Shown here: positions 1-64,000 of the stretch, one piece after another
Layout of the letters: every line of letters begins with the position of its first letter
Numbering within the stretch: position 1 is the stretch's first letter
Virus record (IMG/VR): IMGVR_UViG_3300031998_000070
Span: 3,713-67,712 of that record
Strand: one strand, 5' to 3'
Length of the DNA stretch: 64,000 bases
Source: a virus
Taxonomy: Duplodnaviria; Caudoviricetes
Translations under genes and position numbers: made by a program
The notes under the pieces: generated by a model
The model's database searches: none
What the model was told of the DNA's origin: nothing
The model's input: only the letters and a program-made list of their open reading frames with translations

Positions 1-1
1 G

Positions 2-799
2 GCAAAACTCAAGTCAATGGACAGTGAATATAAGATTTTCATCATTGACGAATGTCATGCTATTAGTAATACAGGATGGCAGGCATTTCTAAAACTAATT
101 GAAGAGCCTCCGGCAAAGAGCCTATTTATATTTTGTACTACAGACCCACAAAAGATACCAAAGACAATACTTAGTAGAGTACAGAGATACGACTTTAAAC
201 GTATATCTCAATTTGGTATAGTTCAGAGATTAAAGTGGATATGTGATAACGAAGGTATTGCTCGATATTCAGATAATGGAAAGTTGCCTGATAGCAATTA
301 TGCTACTCAGAGCGCATTACACTATATAGCAAAGATAGCAGACGGAGGGATGAGGGACGCCATAACTATGATGGACAAGTGCTTATCCTATAGTAATCAG
401 TTAACACTTGAAAACGTAGTGAAAGCACTAGGTACTGTTGATTATGATATCATGATGAAACTAACAGATGCGGTATTACATTATAATAGCGAGGAAGTTC
501 TTAAAATTATTGATGGTATACACGCAGAAGGAAAAGACATCAAACAGTTCCTGGCACTATATGTGCAATTCCTATTAGATATACAGAAGTTTAAATTAAC
601 AAAGGACTTCAAATATACACAGTTACCCGGTACAGATAGCAATAAAGAATGGCTGAATGACATTGATAACACAGAGTCCTATGATACTTGTTTTGAATTA
701 CTTAGGATTTTGGTTAAACTCAATGCTTCAATAAAATGGTCGCAGACTGCAAAGTATGATTTGGAAGCAGAACTGTTATTGTTTACCATGGAGGAATGA
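2..799 (+). CDS. dnaX: DNA polymerase III gamma/tau-like clamp-loader ATPase (5'-truncated by the window edge)
   Basis: YKIFIIDECHAIS (Walker B), AFLKLIEEPP, FIFCTTDPQKIPKTILSRVQRYDF (SRC-like motif) and ADGGMRDAITMMD. The frame is open from position 2. Confidence 0.9.
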   Translation, partial: AKLKSMDSEYKIFIIDECHAISNTGWQAFLKLIEEPPAKSLFIFCTTDPQKIPKTILSRVQRYDFKRISQFGIVQRLKWICDNEGIARYSDNGKLPDSNYATQSALHYIAKIADGGMRDAITMMDKCLSYSNQLTLENVVKALGTVDYDIMMKLTDAVLHYNSEEVLKIIDGIHAEGKDIKQFLALYVQFLLDIQKFKLTKDFKYTQLPGTDSNKEWLNDIDNTESYDTCFELLRILVKLNASIKWSQTAKYDLEAELLLFTMEE

Positions 800-800
800 T

Positions 801-938
801 ATGGAGATAGCAATAATAATATTAGCATTTGGTGAATTGTATTTGCTATACAGATACCAGAGATTGGAAAATTTATTTATAAAATTAATGCGAGAGTTAA
901 CAACAATATTAAAACAGATGGAGGAAGAGAGCAAATGA
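801..938 (+). CDS. small membrane protein
   Basis: GGAGG RBS then ATG at 801; hydrophobic N-terminus MEIAIIILAFGELYLL. Confidence 0.55.
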   Translation: MEIAIIILAFGELYLLYRYQRLENLFIKLMRELTTILKQMEEESK

Positions 939-1171
939 TTATTGTAAGAGAAGCAGAAAAGTATACCAAAGCACTTAAAGATCTTAAACCCGGTGAGACA
1001 TTTGAGGTTAGAACACAGCCTGATATTGTGTATATGAAACTCAAAGAGGAAGAGATATCGGCAAACGTTAAGGTGTTGGATTTCTTTAACAGCAAGATTG
1101 TGGAGTTACCAGAAGAGACACCGGTACGTAGAGTAGACGCAGTATTAACAATATCAGCATCACCATATTAA
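935..1171 (+). CDS. hypothetical protein
   Basis: 78-aa ORF with ATGA overlap and an RBS. Confidence 0.65.
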   Translation: MIIVREAEKYTKALKDLKPGETFEVRTQPDIVYMKLKEEEISANVKVLDFFNSKIVELPEETPVRRVDAVLTISASPY

Positions 1172-1184
1172 GGAGGTACTATAT

Positions 1185-1298
1185 ATGAATGCTTTATTAT
1201 CAATATTATCAAAAATTAGCCCTTTTGAGGTAGGTGGTCTCGTATTTATAATAATTTGTGTTACAGCAGCAGTGCTTAGTATAGGGGAGGACGATTAA
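1185..1298 (+). CDS. small membrane peptide (37 aa; not in ORF track)
   Basis: AAGGAGG RBS; MNALLSILSKISPFEVGGLVFIIICVTAAVLSIGEDD*. Confidence 0.55.
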   Translation: MNALLSILSKISPFEVGGLVFIIICVTAAVLSIGEDD

Positions 1299-1484
1299 AT
1301 GAAAGATACACATCCAAGCAATGGGTTAGGATTCTGTGGAATGTTAACACTATTATTCATAGCATTAAAACTTTTAAGAATTATAGATTGGAGCTGGAAA
1401 TGGGTATTGGCTCCATTATGGATGCCAATTCTAATCGCAATTATACTCATATGCGTTATGACAATACTTGCAAGCAAAGGTTGA
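1299..1484 (+). CDS. small two-TM membrane protein
   Basis: GLGFCGMLTLLFIALKLLRIIDWSWKWVLAPLW, two hydrophobic segments. Confidence 0.7.
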   Translation: MKDTHPSNGLGFCGMLTLLFIALKLLRIIDWSWKWVLAPLWMPILIAIILICVMTILASKG

Positions 1485-1495
1485 AAGGATAAATA

Positions 1496-2344
1496 ATGAT
1501 AGGACAGAAATATATTAGAAGTTTTATATACGAGATGGCGAATAAGCATTGTGTTCCCAGGTTTTTATTACTTGTTGGTGATAGTGGAAGTGGTAGAAAA
1601 ACATTGGCACAAGATGTAGCACGCTACATGAATGAACGTGAGAAAGCAGAATCTGGGAACACGTGCAATTCCTATATGCTACCGGACGTTAAGATAGAGA
1701 CTATAAGAACTATGCTAGATAATTCTTACAAACAAAAAACACCGATGGTATATATAGTTCCAGATATTGATAATATGTCTCAGGCGGCACAGAATGCCAT
1801 ACTAAAGGTAACAGAAGAGCCACCAAATAAAGCATATTTCATAATGACAGCTATAGATGTAGATAGCATACTACCTACTATTAAGAGTAGGGCTTTTACA
1901 TTGTGGATGGATAAATATTCAATGGAAGAAATAGAAGAATATGCACTAGGATTAGGTTTAGATCCCGATGATGTTGAAGCGGCAACTACATTATGCGAGA
2001 CACCTGGAGAAGTAAATACCTTCAAATCCAATAATGGCTGTGAATTGGTGAACTTCGCATATAAGGTGGTAAATAATATAACTACAGTATCCACAGCAAA
2101 TGCTTTGAAGATACTAAACGAGCTAGATATTAAGGAGGAAGGCAAAGGCTATGATGTATGTCTATTTCTTAAGTTGTTCATAAAAGGATGCGTAAAAAAT
2201 GCTATACATGAGACAGACAAATCACTTGCAATAGATTATATATTTATGGTTTCACCTACCGGCAAAGCACTTGCCAATATGAAGGTAAAAGGTGCAAATA
2301 AAAATATGATACTTACGAATTGGATATTTGATATAAGGAGTTAA
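1496..2344 (+). CDS. holB: DNA polymerase III delta-prime-like clamp-loader subunit
   Basis: P-loop-like LLVGDSGSGRKTLA, DVKIETIR, MSQAAQNAILKVTEEPP and ILPTIKSR, the pattern of the HolB/DnaX family. Confidence 0.8.
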   Translation: MIGQKYIRSFIYEMANKHCVPRFLLLVGDSGSGRKTLAQDVARYMNEREKAESGNTCNSYMLPDVKIETIRTMLDNSYKQKTPMVYIVPDIDNMSQAAQNAILKVTEEPPNKAYFIMTAIDVDSILPTIKSRAFTLWMDKYSMEEIEEYALGLGLDPDDVEAATTLCETPGEVNTFKSNNGCELVNFAYKVVNNITTVSTANALKILNELDIKEEGKGYDVCLFLKLFIKGCVKNAIHETDKSLAIDYIFMVSPTGKALANMKVKGANKNMILTNWIFDIRS

Positions 2345-2345
2345 C

Positions 2346-3299
2346 ATGGAACAGGCAACGCTGAAGCAACTTATACAGAAGAACGAGGTGCCTAACTTCT
2401 TAGCATTCACTGGTGAGGAATGGGCAGCACAAAAGATATATATAGATCAAATAGTAAAGCGATATAAGCTGGAAAAAAGATATATAGATACAGTGTATGA
2501 AGTTCTACCTAAATTAGGCAATAAGAAGTTCATAACATCTCATAACTATTTGTATCTGGTACGAGACGACAATAAGATACTAACAGATTTTAAATGCCTA
2601 GATAAGTTACAGCAGTTACTCGGCAATAATATATTGATTTTGCTTATTACCAAACTGGATAAGCGTACTAAATTTGCTTCTACATATAAAGACAGCATAA
2701 TAGAATTTAATCCCTTAAATCCCGTAGATTTAAAGAAATATATAAAGAAGGAAATAACACTAAGTGATAATAATTGTGACAAGTTGATAGAAGTATGTGA
2801 AGGCAATTATGGACGCATATTGTTAGAGATAGATAAGATAAAGCATTATGATGCAGGCGTATCCAAAACCCATGAAGAAGCCGAGTTGTGGGATTTAGAT
2901 TTTAAATCATTGCTGGCAGATGGAACTATATATACTCCACCAAAAGATGCCATATTTGATTTGGTAGATGCAATACTAGATAGAAAGACAAAACTCACAT
3001 TCGATTTATTAGAGCAATGTAAAGCAATAAATGAATCAAGCTTTGCTATATTAACTGTGCTATTTAATAATGCCAAAGCAATCTTACAGGTGCAGACGTG
3101 TAAAAATACTAATATAACTAAGTCTACTGGGTTAACTGGATGGCAGATAATGAATGCTAAGAAGCATCTGAATACATATACAAACACAGAATTGCAAAAT
3201 ATGTTAAAATTATTAAGTAACGTCGTACACGGCGTGAAGATAGGAACTATAGAAGAGAGGTATGTATTGGATTATGTGTTAGCGAGGATACTAGGATGA
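2346..3299 (+). CDS. holA: DNA polymerase III delta-like clamp-loader subunit
   Basis: NFLAFTGEEW, LIEVCEGNYGRILLEIDKI and DAIFDLVDAIL match HolA architecture; 317 aa; directly follows the holB-like gene. Confidence 0.7.
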   Translation: MEQATLKQLIQKNEVPNFLAFTGEEWAAQKIYIDQIVKRYKLEKRYIDTVYEVLPKLGNKKFITSHNYLYLVRDDNKILTDFKCLDKLQQLLGNNILILLITKLDKRTKFASTYKDSIIEFNPLNPVDLKKYIKKEITLSDNNCDKLIEVCEGNYGRILLEIDKIKHYDAGVSKTHEEAELWDLDFKSLLADGTIYTPPKDAIFDLVDAILDRKTKLTFDLLEQCKAINESSFAILTVLFNNAKAILQVQTCKNTNITKSTGLTGWQIMNAKKHLNTYTNTELQNMLKLLSNVVHGVKIGTIEERYVLDYVLARILG

Positions 3300-3553
3300 A
3301 TAATGGAAAAGGATTAAAACTATCAAACAATTCAGGTGAGACCCCATGCAAGGTATGCAAAGACAGGTACATAGGTTGCCACGGTAAATGCTTAGCTTAT
3401 ATAGATTGGAAGCAGAAGCATGACGCAATTAAGCAGGAGATAATAGACGCAAAAGAATTCGAGAACTTAATGTGGAAGGGCAAGCAGCATAATGCGTTAA
3501 AGAAGTTAAAGAAGCGTGGAGGGAAATACAATGGGCACTATGGTTCAAGATGA
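3296..3553 (+). CDS. Cys/His-rich small phage protein
   Basis: CKVCKDRYIGCHGKC motif. Confidence 0.65.
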   Translation: MNNGKGLKLSNNSGETPCKVCKDRYIGCHGKCLAYIDWKQKHDAIKQEIIDAKEFENLMWKGKQHNALKKLKKRGGKYNGHYGSR

Positions 3554-3722
3554 TGTGTTGATATGTCCTAACTGTTCTGGAGCTTTAAGAAAAATATATA
3601 CAGATAGTGATGTGGTATATGTATGCAACGATAGTGAGTGTGGAACAGTTTTAAGAGTTGCAGATTCGGGGCAGAGTGAGCGCGAATTGAAATGTGAGGT
3701 ACTACATGACAGAAGAATCTAA
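3531..3722 (+). CDS. zinc-ribbon protein
   Basis: CPNC...CNDSEC pairs. Confidence 0.6.
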   Translation: MGTMVQDDVLICPNCSGALRKIYTDSDVVYVCNDSECGTVLRVADSGQSERELKCEVLHDRRI

Positions 3723-3858
3723 AGAATACGCATATTGTTTAAGATGTGGTAGAAAATTAAAAAATGAACAGGCAAAGAAAATAGGTTATGGAGCAGTATG
3801 CTTGAAGAAACTACAAACTAAGAAACATTATATGAAGTTGTTTAATATAAGCAAATAA
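3706..3858 (+). CDS. small zinc-finger protein, DUF6011-like (50 aa; not in ORF track)
   Basis: MTEESKEYAYCLRCGRKLKNEQAKKIGYGAVCLKK; GAGG RBS. Confidence 0.7.
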   Translation: MTEESKEYAYCLRCGRKLKNEQAKKIGYGAVCLKKLQTKKHYMKLFNISK

Positions 3859-3890
3859 CATATAATATAATTATTCAGAAGGGAAGCAAT

Positions 3891-4439
3891 ATGAGGAAAG
3901 TAATATCGATAGGAATTGGGGTATTGTTAATGTGTCCGATGTTACTTACGACTAGCGTGGTGAAGGCAGGAGAGGAAGAAGTAATTGAAACAAATATACC
4001 AGAATTAAATACATTAGAAATACAAGAATTAACACAGGATATAATAGATGTTATAGAAGACACAGATATAGAACAGGTACAGCTAACACAGCAGGAAGAG
4101 ACACTATTGATGCAAGTGGCTCGGGCAGAGAGTGGAACATCATTAAAAGGACAGTTATGGGCAATGCGTACAATACTTAATAGAGTAGGTACACATTTTG
4201 GTGACAATGTAACTGAAGTAATAACAGCAAAGAACCAATTTGAAGTATATAGCAAGGGAATATATAAGAGAGTAGAATTGGTAGACGAGACATATACAGC
4301 AATGGAAATGATAAAGAATGGTTGGGACGAAACAGAGGGGGCACTGTATTGGCGTTCAGATAGAGGCAGTAAAAACAGCTGGCATGAAAAGAATTTACAT
4401 TACATAAAAACAGTGGAGGGGAATAGGTACTATAGATGA
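3891..4439 (+). CDS. SleB/CwlJ-like cell-wall hydrolase (Hydrolase_2) with N-terminal signal or anchor
   Basis: LLMQVARAESG (catalytic Glu), TILNRV, VITAKNQFE, GALYW and a hydrophobic N-terminus. Confidence 0.8.
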   Translation: MRKVISIGIGVLLMCPMLLTTSVVKAGEEEVIETNIPELNTLEIQELTQDIIDVIEDTDIEQVQLTQQEETLLMQVARAESGTSLKGQLWAMRTILNRVGTHFGDNVTEVITAKNQFEVYSKGIYKRVELVDETYTAMEMIKNGWDETEGALYWRSDRGSKNSWHEKNLHYIKTVEGNRYYR

Positions 4440-4744
4440 ATAGTAATTCTACAATGATACGCAGATTAAAAATTGCCATAAACAACAAAGTAACAGACAA
4501 ATTGGTATACAACACATCAGAGTTCTATAGTGAGGAACAGGATAGAACAATTACTGTATACACAATTAAAAAAGCAATTCGCGGCAAAGCAAGGAAGAAA
4601 AAATATATAGAACTATTCCATAGTACATCACAAATACAAATAGTACTATTCTTAAGAGATTATTGGTATCAATTAAACAACATTCCACTTCCAACAAATA
4701 ATGAAACGTGGAATAAAATAAGAGAAAGTATAAAGGAGAATTGA
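4436..4744 (+). CDS. hypothetical protein
   Basis: 102-aa ORF overlapping its neighbours. Confidence 0.6.
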   Translation: MNSNSTMIRRLKIAINNKVTDKLVYNTSEFYSEEQDRTITVYTIKKAIRGKARKKKYIELFHSTSQIQIVLFLRDYWYQLNNIPLPTNNETWNKIRESIKEN

Positions 4745-4745
4745 T

Positions 4746-5357
4746 ATGAAAAAAATCGGCGGGGAGGACAAGGAAAATAACAATACTCCAAAAAGAAAAT
4801 ATAATAAAAAGAATACAAATAAAAAGAAAAAATCTAATTCTATATTAGAAACAAATAAACCTGCAAGACATGAATATAGAAATAGAATAAGAACTAAAAC
4901 AAATACAGGACATAATTTAACTCCATTAGAAGCAAAATTCATTCAATTATATGTTGAAACTGGTAATGGAATGCAGAGTGTTATACAGGCAGGATATAAG
5001 TGTAAGAGTCCTAGACAGTATGCACAGGAGCTTTTGACAAAACCTTACATCGCTGAGGAAATAACCTACCAACTCGAGCAATTCAAGAAAAATAGTATCG
5101 CCACAGCAGAAGAAGTAATGGAGTTTTACACCAAAGTAATGCGTGGGGAAGTAAAGGATCAGTTTGAGTTGGACGCACCGTTATCAGAACGTATTAAAGC
5201 TGGCAACGAACTGGCAAAACGACTTGTAGACATACCTAATAAGCTGGAAGGCAAGTCACAAGCAACAGTTACTATATCATTAGATTGGAGTGGTATGGAG
5301 GAAAATGATAATGATGGGGAAAATGCAGAATGTGGCAACGACGGGGAAAAGTGTTGA
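4746..5357 (+). CDS. terS: terminase small subunit
   Basis: LTPLEAKFIQLYVETGNGMQSVIQAGY...AQELLTKPYI HTH pattern of Terminase_2; IATAEEVMEFYTKVMRGE. Confidence 0.85.
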   Translation: MKKIGGEDKENNNTPKRKYNKKNTNKKKKSNSILETNKPARHEYRNRIRTKTNTGHNLTPLEAKFIQLYVETGNGMQSVIQAGYKCKSPRQYAQELLTKPYIAEEITYQLEQFKKNSIATAEEVMEFYTKVMRGEVKDQFELDAPLSERIKAGNELAKRLVDIPNKLEGKSQATVTISLDWSGMEENDNDGENAECGNDGEKC

Positions 5358-5658
5358 TTTAGACCCTAGGCAAAACACCAAAAACAGAAATAATTCTACC
5401 AAAAATAAAACTACCAAAAAGCAATGGCTATGGGAATTCAGCAAAAAGATTGTTGTATTAGTAGCTATTGCCTTTTTCATGACTTTAATATATACGCTTA
5501 TATTTTTAATAATAAATCCAGACAGTACAGCAATACAGTTTCTATTAGATAATATGAGTGATATATTTAAAGTAACGGTGGTAAGTTACGCAGTAAAAGC
5601 CGGATTTGAAAATGTGGTAAAGATAAAGAAATATGACATTGGAGACGGCGAAGAATAA
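5290..5658 (+). CDS. membrane protein, holin-like (start uncertain)
   Basis: TM segments IVVLVAIAFFMTLIYTLIFLII and VTVVSYAV; next to the endolysin. Confidence 0.5.
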   Translation: MVWRKMIMMGKMQNVATTGKSVDLDPRQNTKNRNNSTKNKTTKKQWLWEFSKKIVVLVAIAFFMTLIYTLIFLIINPDSTAIQFLLDNMSDIFKVTVVSYAVKAGFENVVKIKKYDIGDGEE

Positions 5659-5666
5659 AGGAGGAG

Positions 5667-5936
5667 TTGCCTATGGAATTATATTACAAAGGAATGTTGG
5701 TAGGAATTCTTATTGGAGTATTAAGTGTAGAGATTATAATTCCTATACTTCAGCAACTTGAGAGCGTTATAGTAACCGCTTTGGAAATCATTAACGGATA
5801 CTCAACATTGAATGTAAGCAAGCACAATGTAGAAATAGCAAAGCTAAGAAAAGAGATGGAAGATGTATCGGAACCTATATCAACAAATGTAATTGGGTTT
5901 GAATTACCTAATGTAGAAGAGGAGGAAGAAGAATGA
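5667..5936 (+). CDS. membrane-anchored protein in the lysis region
   Basis: N-terminal TM helix and acidic tail. Confidence 0.5.
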   Translation: MPMELYYKGMLVGILIGVLSVEIIIPILQQLESVIVTALEIINGYSTLNVSKHNVEIAKLRKEMEDVSEPISTNVIGFELPNVEEEEEE

Positions 5937-6235
5937 ACGGACAATTTTTAGTATCAGCATTAGCAATTATTTCAGTATTAACATCATTAACAGTACAGGC
6001 AATTAAGAAGCTGTTAGACGAGAAAGGCATGACTTATAGCTCAAATGTATTGGCAGCAGTAACAGCGGTAGCATTAACAGCAATTAGTGCAATCGGATAT
6101 GTAATCTACACAGGAACAGCAGTAAATGCTCAGGTTATCATTACAGCATTAGCACTTATGTTTTTATCATTTTTAGGTAGCACAGTCGGATATGATAAAG
6201 TTGTACAGCTGATTAAGCAGTTAGGAGAGATTTGA
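5933..6235 (+). CDS. holin-like three-TM protein
   Basis: Three hydrophobic segments, ending GYDKVVQLIKQL; upstream of the endolysin. Confidence 0.65.
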   Translation: MNGQFLVSALAIISVLTSLTVQAIKKLLDEKGMTYSSNVLAAVTAVALTAISAIGYVIYTGTAVNAQVIITALALMFLSFLGSTVGYDKVVQLIKQLGEI

Positions 6236-6636
6236 ACGTAGTAGCAGCAGTGATAGTTGATAAAAATAAAGTGTTTGCCGCATCAAGAGGTTATGGCAAA
6301 TATAAAGGTTGGTGGGAGTTTCCTGGTGGCAAAATAGAGAAAAATGAAACACCACAGCAAGCACTTATGCGTGAAATGAAAGAAGAATTAGATGTAACAG
6401 TGAAAGTTGGTAGACTCATAAAGACAGTTGAATATGATTACGAAGACTTTCATTTATCTATGAAGTGTTATTACGCAACTATCTTACAAGGAAACATTAA
6501 ATTGGTAGAAGCATTGGAAAGCAGATGGCTAAGTTTAAATGAATTGGACAATGTGAAATGGCTACCGGCGGATAAGATGATATTGGAGGACATAGCAAAT
6601 GGCATACACAACGCAAACGTTCTTAGAAAAATTTAA
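6232..6636 (+). CDS. MutT-like Nudix hydrolase
   Basis: Nudix box WEFPGGKIEKNETPQQALMREMKEELDV; TTG start. Confidence 0.9.
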   Translation: MNVVAAVIVDKNKVFAASRGYGKYKGWWEFPGGKIEKNETPQQALMREMKEELDVTVKVGRLIKTVEYDYEDFHLSMKCYYATILQGNIKLVEALESRWLSLNELDNVKWLPADKMILEDIANGIHNANVLRKI

Positions 6637-7282
6637 ACAGTACGCAATAAACGACATGAAACAGTCAGGCATATTGGCGTCGTTGACAGCAGCACAAGCA
6701 TTGATAGAAAGTAACAGAGGCAACAGTGGGCTGACAACGAAAGCAAATAACTTGTTTGGTATTAAAGGAAGCTACAATAAGCAATCAGTATCAATGCTAA
6801 CAACAGAATATTACAATGGCGTGAAGACAAGAGTTTACCAAAACTTCAGAAAGTATCCAAGCTGGCAGGAATCAGTAAATGACCACAGTGCAATGTTTAA
6901 CAGAATGGCACGTTATGAGAACCTTAGGAACTGTCAGGACTACGAAGAAGCATGCACAAATGTAAAGAAAGATGGATATGCAACAGCACCGGATTACGCA
7001 CAGACACTTATTAAGTCAGTAAAGAATAATAAGTTGTGGATGTGGGATTACGAAGTGCTGAAAAACTATGCACCGGTTAAACTTAGAACTGTAAAGAAAG
7101 GTAGCGACGGAGGAGGAGTGTATTTACTTCAAACACTGTTAAAAGCAAAAGGCTATAAGCTAGGCTTAGATGGACAGTTCGGGGGAGAGACTGATTACAT
7201 AGTAAGAAACTACCAAGAGAAAAATGGATTAGTGGTAGATGGCATTGTAGGGCAAAAAACATGGAGTAAATTAAAAGCATGA
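6599..7282 (+). CDS. endolysin: GH73 glucosaminidase/muramidase domain plus PG_binding_1 domain
   Basis: AAQALIES, NNLFGIKG, FRKYPSW, YATAPDY; C-terminal LDGQFG...VDGIVGQKTWSKL. Confidence 0.9.
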   Translation: MAYTTQTFLEKFKQYAINDMKQSGILASLTAAQALIESNRGNSGLTTKANNLFGIKGSYNKQSVSMLTTEYYNGVKTRVYQNFRKYPSWQESVNDHSAMFNRMARYENLRNCQDYEEACTNVKKDGYATAPDYAQTLIKSVKNNKLWMWDYEVLKNYAPVKLRTVKKGSDGGGVYLLQTLLKAKGYKLGLDGQFGGETDYIVRNYQEKNGLVVDGIVGQKTWSKLKA

Positions 7283-8613
7283 TAGGAACTAATGTTCAAC
7301 CAAAAGTGAATATCAATATGGCAGATGTTATAGCAAAGGTGTACAAACCACTATTCGTAGATGTAATGAGGCATAAGCATAGCATGTACACATTACCAGG
7401 AGGACGAGGAAGTATCAAGTCCTCCTTCATCAGTGAGTGTATTCCTTTGCTAATAATACAGTATCCAAATATACACGCAGTATGCTTTAGAAAAGTTGGT
7501 AACACGATACAAAAAAGCATATTCGCGCAGGTGGTGTGGGCAATATACAAATTAGGACTAGAAGAGTTTTTCCATATACCAAAAAACTACTCAACACCAA
7601 TCACATACAAACCCACAGGACAGCAGATAATATTCATGGGACTTGATGATCCTATGAAAGTAAAGTCAATTAAGATACCATTTGGATACATTGGTATTAC
7701 ATGGTTCGAGGAGTTAGACCAATTTAGTGGACCGGAAGAGCTACGTAAAGTAACACAGTCCACAAAGCGTGGTGGAGATAAGTATTGGGATTTCAGAAGC
7801 TTCAACCCACCAATAAGTAAGAATAATTGGGCAAACGAATTTGCGGACGAGGAAGAGTTTAAAAGTGATAAGAACAGAAGTATAGTATTTAGAACTAACT
7901 ACACGATGATACCAAGAGAGTGGCTAGGCGAAGAGTTCTTATACGAAGCAGAAGACTTGAAACGTAAGAACCCAAGGGCATACGAACATGAATACATGGG
8001 AGTGCCTATTGGAACAGGTGGAGATGTATTTCCTAATGTTTACGAATTGGATATGACACAGCCACACGATGTACTAGATGCGCAAGGCAATGTTATGTAC
8101 ACAACACCATTGATAGATACTTTTGATAACATACACAATGGACTTGACTGGGGTTTTGCAAAAGATCCTACAGCATTTAATAAAATACACTATGATAGAA
8201 ATCATCATGATGTGTACATATTCAAAGAAGCAAGACTTCAGCATAAACGTAACAAGGAAATATTTGATTATTTGTATGAAGAAAACAAACTGCTTAGAAA
8301 AGACGAACTGCTAACGTGTGATAGCGCAGAGCCTAAGAGTATAGCAGACTTTAAAGCATTTGGTAGCTTTGTACGAGGGGCAGACAAAGGTCCTGACAGC
8401 GTAAGGTATTCAATGAGATGGTTCCAAGGACTTAATCACATATACATAGACAGAAAAGCATGCCCGGAAACATGGAAAGAATTTACAGAATATGAATATG
8501 AACAGGACAAGGATGGCAACTTTATAAGCAAATATCCAGATGAAAATAATCATCAAATTGATGCAACTAGATATGCACTTGAAGACTATTGGAAGAGGAA
8601 AGGAAACGCATAA
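7279..8613 (+). CDS. terL: terminase large subunit (PBSX family)
   Basis: PGGRGSIKSS (Walker A), WFEELDQF (Walker B), SFNPP, GLDWGFAKDP, DSAEPKSI and NHQIDATRYA. Confidence 0.95.
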   Translation: MIGTNVQPKVNINMADVIAKVYKPLFVDVMRHKHSMYTLPGGRGSIKSSFISECIPLLIIQYPNIHAVCFRKVGNTIQKSIFAQVVWAIYKLGLEEFFHIPKNYSTPITYKPTGQQIIFMGLDDPMKVKSIKIPFGYIGITWFEELDQFSGPEELRKVTQSTKRGGDKYWDFRSFNPPISKNNWANEFADEEEFKSDKNRSIVFRTNYTMIPREWLGEEFLYEAEDLKRKNPRAYEHEYMGVPIGTGGDVFPNVYELDMTQPHDVLDAQGNVMYTTPLIDTFDNIHNGLDWGFAKDPTAFNKIHYDRNHHDVYIFKEARLQHKRNKEIFDYLYEENKLLRKDELLTCDSAEPKSIADFKAFGSFVRGADKGPDSVRYSMRWFQGLNHIYIDRKACPETWKEFTEYEYEQDKDGNFISKYPDENNHQIDATRYALEDYWKRKGNA

Positions 8614-9281
8614 TGAAATATATAATCATGTGTGGAGGAAGTGCCTTTGCAAAAGACCCTCCGATACCATTAACAGAAATATGTGGAGAGACGGTTGTAG
8701 CAAGGACAATAAGATTGCTTAGAGAGAATGGAGTAGAAGATATAGCTATTAGTGGACCCACACAATATTACCAACATTTAGAAGTGCCAGTTTTAGAACA
8801 CGACAATCCTTCTTGTGGTAAACCAGGGTACCACTGGCTAAATGCTTTTTATCCAATGTCAACGCCAGTATGTTATATCTACGGTGATGTATTTTATTCA
8901 CCAACCGCAATTAAAACTATTGTGGAATGTGAGACAGACGATATTGAATACTTCGCAAGTGCTTATCCATTAAGTCTCTTATACATTAAGAAGGGCAGAG
9001 AGCCATTTGCATTTAAGGTAGTTAACACTAAGAGATTTTTTGAATGTGTGGAACGGACGAAAAGGTATGACAAGGAACACTGCTTTAAACGTTCAGCGAT
9101 TTCGTGGGAATTATGGCAAGTGATTAGAGCAACACCACTTAATATTATCAATCAGGATTACACAGTGATCAACGATTACACTGTGGACATAGATAGCCAT
9201 ACAGAAGAAGCAGTGAGAAAATTAGAGTGCATAATGAAAACGGTGAACAAACTAGAAGAAATAATAATGGGAGGAGACTAA
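8613..9281 (+). CDS. nucleotidyltransferase-fold protein (MobA/LicC/GT-A-like NTP transferase)
   Basis: MKYIIMCGG...PLTEICGETVVARTIRLL...VEDIAI, YIYGDVFYS and VDIDS. Confidence 0.65.
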   Translation: MKYIIMCGGSAFAKDPPIPLTEICGETVVARTIRLLRENGVEDIAISGPTQYYQHLEVPVLEHDNPSCGKPGYHWLNAFYPMSTPVCYIYGDVFYSPTAIKTIVECETDDIEYFASAYPLSLLYIKKGREPFAFKVVNTKRFFECVERTKRYDKEHCFKRSAISWELWQVIRATPLNIINQDYTVINDYTVDIDSHTEEAVRKLECIMKTVNKLEEIIMGGD

Positions 9282-9282
9282 T

Positions 9283-9957
9283 ATGAAATATGTGATACAC
9301 ACTTGCCCAGACAGATTATGGTATGTAGAGGATTTCTTAGTACCAAGCATGAAGAAACAAGGTATAAATGCAAAGGATATAATAGTAGACAACGATGCTG
9401 AAAGAATGGGCACATTAAAGTTCTACCTAAAATCATTTTCACAAATACCAAAAGACACCTATGGAACATGGCATTTGCAGGACGATGTTGTATTAAGCAA
9501 ACACTTCGCAGAAAGAACAAAGCAGTACGACGATGGACTGGTAAATGGATTTTGTAGTAATTACTGTAAGCAAAAAGTACCAGGTGTGGTAAAACCCGAT
9601 AAAATGTGGTATAGTTTTCCTTGCATGAGAATTCCAAATATTTTAATACACGACTTTTTACACTGGTTTTATAACTACGCAATTAAGCAGCAAAAATGGC
9701 AGCATATGGTAGAAGCAAATAAATTTATAGATGCATTCTTTATGTATTTTATCAAAGAACAGTATCCAAACCTAAGAATGCGAAATGTGAGTCCAAACTT
9801 GGTAGACCATGTAGATTATTTGCTAGGTGGTAGCACGATAAACGCAGTTAAATTCCAGACACTAGACAGAAGAGCAAGCTTCTGGAACGAACCAGACGTG
9901 ATAAGGAACTTGGAATGGGAATTAAGTCAATATCAGTTTAACAACGGTAAGAAATAG
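9283..9957 (+). CDS. GT-A-like glycosyltransferase-type protein
   Basis: YVIHTCPDR, TWHLQDDVVL (DxD-like), WYSFPC and NLVDHVD. Confidence 0.5.
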   Translation: MKYVIHTCPDRLWYVEDFLVPSMKKQGINAKDIIVDNDAERMGTLKFYLKSFSQIPKDTYGTWHLQDDVVLSKHFAERTKQYDDGLVNGFCSNYCKQKVPGVVKPDKMWYSFPCMRIPNILIHDFLHWFYNYAIKQQKWQHMVEANKFIDAFFMYFIKEQYPNLRMRNVSPNLVDHVDYLLGGSTINAVKFQTLDRRASFWNEPDVIRNLEWELSQYQFNNGKK

Positions 9958-10000
9958 TGTATAATAAACATGGTAGAGTGGTTAGTTGTAGGAGTTAACT

Positions 10001-10564
10001 ATGGCAAACGCAGTTAGTAGAAAAATTAAAGGATGGATAACAAGATTTGGTGTTCATATCCCCATATATGAGAAATATGATACTGAACAAACTGAGAAAC
10101 CTGTAAAGAAGGCTTCTTATACCAATGTTATAGGAATGGCACAAATGCTAGCCGAAGAAGAGTTTGATAGACAAGCAGAAGAACATGATGTTTATTACAG
10201 AGGCGGAAAAACCGATAACCCGCAAGACCTGTTACCAGATTCAAGTTATAGAGCTAACAGACACAGCAGAGGAAATGGATTGTACATGACATCAAGTAAA
10301 GAAACTGCTAATGAACACGCACGAGGCAAATCTACTATATCAGGATTTATGACAAAAGATTCTAAAGTTATTACAGAACGTGAAGGACACGATTTATATT
10401 ATAAAGAAACTAAAAAGAAACCAAAGAAAGCAACTCAAGTAACTGGTTATCTTAGTAAGAAAGGTTACGACGCAATGAAAGTTGAAGGAGCTAGATTTGG
10501 CAAGGAAGATTACTTGGTAGTTTTTAATCGTAATAAGCTACGTTATAAGAAAGGAGCAAACTGA
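10001..10564 (+). CDS. putative ADP-ribosyltransferase-fold protein with N-terminal GWITRxGVHIPIYE motif
   Basis: VYYRG...GNGLYMTSSKETANEHA...GYDAM...DYLVVFN fits the ART-PolyVal-like strand order. Confidence 0.55.
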   Translation: MANAVSRKIKGWITRFGVHIPIYEKYDTEQTEKPVKKASYTNVIGMAQMLAEEEFDRQAEEHDVYYRGGKTDNPQDLLPDSSYRANRHSRGNGLYMTSSKETANEHARGKSTISGFMTKDSKVITEREGHDLYYKETKKKPKKATQVTGYLSKKGYDAMKVEGARFGKEDYLVVFNRNKLRYKKGAN

Positions 10565-11718
10565 TGGCTAAAGGTAAAGGTGAAGTACAAGGTTGGATAA
10601 CACGTAATGGTGTTCATGTACCTATTTATGAGAATTACACAGTTCGTGGTGGGGCAGAGCCTAAGGCAAAAGGCAGCAAGTTTAAATCAGCTGGAAGAAA
10701 GAAAAAGAAAGTAGATACTTCTACAACTTCAGGTAAAACAGCAAATGACCTTAACAGCAATCTTAAGAAGAAAGGATTAGAGCTTGATTCAGCAGACCTT
10801 TCAAGCATGGCACATAAAGATTTCAATGATGAAAAAGTAACTATGTATGACAAAGACGGAAATACATATGAAGGTACTTATAACAAGTATAAAAATGGTG
10901 ACAGAGAAATTGTCGATATTAAAAAGACTGGCGGAAGAGACACTGGCAAGAGCGAAGCATCTAAAGGACATATAGAAGAAGGAAAAGGTGCTGTTAAGGA
11001 TGTAGAAGGTAAGAAACCTGAAATGCATGACTGGAAACAGGATAGAACAGATACACAAGAGGAACGTGATGCATTTGCAAAGGAGCATGAGCAAGGTATC
11101 AAAGACAGGCTTGCAAAAATAAATGAACAGAACAAGCCTAAGGCTAAGGAAGAAACTTTTAAAGGAAGTGTTCTTAAGAAGTCTGATGAAAAAGGTGAAG
11201 GTTACGACTGGAAGAAAGATAGAATTGATGAACCGGCAGAGAATGCAGCTGCTGGAAAGACAGCTCAGAACGGAGCTCCTAGAGTTACAGACGAAGAAGC
11301 TAGATCAAACAAAGCTGCAACTCCTACGTCCGGTAATTTTGAACGTAAGAAATATAAGGTAGATGGAAACGTAATGAAAGGACTGAAGTCAGCAAAAGAA
11401 ATGACAGGACGCTCAGACCTTACAGTGCATGAACTTAGCAACGATGCTATTTCAACACATTACGCATTTAGAGATAAAAATGGAAATGAAATAGGACAGT
11501 TCCATGAGAGTCATACAAATAAAAAAGCAAATTATATGAATCTTAATACAAGTGCTACCGGAGATAACAGCAAACCTATTAAAGGCGGAGTACCAACAAC
11601 AGTATCCGGACTTAGAAGTGCTTATGCAGAAGCAACAGGAAGTGAACGTTCTAAAATAGCAGCAGCACTTAGAGCCAAAGGTTACAGATTTACAGGTGGA
11701 AAGTGGGTAAAAGGATAA
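10564..11718 (+). CDS. highly charged, low-complexity protein with N-terminal GWITRNGVHVPIYE motif (possible internal virion protein)
   Basis: K/E/G-rich; shares its N-terminal motif with the upstream gene; internal DWK(Q/K)DR repeat. Confidence 0.6.
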   Translation: MAKGKGEVQGWITRNGVHVPIYENYTVRGGAEPKAKGSKFKSAGRKKKKVDTSTTSGKTANDLNSNLKKKGLELDSADLSSMAHKDFNDEKVTMYDKDGNTYEGTYNKYKNGDREIVDIKKTGGRDTGKSEASKGHIEEGKGAVKDVEGKKPEMHDWKQDRTDTQEERDAFAKEHEQGIKDRLAKINEQNKPKAKEETFKGSVLKKSDEKGEGYDWKKDRIDEPAENAAAGKTAQNGAPRVTDEEARSNKAATPTSGNFERKKYKVDGNVMKGLKSAKEMTGRSDLTVHELSNDAISTHYAFRDKNGNEIGQFHESHTNKKANYMNLNTSATGDNSKPIKGGVPTTVSGLRSAYAEATGSERSKIAAALRAKGYRFTGGKWVKG

Positions 11719-11829
11719 CCTAATATTTTACGTTTTTAAGCACTTTTAATTGATTTATGTATAAATTACTACATGGCAGATAAAAATAGAAATTTGCTAG
11801 GTGGTAATAAGCATATCAGGAGGATAAAA

Positions 11830-13746
11830 ATGTCCTTATGGCAAAGTATTATTGGAAAATTAAAGGAAGGGATACAAAAGATGTTAGGAGCAAATACGAT
11901 TGAATCAAAACTCAATGTAACAGTTGCTATTTCATCTGACATGGAAAAAGCCATTAACTTGTGGAATACGATGTATAAGAACAAGGCACCTTGGCTACAT
12001 GAACCAGATGACAACGACCCAATTAGAATTGTTTCGTTAGGACTTCCGGCAATGATAGCAAGTGAGAAGGCAAGAACAGCATTGCTTGAATTCAAAAGTG
12101 AAATTACTACACCAATGGAGGAAGTAGAAGTTCCTAATCCGGACTATAAAAATCCTCCCGATACACAGATAAATGAATGGGGTGAAGAAGTTCCAATAAT
12201 TGTAAGTCCTAAGATAACAAAGGAACAACCCAAGACAGATACAAGCAGGGCAGAGTTCTTAAATGAGCAGTACACGAAACTAAAGAAGCATTTAAGAACA
12301 CAGCTTGAATATGGTATTGCACTTGGTGGACTTATTATTAAACCGTACTATACGGAAATGACAATAGAGAGCACTGAGGACAACAAAGGAGTTGAGCCAG
12401 TTGACCAGGAAGCACCAAAAAAGACTGACGAGCAGTTAAAGAATGAAGCAGTTGATAAAGCAGTATTTAATGGCAAAGAGAAACCAGAAGATACTGTAAC
12501 ACAGGAGCAACCTAAACAGGAGAACAAATCCAAAGTAGTTCCTAGTATTGAATATGACTTTATAAGAGCTGATTGTTTCTACCCATTAGCATTTGACGCA
12601 AACGGTAACATAACAGAAGCAGCATTCGTACAGCCTAAGGTAGATAAACAGTACGTTTATAGAAGACTTGAGTATCATAAATGGGAGAATAACAAACTTA
12701 CAATTATCAATAAGGCATACAGAAGTAGCAACACAGCATCATTGAATAACGACGTAGATGGAGATTTTGGTAAGGAAGTACCGTTAACAGAAGTTCCTGA
12801 GTGGTCAGCATTGCAGCCAGAGATAGTTATTACAGATGTAGCAAAACCATTGTTTGCATACTTTAAGATGCCAGATGCTAACATAATTGATATGACAAGT
12901 CCATTAGGTGTTAGTGCCTTTGCAAGAGCTATTTCACTTATTAAGGATGCAGATATGCAGTACAGCAGACTTTTATGGGAATACGAAGCCGGTGAGATGG
13001 CATTAGATGTTGATAGAGATGCATTCCAATGGATAGCTGATACCGATAACAGTGACAGAGGAAAGAGCAAACTTGGTAAAGGACAGCAAAGACTATACAG
13101 ACAGGTAGATATTAACACTAATGATGGTGAGTTGTTTAGTCCTTATGCACCAAGTTTAAGAGATGCGAACTTTAAAGACGGACTTAATACTATCTTAATG
13201 AGAATAGAAGACGTAACAGGTCTTTCAAGAGGCACAATTAGTGATGCGAGTACAGAAGCAAAGACAGCAACAGAATTAAAGATATTAAAGCAAAGAAGTT
13301 ATCAAGCAAACCAGGACATTCAGCAGTCCTTAGAGCAGGCATTAAAAGATGTTATTTATGCAACAAATGCATTATGTGATTTGTATGAAATAACACCTCC
13401 TGGTGAGTATGATGTCAACTTTGAATGGGATGATAGTATATTAGTTGATGTAAACGAAGAGCTTAATAAGAGAATGGCACTTATGCAGCAAGGACTTATG
13501 TCAAAGCTTGAACTTAGACAATGGTACTTCGGTGAGACAGAGAGACAGGCAAAGAAGGCACTTGAGGATCTTAAGAGTGAAGCTGCAGAGAACATGGATA
13601 ATGATATGATGGGACAGTTCACAGGCGGTTTTGGTAATAATCGTAGAACTTTTAATAATAAGCCTAATGACAACAAAAACAAAGCAGAAGACAGCAACAA
13701 GGAAAAGAACGACTTCCCATTTAATAAAAATAAGGAGGAGAAATAA
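11830..13746 (+). CDS. portal protein (SPP1 gp6/A118-like)
   Basis: AGGAGG RBS before ATG 11830; LGLPAMIASEKAR, PLFAYFKMP, DMTSPLGVS, YAPSLRD and EAKTATE; two low-complexity insertions. Confidence 0.9.
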   Translation: MSLWQSIIGKLKEGIQKMLGANTIESKLNVTVAISSDMEKAINLWNTMYKNKAPWLHEPDDNDPIRIVSLGLPAMIASEKARTALLEFKSEITTPMEEVEVPNPDYKNPPDTQINEWGEEVPIIVSPKITKEQPKTDTSRAEFLNEQYTKLKKHLRTQLEYGIALGGLIIKPYYTEMTIESTEDNKGVEPVDQEAPKKTDEQLKNEAVDKAVFNGKEKPEDTVTQEQPKQENKSKVVPSIEYDFIRADCFYPLAFDANGNITEAAFVQPKVDKQYVYRRLEYHKWENNKLTIINKAYRSSNTASLNNDVDGDFGKEVPLTEVPEWSALQPEIVITDVAKPLFAYFKMPDANIIDMTSPLGVSAFARAISLIKDADMQYSRLLWEYEAGEMALDVDRDAFQWIADTDNSDRGKSKLGKGQQRLYRQVDINTNDGELFSPYAPSLRDANFKDGLNTILMRIEDVTGLSRGTISDASTEAKTATELKILKQRSYQANQDIQQSLEQALKDVIYATNALCDLYEITPPGEYDVNFEWDDSILVDVNEELNKRMALMQQGLMSKLELRQWYFGETERQAKKALEDLKSEAAENMDNDMMGQFTGGFGNNRRTFNNKPNDNKNKAEDSNKEKNDFPFNKNKEEK

Positions 13747-13950
13747 ATGATTATCTGTGAAAGTTATAGCGTTAATGCAGACGGATCTGTGAAAGCAAGT
13801 TTATTTGCGGACACTAAGGCAGAAGTCGTACCAGGTGCTGAAATAATGGGACTTCCTCAAGGTGTTAGGATGTCTTTAGGAAGTGACGTGATGACAGCAG
13901 CTGGTGAAATGGCATTTAGAAAATCAGATGGAACATGGAATTGGTTATAA
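13747..13950 (+). CDS. small beta-rich virion-associated protein
   Basis: 67 aa, RBS, first gene of the head-fibre cluster. Confidence 0.55.
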   Translation: MIICESYSVNADGSVKASLFADTKAEVVPGAEIMGLPQGVRMSLGSDVMTAAGEMAFRKSDGTWNWL

Positions 13951-13967
13951 GAAGGAGGTAGAACAAA

Positions 13968-15353
13968 ATGGCTATGAAATCAGAACAAGCTATGAAAAAA
14001 GCCATAGCAGTATCTGAAGCATATACCAAAGCTTCCTTGGAAGGTGCCGGAGCATTAAAAGGAGACCCAGGAGAAAGTGCTTACCAGATAGCGGTAGACA
14101 ATGGGTTTGAAGGCACACAGTCAGAGTGGTTATTAACACTTAAAGGCGAAAAAGGTGAGCAGGGTATACAAGGCGATAAAGGATTACAAGGACCACAAGG
14201 AGAAACAGGTGCGCAAGGACAGCAAGGCATTCAGGGTATCCAAGGACCTAAAGGTGACGATGGATATCCATTCCTGATTTATAAACAGTATAACGATATT
14301 AGTGAATTTAGTTCATTAGACTTCCCGGAAATTGGACTTATGTTTATGGTAATGCAGATGGACTACGACCCAGAAGATCCTACCACACCAATTGGTTATC
14401 CTGTTTATAGGTACACAGCTGAAGGCAATCCTCCGTATTCACTTATAGTTCATATGGCTACAGAGGGAATTAAAGGTGACAAGGGTGATAAAGGTGATAC
14501 GGGAGCGCAGGGAGTTCCTGGACCCGCTGGACCTGGAGTACCGACAGGAGGAACTGCTGGACAGCACTTAATAAAGCAGTCCGAGGATGACTATGATGTG
14601 GCTTGGACATACGACGATGACGCACTCGCAGCTAATGTAGTAAGTAACACAGCAGTAGGTGCGATACCAAGTGGAACAACTGTCGCTCAGGGAACAACGT
14701 TTACAGAGTTTGTGCAGAAGTTGCTAATATCCGAACTTGCACCTACAATGAACTTTACGCTTAGCAAGAGTGGAAATGTAGCGTATGGCGGAAGCTACAC
14801 AGAGACGCTTACATTGGCAGTAACTAATATGGGTACAGCCAAGAAGATTAAGACAATAGCTTGGTATGAAGGAAATACACTTCTTCAGACCGACACTATT
14901 AACAGCACAGTAACAGGAAGCTGGAGTTACACGATGGCTACACCCACAACAGATACAACAACATTTAAGGCAATAGTGACTTACACTAAGAGCGATGACG
15001 TTGATACATCGGTTACTAAGACAGCCAGCATCAATTTCTATTACAATAAGTTCTATGGAGCAGTGGCTAGTCTTACACCCGACGAAGCAACCGTTGAAGC
15101 ACTCACTACAGCGTTGGGTACTGCTAAGGGTGGCACATACAGCTTCACAGTAACCGCAGGAAGAATATGTTATGCTTATCCTAAGTCCCTTGGAGCTCTC
15201 ACAAGCATCAAGGACGGCAATGGATTCAGCTTATTTGATAGTTTTACTCGCACAGAACAGACTTATACACAGAATGGCACGAGCGTAGCATATTACAGAT
15301 ATGTATTAACCGACGCAACCACAGTCAGTGGATATAGCGTAACATTCGCATAA
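13968..15353 (+). CDS. collagen-like fibre protein with a C-terminal Ig-like/beta-sandwich region
   Basis: Gly-X-Y runs ([22 protein letters not shown]; [24 protein letters not shown]) and a T/S-rich C-terminus. Confidence 0.8.
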
Positions 15354-15368
15354 GAAAGGAGGTAAACA

Positions 15369-16037
15369 ATGTCGATTAATGTAGCCGATAATTTTTCGTA
15401 CAAAGGTGGTAAACCTCTTGATGCGAGAACCAAATACGCCAGCATATCAGACATGGTAGCAACACCCGCAGCTGACTTATATGACGGATGTTTGGCTTAT
15501 GTTACTGCCGAAAAGAAGAACTACCAATACGATAGTACAAACACCACAGACCCAACACTAGGCAAGTGGCGTGAATTAGAAACAGGTGGCGGTGGTGGAA
15601 CTACATACACAGCAGGTGATGGAATAGACATAACTAGTGATGTAATATCCACAGATAACTTACAGAGTGGGGATATGGATGATGTAGTTACACCGTTACC
15701 CGCAGTGACTACAAGAAAAGAGTTTATTAAGTATAGTACGGATGAGCAGATAGTTGGCGAGTGGATAGATGGAAAACCTGTTTATCAGAAAGTATTCACG
15801 GGTTTGAGTTGTCCTATACAACACTTAGATGTTTGGGTTGTATTAACAAATATTCCTAATTGTAAAGAAGTAATTGCTATAGATGTATACTATTATAATT
15901 CGGGACTTCAACGTAATAATATGGCTTCAATTAGAGAAGTTGAGGTTTTAGCCAATGGAAATGTAACGGTTTTAGGAACACAAGTCGGAAGAACTTATGA
16001 TTCAGCCGTTATCCGTTACACCAAAACAACCGATTAA
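15369..16037 (+). CDS. head/tail fibre protein with one YSTxExxxGxWIDGKP module
   Basis: YSTDEQIVGEWIDGKPVYQK...YTKTTD*. Confidence 0.65.
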   Translation: MSINVADNFSYKGGKPLDARTKYASISDMVATPAADLYDGCLAYVTAEKKNYQYDSTNTTDPTLGKWRELETGGGGGTTYTAGDGIDITSDVISTDNLQSGDMDDVVTPLPAVTTRKEFIKYSTDEQIVGEWIDGKPVYQKVFTGLSCPIQHLDVWVVLTNIPNCKEVIAIDVYYYNSGLQRNNMASIREVEVLANGNVTVLGTQVGRTYDSAVIRYTKTTD

Positions 16038-16056
16038 GAAAAGGAGGTAAATAAAA

Positions 16057-16842
16057 ATGAGCGTACAAAATCCAAACAGAGTAGTAACTAAACAAGACCT
16101 AGCTGATTTTTACGGTGAGATACTTCCTTATCTTGGCGGTATGCCCGAAATGTTGGCAAATAAATTCAGTAAAGGTGATTTATATAGCACTGATGAAAAG
16201 ATGATTGGACAGTGGATAGATGGGAAACCGTTGTATCAGAAAGTTCTTACCAAGACAATTTCAGCGACTAGCAAGATTGGAACTTATACGAGTGGAAATG
16301 ACGGTTATTTGTACCAAGGACATATTAGTATATCCTCAGATATCCCGAATATAGATACTGGAATGGTTGATGTTGGACACAGCTTTTATATTTCATCATC
16401 TGCGACTAGAGGTTTCATGGGTGCTTGGTATGAGAAAGATACAGGAGATATTTGGTTCTCAACACTGTATGATAGAAGTGACGTGTCTGCAACATTTGTA
16501 GTCAACTACACCAAAACCACAGATTCCGCTATCTCAATAGGTTCAGATACAGATTATAGTACAACTGAGAAGATTGTGGGAACTTGGATTGATGGTAAAC
16601 CTATTTATCAGAAGACTGTTGATTTAGGCTCTCAGCAGACACTTACTTCTCAAACTTGGTTTGAAACAAACATAGATTGTAGTAATATTTCAACATTGGT
16701 AAACGTTCTTTGTTTGGATAGTCCTTATAATGTTAAAGCGTTTAATGCTTCAATTCAAAATGGAACTTTAAAACTAATGGCATTTAGGTCGAGTGAAGAT
16801 TATGTGAGAGTAGTTACTATCCAATATACCAAAACCTCATAA
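16057..16842 (+). CDS. fibre protein with two YSTxExxxGxWIDGKP modules
   Basis: YSTDEKMIGQWIDGKPLYQK...YTKTTD and YSTTEKIVGTWIDGKPIYQK...YTKTS*. Confidence 0.65.
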   Translation: MSVQNPNRVVTKQDLADFYGEILPYLGGMPEMLANKFSKGDLYSTDEKMIGQWIDGKPLYQKVLTKTISATSKIGTYTSGNDGYLYQGHISISSDIPNIDTGMVDVGHSFYISSSATRGFMGAWYEKDTGDIWFSTLYDRSDVSATFVVNYTKTTDSAISIGSDTDYSTTEKIVGTWIDGKPIYQKTVDLGSQQTLTSQTWFETNIDCSNISTLVNVLCLDSPYNVKAFNASIQNGTLKLMAFRSSEDYVRVVTIQYTKTS

Positions 16843-16879
16843 AGGAGTATAAAAGCTTAGTGAAGAAGCTATCGAAAAA

Positions 16880-18079
16880 TTGGTACAACCAATCATAGCA
16901 AGACAGGAAAGGATTAATGAGTACGTGATCAAAGTTATCTGTGAGAGGATAAAAGAGATTGGTACTCTTACTCCTTCCGATATTTATTCACTTACACGAC
17001 TGCTGAAATCGGGTAGCGACGTACGAAAAATAAATAAAGAGATAGCTAGACAAACTGGACTACAAGTACAGGATATAAAAAGAATAATAAGAGAGGTAGC
17101 ATTAGATAATTATAAAGATGCAAGACCTTTTTATGATTATAGAATGCTACCATTTATCCCAATAACGCAGAACAAACCTTTAATGAATATAGTAAAGGCA
17201 ATTGCCAACCAAACTGCTGGTACCTATGTTAACATGGCTAAATCTCAAGCATTTATGATAAGAGACTTTAGAAACCCACAAATACTGAGACCTACATCTA
17301 TATCGCAAACCTATTACTCTGTAATAGATGAAGCGGTGCAGGCAGCGCAAAGTGGTGTGATAGATTATAATACCGCAGTTAGAAGAACTGTGAAGCAATT
17401 AGGTGAAAGTGGATTGAAATATGCAGTATATAATACAGAAACTGGTAGAACTTATTGTCAAAGGATGGATACCGCAGTACGGCGAAATATATTAGATGGA
17501 ATACGTGCTATAAATCAGGCGGTGCAAGATGAAACTGGTAGGCAATATGGGGCAGATGGAAAAGAAATAACAGTACATGAGTATCCAGCATTAGACCACG
17601 CACCAGTTCAAGGGCATCAGTTTACTAATGAAGAATATGCTAAACTACAAGGAGATGCAAATGTTCCCTTTAAGGATGTAGATGGAGAAGTGTTCAGTCA
17701 TTTTGACAGACACATTGGAACATTAAATTGTAGGCATTTCACATATTCCATAATAGTTGGATTTGCTAATCCAAATTACAGTAAGAAAGAGCTTCAGGAA
17801 ATATTGGATAGAAACGAAGAAGGATATACTCTACCAAATGGTAAGCATCTAACTATGTACGATTGCACACAGAAGCAGAGGCAATATGAAACTGCAATAC
17901 GTAAAGCAAAAGATGGACAAGTTGCCGCAGTAGCATCTGGAGATGAAGAGCTAGCAAAAGAATATCAGGCACGAGTCGATAAATTTACAAAGCAATATAA
18001 GCAGTTCTCAGATGAATGCGGATTAAAAATTCAGACCCCGAGAATTCAAGTATCCGGTTATAGACAAATTAAGTTATAA
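16880..18079 (+). CDS. minor capsid protein (Phage_min_cap2 / SPP1 gp7-like); true start may lie near 16853
   Basis: DTAVRRNILDG, DHAPVQG, IGTLNCRHF and KQRQYETAIRKAK. Confidence 0.85.
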   Translation: MVQPIIARQERINEYVIKVICERIKEIGTLTPSDIYSLTRLLKSGSDVRKINKEIARQTGLQVQDIKRIIREVALDNYKDARPFYDYRMLPFIPITQNKPLMNIVKAIANQTAGTYVNMAKSQAFMIRDFRNPQILRPTSISQTYYSVIDEAVQAAQSGVIDYNTAVRRTVKQLGESGLKYAVYNTETGRTYCQRMDTAVRRNILDGIRAINQAVQDETGRQYGADGKEITVHEYPALDHAPVQGHQFTNEEYAKLQGDANVPFKDVDGEVFSHFDRHIGTLNCRHFTYSIIVGFANPNYSKKELQEILDRNEEGYTLPNGKHLTMYDCTQKQRQYETAIRKAKDGQVAAVASGDEELAKEYQARVDKFTKQYKQFSDECGLKIQTPRIQVSGYRQIKL

Positions 18080-18181
18080 ATATACTCAAACCTAGTAAAT
18101 TTATTAGGTTAGGTACTTTACCAATATTGGTATATTTGTTAAAATATTTATGAAGAGGACGACGGTCCTTTTTGCCATGTT

Positions 18182-18222
18182 GAATACCGACTATCAGTTG
18201 CAACTGCTGGTAGTCGGTATTT
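18182..18222 (+). terminator. strong hairpin, possible terminator
   Basis: GAATACCGACTATCAG / CTGGTAGTCGGTATTT 16-bp stem after the minor capsid gene. Confidence 0.55.
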
Positions 18223-18247
18223 GCATTTTCATTGAAAGGAGAAAGGT

Positions 18248-18523
18248 ATGGAATCAATTATTAGTGCGTGCATCACAGGTTTATTGGCTTTAATGGGAAT
18301 CGTAATATCTAATGTAGCATCCAACAAATCAATGGAAGTAAAAGTGGCAACTGGTAGAGAATTAACTGATGAAAAAATTGACCAGCTGCGTAAATCAGTA
18401 GAAAAGCATAATAGTGTGGTAGAGAGAATGCCAGTATTAGAAGGAAGAGTTGACATGATAGAAAAACGTGTCGATGGTGTAGAGACAAGACTTAATTCTT
18501 GTACACCAAAAGCAACAAAGTAA
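18248..18523 (+). CDS. single-TM coiled-coil protein (holin-like family)
   Basis: N-terminal TM helix then IDQLRKSVEKHNSVVERMPVLE. Confidence 0.6.
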   Translation: MESIISACITGLLALMGIVISNVASNKSMEVKVATGRELTDEKIDQLRKSVEKHNSVVERMPVLEGRVDMIEKRVDGVETRLNSCTPKATK

Positions 18524-18650
18524 GGTATATTAGCAGTTAATGCTTTTATATAAAGCCCAGCGTAAAGGCATATAAAGAACGCACATTGAGTGGACACTGT
18601 AAACCACATTTAAACAAAACAGATTTAAACAATGTAGGAGGATTTGTACT

Positions 18651-19340
18651 ATGAAAATTGAAGACATCTTTAAGGAAGCTGAAGGACCTTTAACACTTGA
18701 GCAGTTTAATGAAATTGTTTCAAGTAAAGGCGCAAAATTTGCAGACCTGAGTGAAGGAAATTATCTAAGTGTTGGAAAGCATGAAGGACTAATGGAATCA
18801 CTTGAGAAGCAGATTGAAACACTTACCGAGGCAGTTGCACAGAGAGAAGCCGATGTCAATGAATTGACACAGAGACTTCAGGAAGCTGGTAACGATGCAG
18901 AAGCATTGGCAAATGTATCTGAGCAACTTGCAGCATTGCAGGAAAGATACAACGAAGATGCAGAAGCGTATGAGGAACAGCTTTCAAGACAGGCTAGGGA
19001 GTTCGCGGTTAAAGAGTACGCAGCAACCAAGGAATTTACCAGTGAAGCAGCAAAGCAGTTTTATATTGAAAAGCTGATAGATTCAGAGGATGTTGACTTT
19101 AATAGAAAAGGCGAGCTTGAAGGTATGGAGGATTTCGATTCCAGGTTTGCTGAGTCTTATAAGAATACTTTTTATGAGAAAGCACCAGAGGTAGAACCAC
19201 CAGTTGCACCGGAGCCTGAAGCACCAAAGCCGAAATTTAGTAACCCAACACCAGGGGCAACAAACCCCGCACCAAAAATGTCTTTATCAGAAATGATGCA
19301 GGCAAAAAACGAAAACCCAGATATGTCAGTAGGTTTTTAA
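18651..19340 (+). CDS. capsid scaffolding protein (GP20-like)
   Basis: Acidic coiled coil, FADLSEGNYLS, Pro-rich C-terminus; directly before the capsid gene. Confidence 0.8.
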   Translation: MKIEDIFKEAEGPLTLEQFNEIVSSKGAKFADLSEGNYLSVGKHEGLMESLEKQIETLTEAVAQREADVNELTQRLQEAGNDAEALANVSEQLAALQERYNEDAEAYEEQLSRQAREFAVKEYAATKEFTSEAAKQFYIEKLIDSEDVDFNRKGELEGMEDFDSRFAESYKNTFYEKAPEVEPPVAPEPEAPKPKFSNPTPGATNPAPKMSLSEMMQAKNENPDMSVGF

Positions 19341-19374
19341 AAAGATTTTTTAATTAAAAGAGGAGGAAAATATT

Positions 19375-20733
19375 ATGCCATTATTTGATGCGAAACTTTT
19401 TAATGGTGAGGTATTTCAGAAGTATGTAGATAGAATACCGAACACCAAGTTAAATGAACTTGTTAAATCAAGTGCAATTAGACAGAGACCTGACTTGGCT
19501 TCAGCAATGTCAGACCAGGTAGGTGGAAACTACATTACAACACCTTTAACAGGACTTATTTCAGGTTCAGTGCCTTTGAACTATGATGGACAGACAGATA
19601 TTACATCACAGTCAACAAAGACATTTAGTCATTCCAGAGTAGTTGTTGGTCGTGCAAACGCATGGACAGAGAAAGACTTCTCATATGACATTACAGGTGG
19701 AGTTGACTTCATGGAGAACGTAGCACAGCAGATTTCAGAGTATTGGGATGAAATCGACCAGGATACAATCGTTTGCATTATGCAGGGTATCTTTGCAATG
19801 GCAGACCCCGAAGGTGCTAAGTTCGTAAAGAAGCATACACATGATGTATCAGCACTTACCAATAGTGAGGGTAAGGTTGGACTTATGGATGCAACTACAC
19901 TCAACACAGCGATCCAGAAGGCTTGTGGAGATAACAAAGGTAAGTTCTCAATGGCAATTATGCACTCAAAGGTAGCAACAAACCTTGAGAACCTTAAGGT
20001 ACTTGTTTATTTGAAATTCAACGATGCAAACGGCATGGAGAGAGAACTCAACTTGGCTACACTCAATGGTAGACTTGTTCTTATCGACGATTCAATGCCT
20101 ACAGCAGAAGTTGAGAAGACAGCTGGTGTTTACACAGTGACAGTTGGTGGAAGCCCTGCAACAGGTGAGAAATACACAGTAGCAAGTGGCTCATTTACAG
20201 TAGCTGGAACACAGACAGCAACAGCAGTTGCAACAGGACTTGCAGCAGCACTTGCAAGTGATCCTACATACACAGTAACACGTGATGGAGCAGTTCTTAC
20301 ACTTACAGAGAAATCTGGACAGTATGGTGCAGGCGTTCCTGTTACAGCATCTGAAGGTGTTGGAACAAGCGTAGCAGGTGGAACACTTACAGCAGCAACT
20401 GACACACCTGCAGAAGTAGCTACATCTTATACAACTTATGTATTTGGTGATGGAGCTATTGAGTATACAGATTGCAAGGCTAAGGTACCTTACGAGATGT
20501 TCAGAGATCCTAAGACAAACGGTGGTCAGGACACACTTTACTCACGTCAGAGAAAGTGCTTTGCACCTTATGGTATTTCCTTCACAAAGGCTTACATGGC
20601 TACACTTTCACCCACAAATGCAGAGCTTAAGATGGGTGCTAACTGGGAGCTTGTTAACAGCAATGAAGCTGGAGCAAAGGAATACATCAGTGACAAGGCA
20701 ATCCCGATCGCACAGATCATTTCACTTGGCTGA
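19375..20733 (+). CDS. major capsid protein with an inserted Thr/Ala/Gly-rich domain
   Basis: FDAKLFNGEVF, GRANAWTEKDF, LNGRLVLIDDSMP and GGQDTLYSRQR; position after the scaffold gene. Confidence 0.9.
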   Translation: MPLFDAKLFNGEVFQKYVDRIPNTKLNELVKSSAIRQRPDLASAMSDQVGGNYITTPLTGLISGSVPLNYDGQTDITSQSTKTFSHSRVVVGRANAWTEKDFSYDITGGVDFMENVAQQISEYWDEIDQDTIVCIMQGIFAMADPEGAKFVKKHTHDVSALTNSEGKVGLMDATTLNTAIQKACGDNKGKFSMAIMHSKVATNLENLKVLVYLKFNDANGMERELNLATLNGRLVLIDDSMPTAEVEKTAGVYTVTVGGSPATGEKYTVASGSFTVAGTQTATAVATGLAAALASDPTYTVTRDGAVLTLTEKSGQYGAGVPVTASEGVGTSVAGGTLTAATDTPAEVATSYTTYVFGDGAIEYTDCKAKVPYEMFRDPKTNGGQDTLYSRQRKCFAPYGISFTKAYMATLSPTNAELKMGANWELVNSNEAGAKEYISDKAIPIAQIISLG

Positions 20734-20782
20734 TAACAACGTTATATTAAATTGAGTTTATCTTAGAAAGGCGGTAGCATTT

Positions 20783-21205
20783 ATGTATTTAACATATGAT
20801 GAATATAAGAATATGGGTGGTACATTAAATGAGACCGCCTTCACTGATTTCGAGTTTGAGGCTGAGGCAATTATAGACTGGTACACATTCAACCGGTTAC
20901 AGATGGATACTGTTTATCCCGCCAAGCTCAAACAATGTATGTATAAATTGATAAACATGGCTCAGGAAAGACAAGCTTCAATGTCTGCTGGAGAAGGAAG
21001 CGGAGAAATGGCTACCGAATCTACAGCAGCAATTGCATCTAGGTCTAATGATGGAGTTTCAATTAGTTATAACGTAGTAAGTGCTAGCGAATTATTTGAT
21101 AAGTTGAAAAAGGAAATGGGTGATACCGTAAGGCTGTATCTAAATGGTGTTGTGAATGAATTAGGAAGGAAAGTTCTATATAGAGGACTTTACCCAGGTG
21201 AATAA
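20783..21205 (+). CDS. head-tail connector (adaptor)
   Basis: MYLTYDEYKNMGG, IIDWYTFNR, SNDGVSISY, LLYRG-like C-terminus; synteny. Confidence 0.75.
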   Translation: MYLTYDEYKNMGGTLNETAFTDFEFEAEAIIDWYTFNRLQMDTVYPAKLKQCMYKLINMAQERQASMSAGEGSGEMATESTAAIASRSNDGVSISYNVVSASELFDKLKKEMGDTVRLYLNGVVNELGRKVLYRGLYPGE

Positions 21206-21650
21206 TATGAGTTATCCAATATGGTGGGATACATCCTTAACAATTTATAATCAGTATAAAGACCCGGTAACAAAGGTCGTACATTGGATAAGACATACGG
21301 TAGACACTTGTTTCTGGAAATACACCGGCAATAAGGTGACAGTGGGTCAGGTAGAGTTGGAAACAAATACCACAATATGTAGAATTCCTAAGGATGATAG
21401 ATATATGGATAGGTATTTGTGGGAAGCATTACCAAATGACGAGATGCAGAAATATTTCACATTAGGACCTGGAGATATTATTATCAAAGGTAATGTAAAT
21501 GATGAAGTTGATGAACTTGTTAAAGACCACAGATCTACTGACTTAATTGCCAAATATAAACGCCTTCAAGGATGTATTGTAGTGCAGAGATTTACAGATA
21601 ACACAGGCATTGGTAGAAACGATAAGCACTATTATGTGGTAGGTGAATAA
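21198..21650 (+). CDS. head closure (stopper) protein
   Basis: Synteny; FTLGPGDIIIKG...HYYVVGE. Confidence 0.6.
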   Translation: MNNMSYPIWWDTSLTIYNQYKDPVTKVVHWIRHTVDTCFWKYTGNKVTVGQVELETNTTICRIPKDDRYMDRYLWEALPNDEMQKYFTLGPGDIIIKGNVNDEVDELVKDHRSTDLIAKYKRLQGCIVVQRFTDNTGIGRNDKHYYVVGE

Positions 21651-22098
21651 AATGGGTAAGTCAATAGTTACAAAGGTACATATAGATGAAGGAGCCATAC
21701 AAGCAAAGTTAGATGAAGTTGTAAATGATGAAGCAATGTTAGAGATTCACAACTTATTTGCAAAGATGATGGATCCCTATGTACCATTTGGAACAGACTT
21801 AAGCAATTTAGAAGTAACACCGGAGCATGTTCGTTATACCGCACCATATGCACATTATCATTATGAAGGCGAAGTATATGGATTAAATATACCTATTATA
21901 GAGAATGGTATAGTGGTTGGCTGGTTCAGTTTACCAGACGAAAATGGACGAAAACATCCAACAGGAAAACAACTACAGTATACCAAAGCCAAGGCAAGTA
22001 GACACTGGGATGAAGCAATGATGGCGGAAAAGCGTGAAGAGTTTGTAAAGCAAGTACATGACATACTTGCTAGAAGGGCAAGAGATAATGGCGGTTGA
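21643..22098 (+). CDS. minor capsid / neck protein
   Basis: YVPF, VRYTAPYAHYHYEGEVY and HWDEAM. Confidence 0.7.
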   Translation: MNKMGKSIVTKVHIDEGAIQAKLDEVVNDEAMLEIHNLFAKMMDPYVPFGTDLSNLEVTPEHVRYTAPYAHYHYEGEVYGLNIPIIENGIVVGWFSLPDENGRKHPTGKQLQYTKAKASRHWDEAMMAEKREEFVKQVHDILARRARDNGG

Positions 22099-22573
22099 TA
22101 AGACACAAGCAACAATAGAATATTTATTAACGTGTCCAAAGGTAGCAGACTCAGCACTGTATTTCAATTTTATCAATGCTACAGATGAGGATAAGCAATT
22201 CATTACCGAGGCAAACGAGAAGACTTTAAATACACCCTATATAGATGGGTCTGTAGATAAAAGATTTACATTAACAATAATTGACTATCGTTCAATAGCG
22301 TATCAGGAAATGGCGAGATACCAAATTACAGCTAATGAATCTGTAGAAGAATATTTAGATGTGCAATCTTTAATACAGTGGATAGAGGAACAGCAGGATT
22401 TGAAGAACTTCCCAAACTTCGGACCAGATTGCGTAGTAGAGAGAATTGGAACAGCCACTGAGAATCCTAGACTTAATGGTGTAGATACTCAAGCAAACCC
22501 GGTACTTGCCAAATATAGTATATCGATACAGATAGACTATTTGGATAAATCAAAAATGTTATGGAATAATTAA
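22088..22573 (+). CDS. tail terminator-like protein
   Basis: Synteny; ends KYSISIQIDYLD. Confidence 0.55.
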   Translation: MAVDKTQATIEYLLTCPKVADSALYFNFINATDEDKQFITEANEKTLNTPYIDGSVDKRFTLTIIDYRSIAYQEMARYQITANESVEEYLDVQSLIQWIEEQQDLKNFPNFGPDCVVERIGTATENPRLNGVDTQANPVLAKYSISIQIDYLDKSKMLWNN

Positions 22574-22587
22574 AGGAGGAAAATGAT

Positions 22588-23238
22588 ATGCCTAAACAGT
22601 TAAATCTCGATAAGGGCAAAAGAGCCGAAAGAAAAACCCTAGTCACAGTAGCTGAGTGGATGGAATATACCAAACTCACAGCTGAGCCTGCAGATTGGGC
22701 AACTAATTTTACAAGTTACTATGAAAGAATTGATGGTGTTTACACACAGCTTACAGGTTCAGTAGCACCTACATTCTCACAGGGTACATATTACTCAGGA
22801 GAGCAGAATAGAGAGGTACTTGGTACTAGAGTAGAGGATTCAAGTATTGAGCTTAATGCAGACATTGAGACAATGACAGACATTCTCGGAATTACTTATA
22901 CAGATGTTAATAAGACAGAGCCTCAGCAGACACTTGACCCTTCAAACATTATTGGTGGTTCAAAGATTTCTGCATACTTGTATGATGCACTTATTCACAA
23001 TAGAATTACAGATTACAACCAGGCATTCAATGTATATGTAATCTCAGGATTCATGGGTGATGCAACTAATGGTTATGAAGCAGTTAGACATGACCAGTGC
23101 TCAATAATTCCTACATCAGTAGGTGGTTCAAGTTATGTTCAGATGCCTTTGGAGATTCACTTCTCTAACTTGATTACTTCTGGAACAGTAAACAAGCTGG
23201 CAGATGACTTTATTTTTACACCTGATGTTAGCATTTGA
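22588..23238 (+). CDS. major tail protein
   Basis: LGTRVEDSSIELNADIETMTDILG...PLEIHFS; upstream of chaperones and tape measure. Confidence 0.75.
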   Translation: MPKQLNLDKGKRAERKTLVTVAEWMEYTKLTAEPADWATNFTSYYERIDGVYTQLTGSVAPTFSQGTYYSGEQNREVLGTRVEDSSIELNADIETMTDILGITYTDVNKTEPQQTLDPSNIIGGSKISAYLYDALIHNRITDYNQAFNVYVISGFMGDATNGYEAVRHDQCSIIPTSVGGSSYVQMPLEIHFSNLITSGTVNKLADDFIFTPDVSI

Positions 23239-23269
23239 TTGAGAAATAACGAATAGGAGGATATTCAAC

Positions 23270-23851
23270 ATGGCTTATAGAAAAAAGATTATGGACATAG
23301 ACGCACAGACGGTTGCAAATAACACTACCAACACGAAAATTGCGGAGAAAGAGGAGCAGTTAGTAAATAATACATCGGCAGCAGAAACAGAGGTATTTGA
23401 CGGAGATATAGACTTATCTGCAACACGCAAGAAGAGATTTAGAATAGACGGTGACAATAATCGTTATTTAGAACTTAATACATCGGATATGAGTATTATT
23501 ACTCGACTTGATAATCTGTATCCTAAGCTACAGAAGTTATCTCAGGAAGCTTCTTTAAAGCAGCTGGATAAAGATGATACCAAGGATGAAAAAGCTATTA
23601 CAAAGATTTCACAGTCCCTTATGAAAATAGACATACAGATGAGGCAGATACTTGATGAAATTTTTGATAGCAATGTATCCGAAATGTGTGCTCCAAGCGG
23701 TTCAATGTTTGACCCATTTAATGGAGAATTCAGATTCGAACATATTATTGATGTATTAACTAAGCTGTACGAAGCAAATATCAATTCAGAGTTTAAGAAG
23801 ATGGCAGATAGAATGAAAAAGCATACTTCTAAATATACGAAAGGTAGATAA
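23270..23851 (+). CDS. tail assembly chaperone
   Basis: Position between MTP and TMP; RFRIDGD...ELNTSD. Confidence 0.65.
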   Translation: MAYRKKIMDIDAQTVANNTTNTKIAEKEEQLVNNTSAAETEVFDGDIDLSATRKKRFRIDGDNNRYLELNTSDMSIITRLDNLYPKLQKLSQEASLKQLDKDDTKDEKAITKISQSLMKIDIQMRQILDEIFDSNVSEMCAPSGSMFDPFNGEFRFEHIIDVLTKLYEANINSEFKKMADRMKKHTSKYTKGR

Positions 23852-24435
23852 TGTTTGAGATACCGACCTCCATTGAGATAGGCGAGCAATCTTTAGCTAT
23901 TACTAATAAAGGTGATTATAGAATGGTTTTAGATTGCTTCGCCGCAATGAATGATATAGAACTTAATGAAGAAGAAAGAGTATACAGTGCGTTAATAATC
24001 TTTTATGAAGACTTTAATAGTTTACAAGATTTAACGCACTTTGCTCAATTAAACGAAGCAGTTAAAAAGATGTATTGGTTCTTCAACTGCGGTGATGACA
24101 CGGGTGTAGGTGCAAATAAGCACAGAAAATTAATTGATTGGCAAGGCGACCAACAACTAATTGCTTCGGCAGTAAATAAGGTTGCCAATACAGAGATTAG
24201 AACACTTGAATACTTGCACTGGTGGACTTTTATGGGGTATTACTTAGCAATAGGCGAAAGTCCATTGGCTACTATAGTAGGTATTAGAAACAAGATAATG
24301 GAAGGCAAGAAATTAGAAAAACACGAACAAAAATTTAGAAGTGATAACCCACAATATTTCATCTGGGATAACAAGAGTCTCGCTGATAAAGAAGCTGAAG
24401 AAGAGATTATGTCCTTGTGGAATAGTGGAGTTTAA
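23851..24435 (+). CDS. A118 gp15-like tail assembly protein
   Basis: DYRMVL, DWQGDQQLIASAV and YLHWWTFMGY. Confidence 0.75.
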   Translation: MFEIPTSIEIGEQSLAITNKGDYRMVLDCFAAMNDIELNEEERVYSALIIFYEDFNSLQDLTHFAQLNEAVKKMYWFFNCGDDTGVGANKHRKLIDWQGDQQLIASAVNKVANTEIRTLEYLHWWTFMGYYLAIGESPLATIVGIRNKIMEGKKLEKHEQKFRSDNPQYFIWDNKSLADKEAEEEIMSLWNSGV

Positions 24436-24453
24436 TCATAGAAAGGTGGGGTA

Positions 24454-27400
24454 ATGACTAGCACTAACGGTGATGTTCAATTAAGTGTAGGCTTATCCGT
24501 AGAAGATGTTACTTCCCAAGCAAAGAAATTATCATCAGAGGTATCCAAGATATTAAATAATGTGGATACGAGCAAGCTCGATAATGCACATAAAAAACTT
24601 CTAGATACTATGACAAAGACTCAATCGGAAGTACGTAAAGTCGGAGACGAGGTAGATAGGCTGTCACAGAAAAAACTTGGAGCAGAAGAGTGGCAACAGG
24701 AACTTGATGCTACCAATGCTGCAATTGCTACCACACGTCAAAAATTATTAGAAGCGCAGATGGCAAAGAAAGCATTGGCAGACCAGCATGTTTCTACCAA
24801 TTCTGAGGAGTGGAGAGAAGCTGAAGCTAACATCGACCATTATCAGGCATTATTACGTACACTTAAAACTGATTTAGAAGAACTTAATAATACTCCTATT
24901 ATTTTTACAGAAGAGGAGAATTCAAGATTAAAAGCAGGAACAGCTAGCTTAGAAGATTTAAACAACAAAGTTAAGCAGCAAGTTACTGCTTTTCAGAGTG
25001 ACGACGAAGCAATAAACAAGGCAACGACAAGCTTCACAGGGTTAACAACTTCTATCAAGAATGGTATTTCACACTTTGGACAATTTGCTAATGCAATGTT
25101 CCGTATATCAGGAATTGGTAATATTGTAGATACATTAAAGAACAAGTTTCAGCAGCTTACTTCAAAGATTAAGGGTGCTGGAAGTGCCGGTCAGAGTTTT
25201 GGAGATAAATTAAAATATGGAATACGCAAGGTACTATCCTATGGACTAGGAATTGCTACCATAACTTCTTTATTTAATAAATTAAGAAGTGCTATGATAT
25301 CTGGATTCCAGACGATGGCGAAATTCAATAATGGTGCTAACGCAGTTAATGTGGCATTGACACAACTTACATCAAGCTTGAACTTAGTAAAAGGTTCTGT
25401 AGCAACTGCATTTGCTCCACTTCTTACAGTAGTAGCACCAATACTCAGCAGCTTTATGCAGCAACTAGCAAATGTTATAACGATGGTAGGAATGTTTATT
25501 GCTAAGTTAACTGGTGCTAAGTCTTATATGAAAGCTACCTTCAAATCAACCGACTATGCAGCAAGTCTTAATAAAGGTGGTGGCGGAGGAACGTCGGCAC
25601 AGGAAAAATATGAGAAAGCCGTTAAGAAAGCACAAGAGAAATATGATAAGCAAGTAGAGAGAATAACAAAGAGCAATGCTGAGAAAGAAGCAGCTGCTGC
25701 TGAAAAGAATGCAAAGAATCAAGCTAAGGCAGAAGAGAAACAGGCAAAAGCGGCAGAAAAGTTAGCAAAGGCACAAGAGAAAGCTAACAACAAATTAGCA
25801 GCATTTGATGATTTGAATGTATTAGGAATAGAGACAGCCGAAGATGAAGTAGCTGCTTTAGAAGATGTTGAAGAGATACAGGCAAAGTTAGCAGAGATGC
25901 CAGAACTTGAACTTCCTAATTTAGAAGATTATCTAGGAGGTGGCGGAGGCGGAGGTGCCGGAAGTCCTTTCGGATTAGAAGAAGTTCCATTAGATGGACT
26001 TGAATGGGATTGGGACTATATCAAGAATATGGCAGAAAAGCTTGGAAGAGAAATTGCTGATAAGCTTAATAAAATATTCAGCGATGAGAAGTTAGCAAAG
26101 GACATTGGACATTTTATTGCGGAACTTCTCAATACAGCATTAAGGTTTGCTTATGGTTTCATAGACCAGTTAGATTGGCGTCAGATGGGTAGGTGGCTTG
26201 GAACACTTATTAGAGAAGGTATAGAGACATTTGATTGGGGTCTACTCGGACATACATTAGGATTATTACTTAATGGATTAGCAGATACTGTCATTGGATT
26301 CTTTGAAAGATATCCGGTAGGCTTACTTGGTAGCAAGATAGCTGAAATGTTTAATAGAGCAATTCAGACAATAGACCCAGTGAAAATCGGAACAGCAGTA
26401 AGCATGCTATTAAAAGCACCATTGATAGAACTTTCAGAATTCTTTACGAATGCGAATTGGGAATTGCTTGGTAAGAAATTAAAAATATTCATACAGAATG
26501 CGTTCCAGAGTAAGTCCTTAAATGGTGAATCCTTAGGAACCACAGTAGGAACCATGTTAGCAAACGTTATAAATGCAGGAGTAAGATTCTTACTTTCATT
26601 AGAGCCTACAGCAATCATAACGGCATTAATTACATTCTTTACAGAGATATTTAAAGCAGCATTTTCTGGTATTGATTGGTGGGATGTAGCTAAACTCATA
26701 TTCGGTGGACACGGACTCATAGATGCACTAATAACAGGATTCGCACAAGCCATCGCAGAAGTTGCAGCAGCAATAGCAAGTATCTTACCAGAACCTTTAC
26801 AGAAGGCACTAGGATTTGACAGCTTCATGGAAGAATTAAACCTTATACGTGATGGAACTATTTCAGCATTTGATGAAATGGGTGGCGTATATGAAGATTT
26901 GCAGTATAAGTTCAAGCTAGTTGGTGAAGGTGTACAATATAATGCAGACCAGTTGAAATATTTTGCAGAATCTGGGCAATTTACTGGACAGCAGATTGAT
27001 GCTATTATTGGAAAGATGCAAGAGTTCGCACAGAAGAATGGAGAATCATTAGATTTGGCGGCTCTTGGACTTCAAGGTTATAATGGTAAATGGGATTTGT
27101 TCATGGCAGCCCAGAACCTTCGTAACACTGAAATGAATAATGGAATTAAGCAGGTTGCTGATACCACAAAAGCATCTACAGATAGCATGAATGATAAGTT
27201 CATGACAACTGCAGAAAGAGCATCAATATTTGCAAAGCAGAATCAGGATAAGATGGCTCAGGCTACGCAAAGTGTAGATGATTATTCAATTACCACTAAT
27301 ACTTCATTAAGTGGAGTAGAAGACAAATCAGCAGAGACATCAGAAGCTGTTGGAACTATGGCGGAAGAAATAAACACCAATTTAGAGGGTGTAACAGCTG

Positions 27401-28347
27401 GCATGGATGCCTGGTATCAATCATTGGTAGAAACATATTTCAGTTATGATACCTGGACCACATTGTTACAAGATAATATATTACTTGCTATAAATGACTT
27501 CTTCGTAAACTTCTTCGTAAACTTTGATGAGCAGATGCAGACTTGGTGGGATAGTCATGTACTTATATGGTTCACACCTGAGAAATGGAATGCAGATGTG
27601 TTTATTCCTTGGGAGGCTAATCGCAACAAGAAATGGGAAGAACTCATGAAATGGTGGGACGAGAAGATGAAAGACTGGTGGGATAACAAAGTTGTTCCTT
27701 GGTTCAAAGAAGAAAAGTGGAAGGAACAGTTCGAGAAAGTCCACAAGGTTGCTAAGGAAGTTGCTGAAGCTACTCACAAAGATGTTACTGATTTCGCACA
27801 GAAGGTTGAAGACTTTGTTATTGAATCTTGTGATAAGATGATAGACAAGGTTAAAGAGCTTATAGCTGAACTTGAAGAAGTAATTGCGCTTGCCTCACAG
27901 GTTGAAGGACTTGGCGGAGGAGGAAGTCATACTTCTTCATCTGGTAATAGTCATGGTGGAAGCTCTGGTACATTTGGAGGAGGCTCATCACAAGGTGGTG
28001 GCGGAGGCGGTGGAGGCTTCATGCCGAGACTTGAGATAATGCACTTCGAAGATAACTTAGGAATGAGTGCATTCAGATTCCCAGAGCTCGCAACAGGAGC
28101 AGTTATACCACCCAATAATAAGTTCCTTGCAGTATTAGGTGACCAGACAAATGGAACTAATATTGAAACACCTTTGGCAACAATGTTGGATGCATTCAGA
28201 ACAGTTATGGATGAATATATGAATCCTGGTGTAAATAATGTTACAATGGAATTAGACGGAGAGACATTTGCAAGACTTATGTTACCAAAAATGATGGACG
28301 AGATGCACAGACAAGGATATAACACAGAAATAATAGAGGGTATGTAA
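24454..28347 (+). CDS. tape measure protein
   Basis: 1297 aa, helical, W/F periodic repeats, C-terminal PELATGAVIPPN...IETPL. Confidence 0.9.
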   Translation: MTSTNGDVQLSVGLSVEDVTSQAKKLSSEVSKILNNVDTSKLDNAHKKLLDTMTKTQSEVRKVGDEVDRLSQKKLGAEEWQQELDATNAAIATTRQKLLEAQMAKKALADQHVSTNSEEWREAEANIDHYQALLRTLKTDLEELNNTPIIFTEEENSRLKAGTASLEDLNNKVKQQVTAFQSDDEAINKATTSFTGLTTSIKNGISHFGQFANAMFRISGIGNIVDTLKNKFQQLTSKIKGAGSAGQSFGDKLKYGIRKVLSYGLGIATITSLFNKLRSAMISGFQTMAKFNNGANAVNVALTQLTSSLNLVKGSVATAFAPLLTVVAPILSSFMQQLANVITMVGMFIAKLTGAKSYMKATFKSTDYAASLNKGGGGGTSAQEKYEKAVKKAQEKYDKQVERITKSNAEKEAAAAEKNAKNQAKAEEKQAKAAEKLAKAQEKANNKLAAFDDLNVLGIETAEDEVAALEDVEEIQAKLAEMPELELPNLEDYLGGGGGGGAGSPFGLEEVPLDGLEWDWDYIKNMAEKLGREIADKLNKIFSDEKLAKDIGHFIAELLNTALRFAYGFIDQLDWRQMGRWLGTLIREGIETFDWGLLGHTLGLLLNGLADTVIGFFERYPVGLLGSKIAEMFNRAIQTIDPVKIGTAVSMLLKAPLIELSEFFTNANWELLGKKLKIFIQNAFQSKSLNGESLGTTVGTMLANVINAGVRFLLSLEPTAIITALITFFTEIFKAAFSGIDWWDVAKLIFGGHGLIDALITGFAQAIAEVAAAIASILPEPLQKALGFDSFMEELNLIRDGTISAFDEMGGVYEDLQYKFKLVGEGVQYNADQLKYFAESGQFTGQQIDAIIGKMQEFAQKNGESLDLAALGLQGYNGKWDLFMAAQNLRNTEMNNGIKQVADTTKASTDSMNDKFMTTAERASIFAKQNQDKMAQATQSVDDYSITTNTSLSGVEDKSAETSEAVGTMAEEINTNLEGVTAGMDAWYQSLVETYFSYDTWTTLLQDNILLAINDFFVNFFVNFDEQMQTWWDSHVLIWFTPEKWNADVFIPWEANRNKKWEELMKWWDEKMKDWWDNKVVPWFKEEKWKEQFEKVHKVAKEVAEATHKDVTDFAQKVEDFVIESCDKMIDKVKELIAELEEVIALASQVEGLGGGGSHTSSSGNSHGGSSGTFGGGSSQGGGGGGGGFMPRLEIMHFEDNLGMSAFRFPELATGAVIPPNNKFLAVLGDQTNGTNIETPLATMLDAFRTVMDEYMNPGVNNVTMELDGETFARLMLPKMMDEMHRQGYNTEIIEGM

Positions 28348-28348
28348 T

Positions 28349-28741
28349 ATGGTAAGAAAGTATTTAATTATTGATGGAGTTCAATATCCGGTAGCAATCA
28401 CTGAACTAAAAAGGCGTGCTGATATTCTTGATAAGTACGCCTATCGTTCAGAAGATGGACATTTGCACAGAGAAGTAATTGGAACATATCATAATTATGA
28501 TATGAAAATAGCTTGCTATGACAGAGCCTTATATAACAAACTGTTTGATGTGCTGTCAGAACCAACTGCTTATCACCAAGTAATATTTCCACATGATGAC
28601 GTGGCATTTAATGCGTACTTCTCAAGTGTACAGGACCAGATACTTTTAATTGATGAGGACGGCACAAGATACAAAGGACTTTCATGTAAATGTACAGCAA
28701 TGATTCCAAGAAGAACACCGACCAGAAGAGCTGAGGTATAA
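28349..28741 (+). CDS. distal tail protein-like
   Basis: Directly after TMP; RSEDGHLHREVIG. Confidence 0.6.
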   Translation: MVRKYLIIDGVQYPVAITELKRRADILDKYAYRSEDGHLHREVIGTYHNYDMKIACYDRALYNKLFDVLSEPTAYHQVIFPHDDVAFNAYFSSVQDQILLIDEDGTRYKGLSCKCTAMIPRRTPTRRAEV

Positions 28742-28744
28742 ACT

Positions 28745-30862
28745 ATGGATGAAAGATTTACCAATTTCTATGTTGACTATAATATAGAAGATACTACAGC
28801 AAAAGAAGATGCATCATTCAGCACCACAGATAGTCAGCAGCAACAGACGAATATTGATAGGTTAATCTATAAGAATACTGAAGTTAGTTCACCATATTTT
28901 TCATTTGAGCATAACTTCAACATTCTTAATGGTACGAATACAGAAATGCCTGTGGATCCTAATAATGCCTACACATTCATTAATGCTACACTTAATCAGA
29001 ATTCAATATTGTTTGTAGAATCGACAGACGGCACCATTCTTGTTAACAGTACCAGCGAAGTTCCAATAGAACACAACCCTGCATACTACTCTAGAAATTT
29101 GGCTTTAACCGCTGGGACTTGGTACATTAGTGGATGTCCTTTGGGTGGAAGTGATGATACTTATTGCTTAGAAGTTAATAACGGAGAATATAAAGACTAT
29201 GGAGACGGAGTAAGTATTACACTGAATGCGGCATCCACTGTTAATATAAGAGTGAAGATAGCATCAGACTTTTACGCATATGATGTATTATTTACTCCTA
29301 TCGTATCGCAAAAAGAAGGACCATATGTTACAGATATAATTCCATATTTCAACACACAGCTTAGCGATATAAATGGAGAATATGATACAGATCCAAAGTT
29401 CGTAATAGACTTTACACGAGAGCATGCTTCCTACGCATTTATGATGCAGTTTATAGATGCTCATCCATTGAAAGCCAGATTAACTTTCTACAACTTAGAT
29501 GATGAAATACTTAAGATAGTAAATATAGATATTAAGACTAATCTAGTGCTTATCCCAGAAGATGTATTTGGGTATGCTAAAATAATAGTAGAATTCCCGA
29601 ACACATTGCCACAGCATTATGTTAAGATGAAATCATTCTACTTCGGTGTTATGATTACATGGGATGAAACAAACGTAAAAGAGGGAACAATAGTTCAGGA
29701 GACAGACCGAATATCAAAAGTATTATCCATTGATACACTTTCCTTTAGAGTAATTGATGTAACTAATGACCTTAACTTAGGAAATGTTGATGGAATGCAC
29801 AAATACTTCCAGAAGAATCAATATATGTTGCCTTATGAGATAGTAAACGGCAAAAAGATACGACTTGGAAAGTATTACTTGAAAACATTTTCAGAATCAT
29901 CTAATTTAGGTAAGATGACAGCACAGAGCTATGTTGGTATTATGGACGATAATATGTTCTATGAAGGAGAAGTGTACAACGGAAAGATAGCTGGCGAGGT
30001 AATAGAGCAGATATTTGAAGTGCTAGGACTTACAGATTACACAATAGACAATGAAACATATAATCAACCATTGTATGGAACAATTACACCTAAGTCCTGT
30101 AGAAAAGCTCTTAATGAGATATTATTTGCTTGTAATAGTATAATTAACTCTCACGACATGGATAACATTATAATTAAGAAGACTAGTCAGATTCGTAGAC
30201 CTGATATACCAAGAGATAGTAAGTTCTCTACAACTGTAACAAAGAATGATTACACATATGGAGTAGAGGTTAAATATACAACCTATACGAAGGAAGAAGA
30301 AAGCAAAGAGATTGCTAGAGGAGAATACGCACCAGGAAATTATACTGTATATTTCACACAGCCTTATGCAGATTTAAGTATTACAGGAGCAACTATAACA
30401 ACAGCAAGACCCTACTATGTGCAATTTGCTGTAGCATCCGAAGGAGAGGTTGTTATAAGCGGATACGCATATTCAACAGTGCAGAATACAGTTAATGCTA
30501 CTCAGCCTAAATTGTTGGCAGGCGAAGAAGAAAAGTTTGCAACATATACGACGAATCTTTGCAACATGGAGACATCCATAGATCTGGCAAAGAAGTTGCT
30601 TACATACTTGAATCTAAATCTTACCATTAAAATTAAATGGCTTGCTGATGGAAATGATATGAATGATTTCCATATAGTACAGAATCCAAATGAAGATTTC
30701 AATGATTACAGTGCTGTGTTTACCAAGAGGACATTGGATCTAACGGGAGGATTCATAGACACCGCGACAATGGCAGGAAAATCAATACTTGATGATTATT
30801 ACAAGTATACGAAGGAAGAGGAAGAATATGAACTGTATACAGGAGAGGAGGGTGTAATTTAA
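28745..30862 (+). CDS. baseplate hub / tail protein with an inserted beta-sandwich
   Basis: 705 aa after Dit; GTITPKSCRKALNEILFA; insert GTWYISGCPLGGS. Confidence 0.65.
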   Translation: MDERFTNFYVDYNIEDTTAKEDASFSTTDSQQQQTNIDRLIYKNTEVSSPYFSFEHNFNILNGTNTEMPVDPNNAYTFINATLNQNSILFVESTDGTILVNSTSEVPIEHNPAYYSRNLALTAGTWYISGCPLGGSDDTYCLEVNNGEYKDYGDGVSITLNAASTVNIRVKIASDFYAYDVLFTPIVSQKEGPYVTDIIPYFNTQLSDINGEYDTDPKFVIDFTREHASYAFMMQFIDAHPLKARLTFYNLDDEILKIVNIDIKTNLVLIPEDVFGYAKIIVEFPNTLPQHYVKMKSFYFGVMITWDETNVKEGTIVQETDRISKVLSIDTLSFRVIDVTNDLNLGNVDGMHKYFQKNQYMLPYEIVNGKKIRLGKYYLKTFSESSNLGKMTAQSYVGIMDDNMFYEGEVYNGKIAGEVIEQIFEVLGLTDYTIDNETYNQPLYGTITPKSCRKALNEILFACNSIINSHDMDNIIIKKTSQIRRPDIPRDSKFSTTVTKNDYTYGVEVKYTTYTKEEESKEIARGEYAPGNYTVYFTQPYADLSITGATITTARPYYVQFAVASEGEVVISGYAYSTVQNTVNATQPKLLAGEEEKFATYTTNLCNMETSIDLAKKLLTYLNLNLTIKIKWLADGNDMNDFHIVQNPNEDFNDYSAVFTKRTLDLTGGFIDTATMAGKSILDDYYKYTKEEEEYELYTGEEGVI

Positions 30863-31395
30863 TGTCATTCAACAATAACCTTGGATTGCCTGATAACTAC
30901 ATGACATCTAATAATTCTATCATAAGTTATGGTGAAATAGACTTTTACTGCATATTTGATAGAACACAGGCAGATGTTGATAGAGTTGAATACCTTACTC
31001 GCGTAATATTAGCACACGAGAATACCGAAGAAGAATTTGAAGAATACCAGCAAGACCTAAAAGGTGCTCTTAATTATTCGGACCTGGAGAGGATAGAAAA
31101 CAACATAACATTATTAGCTTCTTGGATTGGATTGCCTCTGGAAGATATGTCTCGCAATGTAATACCTAGAATACCGTACTTTATTAACTTGCTTGAAAAT
31201 GTTAAAATTATTAGAGAGAGTCCTTACCATTATACTTCTTCACCACAGGTTCCGGATATGCCATTAAACACCTACCAGAAAATAAATGACATAGAAAGAA
31301 TCCTGTATAATGCTTATTGGATGTGGCTAAAAACAACAGGAGCATTCTACTATTGCGGTGATGAGTTGTATGCTGATGGATTAGGACTAATATAA
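30862..31395 (+). CDS. baseplate-associated protein
   Basis: IFDRTQADV, KGALNYSDLERIE and INDIERIL. Confidence 0.55.
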   Translation: MSFNNNLGLPDNYMTSNNSIISYGEIDFYCIFDRTQADVDRVEYLTRVILAHENTEEEFEEYQQDLKGALNYSDLERIENNITLLASWIGLPLEDMSRNVIPRIPYFINLLENVKIIRESPYHYTSSPQVPDMPLNTYQKINDIERILYNAYWMWLKTTGAFYYCGDELYADGLGLI

Positions 31396-31408
31396 GGAGG
31401 AAGGAGAT

Positions 31409-32323
31409 ATGAGCTTTGTTAAGAAGACATGGAAAGACAGACTAAGTGAATTTGCCCGCAGATATACAGTTGCTTTTGAAGGAGAAAATGCTAGAAATGC
31501 TACAATTACTCTTAATGACGGAACTGTATCTCAAGAAGGTGATAAATTCAATGCAGCTACGATGAACGATTTAGAAAACCGAATAGAAGCAGCATTTGAA
31601 AGTATACCGAGTGCTGGAGTCAATAGTTTCAATGGAAGAACAGGAAATGTTCTTCCTGATTCTGGTGACTATACTTCAGGTCAAATAACTCACGTTAATA
31701 CAGACGATAGTGAGAGTGATGTAAGAACTGAGATTAATGACACAAAATCCAGATTAGAAACAGGTGGTCAAAATAGTACCGAATTCTATTTCGACTATCA
31801 GGGTGGTAAGTATGGGTGGAATGAAAATTCTGCGCGGGGTGCTGGTACATTTCACCCTTTTAAGCTTCCCGTCACTGATACCAAGACTATTACATCTAAG
31901 ACTACAACAGACCTTGGAGAAGACCACACATACAGGTATATAGATACGACGGGAGTAGCCAATACCAATACAGAGACCTATGCATTTCCTGCTAATGATA
32001 CTGGAGGAACTAAAGACCTTGGAGCGAGCAATGACTATAGGTATGTAAATGCACAAAATGTATATACCAAAGGAAAAGCAGATGGTCAGACCACCAAAAC
32101 TTTCACAATAACATCAAGTGTTAATGTATCTGCCTCATCAGTACCTTATATTCAAGCTTCTCGAGGAACTGCAACATTGAGTGCTAGAATAACGGTCACT
32201 GGAAATACTGTGACTGTTAATTCGTTCAGCTTGTCGGCATACTGCTATTCAGAATCTGATGAAGGAAGTCCACATTATAAAACCTCAAATACAGCTACAA
32301 CAAATAGCTACACACTAAGCTAA
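31409..32323 (+). CDS. tail fibre / receptor-binding protein 1
   Basis: MSFVKKTWKDR, QEGDKFNAATMNDLE, VNSFNGRTG and a T-rich C-terminus. Confidence 0.65.
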   Translation: MSFVKKTWKDRLSEFARRYTVAFEGENARNATITLNDGTVSQEGDKFNAATMNDLENRIEAAFESIPSAGVNSFNGRTGNVLPDSGDYTSGQITHVNTDDSESDVRTEINDTKSRLETGGQNSTEFYFDYQGGKYGWNENSARGAGTFHPFKLPVTDTKTITSKTTTDLGEDHTYRYIDTTGVANTNTETYAFPANDTGGTKDLGASNDYRYVNAQNVYTKGKADGQTTKTFTITSSVNVSASSVPYIQASRGTATLSARITVTGNTVTVNSFSLSAYCYSESDEGSPHYKTSNTATTNSYTLS

Positions 32324-32338
32324 GAAAGGAGATAGACG

Positions 32339-33016
32339 ATGGCTTTCACTAAGAAAGAATGGAAAAACAGAGTAAGTGATAACCCTTATAGAAGAAAGCT
32401 CACACCCGTAGGAGGAGGAGATGCGTATCTTGTAGACGTTCAGCGTAATGAAGGAACCATACTTCAGGAGGGTGATGCTTTCAGTGCTGCTAATATGAAT
32501 GACTTAGAGGATAGAATAGAAGCAGGAATCGGCGATTCTGCTCAATCACCTATAATTGCCCCAGTAGAAGAGACTGATACTGCTTCACGAGCATATTCAG
32601 TTAATGAGTATCTTGTATATGACTCCAAGCTTTATAGGGTTCGTACAGCTATATCAAGCGGAGGAACATTGGTGCCTGGAACTAATTTGACTGAAGTTAG
32701 TTTGGGAGGAGAAGTACATGATCATCTTGTAACCACAGGAAATATACCTTTTTACTTTGACTATAGAAATGGACAATATGGCTATAATACATCTGCCACA
32801 CGAGGTGCTGATACATTCCACCCTTTTAAGACAGATACGGTTCATTCCGTATATATGTCAATGCAACTATATGCTAACAATGATACTCATAGCATCTGGG
32901 CAAGAACCACTTTGTATGTGGATGGCGCCTCTAAGACAGAAGTATATATCAACTACGGTTGGCCTAGCGGAGGTGGAGGTTCAGAATATGCAACTTCTCC
33001 GACAGTTAGTGTATAA
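32339..33016 (+). CDS. tail fibre / receptor-binding protein 2 (paralogue of the upstream gene)
   Basis: MAFTKKEWKNR, QEGDAFSAANMNDLE and FYFDYRNGQYGYN...RGADTFHPFK. Confidence 0.65.
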   Translation: MAFTKKEWKNRVSDNPYRRKLTPVGGGDAYLVDVQRNEGTILQEGDAFSAANMNDLEDRIEAGIGDSAQSPIIAPVEETDTASRAYSVNEYLVYDSKLYRVRTAISSGGTLVPGTNLTEVSLGGEVHDHLVTTGNIPFYFDYRNGQYGYNTSATRGADTFHPFKTDTVHSVYMSMQLYANNDTHSIWARTTLYVDGASKTEVYINYGWPSGGGGSEYATSPTVSV

Positions 33017-33039
33017 TAGAAAGGAGGATTGGTTTATTT

Positions 33040-33255
33040 TTGAAGATTCGTGACCTTACAGTACCGGAACTTGAAAAGCTCAGGCAACTTTGTAACTTCA
33101 CACCAGACGAAATGGATTGTTTTAATTTGAAAGCAAAAGACAAAACAAACATACAGATATCAATGGAGATGAATATTTCAACAGCACAAGTTTCAAATCT
33201 TACAAGAAGAATTAGCAACAAGATAAAGAAGGTGGAGAAATGGAAAGAGTGTTAA
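33040..33255 (+). CDS. LuxR/GerE-like helix-turn-helix protein
   Basis: FTPDEMDCFNLKAKDKTNIQISMEMNISTAQVSNLTRRISNKI; TTG start after AAGGAGG. Confidence 0.7.
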   Translation: MKIRDLTVPELEKLRQLCNFTPDEMDCFNLKAKDKTNIQISMEMNISTAQVSNLTRRISNKIKKVEKWKEC

Positions 33256-33491
33256 TATTAACAGATGGGACGGAGTTAGAATTTACAGAAGATTCTACTA
33301 TAAATCACTTATATACAGATGTAGATAAGTTCGGACAAATAGATACTTTAAAAAGTAAGCTGACCAGATACAATTTAGCGGAAGCAACATTTGATGGACT
33401 TCCGCTAAAAGATATGGAATTAGATTCCATGGTAGTATGTAATACAAAAGACACTATATTAGTCCATATAATTCTTAAAACTATCATATAG
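33240..33491 (+). CDS. hypothetical protein
   Basis: 83-aa ORF with an RBS. Confidence 0.6.
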   Translation: MERVLILTDGTELEFTEDSTINHLYTDVDKFGQIDTLKSKLTRYNLAEATFDGLPLKDMELDSMVVCNTKDTILVHIILKTII

Positions 33492-33509
33492 AAAAGGTCC
33501 ATTTACTCT

Positions 33510-33544
33510 AAAGACTCTGTGTTAATTGCAGGGTCTTTTATTTT
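33510..33544 (+). terminator. intrinsic terminator
   Basis: AAAGACTCTGT-GTTAATT-GCAGGGTCTTT followed by TATTTT. Confidence 0.65.
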
Positions 33545-33584
33545 GTATAATCACGTTAATACAAAATAACAAGGAGTAAATGGC

Positions 33585-33938
33585 ATGTATAATTTTCAGA
33601 ATATGTATCCGCAACCGCATCCGAATCCTAGCATCATCTGGGTGCAAGGCATTGAAGGAGCTAAAGCGTTTCAGCTAGCACCTAATTCTAATGCCTTACT
33701 AATGGATAGTGAGAACGAAGGAATATTCTATATTAAAACCAGCGACAACGTTGGAATGTGTAACCTTAGGATATTCAAGTATGAGGAAATGTTACAGCAA
33801 CCTGCTACCCAAAAATTAGATTCTGATGAATATGTAAAAAGGTCAGAATTGCCAACTTTAATTGCCGAGATGTTAGGAGAGAACAATGCACAGTCTATTC
33901 AACCAGCTAAACCCGCTAAGTCAAAGATTACCAAATAA
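33585..33938 (+). CDS. hypothetical protein (Cys-rich cassette)
   Basis: Q/P-rich N-terminus then IIWVQGIEGAKAFQLAPNSNALLMDSE...FYIKTSD. Confidence 0.75.
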   Translation: MYNFQNMYPQPHPNPSIIWVQGIEGAKAFQLAPNSNALLMDSENEGIFYIKTSDNVGMCNLRIFKYEEMLQQPATQKLDSDEYVKRSELPTLIAEMLGENNAQSIQPAKPAKSKITK

Positions 33939-34128
33939 TATTCAGAATATGATACAGATGTACAAAGGATTAAATAATCCTCAGCAAATGGTAAATCAAA
34001 TGCTGGAGAAGAATCCACAGCTAAAAGCGATGATACAATCTGCTAATGGCAATCCGGAGCAAGCATTCCGAAATATGGCAAAACAAATGAATATAGACCC
34101 AGACGAATTTATTAAAATGCTTAAATAG
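33886..34128 (+). CDS. N/Q/M-rich helical protein, STI1/DP-like (cassette)
   Basis: NPQQMVNQMLEKNPQL...NPEQAFRNMAKQMNIDP. Confidence 0.7.
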   Translation: MHSLFNQLNPLSQRLPNNIQNMIQMYKGLNNPQQMVNQMLEKNPQLKAMIQSANGNPEQAFRNMAKQMNIDPDEFIKMLK

Positions 34129-34181
34129 TCCATTATTGCGCAAATGGAACATAGATACTATAACTAGAAAGGAGAACAAAA

Positions 34182-34847
34182 ATGGCTATGGAAAATGGTG
34201 GACTCTCTGCTAGCGATGCCTTACTTCTTGGAAGTGGTGGAGCTGGTGGATTTGGAGGAAATTCTTTTATGTGGATTTTCGGATTGCTAATTCTTATGTC
34301 AATGTTTAACGGAGGATGGAATGGCAATGGATTCGCTAATGCTATTGGCTATGAAAACCTTGCAACTTCTAATGAAGTTCAAAGAGGATTTGATAACCAG
34401 AACAGTATGGCAAATCAGAGAGAAATTTTATCTGCGGTAAACGCAGGAACAGCACAGGCAGTAGCAGCAACTAATCAGACATTCCATGACACCCTTGGTA
34501 TAATTCAGAACAGATATGATGAACTTGCTAGAGACATTGCAGGATTAGCAGTAGGTCAGGCAAATCAGCTTGCAAAATCTCAGGAATGCTGCTGTGAAAC
34601 AAAGATGCTTATCCAGCAGAACAACTATGACGGAGCAATGAGAGACGCAGCAACAAATGCTAACTTCACAGCACAGATTCAGTCAGTCAAAGATATGATA
34701 GCTCAGGATAAGATAGAATCACTTCAGAACCAGGTAAATCAGTTACAGCTTGCTCAGGCAGTGTCTGGAGTAGTAAGATATCCTATGCAGTCAACTTATT
34801 GCAGTGGAGCAAATCCATTCTACGGATGTGGATGCTCAGGTGTCTAA
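34182..34847 (+). CDS. Gly-rich, hydrophobic-hairpin, CCCE coiled-coil protein (cassette)
   Basis: GGFGGNSFMWIFGLLILMSMFNGGW, QECCCETK and a C-terminal YCSGANPFYGCGC. Confidence 0.8.
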   Translation: MAMENGGLSASDALLLGSGGAGGFGGNSFMWIFGLLILMSMFNGGWNGNGFANAIGYENLATSNEVQRGFDNQNSMANQREILSAVNAGTAQAVAATNQTFHDTLGIIQNRYDELARDIAGLAVGQANQLAKSQECCCETKMLIQQNNYDGAMRDAATNANFTAQIQSVKDMIAQDKIESLQNQVNQLQLAQAVSGVVRYPMQSTYCSGANPFYGCGCSGV

Positions 34848-34937
34848 GTTAAAAACAACTGAAATTTTTAATTTAGATTTCAGATGCTTTCTTAACTTAA
34901 ATATGTTTAACTTAAAAACCGAGCGTATATAGTACGC

Positions 34938-34980
34938 CTAACTAATAAGAGGGTAGGTATATGCTTATCCTCTTATTTCT
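34938..34980 (+). terminator. terminator-like hairpin inside the cassette
   Basis: AATAAGAGGGTAGG-TATATG-CTTATCCTCTTATT (34944-34977). Confidence 0.55.
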
Positions 34981-34995
34981 ATGAAAGGAGTAATC

Positions 34996-35367
34996 ATGTT
35001 AGAAGCATATTCATTAAATGTAGCAGTTAGTGCTAACAGCAATGTACCTTTTAATTCTACTTCGTTACAGAAAGGTTGCACAGTTACTAGAACAGCACCA
35101 GACACATTCGTTCTTAATAAGTGTGGAGTATATATGGTGTCTGTAGATGCAAGTGCCGCAGCATCAACAACATTACAGCTTTACAAAGATGGTGTTGCTC
35201 AGGAACAGGCACAGAGCACAGGTCTTAATCCTAGCTTCGTAACTCTGGTACAGGTAGGAAAGAATAATTCCTACTGTCCTTGTGCGAGTGGAACAACATT
35301 GCAAGTTCGCAACACAGTTGAAGGAACTCTTACTGATGCGAATATTGCTATCACGAAGGTAGTTTAA
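34996..35367 (+). CDS. beta-sandwich protein, BclA C-terminal/C1q-like (cassette)
   Basis: NVPFN...FVLNKCGVYMVSVDA...LQLYKDG...LQVRNT...ANIAITKV. Confidence 0.6.
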   Translation: MLEAYSLNVAVSANSNVPFNSTSLQKGCTVTRTAPDTFVLNKCGVYMVSVDASAAASTTLQLYKDGVAQEQAQSTGLNPSFVTLVQVGKNNSYCPCASGTTLQVRNTVEGTLTDANIAITKVV

Positions 35368-35368
35368 T

Positions 35369-35599
35369 ATGACGAATCAAGGTTCTGGGAATAATGGGGA
35401 ATGGACATTTTTAGACTTGCTAGGTTTTGCGAGCTTCCTTATTGGACTGCAGAACCTTGATTTAAACATAGACCAGAACTATATGGACGAAATAATTAAC
35501 GATATCCATTCACATTTGCATATGCAGGATGAAAAGATAGACGAGATATTAAGGAGGTTAGAAGATGACAATAGCAGAAATATATTCGAAAATAAATGA
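35369..35599 (+). CDS. hypothetical protein (cassette)
   Basis: WTFLDLLGFASFLIGLQN, then a coiled coil. Confidence 0.65.
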   Translation: MTNQGSGNNGEWTFLDLLGFASFLIGLQNLDLNIDQNYMDEIINDIHSHLHMQDEKIDEILRRLEDDNSRNIFENK

Positions 35600-36137
35600 G
35601 CATATGATTAACGGTCTTATGCTTCATGACCAACTTGCTAATTACTATGATTTTCTGGGATTGGAAGGATACAAACGTTGCCATGAATATCATTATTTAG
35701 CAGAGAATGTGTCTTATAGAAGTCTAAATAGATACTTCATCAATCATCATAACATGCTAATACCAGAAGCCAAGTTCGACAACGAAAGTATAATACCTGC
35801 TGGCTGGTATTCACATAAACGTGAGGATGTAGACAGTTCTACCAAGAAGAATGGAGTAAAGAGTGCCCTGACTAAATGGGTAGAGTGGGAACGCGAGACT
35901 AAGAAGCTATACGAGCAGATGTACCAGGAAGCTATGGACATAGGTGAAGTAGCTAGTGCTAGCAAAATAAAATGTCTTATAACAGATGTTGATAAGGAAT
36001 TAAAGAAAGCAGAACGTTATTGGCTCAATAAAGAAGCCACAGGGTATGATATGGTTTACATTGTAGAAGAACAAGAAGCGAAGCATAAAAAATACAAGAA
36101 AAAGATGGAGGAGTGTTTAAAGGTTCACCTATGCTGA
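35565..36137 (+). CDS. ferritin-like four-helix-bundle protein (cassette)
   Basis: HMINGLMLHDQLANYYDFLGLEGYKRCHEYH...WVEWERETKKLY...DVDKELKKAE. Confidence 0.6.
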   Translation: MTIAEIYSKINEHMINGLMLHDQLANYYDFLGLEGYKRCHEYHYLAENVSYRSLNRYFINHHNMLIPEAKFDNESIIPAGWYSHKREDVDSSTKKNGVKSALTKWVEWERETKKLYEQMYQEAMDIGEVASASKIKCLITDVDKELKKAERYWLNKEATGYDMVYIVEEQEAKHKKYKKKMEECLKVHLC

Positions 36138-36523
36138 ATATTGAAGAGATAAATAATACCATTGAAGAACTAGAGAATGGAATTACCTCCTTTGATAGCT
36201 GCTTAAAACTTGCTTCACTATACATTGTTCGTGAGAACTATAAAAGAGAAGATTTGCCATATGGTAATAGCGAAATAAGAGGTGTTACAGAAGTAGAACA
36301 GGAATTAAATGACATACTCCCACAGTATACTAGATATTGCGACGTGAAACGACAATTTCAGCTAAAATTGGTAGAAAAGTCTTCTGTAATACACTATTTA
36401 GAGTTATTATGTGGAGAAATAAGGGAATTTATAGAGACTCTATACAGTAGCACTGATTTTCCCGAAGAAAGACATATTATAGTAGGAATGTTGACCGAAA
36501 TTAGCAATGAATATAACGAATAA
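36131..36523 (+). CDS. hypothetical helical protein (last gene of the cassette)
   Basis: MLNIEEINNTIEELE...LASLYIVRE. Confidence 0.65.
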   Translation: MLNIEEINNTIEELENGITSFDSCLKLASLYIVRENYKREDLPYGNSEIRGVTEVEQELNDILPQYTRYCDVKRQFQLKLVEKSSVIHYLELLCGEIREFIETLYSSTDFPEERHIIVGMLTEISNEYNE

Positions 36524-36529
36524 ACCCAG

Positions 36530-36565
36530 TAAACAAGTGGCTTTTCAGGTCACTTGTTTATTTTT
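36530..36565 (+). terminator. intrinsic terminator
   Basis: TAAACAAGTGGC-TTTTCAG-GTCACTTGTTTA followed by TTTTT. Confidence 0.8.
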
Positions 36566-36575
36566 ATCAAAAAGG

Positions 36576-36608
36576 TTGTACTTTTTCTAAACATTTAGTA
36601 TAATGTTT
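36576..36608 (+). promoter_or_regulatory. sigma-A-type early promoter, copy 1, with an inverted repeat over the -10
   Basis: TTGTAC-17 nt-TATAAT; AAACATT-tagtat-AATGTTT. Confidence 0.8.
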
Positions 36609-36702
36609 AATGTAAGTATGACATTTCGAATGTGAACACCGTACCGTTTGAGGTGTCGAAAGCCTTGTACATTGTAAATAACACCACATAAGGAGGTACC
36701 AC

Positions 36703-36948
36703 ATGGTAAACAGGAACCCTAGAGTTAGACAGTATATGAAGCGTAATAGACGAACAGTTATTAACAACACGAATGTTCTAAATGTTAGATCAGGTTTAAT
36801 TCAACAGTTGTATAAAGTGATGGATAGGAACAAGGCAACTGAATGTCACATCAATGTTATGTATCAGAACTATATGGAAGTAGATTTATTTGACAAAGAT
36901 GGTAACTGCGTTAGATGCACAGTACCTGTTTACAGCAAGGAGGATTAA
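36703..36948 (+). CDS. small early protein (paralogue of 37315-37518)
   Basis: TVINNT...LYKVMD...EVDLFDKDGNCV. Confidence 0.65.
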   Translation: MVNRNPRVRQYMKRNRRTVINNTNVLNVRSGLIQQLYKVMDRNKATECHINVMYQNYMEVDLFDKDGNCVRCTVPVYSKED

Positions 36949-36951
36949 GAT

Positions 36952-37119
36952 ATGAAGAACATTAGAATTTGGAACCTATTAAAGGCAGGAGATTTGGATG
37001 CATTATATCACGAGAGATGTTTAGATACTGGACTTATTAAGTTAGCAGTTAATAAGGGATGGATAGACACAGATGCAGCAAGCAAATGGAATGCAATATT
37101 GCAAGATGGTTATATTTAA
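36952..37119 (+). CDS. small early protein (55 aa; not in ORF track)
   Basis: AGGAGG RBS; MKNIRIWNLLKAGDLDALYHERCLDTGLIKLAVNKGWID... Confidence 0.7.
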   Translation: MKNIRIWNLLKAGDLDALYHERCLDTGLIKLAVNKGWIDTDAASKWNAILQDGYI

Positions 37120-37131
37120 GGAGGTAACTGT

Positions 37132-37302
37132 ATGATAACACTTAGCAAAGATGTAAGATCCCAGGAATTCACTAAGAATTTTGAGTCAGCAAAAGATGGA
37201 CAGATTTTCGAGTATGAAAATCGTAAGTTCATAAAGCTGACAGGAATGGTAGCATTTGAATTAGAGACTAAAAAACGTTATTTCAGAGCACTTGATTTTT
37301 AA
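37132..37302 (+). CDS. small early protein (56 aa; not in ORF track)
   Basis: AAGGAGG RBS; MITLSKDVRSQEFTKNFESAKDGQIFEYENRKFIK... Confidence 0.7.
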   Translation: MITLSKDVRSQEFTKNFESAKDGQIFEYENRKFIKLTGMVAFELETKKRYFRALDF

Positions 37303-37314
37303 GGAGGATTAGAA

Positions 37315-37518
37315 ATGAGAAAAGCAGTTATTAACACAACCGACGAGAAGCAGATCGATAGCAGAATTGTAAAGGCAATCTACAAGGCAATGGACCAGTT
37401 CGAGGCAGACACAGCAATTATAATGACAGTAGATATAGGTTATGCAGAGATAGATTTGCTTAAGAATGGGAATTGCGTAGAATGGGCATATCCTATAGTT
37501 GTTAAATCGGAGGAATAA
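37315..37518 (+). CDS. small early protein (paralogue of 36703-36948)
   Basis: AVINTT...IYKAMD...EIDLLKNGNCV. Confidence 0.65.
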   Translation: MRKAVINTTDEKQIDSRIVKAIYKAMDQFEADTAIIMTVDIGYAEIDLLKNGNCVEWAYPIVVKSEE

Positions 37519-37519
37519 G

Positions 37520-39178
37520 ATGATTACAGCACGTATTGAGAAAGCACAGAAAGTGAATGGCGAATGGGCAGCTTATTTATCGTTTGCTTATGATAGCAAG
37601 ATACTTGACATAGTTCGTTCATTTCCTAGTAAGTGGTGGCATGCGACTGATAAAGAATGGGAGATACCTCTAGAGAAGCTAGGCAAGTTAGTACAGCAAC
37701 TTCCTGATGAGGAGTTCGATATCTCAGGTGCTTATGTATCACTCACAAGAGCCGAAGCAAAAGTTCCAGATGGATTCGAATTCAAGACCAAACCTTTTCA
37801 ACATCAGGTAGAAGCATTTGAATATGGATTGCGTTATGACAGGTGGTTGCTAGGTGACGAGATGGGACTTGGTAAGACCAAGCAGGCAATAGATATTGCG
37901 GTGGCAAAAAAACTTCAGAGAGGTTATAAGCATTGCCTTATCATATGTGGTGTTAATGGATTGAAGTGGAATTGGATGAATGAGATTGGAATACATTCAA
38001 ATGAAACTGGCTACATCTTGGGACAGCGTAGAAATAAGATTGGAAGTAATGCGGATAAGCTCGAGGATGCTAGAACACTTGATAGAAATGACAACTATTT
38101 CATAATAACGAATGTAGAATCCCTTAGAAATGAAGATATCGTTTCTACAATTTCTGCGAAGTGCCAAGATGGAACTATTGGAATGATAGTTACAGATGAG
38201 GTACACAAGATGAAAAATCCTTCAAGCCAGCAGGGCAAAGGTTTCTTAAAGCTTCAAGCACAGACAATGATAGCAATGACAGGAACACCTTTAATGAATA
38301 ATCCTATGGATTTATACATAATATTGAAATGGCTTGGATATGAGAAGCACGCATTCTACTCATTTAAGCAGCATTACTGTGTTATGGGTGGATATGGAGG
38401 ATATGAAGTTATAGCATATAAGAATCTTGACGAGCTTCAGGAACAGCTAGATGAAATTATGCTTAGACGATTGCAGAAGGACGTATTAGATTTGCCGGAG
38501 AAACTGTATATTACAGAATATGTAGATATGACACCTAAGCAGGAGCAGTTATATAAAGAGATAGCATCTGACATAAGTTCTAACTTAGACCAGATAGCGA
38601 TGAGCAGTAATCCATTAGCACAGTTGATAAGACTTAGACAGGCAACCGGATACACAGGAATCCTTTCAAGTAAAATTCAGGAGAGTGCTAAACTTGATAG
38701 GATGGAAGAACTTGTTGAAGAAGCGGTAGAGAGCAAGAAACAAATAATTATATTCTCAAATTGGACACAGATGACAGACATTATTAAGAAGAGACTTAGA
38801 AGGTATAGCATTGGAGTTATAACAGGGGATACAAAAGACCACGAGAGACAGTTACTGGTTGATAAGTTTCAGAACCACGAGATACAGATAATGATTGGAA
38901 CCATTGGAGCAATGGGCACCGGACTTACAATGACCGCAGCAACTATAGAGATATTTATGGATGAGCCTTGGAACATGGCACTCAGAACTCAGGCAGAAGA
39001 TAGAGCGTATAGAATTGGACAAAAGCATAACTTACAGGTGCATTTCTTACTTTGCAAGAACACGATTGATGAAAGAATACATGACATCGTGTATAAGAAA
39101 GGACTTATGGCGGAAGCAATAGTAGATGGTAAAGAGAAAATATCTAAGAGACAGCTACTTGAAATGCTTTTGCAGTAA
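37520..39178 (+). CDS. SNF2-family helicase with an N-terminal HARP-like domain
   Basis: LLGDEMGLGKT, IVTDEVHKMK, MTGTP, QAEDRAYRIGQ; N-terminal SFAYD...WWHATDKEWEIP. Confidence 0.9.
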   Translation: MITARIEKAQKVNGEWAAYLSFAYDSKILDIVRSFPSKWWHATDKEWEIPLEKLGKLVQQLPDEEFDISGAYVSLTRAEAKVPDGFEFKTKPFQHQVEAFEYGLRYDRWLLGDEMGLGKTKQAIDIAVAKKLQRGYKHCLIICGVNGLKWNWMNEIGIHSNETGYILGQRRNKIGSNADKLEDARTLDRNDNYFIITNVESLRNEDIVSTISAKCQDGTIGMIVTDEVHKMKNPSSQQGKGFLKLQAQTMIAMTGTPLMNNPMDLYIILKWLGYEKHAFYSFKQHYCVMGGYGGYEVIAYKNLDELQEQLDEIMLRRLQKDVLDLPEKLYITEYVDMTPKQEQLYKEIASDISSNLDQIAMSSNPLAQLIRLRQATGYTGILSSKIQESAKLDRMEELVEEAVESKKQIIIFSNWTQMTDIIKKRLRRYSIGVITGDTKDHERQLLVDKFQNHEIQIMIGTIGAMGTGLTMTAATIEIFMDEPWNMALRTQAEDRAYRIGQKHNLQVHFLLCKNTIDERIHDIVYKKGLMAEAIVDGKEKISKRQLLEMLLQ

Positions 39179-39220
39179 AACATATAGTATAATATTTAAT
39201 GGAAGGAGGTGCATTTATTT

Positions 39221-39493
39221 ATGGAGGATAAATTAAGAATTGAAGAAGTTGCATTATTCGTTGGGGTATCAGTAGAAACTATCAATATTTGGTATAGATT
39301 CAAAAAACACAACCCAGAAGACCCATATGCTAAGATGCTACCAGATTATATGCAGGACAACCCTAGGAGTTGTAGATATTGGGATTCAAAAGCAGTACAA
39401 AAATTGATAGAATTCAAGAATACACGTCCTATTGGTAGAAACGGAGCAATGGGGACAGTAACTCAGAAATATGTGAAAAAGAAGGAGGCATGA
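39221..39493 (+). CDS. MerR/excisionase-like HTH DNA-binding protein
   Basis: LRIEEVALFVGVSVETINIWY. Confidence 0.65.
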   Translation: MEDKLRIEEVALFVGVSVETINIWYRFKKHNPEDPYAKMLPDYMQDNPRSCRYWDSKAVQKLIEFKNTRPIGRNGAMGTVTQKYVKKKEA

Positions 39494-39499
39494 AAGAAC

Positions 39500-39889
39500 A
39501 TGGCAAAAAAGACCGTGAAATTTACAGATTTAGTATCACAGTATGTAGAGGTGAAACTTATCTATGATGAGGCTAAAAAGAAAGAAGCAGAGCTTAACAA
39601 GCAGATTAAAGCAATTATGTCAGAAAAAGGATTAAATGAAGTTCAGTGGAATGATACCACAATTCAATATTCAGAACGTACATCAGATGTATATGATGAA
39701 GAAGCAATGCTTGAATATATGCACAAGCACAAAGAATTTGCTCCATGTATCAAAGTTAAAGAATATTTTGATGTGGATGTTCTTGAAGATTTGATGTATA
39801 AAGGAGAAATACCTAAGAAGTTGCAAATAGGATTAGATAAATTCCGAACAACTAAGGTCACAGAAGTATTAAAAGTGAAGAAGGTATAA
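39500..39889 (+). CDS. hypothetical protein (possibly Gam-like)
   Basis: Coiled-coil N-terminus, then YSERTSDVYDEEAM...KEYFDVDVLE. Confidence 0.45.
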   Translation: MAKKTVKFTDLVSQYVEVKLIYDEAKKKEAELNKQIKAIMSEKGLNEVQWNDTTIQYSERTSDVYDEEAMLEYMHKHKEFAPCIKVKEYFDVDVLEDLMYKGEIPKKLQIGLDKFRTTKVTEVLKVKKV

Positions 39890-39891
39890 GG

Positions 39892-40101
39892 ATGACGAAA
39901 GAACAGTTGAAAGAAGTTAATAGAGTATATGCTACCATCGAAGAACTTAAAGATTTAAAGCAAGCATTTGAGAATGAGAACCCATTAAGTATGAACTTTG
40001 AAGATGCTGGAAAAGAATTATATGAAGAATGGAAGAAACTGAATATAAAATTCATAAGCGAGAAACTAGAAGAGCTCGAACTAACATTTGAATCATTATA
40101 A
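39892..40101 (+). CDS. hypothetical protein
   Basis: 69-aa ORF. Confidence 0.6.
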   Translation: MTKEQLKEVNRVYATIEELKDLKQAFENENPLSMNFEDAGKELYEEWKKLNIKFISEKLEELELTFESL

Positions 40102-40112
40102 GGAGAAAGAAC

Positions 40113-40364
40113 ATGGCAAGAAGGAAAGATAACTACACACCTAAAGCACCAACAACTTCAATATCAGCAAGAGTTAAACTAACATTGAAGGTAGGTGAGC
40201 ATTATGTAAGCGTAGAAGGAACTGAAGAAAGATCCGTACCTAATACGGATACCGTAAATGTTGGAAAGGAATGGGAACATTTATGGGATGATATATATAC
40301 AACGTGCGATGAAGAGATAGCACTCATTGTGGATGATATGAAGGGCAATAGAAAACGAAAATAA
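40113..40364 (+). CDS. hypothetical protein
   Basis: 83-aa ORF with an AAGGAG RBS. Confidence 0.65.
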   Translation: MARRKDNYTPKAPTTSISARVKLTLKVGEHYVSVEGTEERSVPNTDTVNVGKEWEHLWDDIYTTCDEEIALIVDDMKGNRKRK

Positions 40365-40368
40365 TGTA

Positions 40369-40397
40369 TTGACTTAAAATATACCATTTCGTATTAT
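40369..40397 (+). promoter_or_regulatory. sigma-A-type promoter for the replication genes
   Basis: TTGACT-17 nt-TATTAT. Confidence 0.65.
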
Positions 40398-40402
40398 GTT
40401 TA

Positions 40403-40572
40403 TAGGACATAAAAGTCCTGTCTTAGATTCCTTCTTATGTGGTGTGAGAAAGAATTTAGAGATGCGGTTGGAACTTGCAGGGGAGTGCCTTCCGTGTAAG
40501 AAGACAACCGCATACGATTATAAAAAATGTTATGAGAAGTAAACCCCCTGTATTACTTCCATAACATTTTTT
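40403..40572 (+). promoter_or_regulatory. structured leader (four hairpins, the last terminator-like) upstream of the initiator gene
   Basis: Stems AGGAC/GTCCT, TAGATTC..GAATTTA, ATGCGGTTG/CAACCGCAT and AAAAAATGTTATG/CATAACATTTTTT. Confidence 0.55.
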
Positions 40573-40638
40573 ATTTCACAAACATTAAAAATATTGTTGA
40601 AAAGAGTTATTTAGAATTTGTAATGGAGGGAGCTAATA

Positions 40639-41703
40639 GTGAGATATTCGATATTAGATTTTAACCAAGAAATATTATTGAAGTTTAATTCTAAGCATCC
40701 AGACAGTGCCTTAGATATAACAGACTTATTTATACTTGATTATATATCACAGGCACAAGCAAGACCCGAGTTTGAACACATATCATTTAAAAATGACCCA
40801 TTAAAAACATCATTTGCACATATTGAAAGAACTGTGCTACTTGAAGACTTGCCAATTTTACGTATTAAAGAATCAATGCTCACTAAACGATTTTCTAAAT
40901 TACTTAATCTCAAATTAATTGAACTTGAAAAAGTTGCTAATGATTCTAATAGAGGTTCTAAATCATTTTATAGAATTACGGAAAGAGCAAGCGCTTTAAA
41001 ATCAGATAAGTTTTTATTGCAAGAATTAGAAGATGATGAAGAGTATATGACCAGACGTAAAAAATTACTTTTGGTCACACGACCAGACGTAAAAAATTAC
41101 GTCTCAGTATATGAGCCTATTAATACTATTATTGATGATAATATAAATAAACAGGACACTAATAGTAATAATAGTAATAATAAAAAAATAAAAGTAAAAA
41201 TTAATAACCAATGTCGAAAAACACAGCTAATTTCTAATAATCAAATTCTTAAAACACAAGCAATTCAGTTAGCAGAAATTTATAACGATATATGCACTAA
41301 ATTACCAAAGGTTAGAGTTTTAAACGATAATAAAATGGACTTAATAGCATGCCTAGTTAAAGATTATAAGCATAACAATCTTACATTCGATGATTTAGTA
41401 GATGATTTTACAGAAGCATGTACAATAGCCAACAATACACCATTTTTAACTGGTGAAACTGGTGGAACATGGAAAGCAGGTTTTAATTTTTTTATTAGCA
41501 AGAGTAAAAACGAAAAAAAGAAAGATACGAATAATATTGATTTAATACTAGAAGGAAGTTATGGCAACGACAAAAAGAAGAGTGTAATAGATTCACCGTG
41601 TAACAAAGGAGTAAGAACAGTAAGTGCCACAAAAGAACAAAAAGAAGCTACAGAACGTATGTGGAAAGAAATGGAAGAAAGAGGTGAGCAGATTGAATAT
41701 TAA
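40639..41703 (+). CDS. replication initiator / replisome organiser (lambda O-like)
   Basis: Winged-helix-like N-terminus, internal direct repeats and an AT-rich tract, C-terminal WKAGFNFFI...ILEGSY; upstream of the DnaC-like gene. Confidence 0.7.
   Translation: MRYSILDFNQEILLKFNSKHPDSALDITDLFILDYISQAQARPEFEHISFKNDPLKTSFAHIERTVLLEDLPILRIKESMLTKRFSKLLNLKLIELEKVANDSNRGSKSFYRITERASALKSDKFLLQELEDDEEYMTRRKKLLLVTRPDVKNYVSVYEPINTIIDDNINKQDTNSNNSNNKKIKVKINNQCRKTQLISNNQILKTQAIQLAEIYNDICTKLPKVRVLNDNKMDLIACLVKDYKHNNLTFDDLVDDFTEACTIANNTPFLTGETGGTWKAGFNFFISKSKNEKKKDTNNIDLILEGSYGNDKKKSVIDSPCNKGVRTVSATKEQKEATERMWKEMEERGEQIEY
41049..41100 (+). repeat. iteron-like direct repeat (candidate replication origin)
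   Basis: GACCAGACGTAAAAAATTAC at 41049-41068 and 41081-41100, followed by a very AT-rich stretch. Confidence 0.65.
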
Positions 41704-42364
41704 CGACAAATGTTGGTACAAAGATATTTGTACAAGACCTGAGAAAGACAATAACTGTTCAAGCTGTATTAAGTTCTTAGAGATGAATTACTTAATGCAG
41801 AACAGTGGACTACCAAAAGCCAAGCAAAAACCAATAAAATTAAAACCCACAACAGCACATGATAGAAAAATGTTTGAGGAGTTGGCAGATTTAAAAGATA
41901 ACATTTACGAGTTTGTTAAGCAGGGCAAGAACTTGTATATAACTAGCAATATAACTGGAAATGGAAAGACAAGCTGGGCAATTAAACTTATGCACAAATA
42001 TTTCGAGAGAATATGGGATGGAAATGGATTAAGAACAAGAGCGTTGTTTGTACACGTTCCAGCACTATTAGCAGACTTAAAAGATTTCAATAACCCATTA
42101 ACACACGAATACAAGCAATTGCTAAAAACGTGCGACCTGGTGGTGTGGGACGATATAGCATGTGACACATTATCTAATTACGATTTATCGCAGCTAACGA
42201 TTTTAATTGACAGCAGAATGTTAGCGGAAAAGAGTAATATTTACACAGGTAACATAACAGACGAAGAAGGAATCACAAATGTGTTAGGACCTAGATTGGC
42301 AAGCAGAATCTACAAAGCGTCGATAATAGTAGAGCTTGAAGGAACCGATGGAAGGGAGACATAA
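41624..42364 (+). CDS. DnaC/IstB-like helicase loader (true start probably near 41684)
   Basis: LYITSNITGNGKTSWA, DLVVWDDI and IYTGN; N-terminal Cys cluster. Confidence 0.85.
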   Translation: MPQKNKKKLQNVCGKKWKKEVSRLNINDKCWYKDICTRPEKDNNCSSCIKFLEMNYLMQNSGLPKAKQKPIKLKPTTAHDRKMFEELADLKDNIYEFVKQGKNLYITSNITGNGKTSWAIKLMHKYFERIWDGNGLRTRALFVHVPALLADLKDFNNPLTHEYKQLLKTCDLVVWDDIACDTLSNYDLSQLTILIDSRMLAEKSNIYTGNITDEEGITNVLGPRLASRIYKASIIVELEGTDGRET

Positions 42365-43678
42365 ATGATAGAGGTTGCAGCATTACAAATATTAAGCAAG
42401 GTATTGCTAACTAAGAATATATCTATAATCGAAGATAACTTTTTAACAGAAGAATATTTTCCAGAATACTTAGACGAATACAACTACATAATGGAGCATT
42501 ATAGAAAATATGGAAACGTACCAGACAAAGCAACATTCCTTTCTAACTTCCCAGATGTGGAACTTGTGGAAGTTACTGAGAGTGACGAATATTTGGTAGA
42601 TACCATATGCGAGGAATGGACATTTAATAAATCAGTTCCTGTACTTAAGAATGCGGCGAAGATGATGAAGACAGATGCAAATGAAGCTGTAAGGTATATG
42701 CTTCAAGCAGTTAAAGATCTTCAGCCTAAGCAAAGTATTTCAGCGGTGGACATTGTATCTCAGGCAATGCAAAGATATAACGACTATATAGAGAGACGAG
42801 ACCATAAAGACGAATGGACATTTACTACCGGATTCCCAGAGTTAGATGATTTAATACATGGCATAGAAAGAGTAGAAGAGTTGATAGTGGTGTTCGCACG
42901 TATTAACAACGGTAAATCATTTGTAGCAGAGAAAATATGTACTCATGTGTGGCAATTAGGATTCAATATCGGATACATAAGCCCAGAGATGAGTCCTAAT
43001 AGTATTGGATACAGATTTGATACGCTGTACAAAGGATTTTCAAATAAGGGTCTTATGTGGGCAAACAATACAGTAGATGCAGAGCAGTATAGAGAATATA
43101 TTGAAGAACTTAGTTCCCGCAAGAATAAATTCAAAGTGGCTACACCATTAGATTTTGATAAGAAAATAACAGTAGGCAAATTAAAACAGTGGGTAGAACA
43201 AAATAACTTGCATATGCTGGCAATAGATGGTATAACATATCTAACAGATGAGAGAGGCAAAAGAGGTGATACTAAGACAGCAACCCTAACGAACATATCT
43301 GAAGATTTGATGAGCTTATCCATAGAGCTAAAAATACCGATTCTTGTAGTTGTTCAGGCAAACAGGAGCGGAGTAGTACAAGATACACAAGAGGAAGACG
43401 GAGGAACACCGGATCTTGAGAATATTAAGGACAGTGACGGAATAGCAGCAAATGCCAGCAAAGTATTGTCTTTAAGGCACACAAAGGAAGGTGTATTAAA
43501 GATTGGAATTAAGAAGCAGAGGTTTGGTCCTGTGGGAGGACATATCAATTATCAATGGAACCCAGATATAGGAGAGTTTAAATTCATAAGAACAGATGAT
43601 GACATCGTACAGGAAGAACCCACAGAGAAACGTCAGAGAAAAAGACCTAAGATGGAGACCGACGAAGATATGTTTTGA
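42365..43678 (+). CDS. dnaB: DnaB-like replicative helicase
   Basis: TTGFPELD, ARINNGKS, YISPEM, IDGI and VVVQANR. Confidence 0.85.
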   Translation: MIEVAALQILSKVLLTKNISIIEDNFLTEEYFPEYLDEYNYIMEHYRKYGNVPDKATFLSNFPDVELVEVTESDEYLVDTICEEWTFNKSVPVLKNAAKMMKTDANEAVRYMLQAVKDLQPKQSISAVDIVSQAMQRYNDYIERRDHKDEWTFTTGFPELDDLIHGIERVEELIVVFARINNGKSFVAEKICTHVWQLGFNIGYISPEMSPNSIGYRFDTLYKGFSNKGLMWANNTVDAEQYREYIEELSSRKNKFKVATPLDFDKKITVGKLKQWVEQNNLHMLAIDGITYLTDERGKRGDTKTATLTNISEDLMSLSIELKIPILVVVQANRSGVVQDTQEEDGGTPDLENIKDSDGIAANASKVLSLRHTKEGVLKIGIKKQRFGPVGGHINYQWNPDIGEFKFIRTDDDIVQEEPTEKRQRKRPKMETDEDMF

Positions 43679-43769
43679 TAACCTAGCTACCATTAGATAT
43701 GAGAGAGTTTTATTTGTTTGAAGTAAAAATGTATGTTAGCAGATTTAGAGACATAGGTAAGAGGGAAAT

Positions 43770-44741
43770 ATGGAGATAGATGAATTTTTATTTAATGCAG
43801 AACTTGAAGATATAATAGAAGAACTTAGGCGCCAGCTTCATAATAATGGAATCAATTTATTGCAGAAGCCACCTAAGAAGAGTGGACTAGGTAGCAAAGA
43901 GAGTTTGCAGATACAGTGTCCATATCATGGGGATGGGCAAGAGCGGAAACCTTCAGCAGGTATTAGGAAGTCAGATGGATTGTTTCATTGTTTTGCGTGT
44001 GGGCAAGTTCATACATTGCCGGAAGTAATTTCATTTTGCTTTGGACACGAAGAGGATATAATAGGCAGCTGGGGTTGGAAATGGTTGGTAAGAAATTTTG
44101 CAACAGTTAGATTGGGGGAACGTAAAGATGTCGATTTGGATTTGGATAGGACTTATAATCGTAGAGATACTCGTAATTTTGTTTCTGCCGAGGAATTAGA
44201 CAGCTACAGATATTATCATCCGTATTGGAAGAAAAGAGGTATAACAAATGAAGATATCATTGAATTATTCGATCTGGGATATGATAAAAAGACCCATTGT
44301 ATTACATTCCCAATCAGAGATAAAGATGGCAATTGCCTGTTCGTCGCTCGCAGGTCTGTACGCACGAAATACTTCAATTACCCAGCAGGAGCAGAGAAGC
44401 CACTTTATGGATTGTATGAGATATATCAACTGGAACAATTTCCCAAGGAAATAATAATATGCGAATCTATGATAGATGCACTTACTTGCTGGCAATTTGG
44501 TAGAGTAGCAGTGGCATTAAATGGGTTGGGTAATGCCCTACAATTTGAACAGCTACGAAAGCTACCAGTAAGAAAGTACATATTAGCAACAGATAATGAC
44601 GAAGCAGGGCTCAGGGCACGGGATACGTTAAAAAAGAACTTACCTAACAAAATAATTACAGAATTCGTATTTCCAGAGGGCAAAAAGGACATAAATGACT
44701 TGAATTTACTGGAGTTTAGAGATTTAGCCGAAATATTCTAA
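43770..44741 (+). CDS. dnaG: DNA primase (CHC2 zinc finger plus TOPRIM)
   Basis: CPYHGDGQERKPS...FHCFACG, ICESMIDA and ATDNDEAG. Confidence 0.9.
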   Translation: MEIDEFLFNAELEDIIEELRRQLHNNGINLLQKPPKKSGLGSKESLQIQCPYHGDGQERKPSAGIRKSDGLFHCFACGQVHTLPEVISFCFGHEEDIIGSWGWKWLVRNFATVRLGERKDVDLDLDRTYNRRDTRNFVSAEELDSYRYYHPYWKKRGITNEDIIELFDLGYDKKTHCITFPIRDKDGNCLFVARRSVRTKYFNYPAGAEKPLYGLYEIYQLEQFPKEIIICESMIDALTCWQFGRVAVALNGLGNALQFEQLRKLPVRKYILATDNDEAGLRARDTLKKNLPNKIITEFVFPEGKKDINDLNLLEFRDLAEIF

Positions 44742-44746
44742 AAAGG

Positions 44747-44779
44747 TTGTGCTTTTTTGATACATTTAGTATAATGTTA
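44747..44779 (+). promoter_or_regulatory. sigma-A-type promoter, copy 2
   Basis: TTGTGC-17 nt-TATAAT; ACATT-tagtat-AATGT. Confidence 0.75.
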
Positions 44780-44849
44780 ATGTACTTAATTGGCATTGCC
44801 GAAAGTACACTCATACCACACGAATTTCATATTAAGGAGGAAATTTTAA

Positions 44850-45620
44850 ATGAGAAGAATCCAGAACAAACAGAATGGACGCATTGCGCAAATCACCGAT
44901 ACCTACGAGAAGGGCGGACAGATTATCAATTACGAGCTTACTTATGAGGATGACGGAACAGTTACCAATCTTTCAACTAGCACTGTAAAGAGATGGTGGA
45001 AGGATATTGAAGAAGTTGATACTTCTAAGCAGGAAGCCGACAAGTACGTAGAAGCATCTAAGAAGATTACCAAGGAACTTAATAAGAACAACTCAAAGTC
45101 GTTGCAGGAAATGGTAGACGCACAGGCAGAACCCACAACGTCTTTCAAAGACATGGTGGAAGAAATGGTTGCAGAAGCAAAGCAGGAGATGGAGAAAGCT
45201 CCTAAGCAGAAGAAGGAAAAGAAGGAGAAGAAAGCTCCTAAGACAAAAGCACCTAAGAGACCCACATTTGATTCAACAGACCTACAGAATTATGCAATAC
45301 AGGTTGTAGCAGATCTTGGTGGAGACTATGTACAGAGAAGGCAGAACAACGGTGCTAAGGATATGGCGCAAAAGGTTTTTAGGGCAGGCGGAAAAATGTT
45401 CATGCACATGAGTTACCCTAAGCACGAATTGCGTTTAGACACACGAGGGGTTGATGTAGAAACGTTGGTTCCACAGCAGACACTGACAGGTTTCTATTCA
45501 GCAAGATATACATTTAATGAGGACACTCAGCAAGTTCGCAGCACAATTAAGAAGATACTAACTCAGGCATATAATGCACAGTTAGCAAAGAATAATAAGA
45601 AAGGAAAAGGTGACAAATAA
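44850..45620 (+). CDS. hypothetical protein with a K/E-rich linker
   Basis: 256 aa, AAGGAGG RBS. Confidence 0.7.
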   Translation: MRRIQNKQNGRIAQITDTYEKGGQIINYELTYEDDGTVTNLSTSTVKRWWKDIEEVDTSKQEADKYVEASKKITKELNKNNSKSLQEMVDAQAEPTTSFKDMVEEMVAEAKQEMEKAPKQKKEKKEKKAPKTKAPKRPTFDSTDLQNYAIQVVADLGGDYVQRRQNNGAKDMAQKVFRAGGKMFMHMSYPKHELRLDTRGVDVETLVPQQTLTGFYSARYTFNEDTQQVRSTIKKILTQAYNAQLAKNNKKGKGDK

Positions 45621-46417
45621 TGGGTAGAGTAAATCTAAACGACTTGGACAAGTACAATAGTGGTGGAGGAAATAAAATCAGTTATTTCCGACTTCAGGAT
45701 GATGGAGATGTTGAGAGAGTTAGGATTCTAATAGCTGATGAAGATGACTTGAACAATTACATTTATAACACTCATAAGGTTAAGGTAGGAGAAAATGCTA
45801 AATATCCTAATAGACATATTAATTGCCTAAGAGCTTACAATGACCCGATAACAGATTGTCCATTGTGCGAAAGTAAAGCAAGTGTAAGCGTAAGAGTATT
45901 TATTCCTGTGTACAATATAAATGCTGAAGAGATACAGTTTTTTGAAAGACCTAAGGCATATATTGGTAAGCTTCAGAAGTTACTTAGAAGATATGATAAC
46001 TTCCCTTCACACATTTTTGAAATTGAAAGAAATGGTGCGAAGGGAGACCAGCAGACAACTTATGATATTATTGAAGTAGATGAGGATGATACAACACTTG
46101 AAGATTTGCCAGAAGTACCGGATATCCTTGGATCTGTTGTATACGATGCTACCATAGATGATATGGAATATTATTTGGATACTGGAGAACTTCCTCCAAG
46201 CGGTGGCAATAATGATGACGATGACGAGGAGGAACCTGTAAGAAGACGCACAAGCAAAAAGTCCAAGAGACAGGAAGATGACGAACCTCCGTTTGATGAG
46301 GATGAAGAAGAAAGACCTCGTGCACGTAGACGCAATAAGGAGACACGTAGAGGTGGAAGATCTGTACACGCAGAAGAGAAACGAAGCAGACGTAGAAGTG
46401 ATGAAGATGAGTTTTAA
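45620..46417 (+). CDS. single-stranded DNA-binding protein (gp32-like)
   Basis: YFRLQDDG, CPLC, FEIERNGAKGDQQTTY; long charged tail ending DEDEF. Confidence 0.75.
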   Translation: MGRVNLNDLDKYNSGGGNKISYFRLQDDGDVERVRILIADEDDLNNYIYNTHKVKVGENAKYPNRHINCLRAYNDPITDCPLCESKASVSVRVFIPVYNINAEEIQFFERPKAYIGKLQKLLRRYDNFPSHIFEIERNGAKGDQQTTYDIIEVDEDDTTLEDLPEVPDILGSVVYDATIDDMEYYLDTGELPPSGGNNDDDDEEEPVRRRTSKKSKRQEDDEPPFDEDEEERPRARRRNKETRRGGRSVHAEEKRSRRRSDEDEF

Positions 46418-46430
46418 GTAGGTAGGTTCG

Positions 46431-46531
46431 TACTGTGGTGGCGGAATAGGTAGACGTTCACGATGAATTGTTAGGTACAAATAGATGTGAGTTCATCATG
46501 TAAGGTGCAAATCCTTACCCACAGTATACCA
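46431..46531 (+). ncRNA. tRNA-like structure with a non-canonical anticodon arm
   Basis: Acceptor ACTGTGG/CCACAGT, D-arm GCG-GAATAGGTAGA-CGT, T-arm GTAAGG-TGCAAAT-CCTTAC, 3' TACCA; central 8-bp stem with a 20-nt loop. Confidence 0.6.
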
Positions 46532-46543
46532 GGAGGACATATA

Positions 46544-54879: not shown

Positions 54880-56031
54880 ATGGCGGCAAAAAAGGTAACT
54901 AAGAAAGAATCAGCAGGAACAAAAATCTCATTAAATACTATATTATTCAAAGATATGGTAGCAAGAGCAAGAAAAGGGGCATCAAACAATTCAATTCTAC
55001 CACTTACTTCTATGATGGCTATAGAGCTGAAGGATAATACATTAACATTGACAACTACAGATATGACGAATTTCTTGTATGTTATACAGAACGACGTAAA
55101 AGGAAATGACTTTTATGCAACAGTTATGTCAGAAGTATTTTGCCAGTTAGTAGCAAAGACAACTAGCGACAATATAACATTGGAGCTGAAGGACAACTAT
55201 TTACAGTTTACCGGAAATGGAACATATAATATTGATTTGCCGGTAGAAGAAGGAGAAGTAATTAAGTTCCCAGACCCGAGAAATGATTCTACACTAGAAC
55301 AGCTCGATAATATACAGCTTAGCTCTATAACTAATATTGTTAATTCAGCAAAAGCATCTTTAGCATTAACAATGGAAGAGCCATGTCTTACAGGTTATTA
55401 TTGCGGAGGCAACTATACAATAGCTTCTGATACATATAAGCTTTGTAAGGTGGATGAAGCTTTGTGGGAGACCCCTAGACTTATACCTGCGGAGTTAATG
55501 GACTTGCTTACACTTATTACAGACAACGACATACAGGTATATGCTAATGAAGATACTTTATTGTTTACCTCTTCAAATTGCCAGGTATATGGAAAGGTTA
55601 TGGATTGCATTGATGATTATCCGGCAAAGGATATAAAAGATTTTATTGATTGTGATTTCAGATGCAGCTGTACCGTGGATAAAGCAACTCTACTTCAGCT
55701 ATTAGACAGACTTTCATTATTTGTTGCTAAAGGTGATAAGAATGAAATCAATTTATCCTTTACAGAAGATGGACTTGAAGTTTCATCAAAAGCAAGCACA
55801 GGTGTAGAGCTTGTAAAATATATAGCAAGCGACAAAGATATAGAGACATTCGCATGCGTAGCAGATATTGAAATGCTAAATAACCAGCTTAAATCTATTG
55901 CATCAGATAATGTAGAGATTCAATATCATAATGTATTACAGACACCCGATGGATCTATTGAAGATAACGCTTTAAAGTTTGTAGAAGATGGAGCAACAGT
56001 TTGCATTTCACTTATGGAGAATGAACAATGA
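54880..56031 (+). CDS. dnaN: DNA polymerase III beta-clamp-like sliding clamp
   Basis: 383 aa; NSILPLTSMMAIELKDNTLTLTTTD, FPD, ASDTYKL, DYP and ATLLQLLDRLSL follow the three-domain DnaN pattern. Confidence 0.75.
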   Translation: MAAKKVTKKESAGTKISLNTILFKDMVARARKGASNNSILPLTSMMAIELKDNTLTLTTTDMTNFLYVIQNDVKGNDFYATVMSEVFCQLVAKTTSDNITLELKDNYLQFTGNGTYNIDLPVEEGEVIKFPDPRNDSTLEQLDNIQLSSITNIVNSAKASLALTMEEPCLTGYYCGGNYTIASDTYKLCKVDEALWETPRLIPAELMDLLTLITDNDIQVYANEDTLLFTSSNCQVYGKVMDCIDDYPAKDIKDFIDCDFRCSCTVDKATLLQLLDRLSLFVAKGDKNEINLSFTEDGLEVSSKASTGVELVKYIASDKDIETFACVADIEMLNNQLKSIASDNVEIQYHNVLQTPDGSIEDNALKFVEDGATVCISLMENEQ

Positions 56032-56210
56032 AACAGATATCTAAATATTATTATGCGGATAGAGGAATGAAGTTCATGATAACTACCCAAGGAACAACAG
56101 ACCCACAATGTCGTTCAACATTTATATCTTATCCAGAAGGAGTTTTAAAAGTACCTACAGAATGGGTAGATATGGGATATGTACATGAGGTGATAGCTAA
56201 TGGCACGTAA
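56028..56210 (+). CDS. hypothetical protein
   Basis: 60-aa ORF with overlapping start/stop. Confidence 0.5.
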   Translation: MKQISKYYYADRGMKFMITTQGTTDPQCRSTFISYPEGVLKVPTEWVDMGYVHEVIANGT

Positions 56211-56991
56211 AGGATTAAGAAATATTTCAAGACTAATTGATATGGCAAAGGAAGAGCTTCCCGTAGAGGAAGCCTTCCTAGACCAGCTTATACGGTGCAT
56301 AGAGATGGAAGACGCATCCAATAAAAGAATTCCTTCCCAGACGTATAAGCCTAGTTCGATGAAATGTATTCGTAATATGTATTACCAAAGAATAGGTCAG
56401 GAACCAGATAACATTCCAGCAGATTATAATCTGATAGGTATTTGTAATTCTGGTACCGATACACATTTAAGAATACAGACAGCAATATCCTTGATGAAGA
56501 AGCACGGTTTTAATTGCGAATATGTGGATGTTGGAAAATATGTTAAAAGCAGAAACCTAGAAGATATTGAAGTTGTTAGCCAATCTGGTATGGAGACCAA
56601 GTTATTCAATAAGAAATATTGCATCAGCTTTTTATGTGACGGAGTGATTACTTATAATAAGCATTATTACATTGTTGAGATAAAGACAGAGAGTAGTTTT
56701 AAATGGAATAACAGAACAGCACCAGCAGATGAACATTTGAACCAGATAACATCTTATTCACTATCATTAGGCATACCACAAGTAATCTTTATCTACATCA
56801 ATAGAGACAACTTAGCAATGAAAACATATCTATATGAGCCTACAGATGAAATGAAGAACAACTTAATAGGACTTATTGAGAACTGCGAATCTTATGTAAG
56901 CAAAAATAAAGTTCCACCTAAGCCTAGCGATGTGGATAGAAAAATATGTCAATATTGCAGTTATAAATCAAGTTGTAGAAAAGAGAGGTGA
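56200..56991 (+). CDS. Cas4/RecB-like PD-(D/E)XK exonuclease
   Basis: PSSMKCIR, GTDTH, CDGVI...IVEIKT, Q...Y and C-terminal CQYCSYKSSC. Confidence 0.8.
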   Translation: MARKGLRNISRLIDMAKEELPVEEAFLDQLIRCIEMEDASNKRIPSQTYKPSSMKCIRNMYYQRIGQEPDNIPADYNLIGICNSGTDTHLRIQTAISLMKKHGFNCEYVDVGKYVKSRNLEDIEVVSQSGMETKLFNKKYCISFLCDGVITYNKHYYIVEIKTESSFKWNNRTAPADEHLNQITSYSLSLGIPQVIFIYINRDNLAMKTYLYEPTDEMKNNLIGLIENCESYVSKNKVPPKPSDVDRKICQYCSYKSSCRKER

Positions 56992-56994
56992 TAT

Positions 56995-57531
56995 ATGGGA
57001 GTAAATAGGGGGAAGAAATTTGAAGAAGTTATAGCAGAAAGTTTTAGACGAGTTAAAGATACCTCTGTAACAAGACTACATGACCAAACGAATGGATATT
57101 TAGGTTCTTCCAATGTATGTGATTTCTTAGTATTTAGAAAACCTTATCTGTACGCTATAGAATGCAAGTCAGTACATGGCAACACTTTCAGTATATACAG
57201 CAAACCTAAGAAAGACAAGAATGGTAGATTACATGGATTTTATGGTGCTATTACAGATAAGCAATGGGAAGGGTTGCTGGAGATGTCCCAGATAACAGGA
57301 GTATTTGCTGGAGTTATTGTTTGGTTCGTGGACAAAGATGAAACAATCTACTTTGATATTAACTTGTTGAAACGTTGGAGAGATGCGGGGAATAAGAGTA
57401 TTCATTCATACCCGGAATGGATAGAGTATGTTGAGGGAAGACATGACTGGGAGTATATAGCAGGCAATAAGAAGCGTGTATTTTTTGATTACGATATGGG
57501 CAAATTCTTTAAGGAGATGGAACATGGCTAA
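56995..57531 (+). CDS. recU: RecU-like Holliday junction resolvase
   Basis: NRGKKFE, CDFL, AIECKS and ITDKQWEGL. Confidence 0.75.
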   Translation: MGVNRGKKFEEVIAESFRRVKDTSVTRLHDQTNGYLGSSNVCDFLVFRKPYLYAIECKSVHGNTFSIYSKPKKDKNGRLHGFYGAITDKQWEGLLEMSQITGVFAGVIVWFVDKDETIYFDINLLKRWRDAGNKSIHSYPEWIEYVEGRHDWEYIAGNKKRVFFDYDMGKFFKEMEHG

Positions 57532-58042
57532 TATATATGATGAAACTGATAGGAGTGTAATACGGAAGAATCAGCATATGGTGGAAGAGGATTTTCAACA
57601 GCTTAATGCAATTATAGAACGTATCATTAAACCCTATTGTAAATCCTTAGACGATTCTATAAAACAGATTACGAAGGCACTACATGATATCCACAATCCA
57701 CCTACCACTACAGAGTTAGACTACTATTGTATGCACCTATCAACGGATATATATTGGGCAGCAAGTATGAGTGAGCAACTAGGTATTAAGGACGATATAA
57801 GCAAGGCAATATATAAAGAGACTTATAATAGAGTCAGAGATACCAGTGAAGGAACTGTGGCAGATAAGAACACATTAGCAGAATTAAGTTCCCAGCAAGA
57901 ATATTTGACTAATGTCTGCTATAGTAGAGCATATCGTATAATGAAATCCAAGGTAGAAAATGCGCAAGAATTATTGCAGTCAATTAAGAAGGTATTATCC
58001 CACAGAATTAGCGAACAAGAGCTAACAAGGATAGGAGGTTAA
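57524..58042 (+). CDS. coiled-coil protein, possible UvsY-like recombination mediator
   Basis: Helical; directly upstream of recA. Confidence 0.4.
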   Translation: MANIYDETDRSVIRKNQHMVEEDFQQLNAIIERIIKPYCKSLDDSIKQITKALHDIHNPPTTTELDYYCMHLSTDIYWAASMSEQLGIKDDISKAIYKETYNRVRDTSEGTVADKNTLAELSSQQEYLTNVCYSRAYRIMKSKVENAQELLQSIKKVLSHRISEQELTRIGG

Positions 58043-58043
58043 C

Positions 58044-59072
58044 ATGGCAACATCTAAAATGGATGAACTCATTAAGGCGATGAATAAGAAAGCCGGAGAG
58101 GAAATTGTAACTATTGGAATTAGCAATTACGATTACGAAAGAATACCATTTACTTCACCTAGAATGAATTATTGTACATTTGGAGGCATTCCGGTAGGTA
58201 AGATAATTGAGTTCTTTGGTGAAGAGAGTAGCGGAAAGACTACCACAACCTTAGACGTAATTGCTAACTATCAGAATGGCAAAGATACACGTCCTGTTCT
58301 GTATGTAGATGCAGAGAATACACTTGATACGAATTGGGCAGAGAAGCTTGGAGTAGAAGTAAGCCAGTTAATCATTATGCAACCCAAAGGGCAGTCGGCA
58401 GAGGATATATTTCAATTTATATGTGATAGCGTAGAGACTGGAGAGATTGGATTTTGGGTAATTGATAGTTTAGGTGCTCTAATGTCTAAGCAAGAACTTG
58501 AGAAGGAAATGGACGAAAAAACATATGCAGGTATTTCCCAAGCACTAACACGTTTTTCCAAAAAGATAGAAATGTTGAACGCACAGCATAACTGTACAGG
58601 AATTGGCATTAACCAGGAACGTGCAGATCTAAATAACCCATATGGAGGGGTGACAACACCTGGAGGAAAGGCATGGAAGTACCATTGCAGTATGAGGTTG
58701 CGATTCAGCAGAGGAAAGTTTTTCGACGAGAACCACAATGAACTAACTAATAGAAGTGCAGAGACCCCATATGGTAATATAGTACAGATGGCTATTGTTA
58801 AGACGAAGGTATGTGCTCCAACGAGGAGAACAGGATTTTATACACTAACATATACAGAAGGAATTGACTATTTAAAGGATCTTATAGATGTAGCCATTAA
58901 ATATGGAATAATTGATAAGCACGGAGCATGGTTCACTATACTAGATACTGAGACCGGAGAAATCTTAAAGGACAAAATACAAGGACAACAAAGTGTATTT
59001 GATTTACTGGATGCAGACGAAACATTACTGCAAAAAGTAGAGGAATTGGTAGAAAAATGTATGAATAATTGA
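58044..59072 (+). CDS. recA: RecA/UvsX-like recombinase
   Basis: GGIPVGKIIEFFGEESSGKTT, YVDAEN, VIDSLGAL, INQER and TPGGKAWKY. Confidence 0.93.
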   Translation: MATSKMDELIKAMNKKAGEEIVTIGISNYDYERIPFTSPRMNYCTFGGIPVGKIIEFFGEESSGKTTTTLDVIANYQNGKDTRPVLYVDAENTLDTNWAEKLGVEVSQLIIMQPKGQSAEDIFQFICDSVETGEIGFWVIDSLGALMSKQELEKEMDEKTYAGISQALTRFSKKIEMLNAQHNCTGIGINQERADLNNPYGGVTTPGGKAWKYHCSMRLRFSRGKFFDENHNELTNRSAETPYGNIVQMAIVKTKVCAPTRRTGFYTLTYTEGIDYLKDLIDVAIKYGIIDKHGAWFTILDTETGEILKDKIQGQQSVFDLLDADETLLQKVEELVEKCMNN

Positions 59073-59077
59073 ATTAG

Positions 59078-59121
59078 ATCGCCTGGAAGCCAGTCATATA
59101 CTGGGTTTTGGGCGATTTTTT
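59078..59121 (+). terminator. intrinsic terminator
   Basis: ATCGCCTGGAAGCCAGT-CATAT-ACTGGGTTTTGGGCGAT followed by TTTTT. Confidence 0.75.
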
Positions 59122-59138
59122 GTTTATTTAAAAAAGGA

Positions 59139-59171
59139 TTGTACTTTTTGATAACATTTAGTATAATGTTT
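59139..59171 (+). promoter_or_regulatory. sigma-A-type early promoter, copy 3
   Basis: TTGTAC-17 nt-TATAAT; AACATT-tagtat-AATGTT; continues TAATGTAAGTATGA as in copy 1. Confidence 0.8.
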
Positions 59172-59230
59172 AATGTAAGTATGAACTTTTTTATATCACA
59201 CCACTTAATTTTAACCAAGGAGGAAATCAT

Positions 59231-59389
59231 ATGTATGTAAGACCTTATACACCAATAAAGGAAATTGAACAGGAAATCAAGAAGTTAGAGCAAAGACTAG
59301 AAAGCGAGTTGTTAACTTGGCAGGACAGAGAAATGATACACGAAGAACTTGATTACTTAAATAGCTTTATTCCACAGGAGGTTGGTTGA
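59231..59389 (+). CDS. small early protein (52 aa; not in ORF track)
   Basis: AAGGAGG RBS; MYVRPYTPIKEIEQEIKKLEQRLESELLTWQDRE... Confidence 0.7.
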   Translation: MYVRPYTPIKEIEQEIKKLEQRLESELLTWQDREMIHEELDYLNSFIPQEVG

Positions 59390-59586
59390 TTATGGCAAAG
59401 TTCGAGATTGCATGGGATGTTTTAAAGGGTGTAGCGAAATACCGTCAGGTATATGAAGCCGAAAGTTTTGGACAGGCAAGAATTAAGTTTTTCAAAGAAC
59501 ATAATTTCGAAACTAACGAGATATCGCATGTTTGGAAAATGGATGATGAAGGCAATCGTATAGAGAAGATATATAGTAGATATTAA
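59386..59586 (+). CDS. hypothetical protein
   Basis: 66-aa ORF with an RBS. Confidence 0.6.
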   Translation: MIMAKFEIAWDVLKGVAKYRQVYEAESFGQARIKFFKEHNFETNEISHVWKMDDEGNRIEKIYSRY

Positions 59587-59593
59587 GGAGGTA

Positions 59594-59836
59594 TTGGATA
59601 TGTTTAAGATTTATGTGCGCGGCAAAGAGAAGCTTGGTAAGTATTACTGCATGGATTGCAAGAAGTGGTTTGATGTACCGGTGACAGAAGAAGTGGATGA
59701 ACCTAGAGGAGAATACTGGGGGATGGCGTGTACTGAGAGAGTTTTCTACCAATACTGCCCAGAATGTGGAAGTGCAGATATTGAGGAAGCTAAGCATATT
59801 GAATTGTTTGTTGATGATGAGGAAGAAGAGTTATGA
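59594..59836 (+). CDS. zinc-ribbon protein
   Basis: CMDC...CPECG. Confidence 0.7.
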   Translation: MDMFKIYVRGKEKLGKYYCMDCKKWFDVPVTEEVDEPRGEYWGMACTERVFYQYCPECGSADIEEAKHIELFVDDEEEEL

Positions 59837-60021
59837 GTACAGTAGTTGAAATACTTATGAAGAGAGACGGACTTACTGAGCGCGAGGCACAAGAGACTGT
59901 GGACAATGTTCGGGAAATGATAGCAGAGGCGTTCGAGTGCGGATGTTATAGTGAAGTAGAAGACATAGTAATGAGCGAGTTAGGTCTAGAGATGGACTAC
60001 ATAGATGAGTTGTTATTTTAA
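59833..60021 (+). CDS. small acidic protein
   Basis: ILMKRDGLTEREA...LGLEMDYI. Confidence 0.65.
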   Translation: MSTVVEILMKRDGLTEREAQETVDNVREMIAEAFECGCYSEVEDIVMSELGLEMDYIDELLF

Positions 60022-60033
60022 GGAGGCAATAAG

Positions 60034-60303
60034 ATGAGAAAAACATGGGCTCCAGAACGCAAATGGGTAATTTCTAAAATGGAAGATTATTTCGAGCAGC
60101 TTTGCAGGGATAATGATTACGATATTACAGGGTATCAGGAATATATTAGCAAGACAATGTTTCGAATTGAGAAGAACGGTGTAGAGATAGAATATTGTAT
60201 ATATCACGACCGTGGCGGTAGGCGTGAAGCAGAATTGGCATTCTGGGACATGGTAAGATGTTATGAAATGAAACTTGAGTATTATAGATTGATGAGGGTA
60301 TAA
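60034..60303 (+). CDS. hypothetical protein
   Basis: 89 aa, AAGGAGG RBS. Confidence 0.6.
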   Translation: MRKTWAPERKWVISKMEDYFEQLCRDNDYDITGYQEYISKTMFRIEKNGVEIEYCIYHDRGGRREAELAFWDMVRCYEMKLEYYRLMRV

Positions 60304-60305
60304 GA

Positions 60306-60884
60306 ATGTTAACGATGTTTAAAGACTGGAAGGGTCCGGTAGAGATTAACGGAACAGAATATAAGACTATAGATGACGCATTTACCAACGTTAATTTAGA
60401 GGGAGGAATGCAATTTCGTATAAAATTACTTCCAAAGATTAAAACTCCCAAAAAACCGGATGGTAGCGTTGAATCAGAGGTGAAAAAGGAAGTGCGCATC
60501 AAAGTTAAAAAGTATATGACCCAGAAGGCAAGCCCAGAATTTGATTTCATGGCAAAATGGAACAATAATAACCCAATGCCACTTCGTATAATGACTGGCA
60601 CTATAGAGAAGCAGACTAGAGGAATGTATTACATGAAGTTGCATGGTGATATGTACGCAGAGCAAATGTGTACTTGCATGAAATGTGGAAAGCAACTAAC
60701 TAACAAGATATCACAGTATGTAGGTTTAGGTCCAGAATGTGGTTCAGTTATTCATATGTCTTTAACGGAAGCAGATTTAGCAGAGATTGATACTTTAGCA
60801 AAAGAAGCAAAAAAGCGATTAGCTAAGGTAGAGTGGTGCGGGTGGATTATCAAAAGTTCTATAATAAAAGAAGAGGAAGTATAA
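60306..60884 (+). CDS. protein with a DUF6011-like zinc finger
   Basis: CMKCGKQLT...GLGPECG. Confidence 0.7.
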   Translation: MLTMFKDWKGPVEINGTEYKTIDDAFTNVNLEGGMQFRIKLLPKIKTPKKPDGSVESEVKKEVRIKVKKYMTQKASPEFDFMAKWNNNNPMPLRIMTGTIEKQTRGMYYMKLHGDMYAEQMCTCMKCGKQLTNKISQYVGLGPECGSVIHMSLTEADLAEIDTLAKEAKKRLAKVEWCGWIIKSSIIKEEEV

Positions 60885-61031
60885 TATGGAAGAGGTATAG
60901 TGGATTGCCCTAACTGTTGTGGCACTGGTAAGGAATTTAATTTCCTGTTAGGTACTTCAAGACAGTGTGTAATTTGCCATGGAGTTGGTAAATTGCAATT
61001 ATTTCGGCAATTATCAGAAAGGAGAATGTAG

Positions 61032-61259
61032 ATGAAAAGACCGATTGAAAATTTAAAGAAGTTGCAAGAGGATGCTGATAAAGAACATAAGGATTTACTG
61101 ATTGAGTGCGATATGTTACAAGGCAATATCAATCGTATGATGGTTACAGATGATGCAGAGGAATTGCTGAAAATGTTTGCCTTTGCTCACAAGCGATTGG
61201 GCAATATATTTTGGGCGAATAGAGCGAGGATAAGTAATGACAAACGAAGAGATTATTAA
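61032..61259 (+). CDS. hypothetical protein
   Basis: GNINRMMVTDDAEEL. Confidence 0.6.
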   Translation: MKRPIENLKKLQEDADKEHKDLLIECDMLQGNINRMMVTDDAEELLKMFAFAHKRLGNIFWANRARISNDKRRDY

Positions 61260-61545
61260 CGAGATTAGATGCCTGTTATCTGAATTAGATAATGGAGAAG
61301 ATGCAGTATCTTATTTAACACAGAATGATATAAAGTGGCTCAATAAAAACATCAAAGCATTAGAGCAAGATACAAAGACAGAGCAATTTGCAAAATGGGT
61401 AGCAACAGAAATATTTGACGATATGTGGGAATACAATAAAGATGCTTTTGCAGAAATTGCTTGTCGGAAATTGGCAAAGTTGGGCATTGTCAGAGCAAAA
61501 GGTGATGAATGGGAGTTGGTTGAGCCCCAGGAAAGTGAGGAATAA
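61237..61545 (+). CDS. hypothetical protein (modular array)
   Basis: MTNEE...IKALEQ...EPQESEE. Confidence 0.65.
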   Translation: MTNEEIINEIRCLLSELDNGEDAVSYLTQNDIKWLNKNIKALEQDTKTEQFAKWVATEIFDDMWEYNKDAFAEIACRKLAKLGIVRAKGDEWELVEPQESEE

Positions 61546-61821
61546 ATGACAAGAGAAGAAATCATTGATTTTTGTGAAATGAAATCACAGTTAGAGCCAG
61601 AAAACGAGGATATTTTTAACTATATAATAAAGTTACTAGAGCAAGAGCCAAAGACCAATGTGCTTGACAAGATAAGAGCCGAGATAATCGAAAAGTATTG
61701 GGATTGCGATATATGCAAATATAACGGTCACTTTAACATAAAAGGAGATATAAACGATGTATTGCAGATAATTGACAAATATAAGGCAGAAAGTGAGGCA
61801 GAAGATGGAAATGACATTTAG
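61546..61821 (+). CDS. hypothetical protein (modular array; paralogue of 62976-63278)
   Basis: MTREEIIDFCEMKSQLEPENEDIF...LDKIRAEI...IIDKYKAESE. Confidence 0.7.
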   Translation: MTREEIIDFCEMKSQLEPENEDIFNYIIKLLEQEPKTNVLDKIRAEIIEKYWDCDICKYNGHFNIKGDINDVLQIIDKYKAESEAEDGNDI

Positions 61822-62509
61822 TAACTTATGCGATTCCTGTACAAATATCGGATGTGAATTTCAATCTGGCATTGTTAGGACGAAATGTGCTTTTTATATG
61901 CCACCACAGTTAGAACCAAATAACTGCGGAAATTACGTAGTCCAAAAGCCAACTACTATGAATGATTTAGGAGTTGATTGTATATCAAGAACAGAATTGC
62001 TCAAAGCTATGGATACTTGGGATAAGTTCGGCTATACCGCACGATATGGACTAGAGCGATTAGATAAAGATGATAAAGATTTTGTGCCTTATGTTAAGTA
62101 TGAAGATATGGTTAATTGTGTAAAGGGTATGCCCTCAGTAACACCACAAGAGCCTCAAGACTTTAAGTGGTGTACAGATTGTAGAGAGCACGACCAAGAA
62201 AAGCATTGTTGCCACAGATGGAGCAAAGTCATTAGAGATACTATTGAGGAAATGAAGCAAGAGTCAAGATGGATTCCTGTTAGTGAGAGATTGCCCGAAG
62301 AAAAGATAAACCCTATCACCGAAGATTATTCTGAATATCAATGTACGGTTCGATTTGGTAATCTGTATGATGTTCGTTCATACAAATATGGCGAAGGGCA
62401 TTGGCGACTTGGAGCAGGAATTGTTGATGATTACGTTATAGCATGGCGCGAGTTACCCGAACCATATAAGGAGGGAATAAATGAAATTAGCAATGTACAT
62501 ACCCGATAA
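61772..62509 (+). CDS. multi-module protein with a DUF551-like C-terminal domain (start probably near 61811)
   Basis: Cys-rich N-terminus; WIPVSERLPE...VIAWRELPEPY. Confidence 0.7.
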   Translation: MTNIRQKVRQKMEMTFSNLCDSCTNIGCEFQSGIVRTKCAFYMPPQLEPNNCGNYVVQKPTTMNDLGVDCISRTELLKAMDTWDKFGYTARYGLERLDKDDKDFVPYVKYEDMVNCVKGMPSVTPQEPQDFKWCTDCREHDQEKHCCHRWSKVIRDTIEEMKQESRWIPVSERLPEEKINPITEDYSEYQCTVRFGNLYDVRSYKYGEGHWRLGAGIVDDYVIAWRELPEPYKEGINEISNVHTR

Positions 62510-62753
62510 GAATTTTCGTGAAATCCTTAACGGCTTCCTGTCGAATGAGTCAAAGCGTAAATTAAGGAATGCAATCAAGAATGGCATAGCGCTCCCCGAC
62601 AATGCAACTAATGGGGATGTGATTAAGACGATGTTCCCTGATTTATTGAATATAGGGCACAGTCAAGGTTTCACTTATTACGGGTCAATGAGATTCAGTA
62701 CGGATTGGTGGAACGCACCATATAAGAGAGGTGAAGATAATGCAAGCACTTAA
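62481..62753 (+). CDS. hypothetical protein
   Basis: IKNGIALPDNATNGDVIKTMFP...WWNAPYK. Confidence 0.65.
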   Translation: MKLAMYIPDKNFREILNGFLSNESKRKLRNAIKNGIALPDNATNGDVIKTMFPDLLNIGHSQGFTYYGSMRFSTDWWNAPYKRGEDNAST

Positions 62754-62979
62754 ACCTAAACTAGAAAAAGGAAAGTTGCCAACTGTGACAGGCAGACCAC
62801 GTCTAGGATATTTAAACTCTTTATATTGTCCTGTTTGCGGAAAACATCTTACGTCGTTTTATGACGGAGACAATCTTCCGAACAGAGAGGATAGGTTTTA
62901 CATATCCGAAGAATGGAATTATTGCTCAAAATGCGGACAAAAAATAGATTTTAGCGAATATCGGAGAGGTAAAGAATGA
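62731..62979 (+). CDS. zinc-ribbon protein
   Basis: CPVCG...NYCSKCGQKID. Confidence 0.7.
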   Translation: MKIMQALKPKLEKGKLPTVTGRPRLGYLNSLYCPVCGKHLTSFYDGDNLPNREDRFYISEEWNYCSKCGQKIDFSEYRRGKE

Positions 62980-63278
62980 CAAGAGAAGAAATCAAAGATT
63001 TTTGTGATATGAAAGCTCAGCTGGAGCCCGAAAACGAGGATATATTCAAAGCAATTGTAAAGATGCTAGAGCAAGAGCCATTCAAGCCTATGATAGAAAT
63101 AGACCTCTATTCGGTAATCAAGCAGAAATATATTGAGCGTGAAATGCTTGACAAGATAAGAGCCGAGATAGAACAAAACGCATATCCGATAGTACACGGA
63201 GTAAATAATCGTGAATTAGGAATGACACTATACGGAATATTGGAGGTTATCGACAAGTACAAGACAGAAAGTGAGTGA
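62976..63278 (+). CDS. hypothetical protein (modular array; paralogue of 61546-61821)
   Basis: MTREEIKDFCDMKAQLEPENEDIF...LDKIRAEI...VIDKYKTESE. Confidence 0.7.
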   Translation: MTREEIKDFCDMKAQLEPENEDIFKAIVKMLEQEPFKPMIEIDLYSVIKQKYIEREMLDKIRAEIEQNAYPIVHGVNNRELGMTLYGILEVIDKYKTESE

Positions 63279-63502
63279 TAGGGAATGAAATACATAGCAC
63301 TATTTATATTTATCTACGGAATTTACTGGCTTGGGTATTATCGTGGTTACAATAGCAGAAAGTGAGGGGTAAATGGAAAAACTAATATCAATCCTCGTAT
63401 GGCTTGACATGAAATTATATAAATGCACTCATAAGCAGTGGACGGGCATAGGAGGGTATTGGATAGCTTATGGGAAGATAGATAGAAAGCGAGGGATAAG
63501 GA

Positions 63503-63901
63503 ATGAAGATAAGCGAAATCATCACAGATAAATATAAATTGCGCATATCGCCAACAGTTTATTATGACTTACTTGCTGATGTGGTGGAGATTGAAGAGCA
63601 AGAGCCTTGCGAGGATGCAGTAAGTAGAAAAGCAGTAATCAATCAGATATTCTATTCTACCGACAATAATGGTGATGTTGTTCTAGGTTCAGCACTAAGA
63701 GAACGAATTGCAAGATTGCCCTCAGTAACACCACAAGAGCCAAAGACGGGGCATTGGATAGAAGAGTTTAATGACCTAGAGGGTGAAGTGAGATTTACTT
63801 GTAGTAGTTGTGGAAAGTATCAACTATTCGGAACTGACTTTTGCTATCACTGCGGCGCAAAGATGATTGAACCACAAGAAAGTGAGGATAAGGAGGGCTA
63901 A
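63503..63901 (+). CDS. modular protein with a C-terminal zinc ribbon
   Basis: EQEPCEDAVSR...LPSVTPQEPKTGHWI...CSSCG...FCYHCGAKM. Confidence 0.7.
   Translation: MKISEIITDKYKLRISPTVYYDLLADVVEIEEQEPCEDAVSRKAVINQIFYSTDNNGDVVLGSALRERIARLPSVTPQEPKTGHWIEEFNDLEGEVRFTCSSCGKYQLFGTDFCYHCGAKMIEPQESEDKEG

Positions 63902-64000: not shown

Follow-up and report, generated by a model that had tools for sequence, protein, structure and literature searches.

A candidate clamp-binding peptide on the family A DNA polymerase of a probable Dp-1-like phage encoding a beta clamp and a clamp loader

Described replication systems

The replication module of Streptococcus phage Dp-1 was reportedly described by Sabri et al. 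in 2011. Dp-1 (HQ268735/NC_015274) has a genome of 56.5 kb and infects pneumococci. Dp-1 and phage MS1 possess genes for DnaC, DnaB, DnaG, SSB and DNA polymerase I, as well as 7-deazaguanine genes, DnaN, a Cas4/RecB-like nuclease, RecU and RecA, and the order continues with DnaX, a second AAA+ subunit (delta-prime), HolA and then packaging genes. The same genes, in the same order, are present in the uncultured phage analysed here, whose genome is 67.7 kb. Similar to this phage, Dp-1 lacks Pol III alpha, and its PolA starts with the clamp-motif-like MAQKGLFG. Protein identities between the two phages are just 24-40%, and the Dp-1 PolA is unsplit with a Gln in its N-terminal peptide, whereas the gene is split here and the peptide is trimmed to (M)ALF, without Gln.

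Clostridium phages phiCTP1 and vB_CtyS-FA88, and Bacillus phage Flasso, encode PolA, an annotated Pol III beta subunit and three annotated clamp-loader genes, with the same neighbours. Their PolAs are the closest cultured relatives of the one described here (41-47% identical), and start with MALFNF in phiCTP1 and FA88 and with QNSLF in Flasso. In phiCTP1 no deazaguanine operon separates polA from the clamp gene, and the genome of Flasso is 108 kb. Annotated DnaN, DnaX, HolA and DNA polymerase I belong to the same syntenic module in Dp-1, MS1, phiCTP1, FA88 and Flasso. A preliminary description of the DNA analysed here read the arrangement as a hybrid replisome; for phages it is not unusual, and as a genomic observation it is ordinary, Dp-1-like phages having been annotated with this gene set since 2010-2011.

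Kazlauskas and Venclovas (2011) proposed a pairing of PolA with a beta clamp for phages Ma-LMM01 and RSL1 (PMC3201878). The idea is the same as the one considered here, namely that a gamma homologue of the phage loads a bacterial-type clamp for a family A polymerase. The genomes in that study are larger than 150 kb, with just one loader subunit identified, whereas the present lineage has all three types. Phages of 40-140 kb are typically without clamps (PMC3201878), and this lineage, with genomes of 56-75 kb, has one. The literature searched contained no bench test of the pairing. In phage T7, the gp5-thioredoxin pair is likewise a family A replicase needing an added processivity device; in the present phage the candidate docking peptide is N-terminal. 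The gamma complex and beta clamp of Escherichia coli and Bacillus subtilis have in common with the phage proteins the AAA+ motifs, a delta-prime that keeps an SRC-type arginine and, in the phage, is probably inactive, the delta fold, and the three-domain fold and acidic surface of the clamp; the phage lacks the tau domains, the Pol III core and chi/psi.

Genome record and replication genes

The window, that is the whole stretch of 64,000 nucleotides analysed here, begins at base 3713 of a 67,712-bp virus record and runs to its last base, 67712, with just 3.7 kb of the record outside the window. The completeness of the record is 100% (CheckV). The source is probably an uncultured Dp-1-like tailed phage with a replication module standard for its lineage, and its host is probably a rumen or gut Firmicute. 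Relatives of this phage come from metagenomes.

The gene order in the window matches that of Dp-1, phiCTP1 and Flasso, with the set initiator, DnaC, DnaB, DnaG, SSB, PolA, (deazaguanine genes), DnaN, Cas4-like nuclease, resolvase, RecA, DnaX, delta-prime and delta. Profile and structure searches confirmed the dnaX-, holB- and holA-like genes and the DnaN-like gene that had been proposed, all at the coordinates given and on the plus strand (Table 1). The other proposed parts of the module, including an O/DnaD-like initiator, a DnaC-like loader, DnaB helicase, DnaG primase, SSB and a proofreading PolA, were also present.

Table 1. Coordinates in the window of the features of the replication module.
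Feature	Coordinates	Strand	Basis
dnaX-like gene, 3' two-thirds	1..799	+	TIGR02397; Pfam delta2, ATPase lid, gamma3
Three small ORFs (60, 78 and 61 aa), insert of ~700 bp	756..1484	+	Position between dnaX and delta-prime
Delta-prime-like clamp-loader subunit, 282 aa	1496..2344	+	holB models below cut-off; Pfam delta2
Delta (HolA-like) putative clamp-opening subunit, 317 aa	2346..3299	+	TIGR01128; Pfam; fold
Candidate clamp-binding peptide M-A-L-F-E-M-P, extreme PolA N-terminus	46544..46564	+	Conservation
PolA N piece	46544..48070	+	Pfam DNA_pol_A_exo1, DNA_pol_A
GIY-YIG homing-endonuclease gene splitting polA	48073..48768	+	Pfam GIY-YIG, 1.4e-10
PolA C piece, motif A to C-terminus	48765..49743	+	Pfam DNA_pol_A (48847-49743), 2.4e-47
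Beta sliding clamp, 383 aa, pI 4.3	54880..56031	+	Pfam N and C domains; Foldseek

A dnaE or polC gene outside the window had been left as a possibility. Profile searches of the whole 67,712-bp record gave no match to Pol III alpha, PHP or PolB, and none was obtained in Dp-1, phiCTP1 or Flasso. The searches also covered 22 related virus records, of which 20 have a completeness of 90% or more. All 22 encode PolA, and neither Pol III alpha (0/22) nor any other family C or B polymerase was found in them. DnaX, delta-prime and delta occur together in 20 of the 22; the two records without the loader are 79% and 90% complete. The proposed gene set is thus real, conserved and without a family C or B polymerase, and it is the reading of it as a "host-independent" replisome that was not supported. 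Searches found no domain of a 5'-3' exonuclease or of an ATP-dependent ligase, and primer removal and ligation probably fall to host enzymes.

The best explanation of this gene set, which we regard as somewhat probable, is that the phage loader sets the phage clamp and that PolA docks on the clamp for processivity. The loader (DnaX3-delta-delta', by analogy), with delta acting as its "wrench", would open the phage clamp and place it on primed templates.

Clamp loader

The window contains just the last 265 codons of the dnaX-like gene (2-799). The complete gene (L001:3453-4511) encodes 352 aa and starts with an ATG located 260 nt before the window. DnaX scores 306.8 bits with NCBIfam TIGR02397 (dnaX_nterm, cut-off 250), and matches the Pfam delta2, ATPase lid and gamma3 domains. 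It possesses a Walker A motif (GAGTGKTT), a Walker B motif (DECH) and an arginine finger (SRV); GKTT, DE[CV]H and SR[VC]QR are kept in all 19 sequences compared (this phage and 18 relatives). DnaX is predicted to be the active, gamma-length ATPase of the loader. The Cys4 zinc module appears to be absent, as judged by eye against what we take to be the E. coli layout. Tau domains IV-V couple the bacterial loader to DnaB and to Pol III alpha, both of which they bind. They were not found in the phage DnaX, which stops directly after domain III and is therefore gamma-like, not tau; the length is 334-372 aa in the relatives, gamma-length in every one.

In 18 relatives the delta-prime gene directly follows dnaX, with an overlap or a gap of ~10 nt in most and of at most ~225 nt in one. 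The three small ORFs between the two genes in this phage are no part of the loader; two of them match PHROGs, both families of unknown function.

The top NCBIfam matches of the delta-prime-like protein are all holB, at 80.5 bits, below the cut-off of 180.6, and Pfam delta2 matches with 8.9e-21. Its P-loop is degenerate and variable (GSGRKT here), and DIDN stands in place of DExx. Among 18 relatives used for the comparison of ATPase motifs, DxDxM replaces DExx and the arginine finger SR[AG] is retained. This protein is probably an ATPase-inactive subunit which keeps its arginine finger.

Delta scores 85.4 bits with TIGR01128 (holA, cut-off 80) and matches Pfam DNA_pol3_delta_C with 2.8e-12. Its predicted model (pLDDT 88) has as top Foldseek PDB matches the delta of B. 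subtilis (3zh9, 3.8e-14) and that of E. coli. In the delta proteins of the relatives, S-[FL]-[VIL] follows basic or polar residues near the presumed clamp-interacting element. We placed this motif by eye at what we take to be the position of the AMSLF element in domain I of E. coli delta.

Sliding clamp

The protein at 54880 had been described as a DnaN-like clamp, and its predicted model (pLDDT 86.5, pTM 0.81) bears this out with a three-domain beta fold. The Pfam beta N and C domains score above gathering thresholds. Foldseek aligned the model over its full length (~390 columns) with the clamps of B. subtilis, Streptococcus pneumoniae and E. coli, at TM 0.75-0.80 (0.77-0.80 for the first two). 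The segment A-S-D-T-Y-K-L presumably sits where E. coli beta has ATDGHRL, and E. coli beta was absent among the sequence matches of the phage clamp.

Identity to bacterial (Firmicute) clamps is ~16%, and the TIGR00663 score (50.6 bits, cut-off 137.65) is below equivalog level. Judged by its sequence, the clamp belongs to a diverged phage family (PHROG 947) and is no recent copy of a host dnaN. A scan of viral contigs with the single protein gave no matches, and an alignment served as query instead. Homologues of the clamp numbered 461, many on contigs of 58-70 kb. The clamps of the relatives have a pI of 4.2-5.0, close to that of this clamp, and an acidic pI is expected of ring clamps that need a loader (PMC3201878).

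DNA polymerase

PolA, placed at 46544-49743 in the preliminary description, is the only polymerase family found, as had been stated, but it is not a single open frame, with 38 stops inside that interval. The start ATG at 46544 has an AGGAGG 8 nt upstream. The N piece contains, in this order, the N-terminal peptide, a basic linker, the 3'-5' exonuclease and the beginning of the polymerase domain. It is followed by a GIY-YIG homing-endonuclease gene; Rfam found no group I intron at the split, at gathering or relaxed threshold. Within motif A, after ...SSDYS, three-frame translation of the C piece revealed a TGA together with a frame break of 7 nt, so that activity here depends on unproven read-through. 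In most relatives polA is one frame of 756-796 aa.

Bacterial Pol I fills gaps and matures Okazaki fragments. The phage clamp and loader could accordingly serve the host PolC or DnaE, with PolA confined to such tasks, an alternative that we consider unlikely. It would fit a loader and clamp of bacterial Pol III type and a polA that is interrupted in this genome, and some phages have a beta homologue without any polymerase (PMC4889955). It fits poorly with the DnaX proteins of all relatives, which are without the tau domains for Pol III alpha and DnaB, and with a clamp so distant from those of Firmicutes. PolA is moreover retained in every related record and has its own conserved LF peptide, and no 5' nuclease domain, which Okazaki maturation would require, was found in it.

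N-terminal peptide of PolA

What is new here is a conserved Leu-Phe peptide at the start of PolA, which may hook the polymerase to the clamp. Across ~60 PolAs of clamp-encoding relatives (44 distinct N-termini) the pattern is M-[APGS]-(0-3 residues)-L-[FLI]-x-[VIL]-P, and the linker that follows varies among relatives. In this phage ~40 residues, a basic and presumably flexible linker, separate the peptide from the exonuclease domain. A canonical QxxLF is found at the PolA N-terminus of Dp-1 and MS1 (QKGLF) and of Flasso (QNSLF); the Leu-Phe peptide looks like a trimmed version of the QxxLF of Dp-1 and Flasso. Known clamp-binding motifs end in L-F, may sit on a disordered N-terminus (as in Hda), and do not strictly require Gln, as in the AMSLF of delta (PMC11139829). 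Gln nevertheless supplies most of the affinity in bacterial clamp-binding motifs (PMC11139829), and it is missing from the PolA peptide of this phage. A complex prediction with the clamp and PolA residues 1-40 scored 0.40 against 0.27 for the control, and was not specific.

The peptide is absent from the PolA of six relatives judged clamp-less with the clamp profile (phi8074-B1, FA70, 268TH002, LP-KV022, cd4 and PSYJ-YH). The loader ATPase (PF13177) is also absent in the last five, and in phi8074-B1 none is annotated in the stretch covered. In a quick tree the PolAs of clamp-encoding phages group with that of clamp-less phi8074-B1 in a single clade without a resolved base. The co-occurrence of peptide and clamp counts as one or two evolutionary events, not as many.

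No Q-type clamp motif was found in the PolA thumb; the sole internal match, SPTQLAVLF, presumably resembles a helix of Pol I-type polymerases generally. At the Ma-LMM01 termini just a weak RLF was seen, close to the end of gp180, and it was not taken as evidence. Pseudomonas phage Iggy, whose polymerase starts ...ALGLFW and which has an annotated beta subunit, was considered as an independent lineage; neither protein had a Pfam match and hhalign against the clamp profile was null, so Iggy was dropped as evidence.

The PolA peptide could instead dock on another part of the replisome, such as the DnaB helicase or SSB. Conserved tails with a terminal Phe occur in this lineage on DnaB (E-D-V-F), SSB (D-R-F) and DnaG (E-[IV]-F), and terminal peptides would therefore wire this replisome generally, as in T7. 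Those tails are acidic and C-terminal, of the T7 gp4/gp2.5 type, and would be ligands for a basic patch, whereas the PolA peptide is hydrophobic and followed by a basic linker, with QxxLF in Dp-1 and Flasso. The peptide is also missing where DnaB and SSB are kept but no clamp is encoded, as in phi8074-B1. This partner assignment is thus highly improbable in our judgement, and the Leu-Phe peptide is a plausible candidate for a clamp-binding motif. PolA would dock on the clamp through it, and the clamp would therefore give PolA processivity.

Other possible clients of the clamp

The clamp gene is flanked by the 7-deazaguanine operon on one side and by the genes for the Cas4-like nuclease, the resolvase and RecA on the other, a neighbourhood shared by this phage, Dp-1, Flasso and, apart from the operon, phiCTP1. 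The clamp might mainly be a mobile platform for other phage enzymes, with the DNA-modifying DpdA, the Cas4-like nuclease, the resolvase, RecA or late-transcription factors (compare T4 gp45) as candidate clients and PolA processive alone. The neighbourhood speaks for such a role, as does the DpdA C-terminus, which is basic-x-L-F in all 29 relatives compared, and in T4 and Mu late transcription is reportedly activated by clamps (PMC2988020, PMC12867686). The LF end of DpdA also occurs in the distant phages CAjan, HD01 and RHEph04, in which no clamp was annotated or detected with Pfam beta models, although these models also missed the annotated beta subunit of Iggy. This end may be no more than a property of the DpdA fold; it does not discriminate, and we did not retain it as independent evidence of clamp docking. 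The Cas4-like, resolvase and RecA orthologues all lack an LF end, and a platform role leaves the conserved PolA N-terminus unexplained. As the main explanation of clamp function we find it unlikely; as a "tool belt" it is compatible with docking of PolA and does not exclude it.

Implications for Dp-1-like phages

We tentatively suggest, as a possibility held with less confidence than the docking of PolA itself, that the N-terminal Leu-Phe peptide on a basic tether is, in Dp-1-like phages, a third processivity route for a family A polymerase, running on a phage beta clamp orthogonal to the host, and that the clamp may also carry DpdA via its basic-LF end. If the clamp does carry DpdA, there would be a physical link between the replication fork and the insertion of 7-deazaguanine.

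If the pairing works, this lineage, which has cultured members in Dp-1 and phiCTP1, would represent a compact phage replisome of 56-75 kb genomes in which a Pol I-type replicase runs on a bacterial-type clamp. It would then be possible to ask how the clamp-binding peptide of a polymerase can shift between N-terminus, thumb tip and C-terminus, and the pairing would show how a phage separates its own clamp and clients from those of the host.

Clamp and clamp loader genes

The window covers bases 3713-67712 of a single virus record of 67,712 bp, 100% complete according to CheckV, and the + strand carries nearly all long ORFs. The remaining 3.7 kb, which precede the window, contain small ORFs as well as the beginning of the dnaX-like gene, which crosses the window edge. 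The entire gene (L001:3453-4511, L001 being the stretch that includes these 3.7 kb) encodes 352 aa. Its product reaches 306.8 bits against the NCBIfam model TIGR02397 dnaX_nterm (cut-off 250), harbours the Pfam domains delta2, ATPase-lid and gamma3, and possesses the motifs GAGTGKTT, DECH and SRVQRY, which are kept across 18 orthologues. The protein ends directly after the collar domain and its orthologues measure 334-372 aa; therefore it is gamma-like, without the tau extension.

The delta-prime-like product carries the signature of this subunit, with an unconserved P-loop, D-x-D-x-M in place of DExx, and the arginine of SR[AG] kept. The model of delta (pLDDT 88) is closest in structure to the delta subunits of B. 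subtilis (3zh9) and E. coli. Genes dnaX and delta-prime overlap or lie within ~10 nt of each other in most of 18 relatives; here they are separated by a ~700-bp insert (756-1484) with three small ORFs of 60, 78 and 61 aa, whose PHROGs matches are families of unknown function. In the related record G012 (IMGVR_UViG_3300021400_000864), which has terminal repeats, the loader operon spans the record ends (delta 73331-74248, delta-prime 482-706, dnaX 1622-2032), in agreement with dnaX lying close to the beginning of the record studied here.

The clamp falls under the dnaN equivalog cut-off of NCBIfam. Its model (pLDDT 86.5, pTM 0.81) superposes over the full length on bacterial beta clamps, with TM 0.75-0.80 at ~16% identity. 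The calculated pI is 4.3, and 4.2-5.0 in relatives. An acidic pI has been used as a criterion for ring clamps that need a loader (PMC3201878), and the value fits this type of clamp. The search for homologues returned 461 at E < 1e-5, many of them on 58-70 kb contigs, and PHROGs holds named families for all four proteins. The set of clamp, DnaX, delta-prime-like, delta and PolA genes proposed in the preliminary description is present, according to Pfam, NCBIfam and structure matches. Elsewhere in the window, a GP20-a RNA motif (Rfam RF02991; 50.3 bits, gathering score 47.2) was detected at 18551-18644, just upstream of a gene (18651) among those for the head.

Features of the replication and 7-deazaguanine region in the window
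Feature	Position	Strand	Remarks
delta-prime-like gene	1496-2344	+	best NCBIfam matches are holB models, under their cut-offs
delta (HolA-like) gene	2346-3299	+	holA equivalog 85.4, cut-off 80
DnaB, SSB and DnaG genes (three ranges jointly)	42365-43678, 43770-44741, 45620-46417		conserved terminal Phe tails
PolA N piece	start ATG 46544	+	AGGAGG upstream of ATG
GIY-YIG endonuclease gene, free-standing	48073-48768	+	separates polA N and C pieces
PolA C piece	ATG 48765 (MKKSIRIKTQYVLMSSDYS)	+	TGA at 48822
7-deazaguanine operon	49757-54867		DpdA-like, QueC-like, PLP enzyme, HAD, deaminase, QueD, QueE, FolE
DpdA-like gene	49757-50656		tail RKRRLF at 50636-50653
beta clamp gene	54880-56031	+	383 aa; Pfam beta N and C domains above gathering scores

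Polymerase content of the record and its relatives

Across all six frames of the entire record, profile searches detected no Pol III alpha, PHP domain or PolB; the controls in reference genomes were positive. An alignment-based scan with the clamp yielded 74 viral loci, and 22 of the long records were then searched, 20 of them at least 90% complete and 11 with terminal repeats. PolA was present in all 22 and Pol III alpha, by profile search, in none. Twenty of the 22 records encode delta, and DnaX together with delta-prime were likewise found in 20; the two loader-less records are linear, with a completeness of 79% and 90%. The lineage therefore possesses a clamp and its loader, with PolA as sole polymerase so far as family profiles detect. 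The dnaE or polC that might have been located outside the window was found by these profiles neither in the rest of the record nor in the 22 relatives.

The preliminary description had interpreted these genes as a host-independent replisome in which PolA runs on the phage's own clamp. The presence of clamp and loader with no other polymerase detected supports part of this interpretation, and the proposed use of the clamp by PolA now comes with a candidate peptide. Host independence was not supported. The PolA contains a 3'-5' exonuclease only (Pfam), and neither a 5'-3' exonuclease/FEN domain (PF02739) nor an ATP-dependent ligase domain (PF01068) was detected in the whole record; therefore, the replisome is not self-sufficient. 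Judging from the gene content, primer removal and sealing are probably supplied by host enzymes.

PolA gene and its N-terminal peptide

The range 46544-49743 assigned to polA is not a single open frame. Besides the separation into two pieces, motif A in the C piece is broken by the TGA and resumes (QQEPKV...) 7 nt on in a different frame. Both interruptions fall within 48073-48830. The Rfam search found no intron at the split. Most relatives encode PolA in one frame of 756-796 aa, and the gene is split in 5 of the 22. The PolA of this genome either has to be composed of two or three polypeptides or depends on reading through the frame break.

Every PolA near a clamp gene (~60 fetched loci, 44 distinct N-termini) begins with the same short peptide, of the pattern M-[APGS]-(0-3 residues)-L-[FLI]-x-[VIL]-P. 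A Lys/Ser-rich stretch of ~40 residues and of freely varying sequence follows, reaching to the exonuclease domain. The peptide reads M-A-L-F-E-M-P in this phage and starts as MALFNF in phiCTP1 and FA88, while the PolAs of cultured members at greater distance, Dp-1 and MS1 (QKGLF) and Flasso (QNSLF), have the canonical pentapeptide form. Known clamp-binding motifs are of the type QL[SD]LF, anchored by the terminal L-F, can be located on a disordered N-terminus as in Hda, and tolerate the loss of Gln with lower affinity, as in AMSLF of delta (PMC11139829). The conservation of the N-terminal peptide suggests that it is a candidate clamp-docking motif of PolA. A Q-type motif was not found in the PolA thumb of this phage.

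All six clamp-less phages compared (phi8074-B1, FA70, 268TH002, LP-KV022, cd4 and PSYJ-YH) encode related PolAs, but the N-termini of these are unrelated. None of the six matched the clamp profile, which finds the clamps of Dp-1, phiCTP1 and Flasso. The loader ATPase (PF13177) was not detected in FA70, 268TH002, LP-KV022, cd4 and PSYJ-YH, nor is it annotated in the stretch of phi8074-B1 that was covered. Phage phi8074-B1 retains the order SSB, PolA, Cas4-like and resolvase, minus the clamp gene. In a quick PolA tree, phi8074-B1 groups with the PolAs of clamp-encoding phages in a single clade of strong support whose base is unresolved, and the other five clamp-less lineages fall outside it. This placement indicates that the association of peptide and clamp represents one or two events and not many independent ones. 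Some clamp-less PolAs, those of 268TH002 (L084) and FA70 (L083), begin with MEGLRLNLN... or MKLNLTN..., loosely like the hexapeptide Q-L-x-L-x-L; that such PolAs might dock on the host clamp is pure speculation.

DpdA and other C-terminal tails

The C-terminus of DpdA has the form basic-x-L-F in 29 of 29 orthologues from clamp-encoding relatives (26 distinct tails), and an LF end is absent in ten other proteins of the module (each with at least nine orthologues). The LF end is also present in the DpdAs of Dp-1, Flasso, Rhizobium phage RHEph04, Acinetobacter phage HD01, E. coli phage CAjan and Pseudomonas phage Iggy, and that of Edwardsiella phage ZHS ends in LW. Its occurrence in these further phages makes it perhaps a general feature of DpdA. 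The end may serve for clamp docking in general or may simply belong to the fold.

In Iggy (MN029011; L113, 8095-12981), a gene annotated as 'DNA polymerase III beta subunit' lies two genes after dpdA, followed by a polymerase that starts with MRSDALGLFW and continues with a basic Pro/Lys linker. Neither product had a Pfam match, and the clamp profile did not match.

The C-termini of DnaB (E-D-M-F here, mostly E-D-V-F in relatives), SSB (D-E-D-E-F; D-R-F in relatives) and DnaG (A-E-I-F; E-[IV]-F in relatives) end in conserved Phe, and resemble in type the acidic tails at the C-termini of T7 gp4 and gp2.5.

Comparison with cultured phages

Searches with tblastn against cultured phages returned the same five for clamp and for delta, namely Dp-1, MS1, phiCTP1, vB_CtyS-FA88 and Flasso. 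DnaN, DnaX, a second gamma/tau-like subunit, HolA and DNA polymerase I are named in the existing annotation of these phages. The window shares their gene order: the deazaguanine genes are followed by the clamp, the Cas4-like nuclease, the resolvase, RecA and the loader, and DnaC, DnaB, DnaG, SSB and PolA are located upstream. Similar to the present phage, Flasso has the 7-deazaguanine operon between polA and the clamp gene, and in Dp-1 it lies directly upstream of dnaN. Pol III alpha was absent from Dp-1, phiCTP1 and Flasso (profile search).

PolA together with beta and gamma homologues was described in Ma-LMM01 and RSL1, where beta was proposed to serve PolA, with reference to E. coli Pol I, which beta stimulates; phages of 40-140 kb were said to be typically without clamps (Kazlauskas and Venclovas 2011, PMC3201878). 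The Dp-1 lineage breaks this rule, though it was already annotated as such. The gene arrangement is thus known from annotated cultured phages, and what is added here is the N-terminal PolA peptide. The main interest of the finding is this candidate N-terminal docking peptide of PolA, which is testable.
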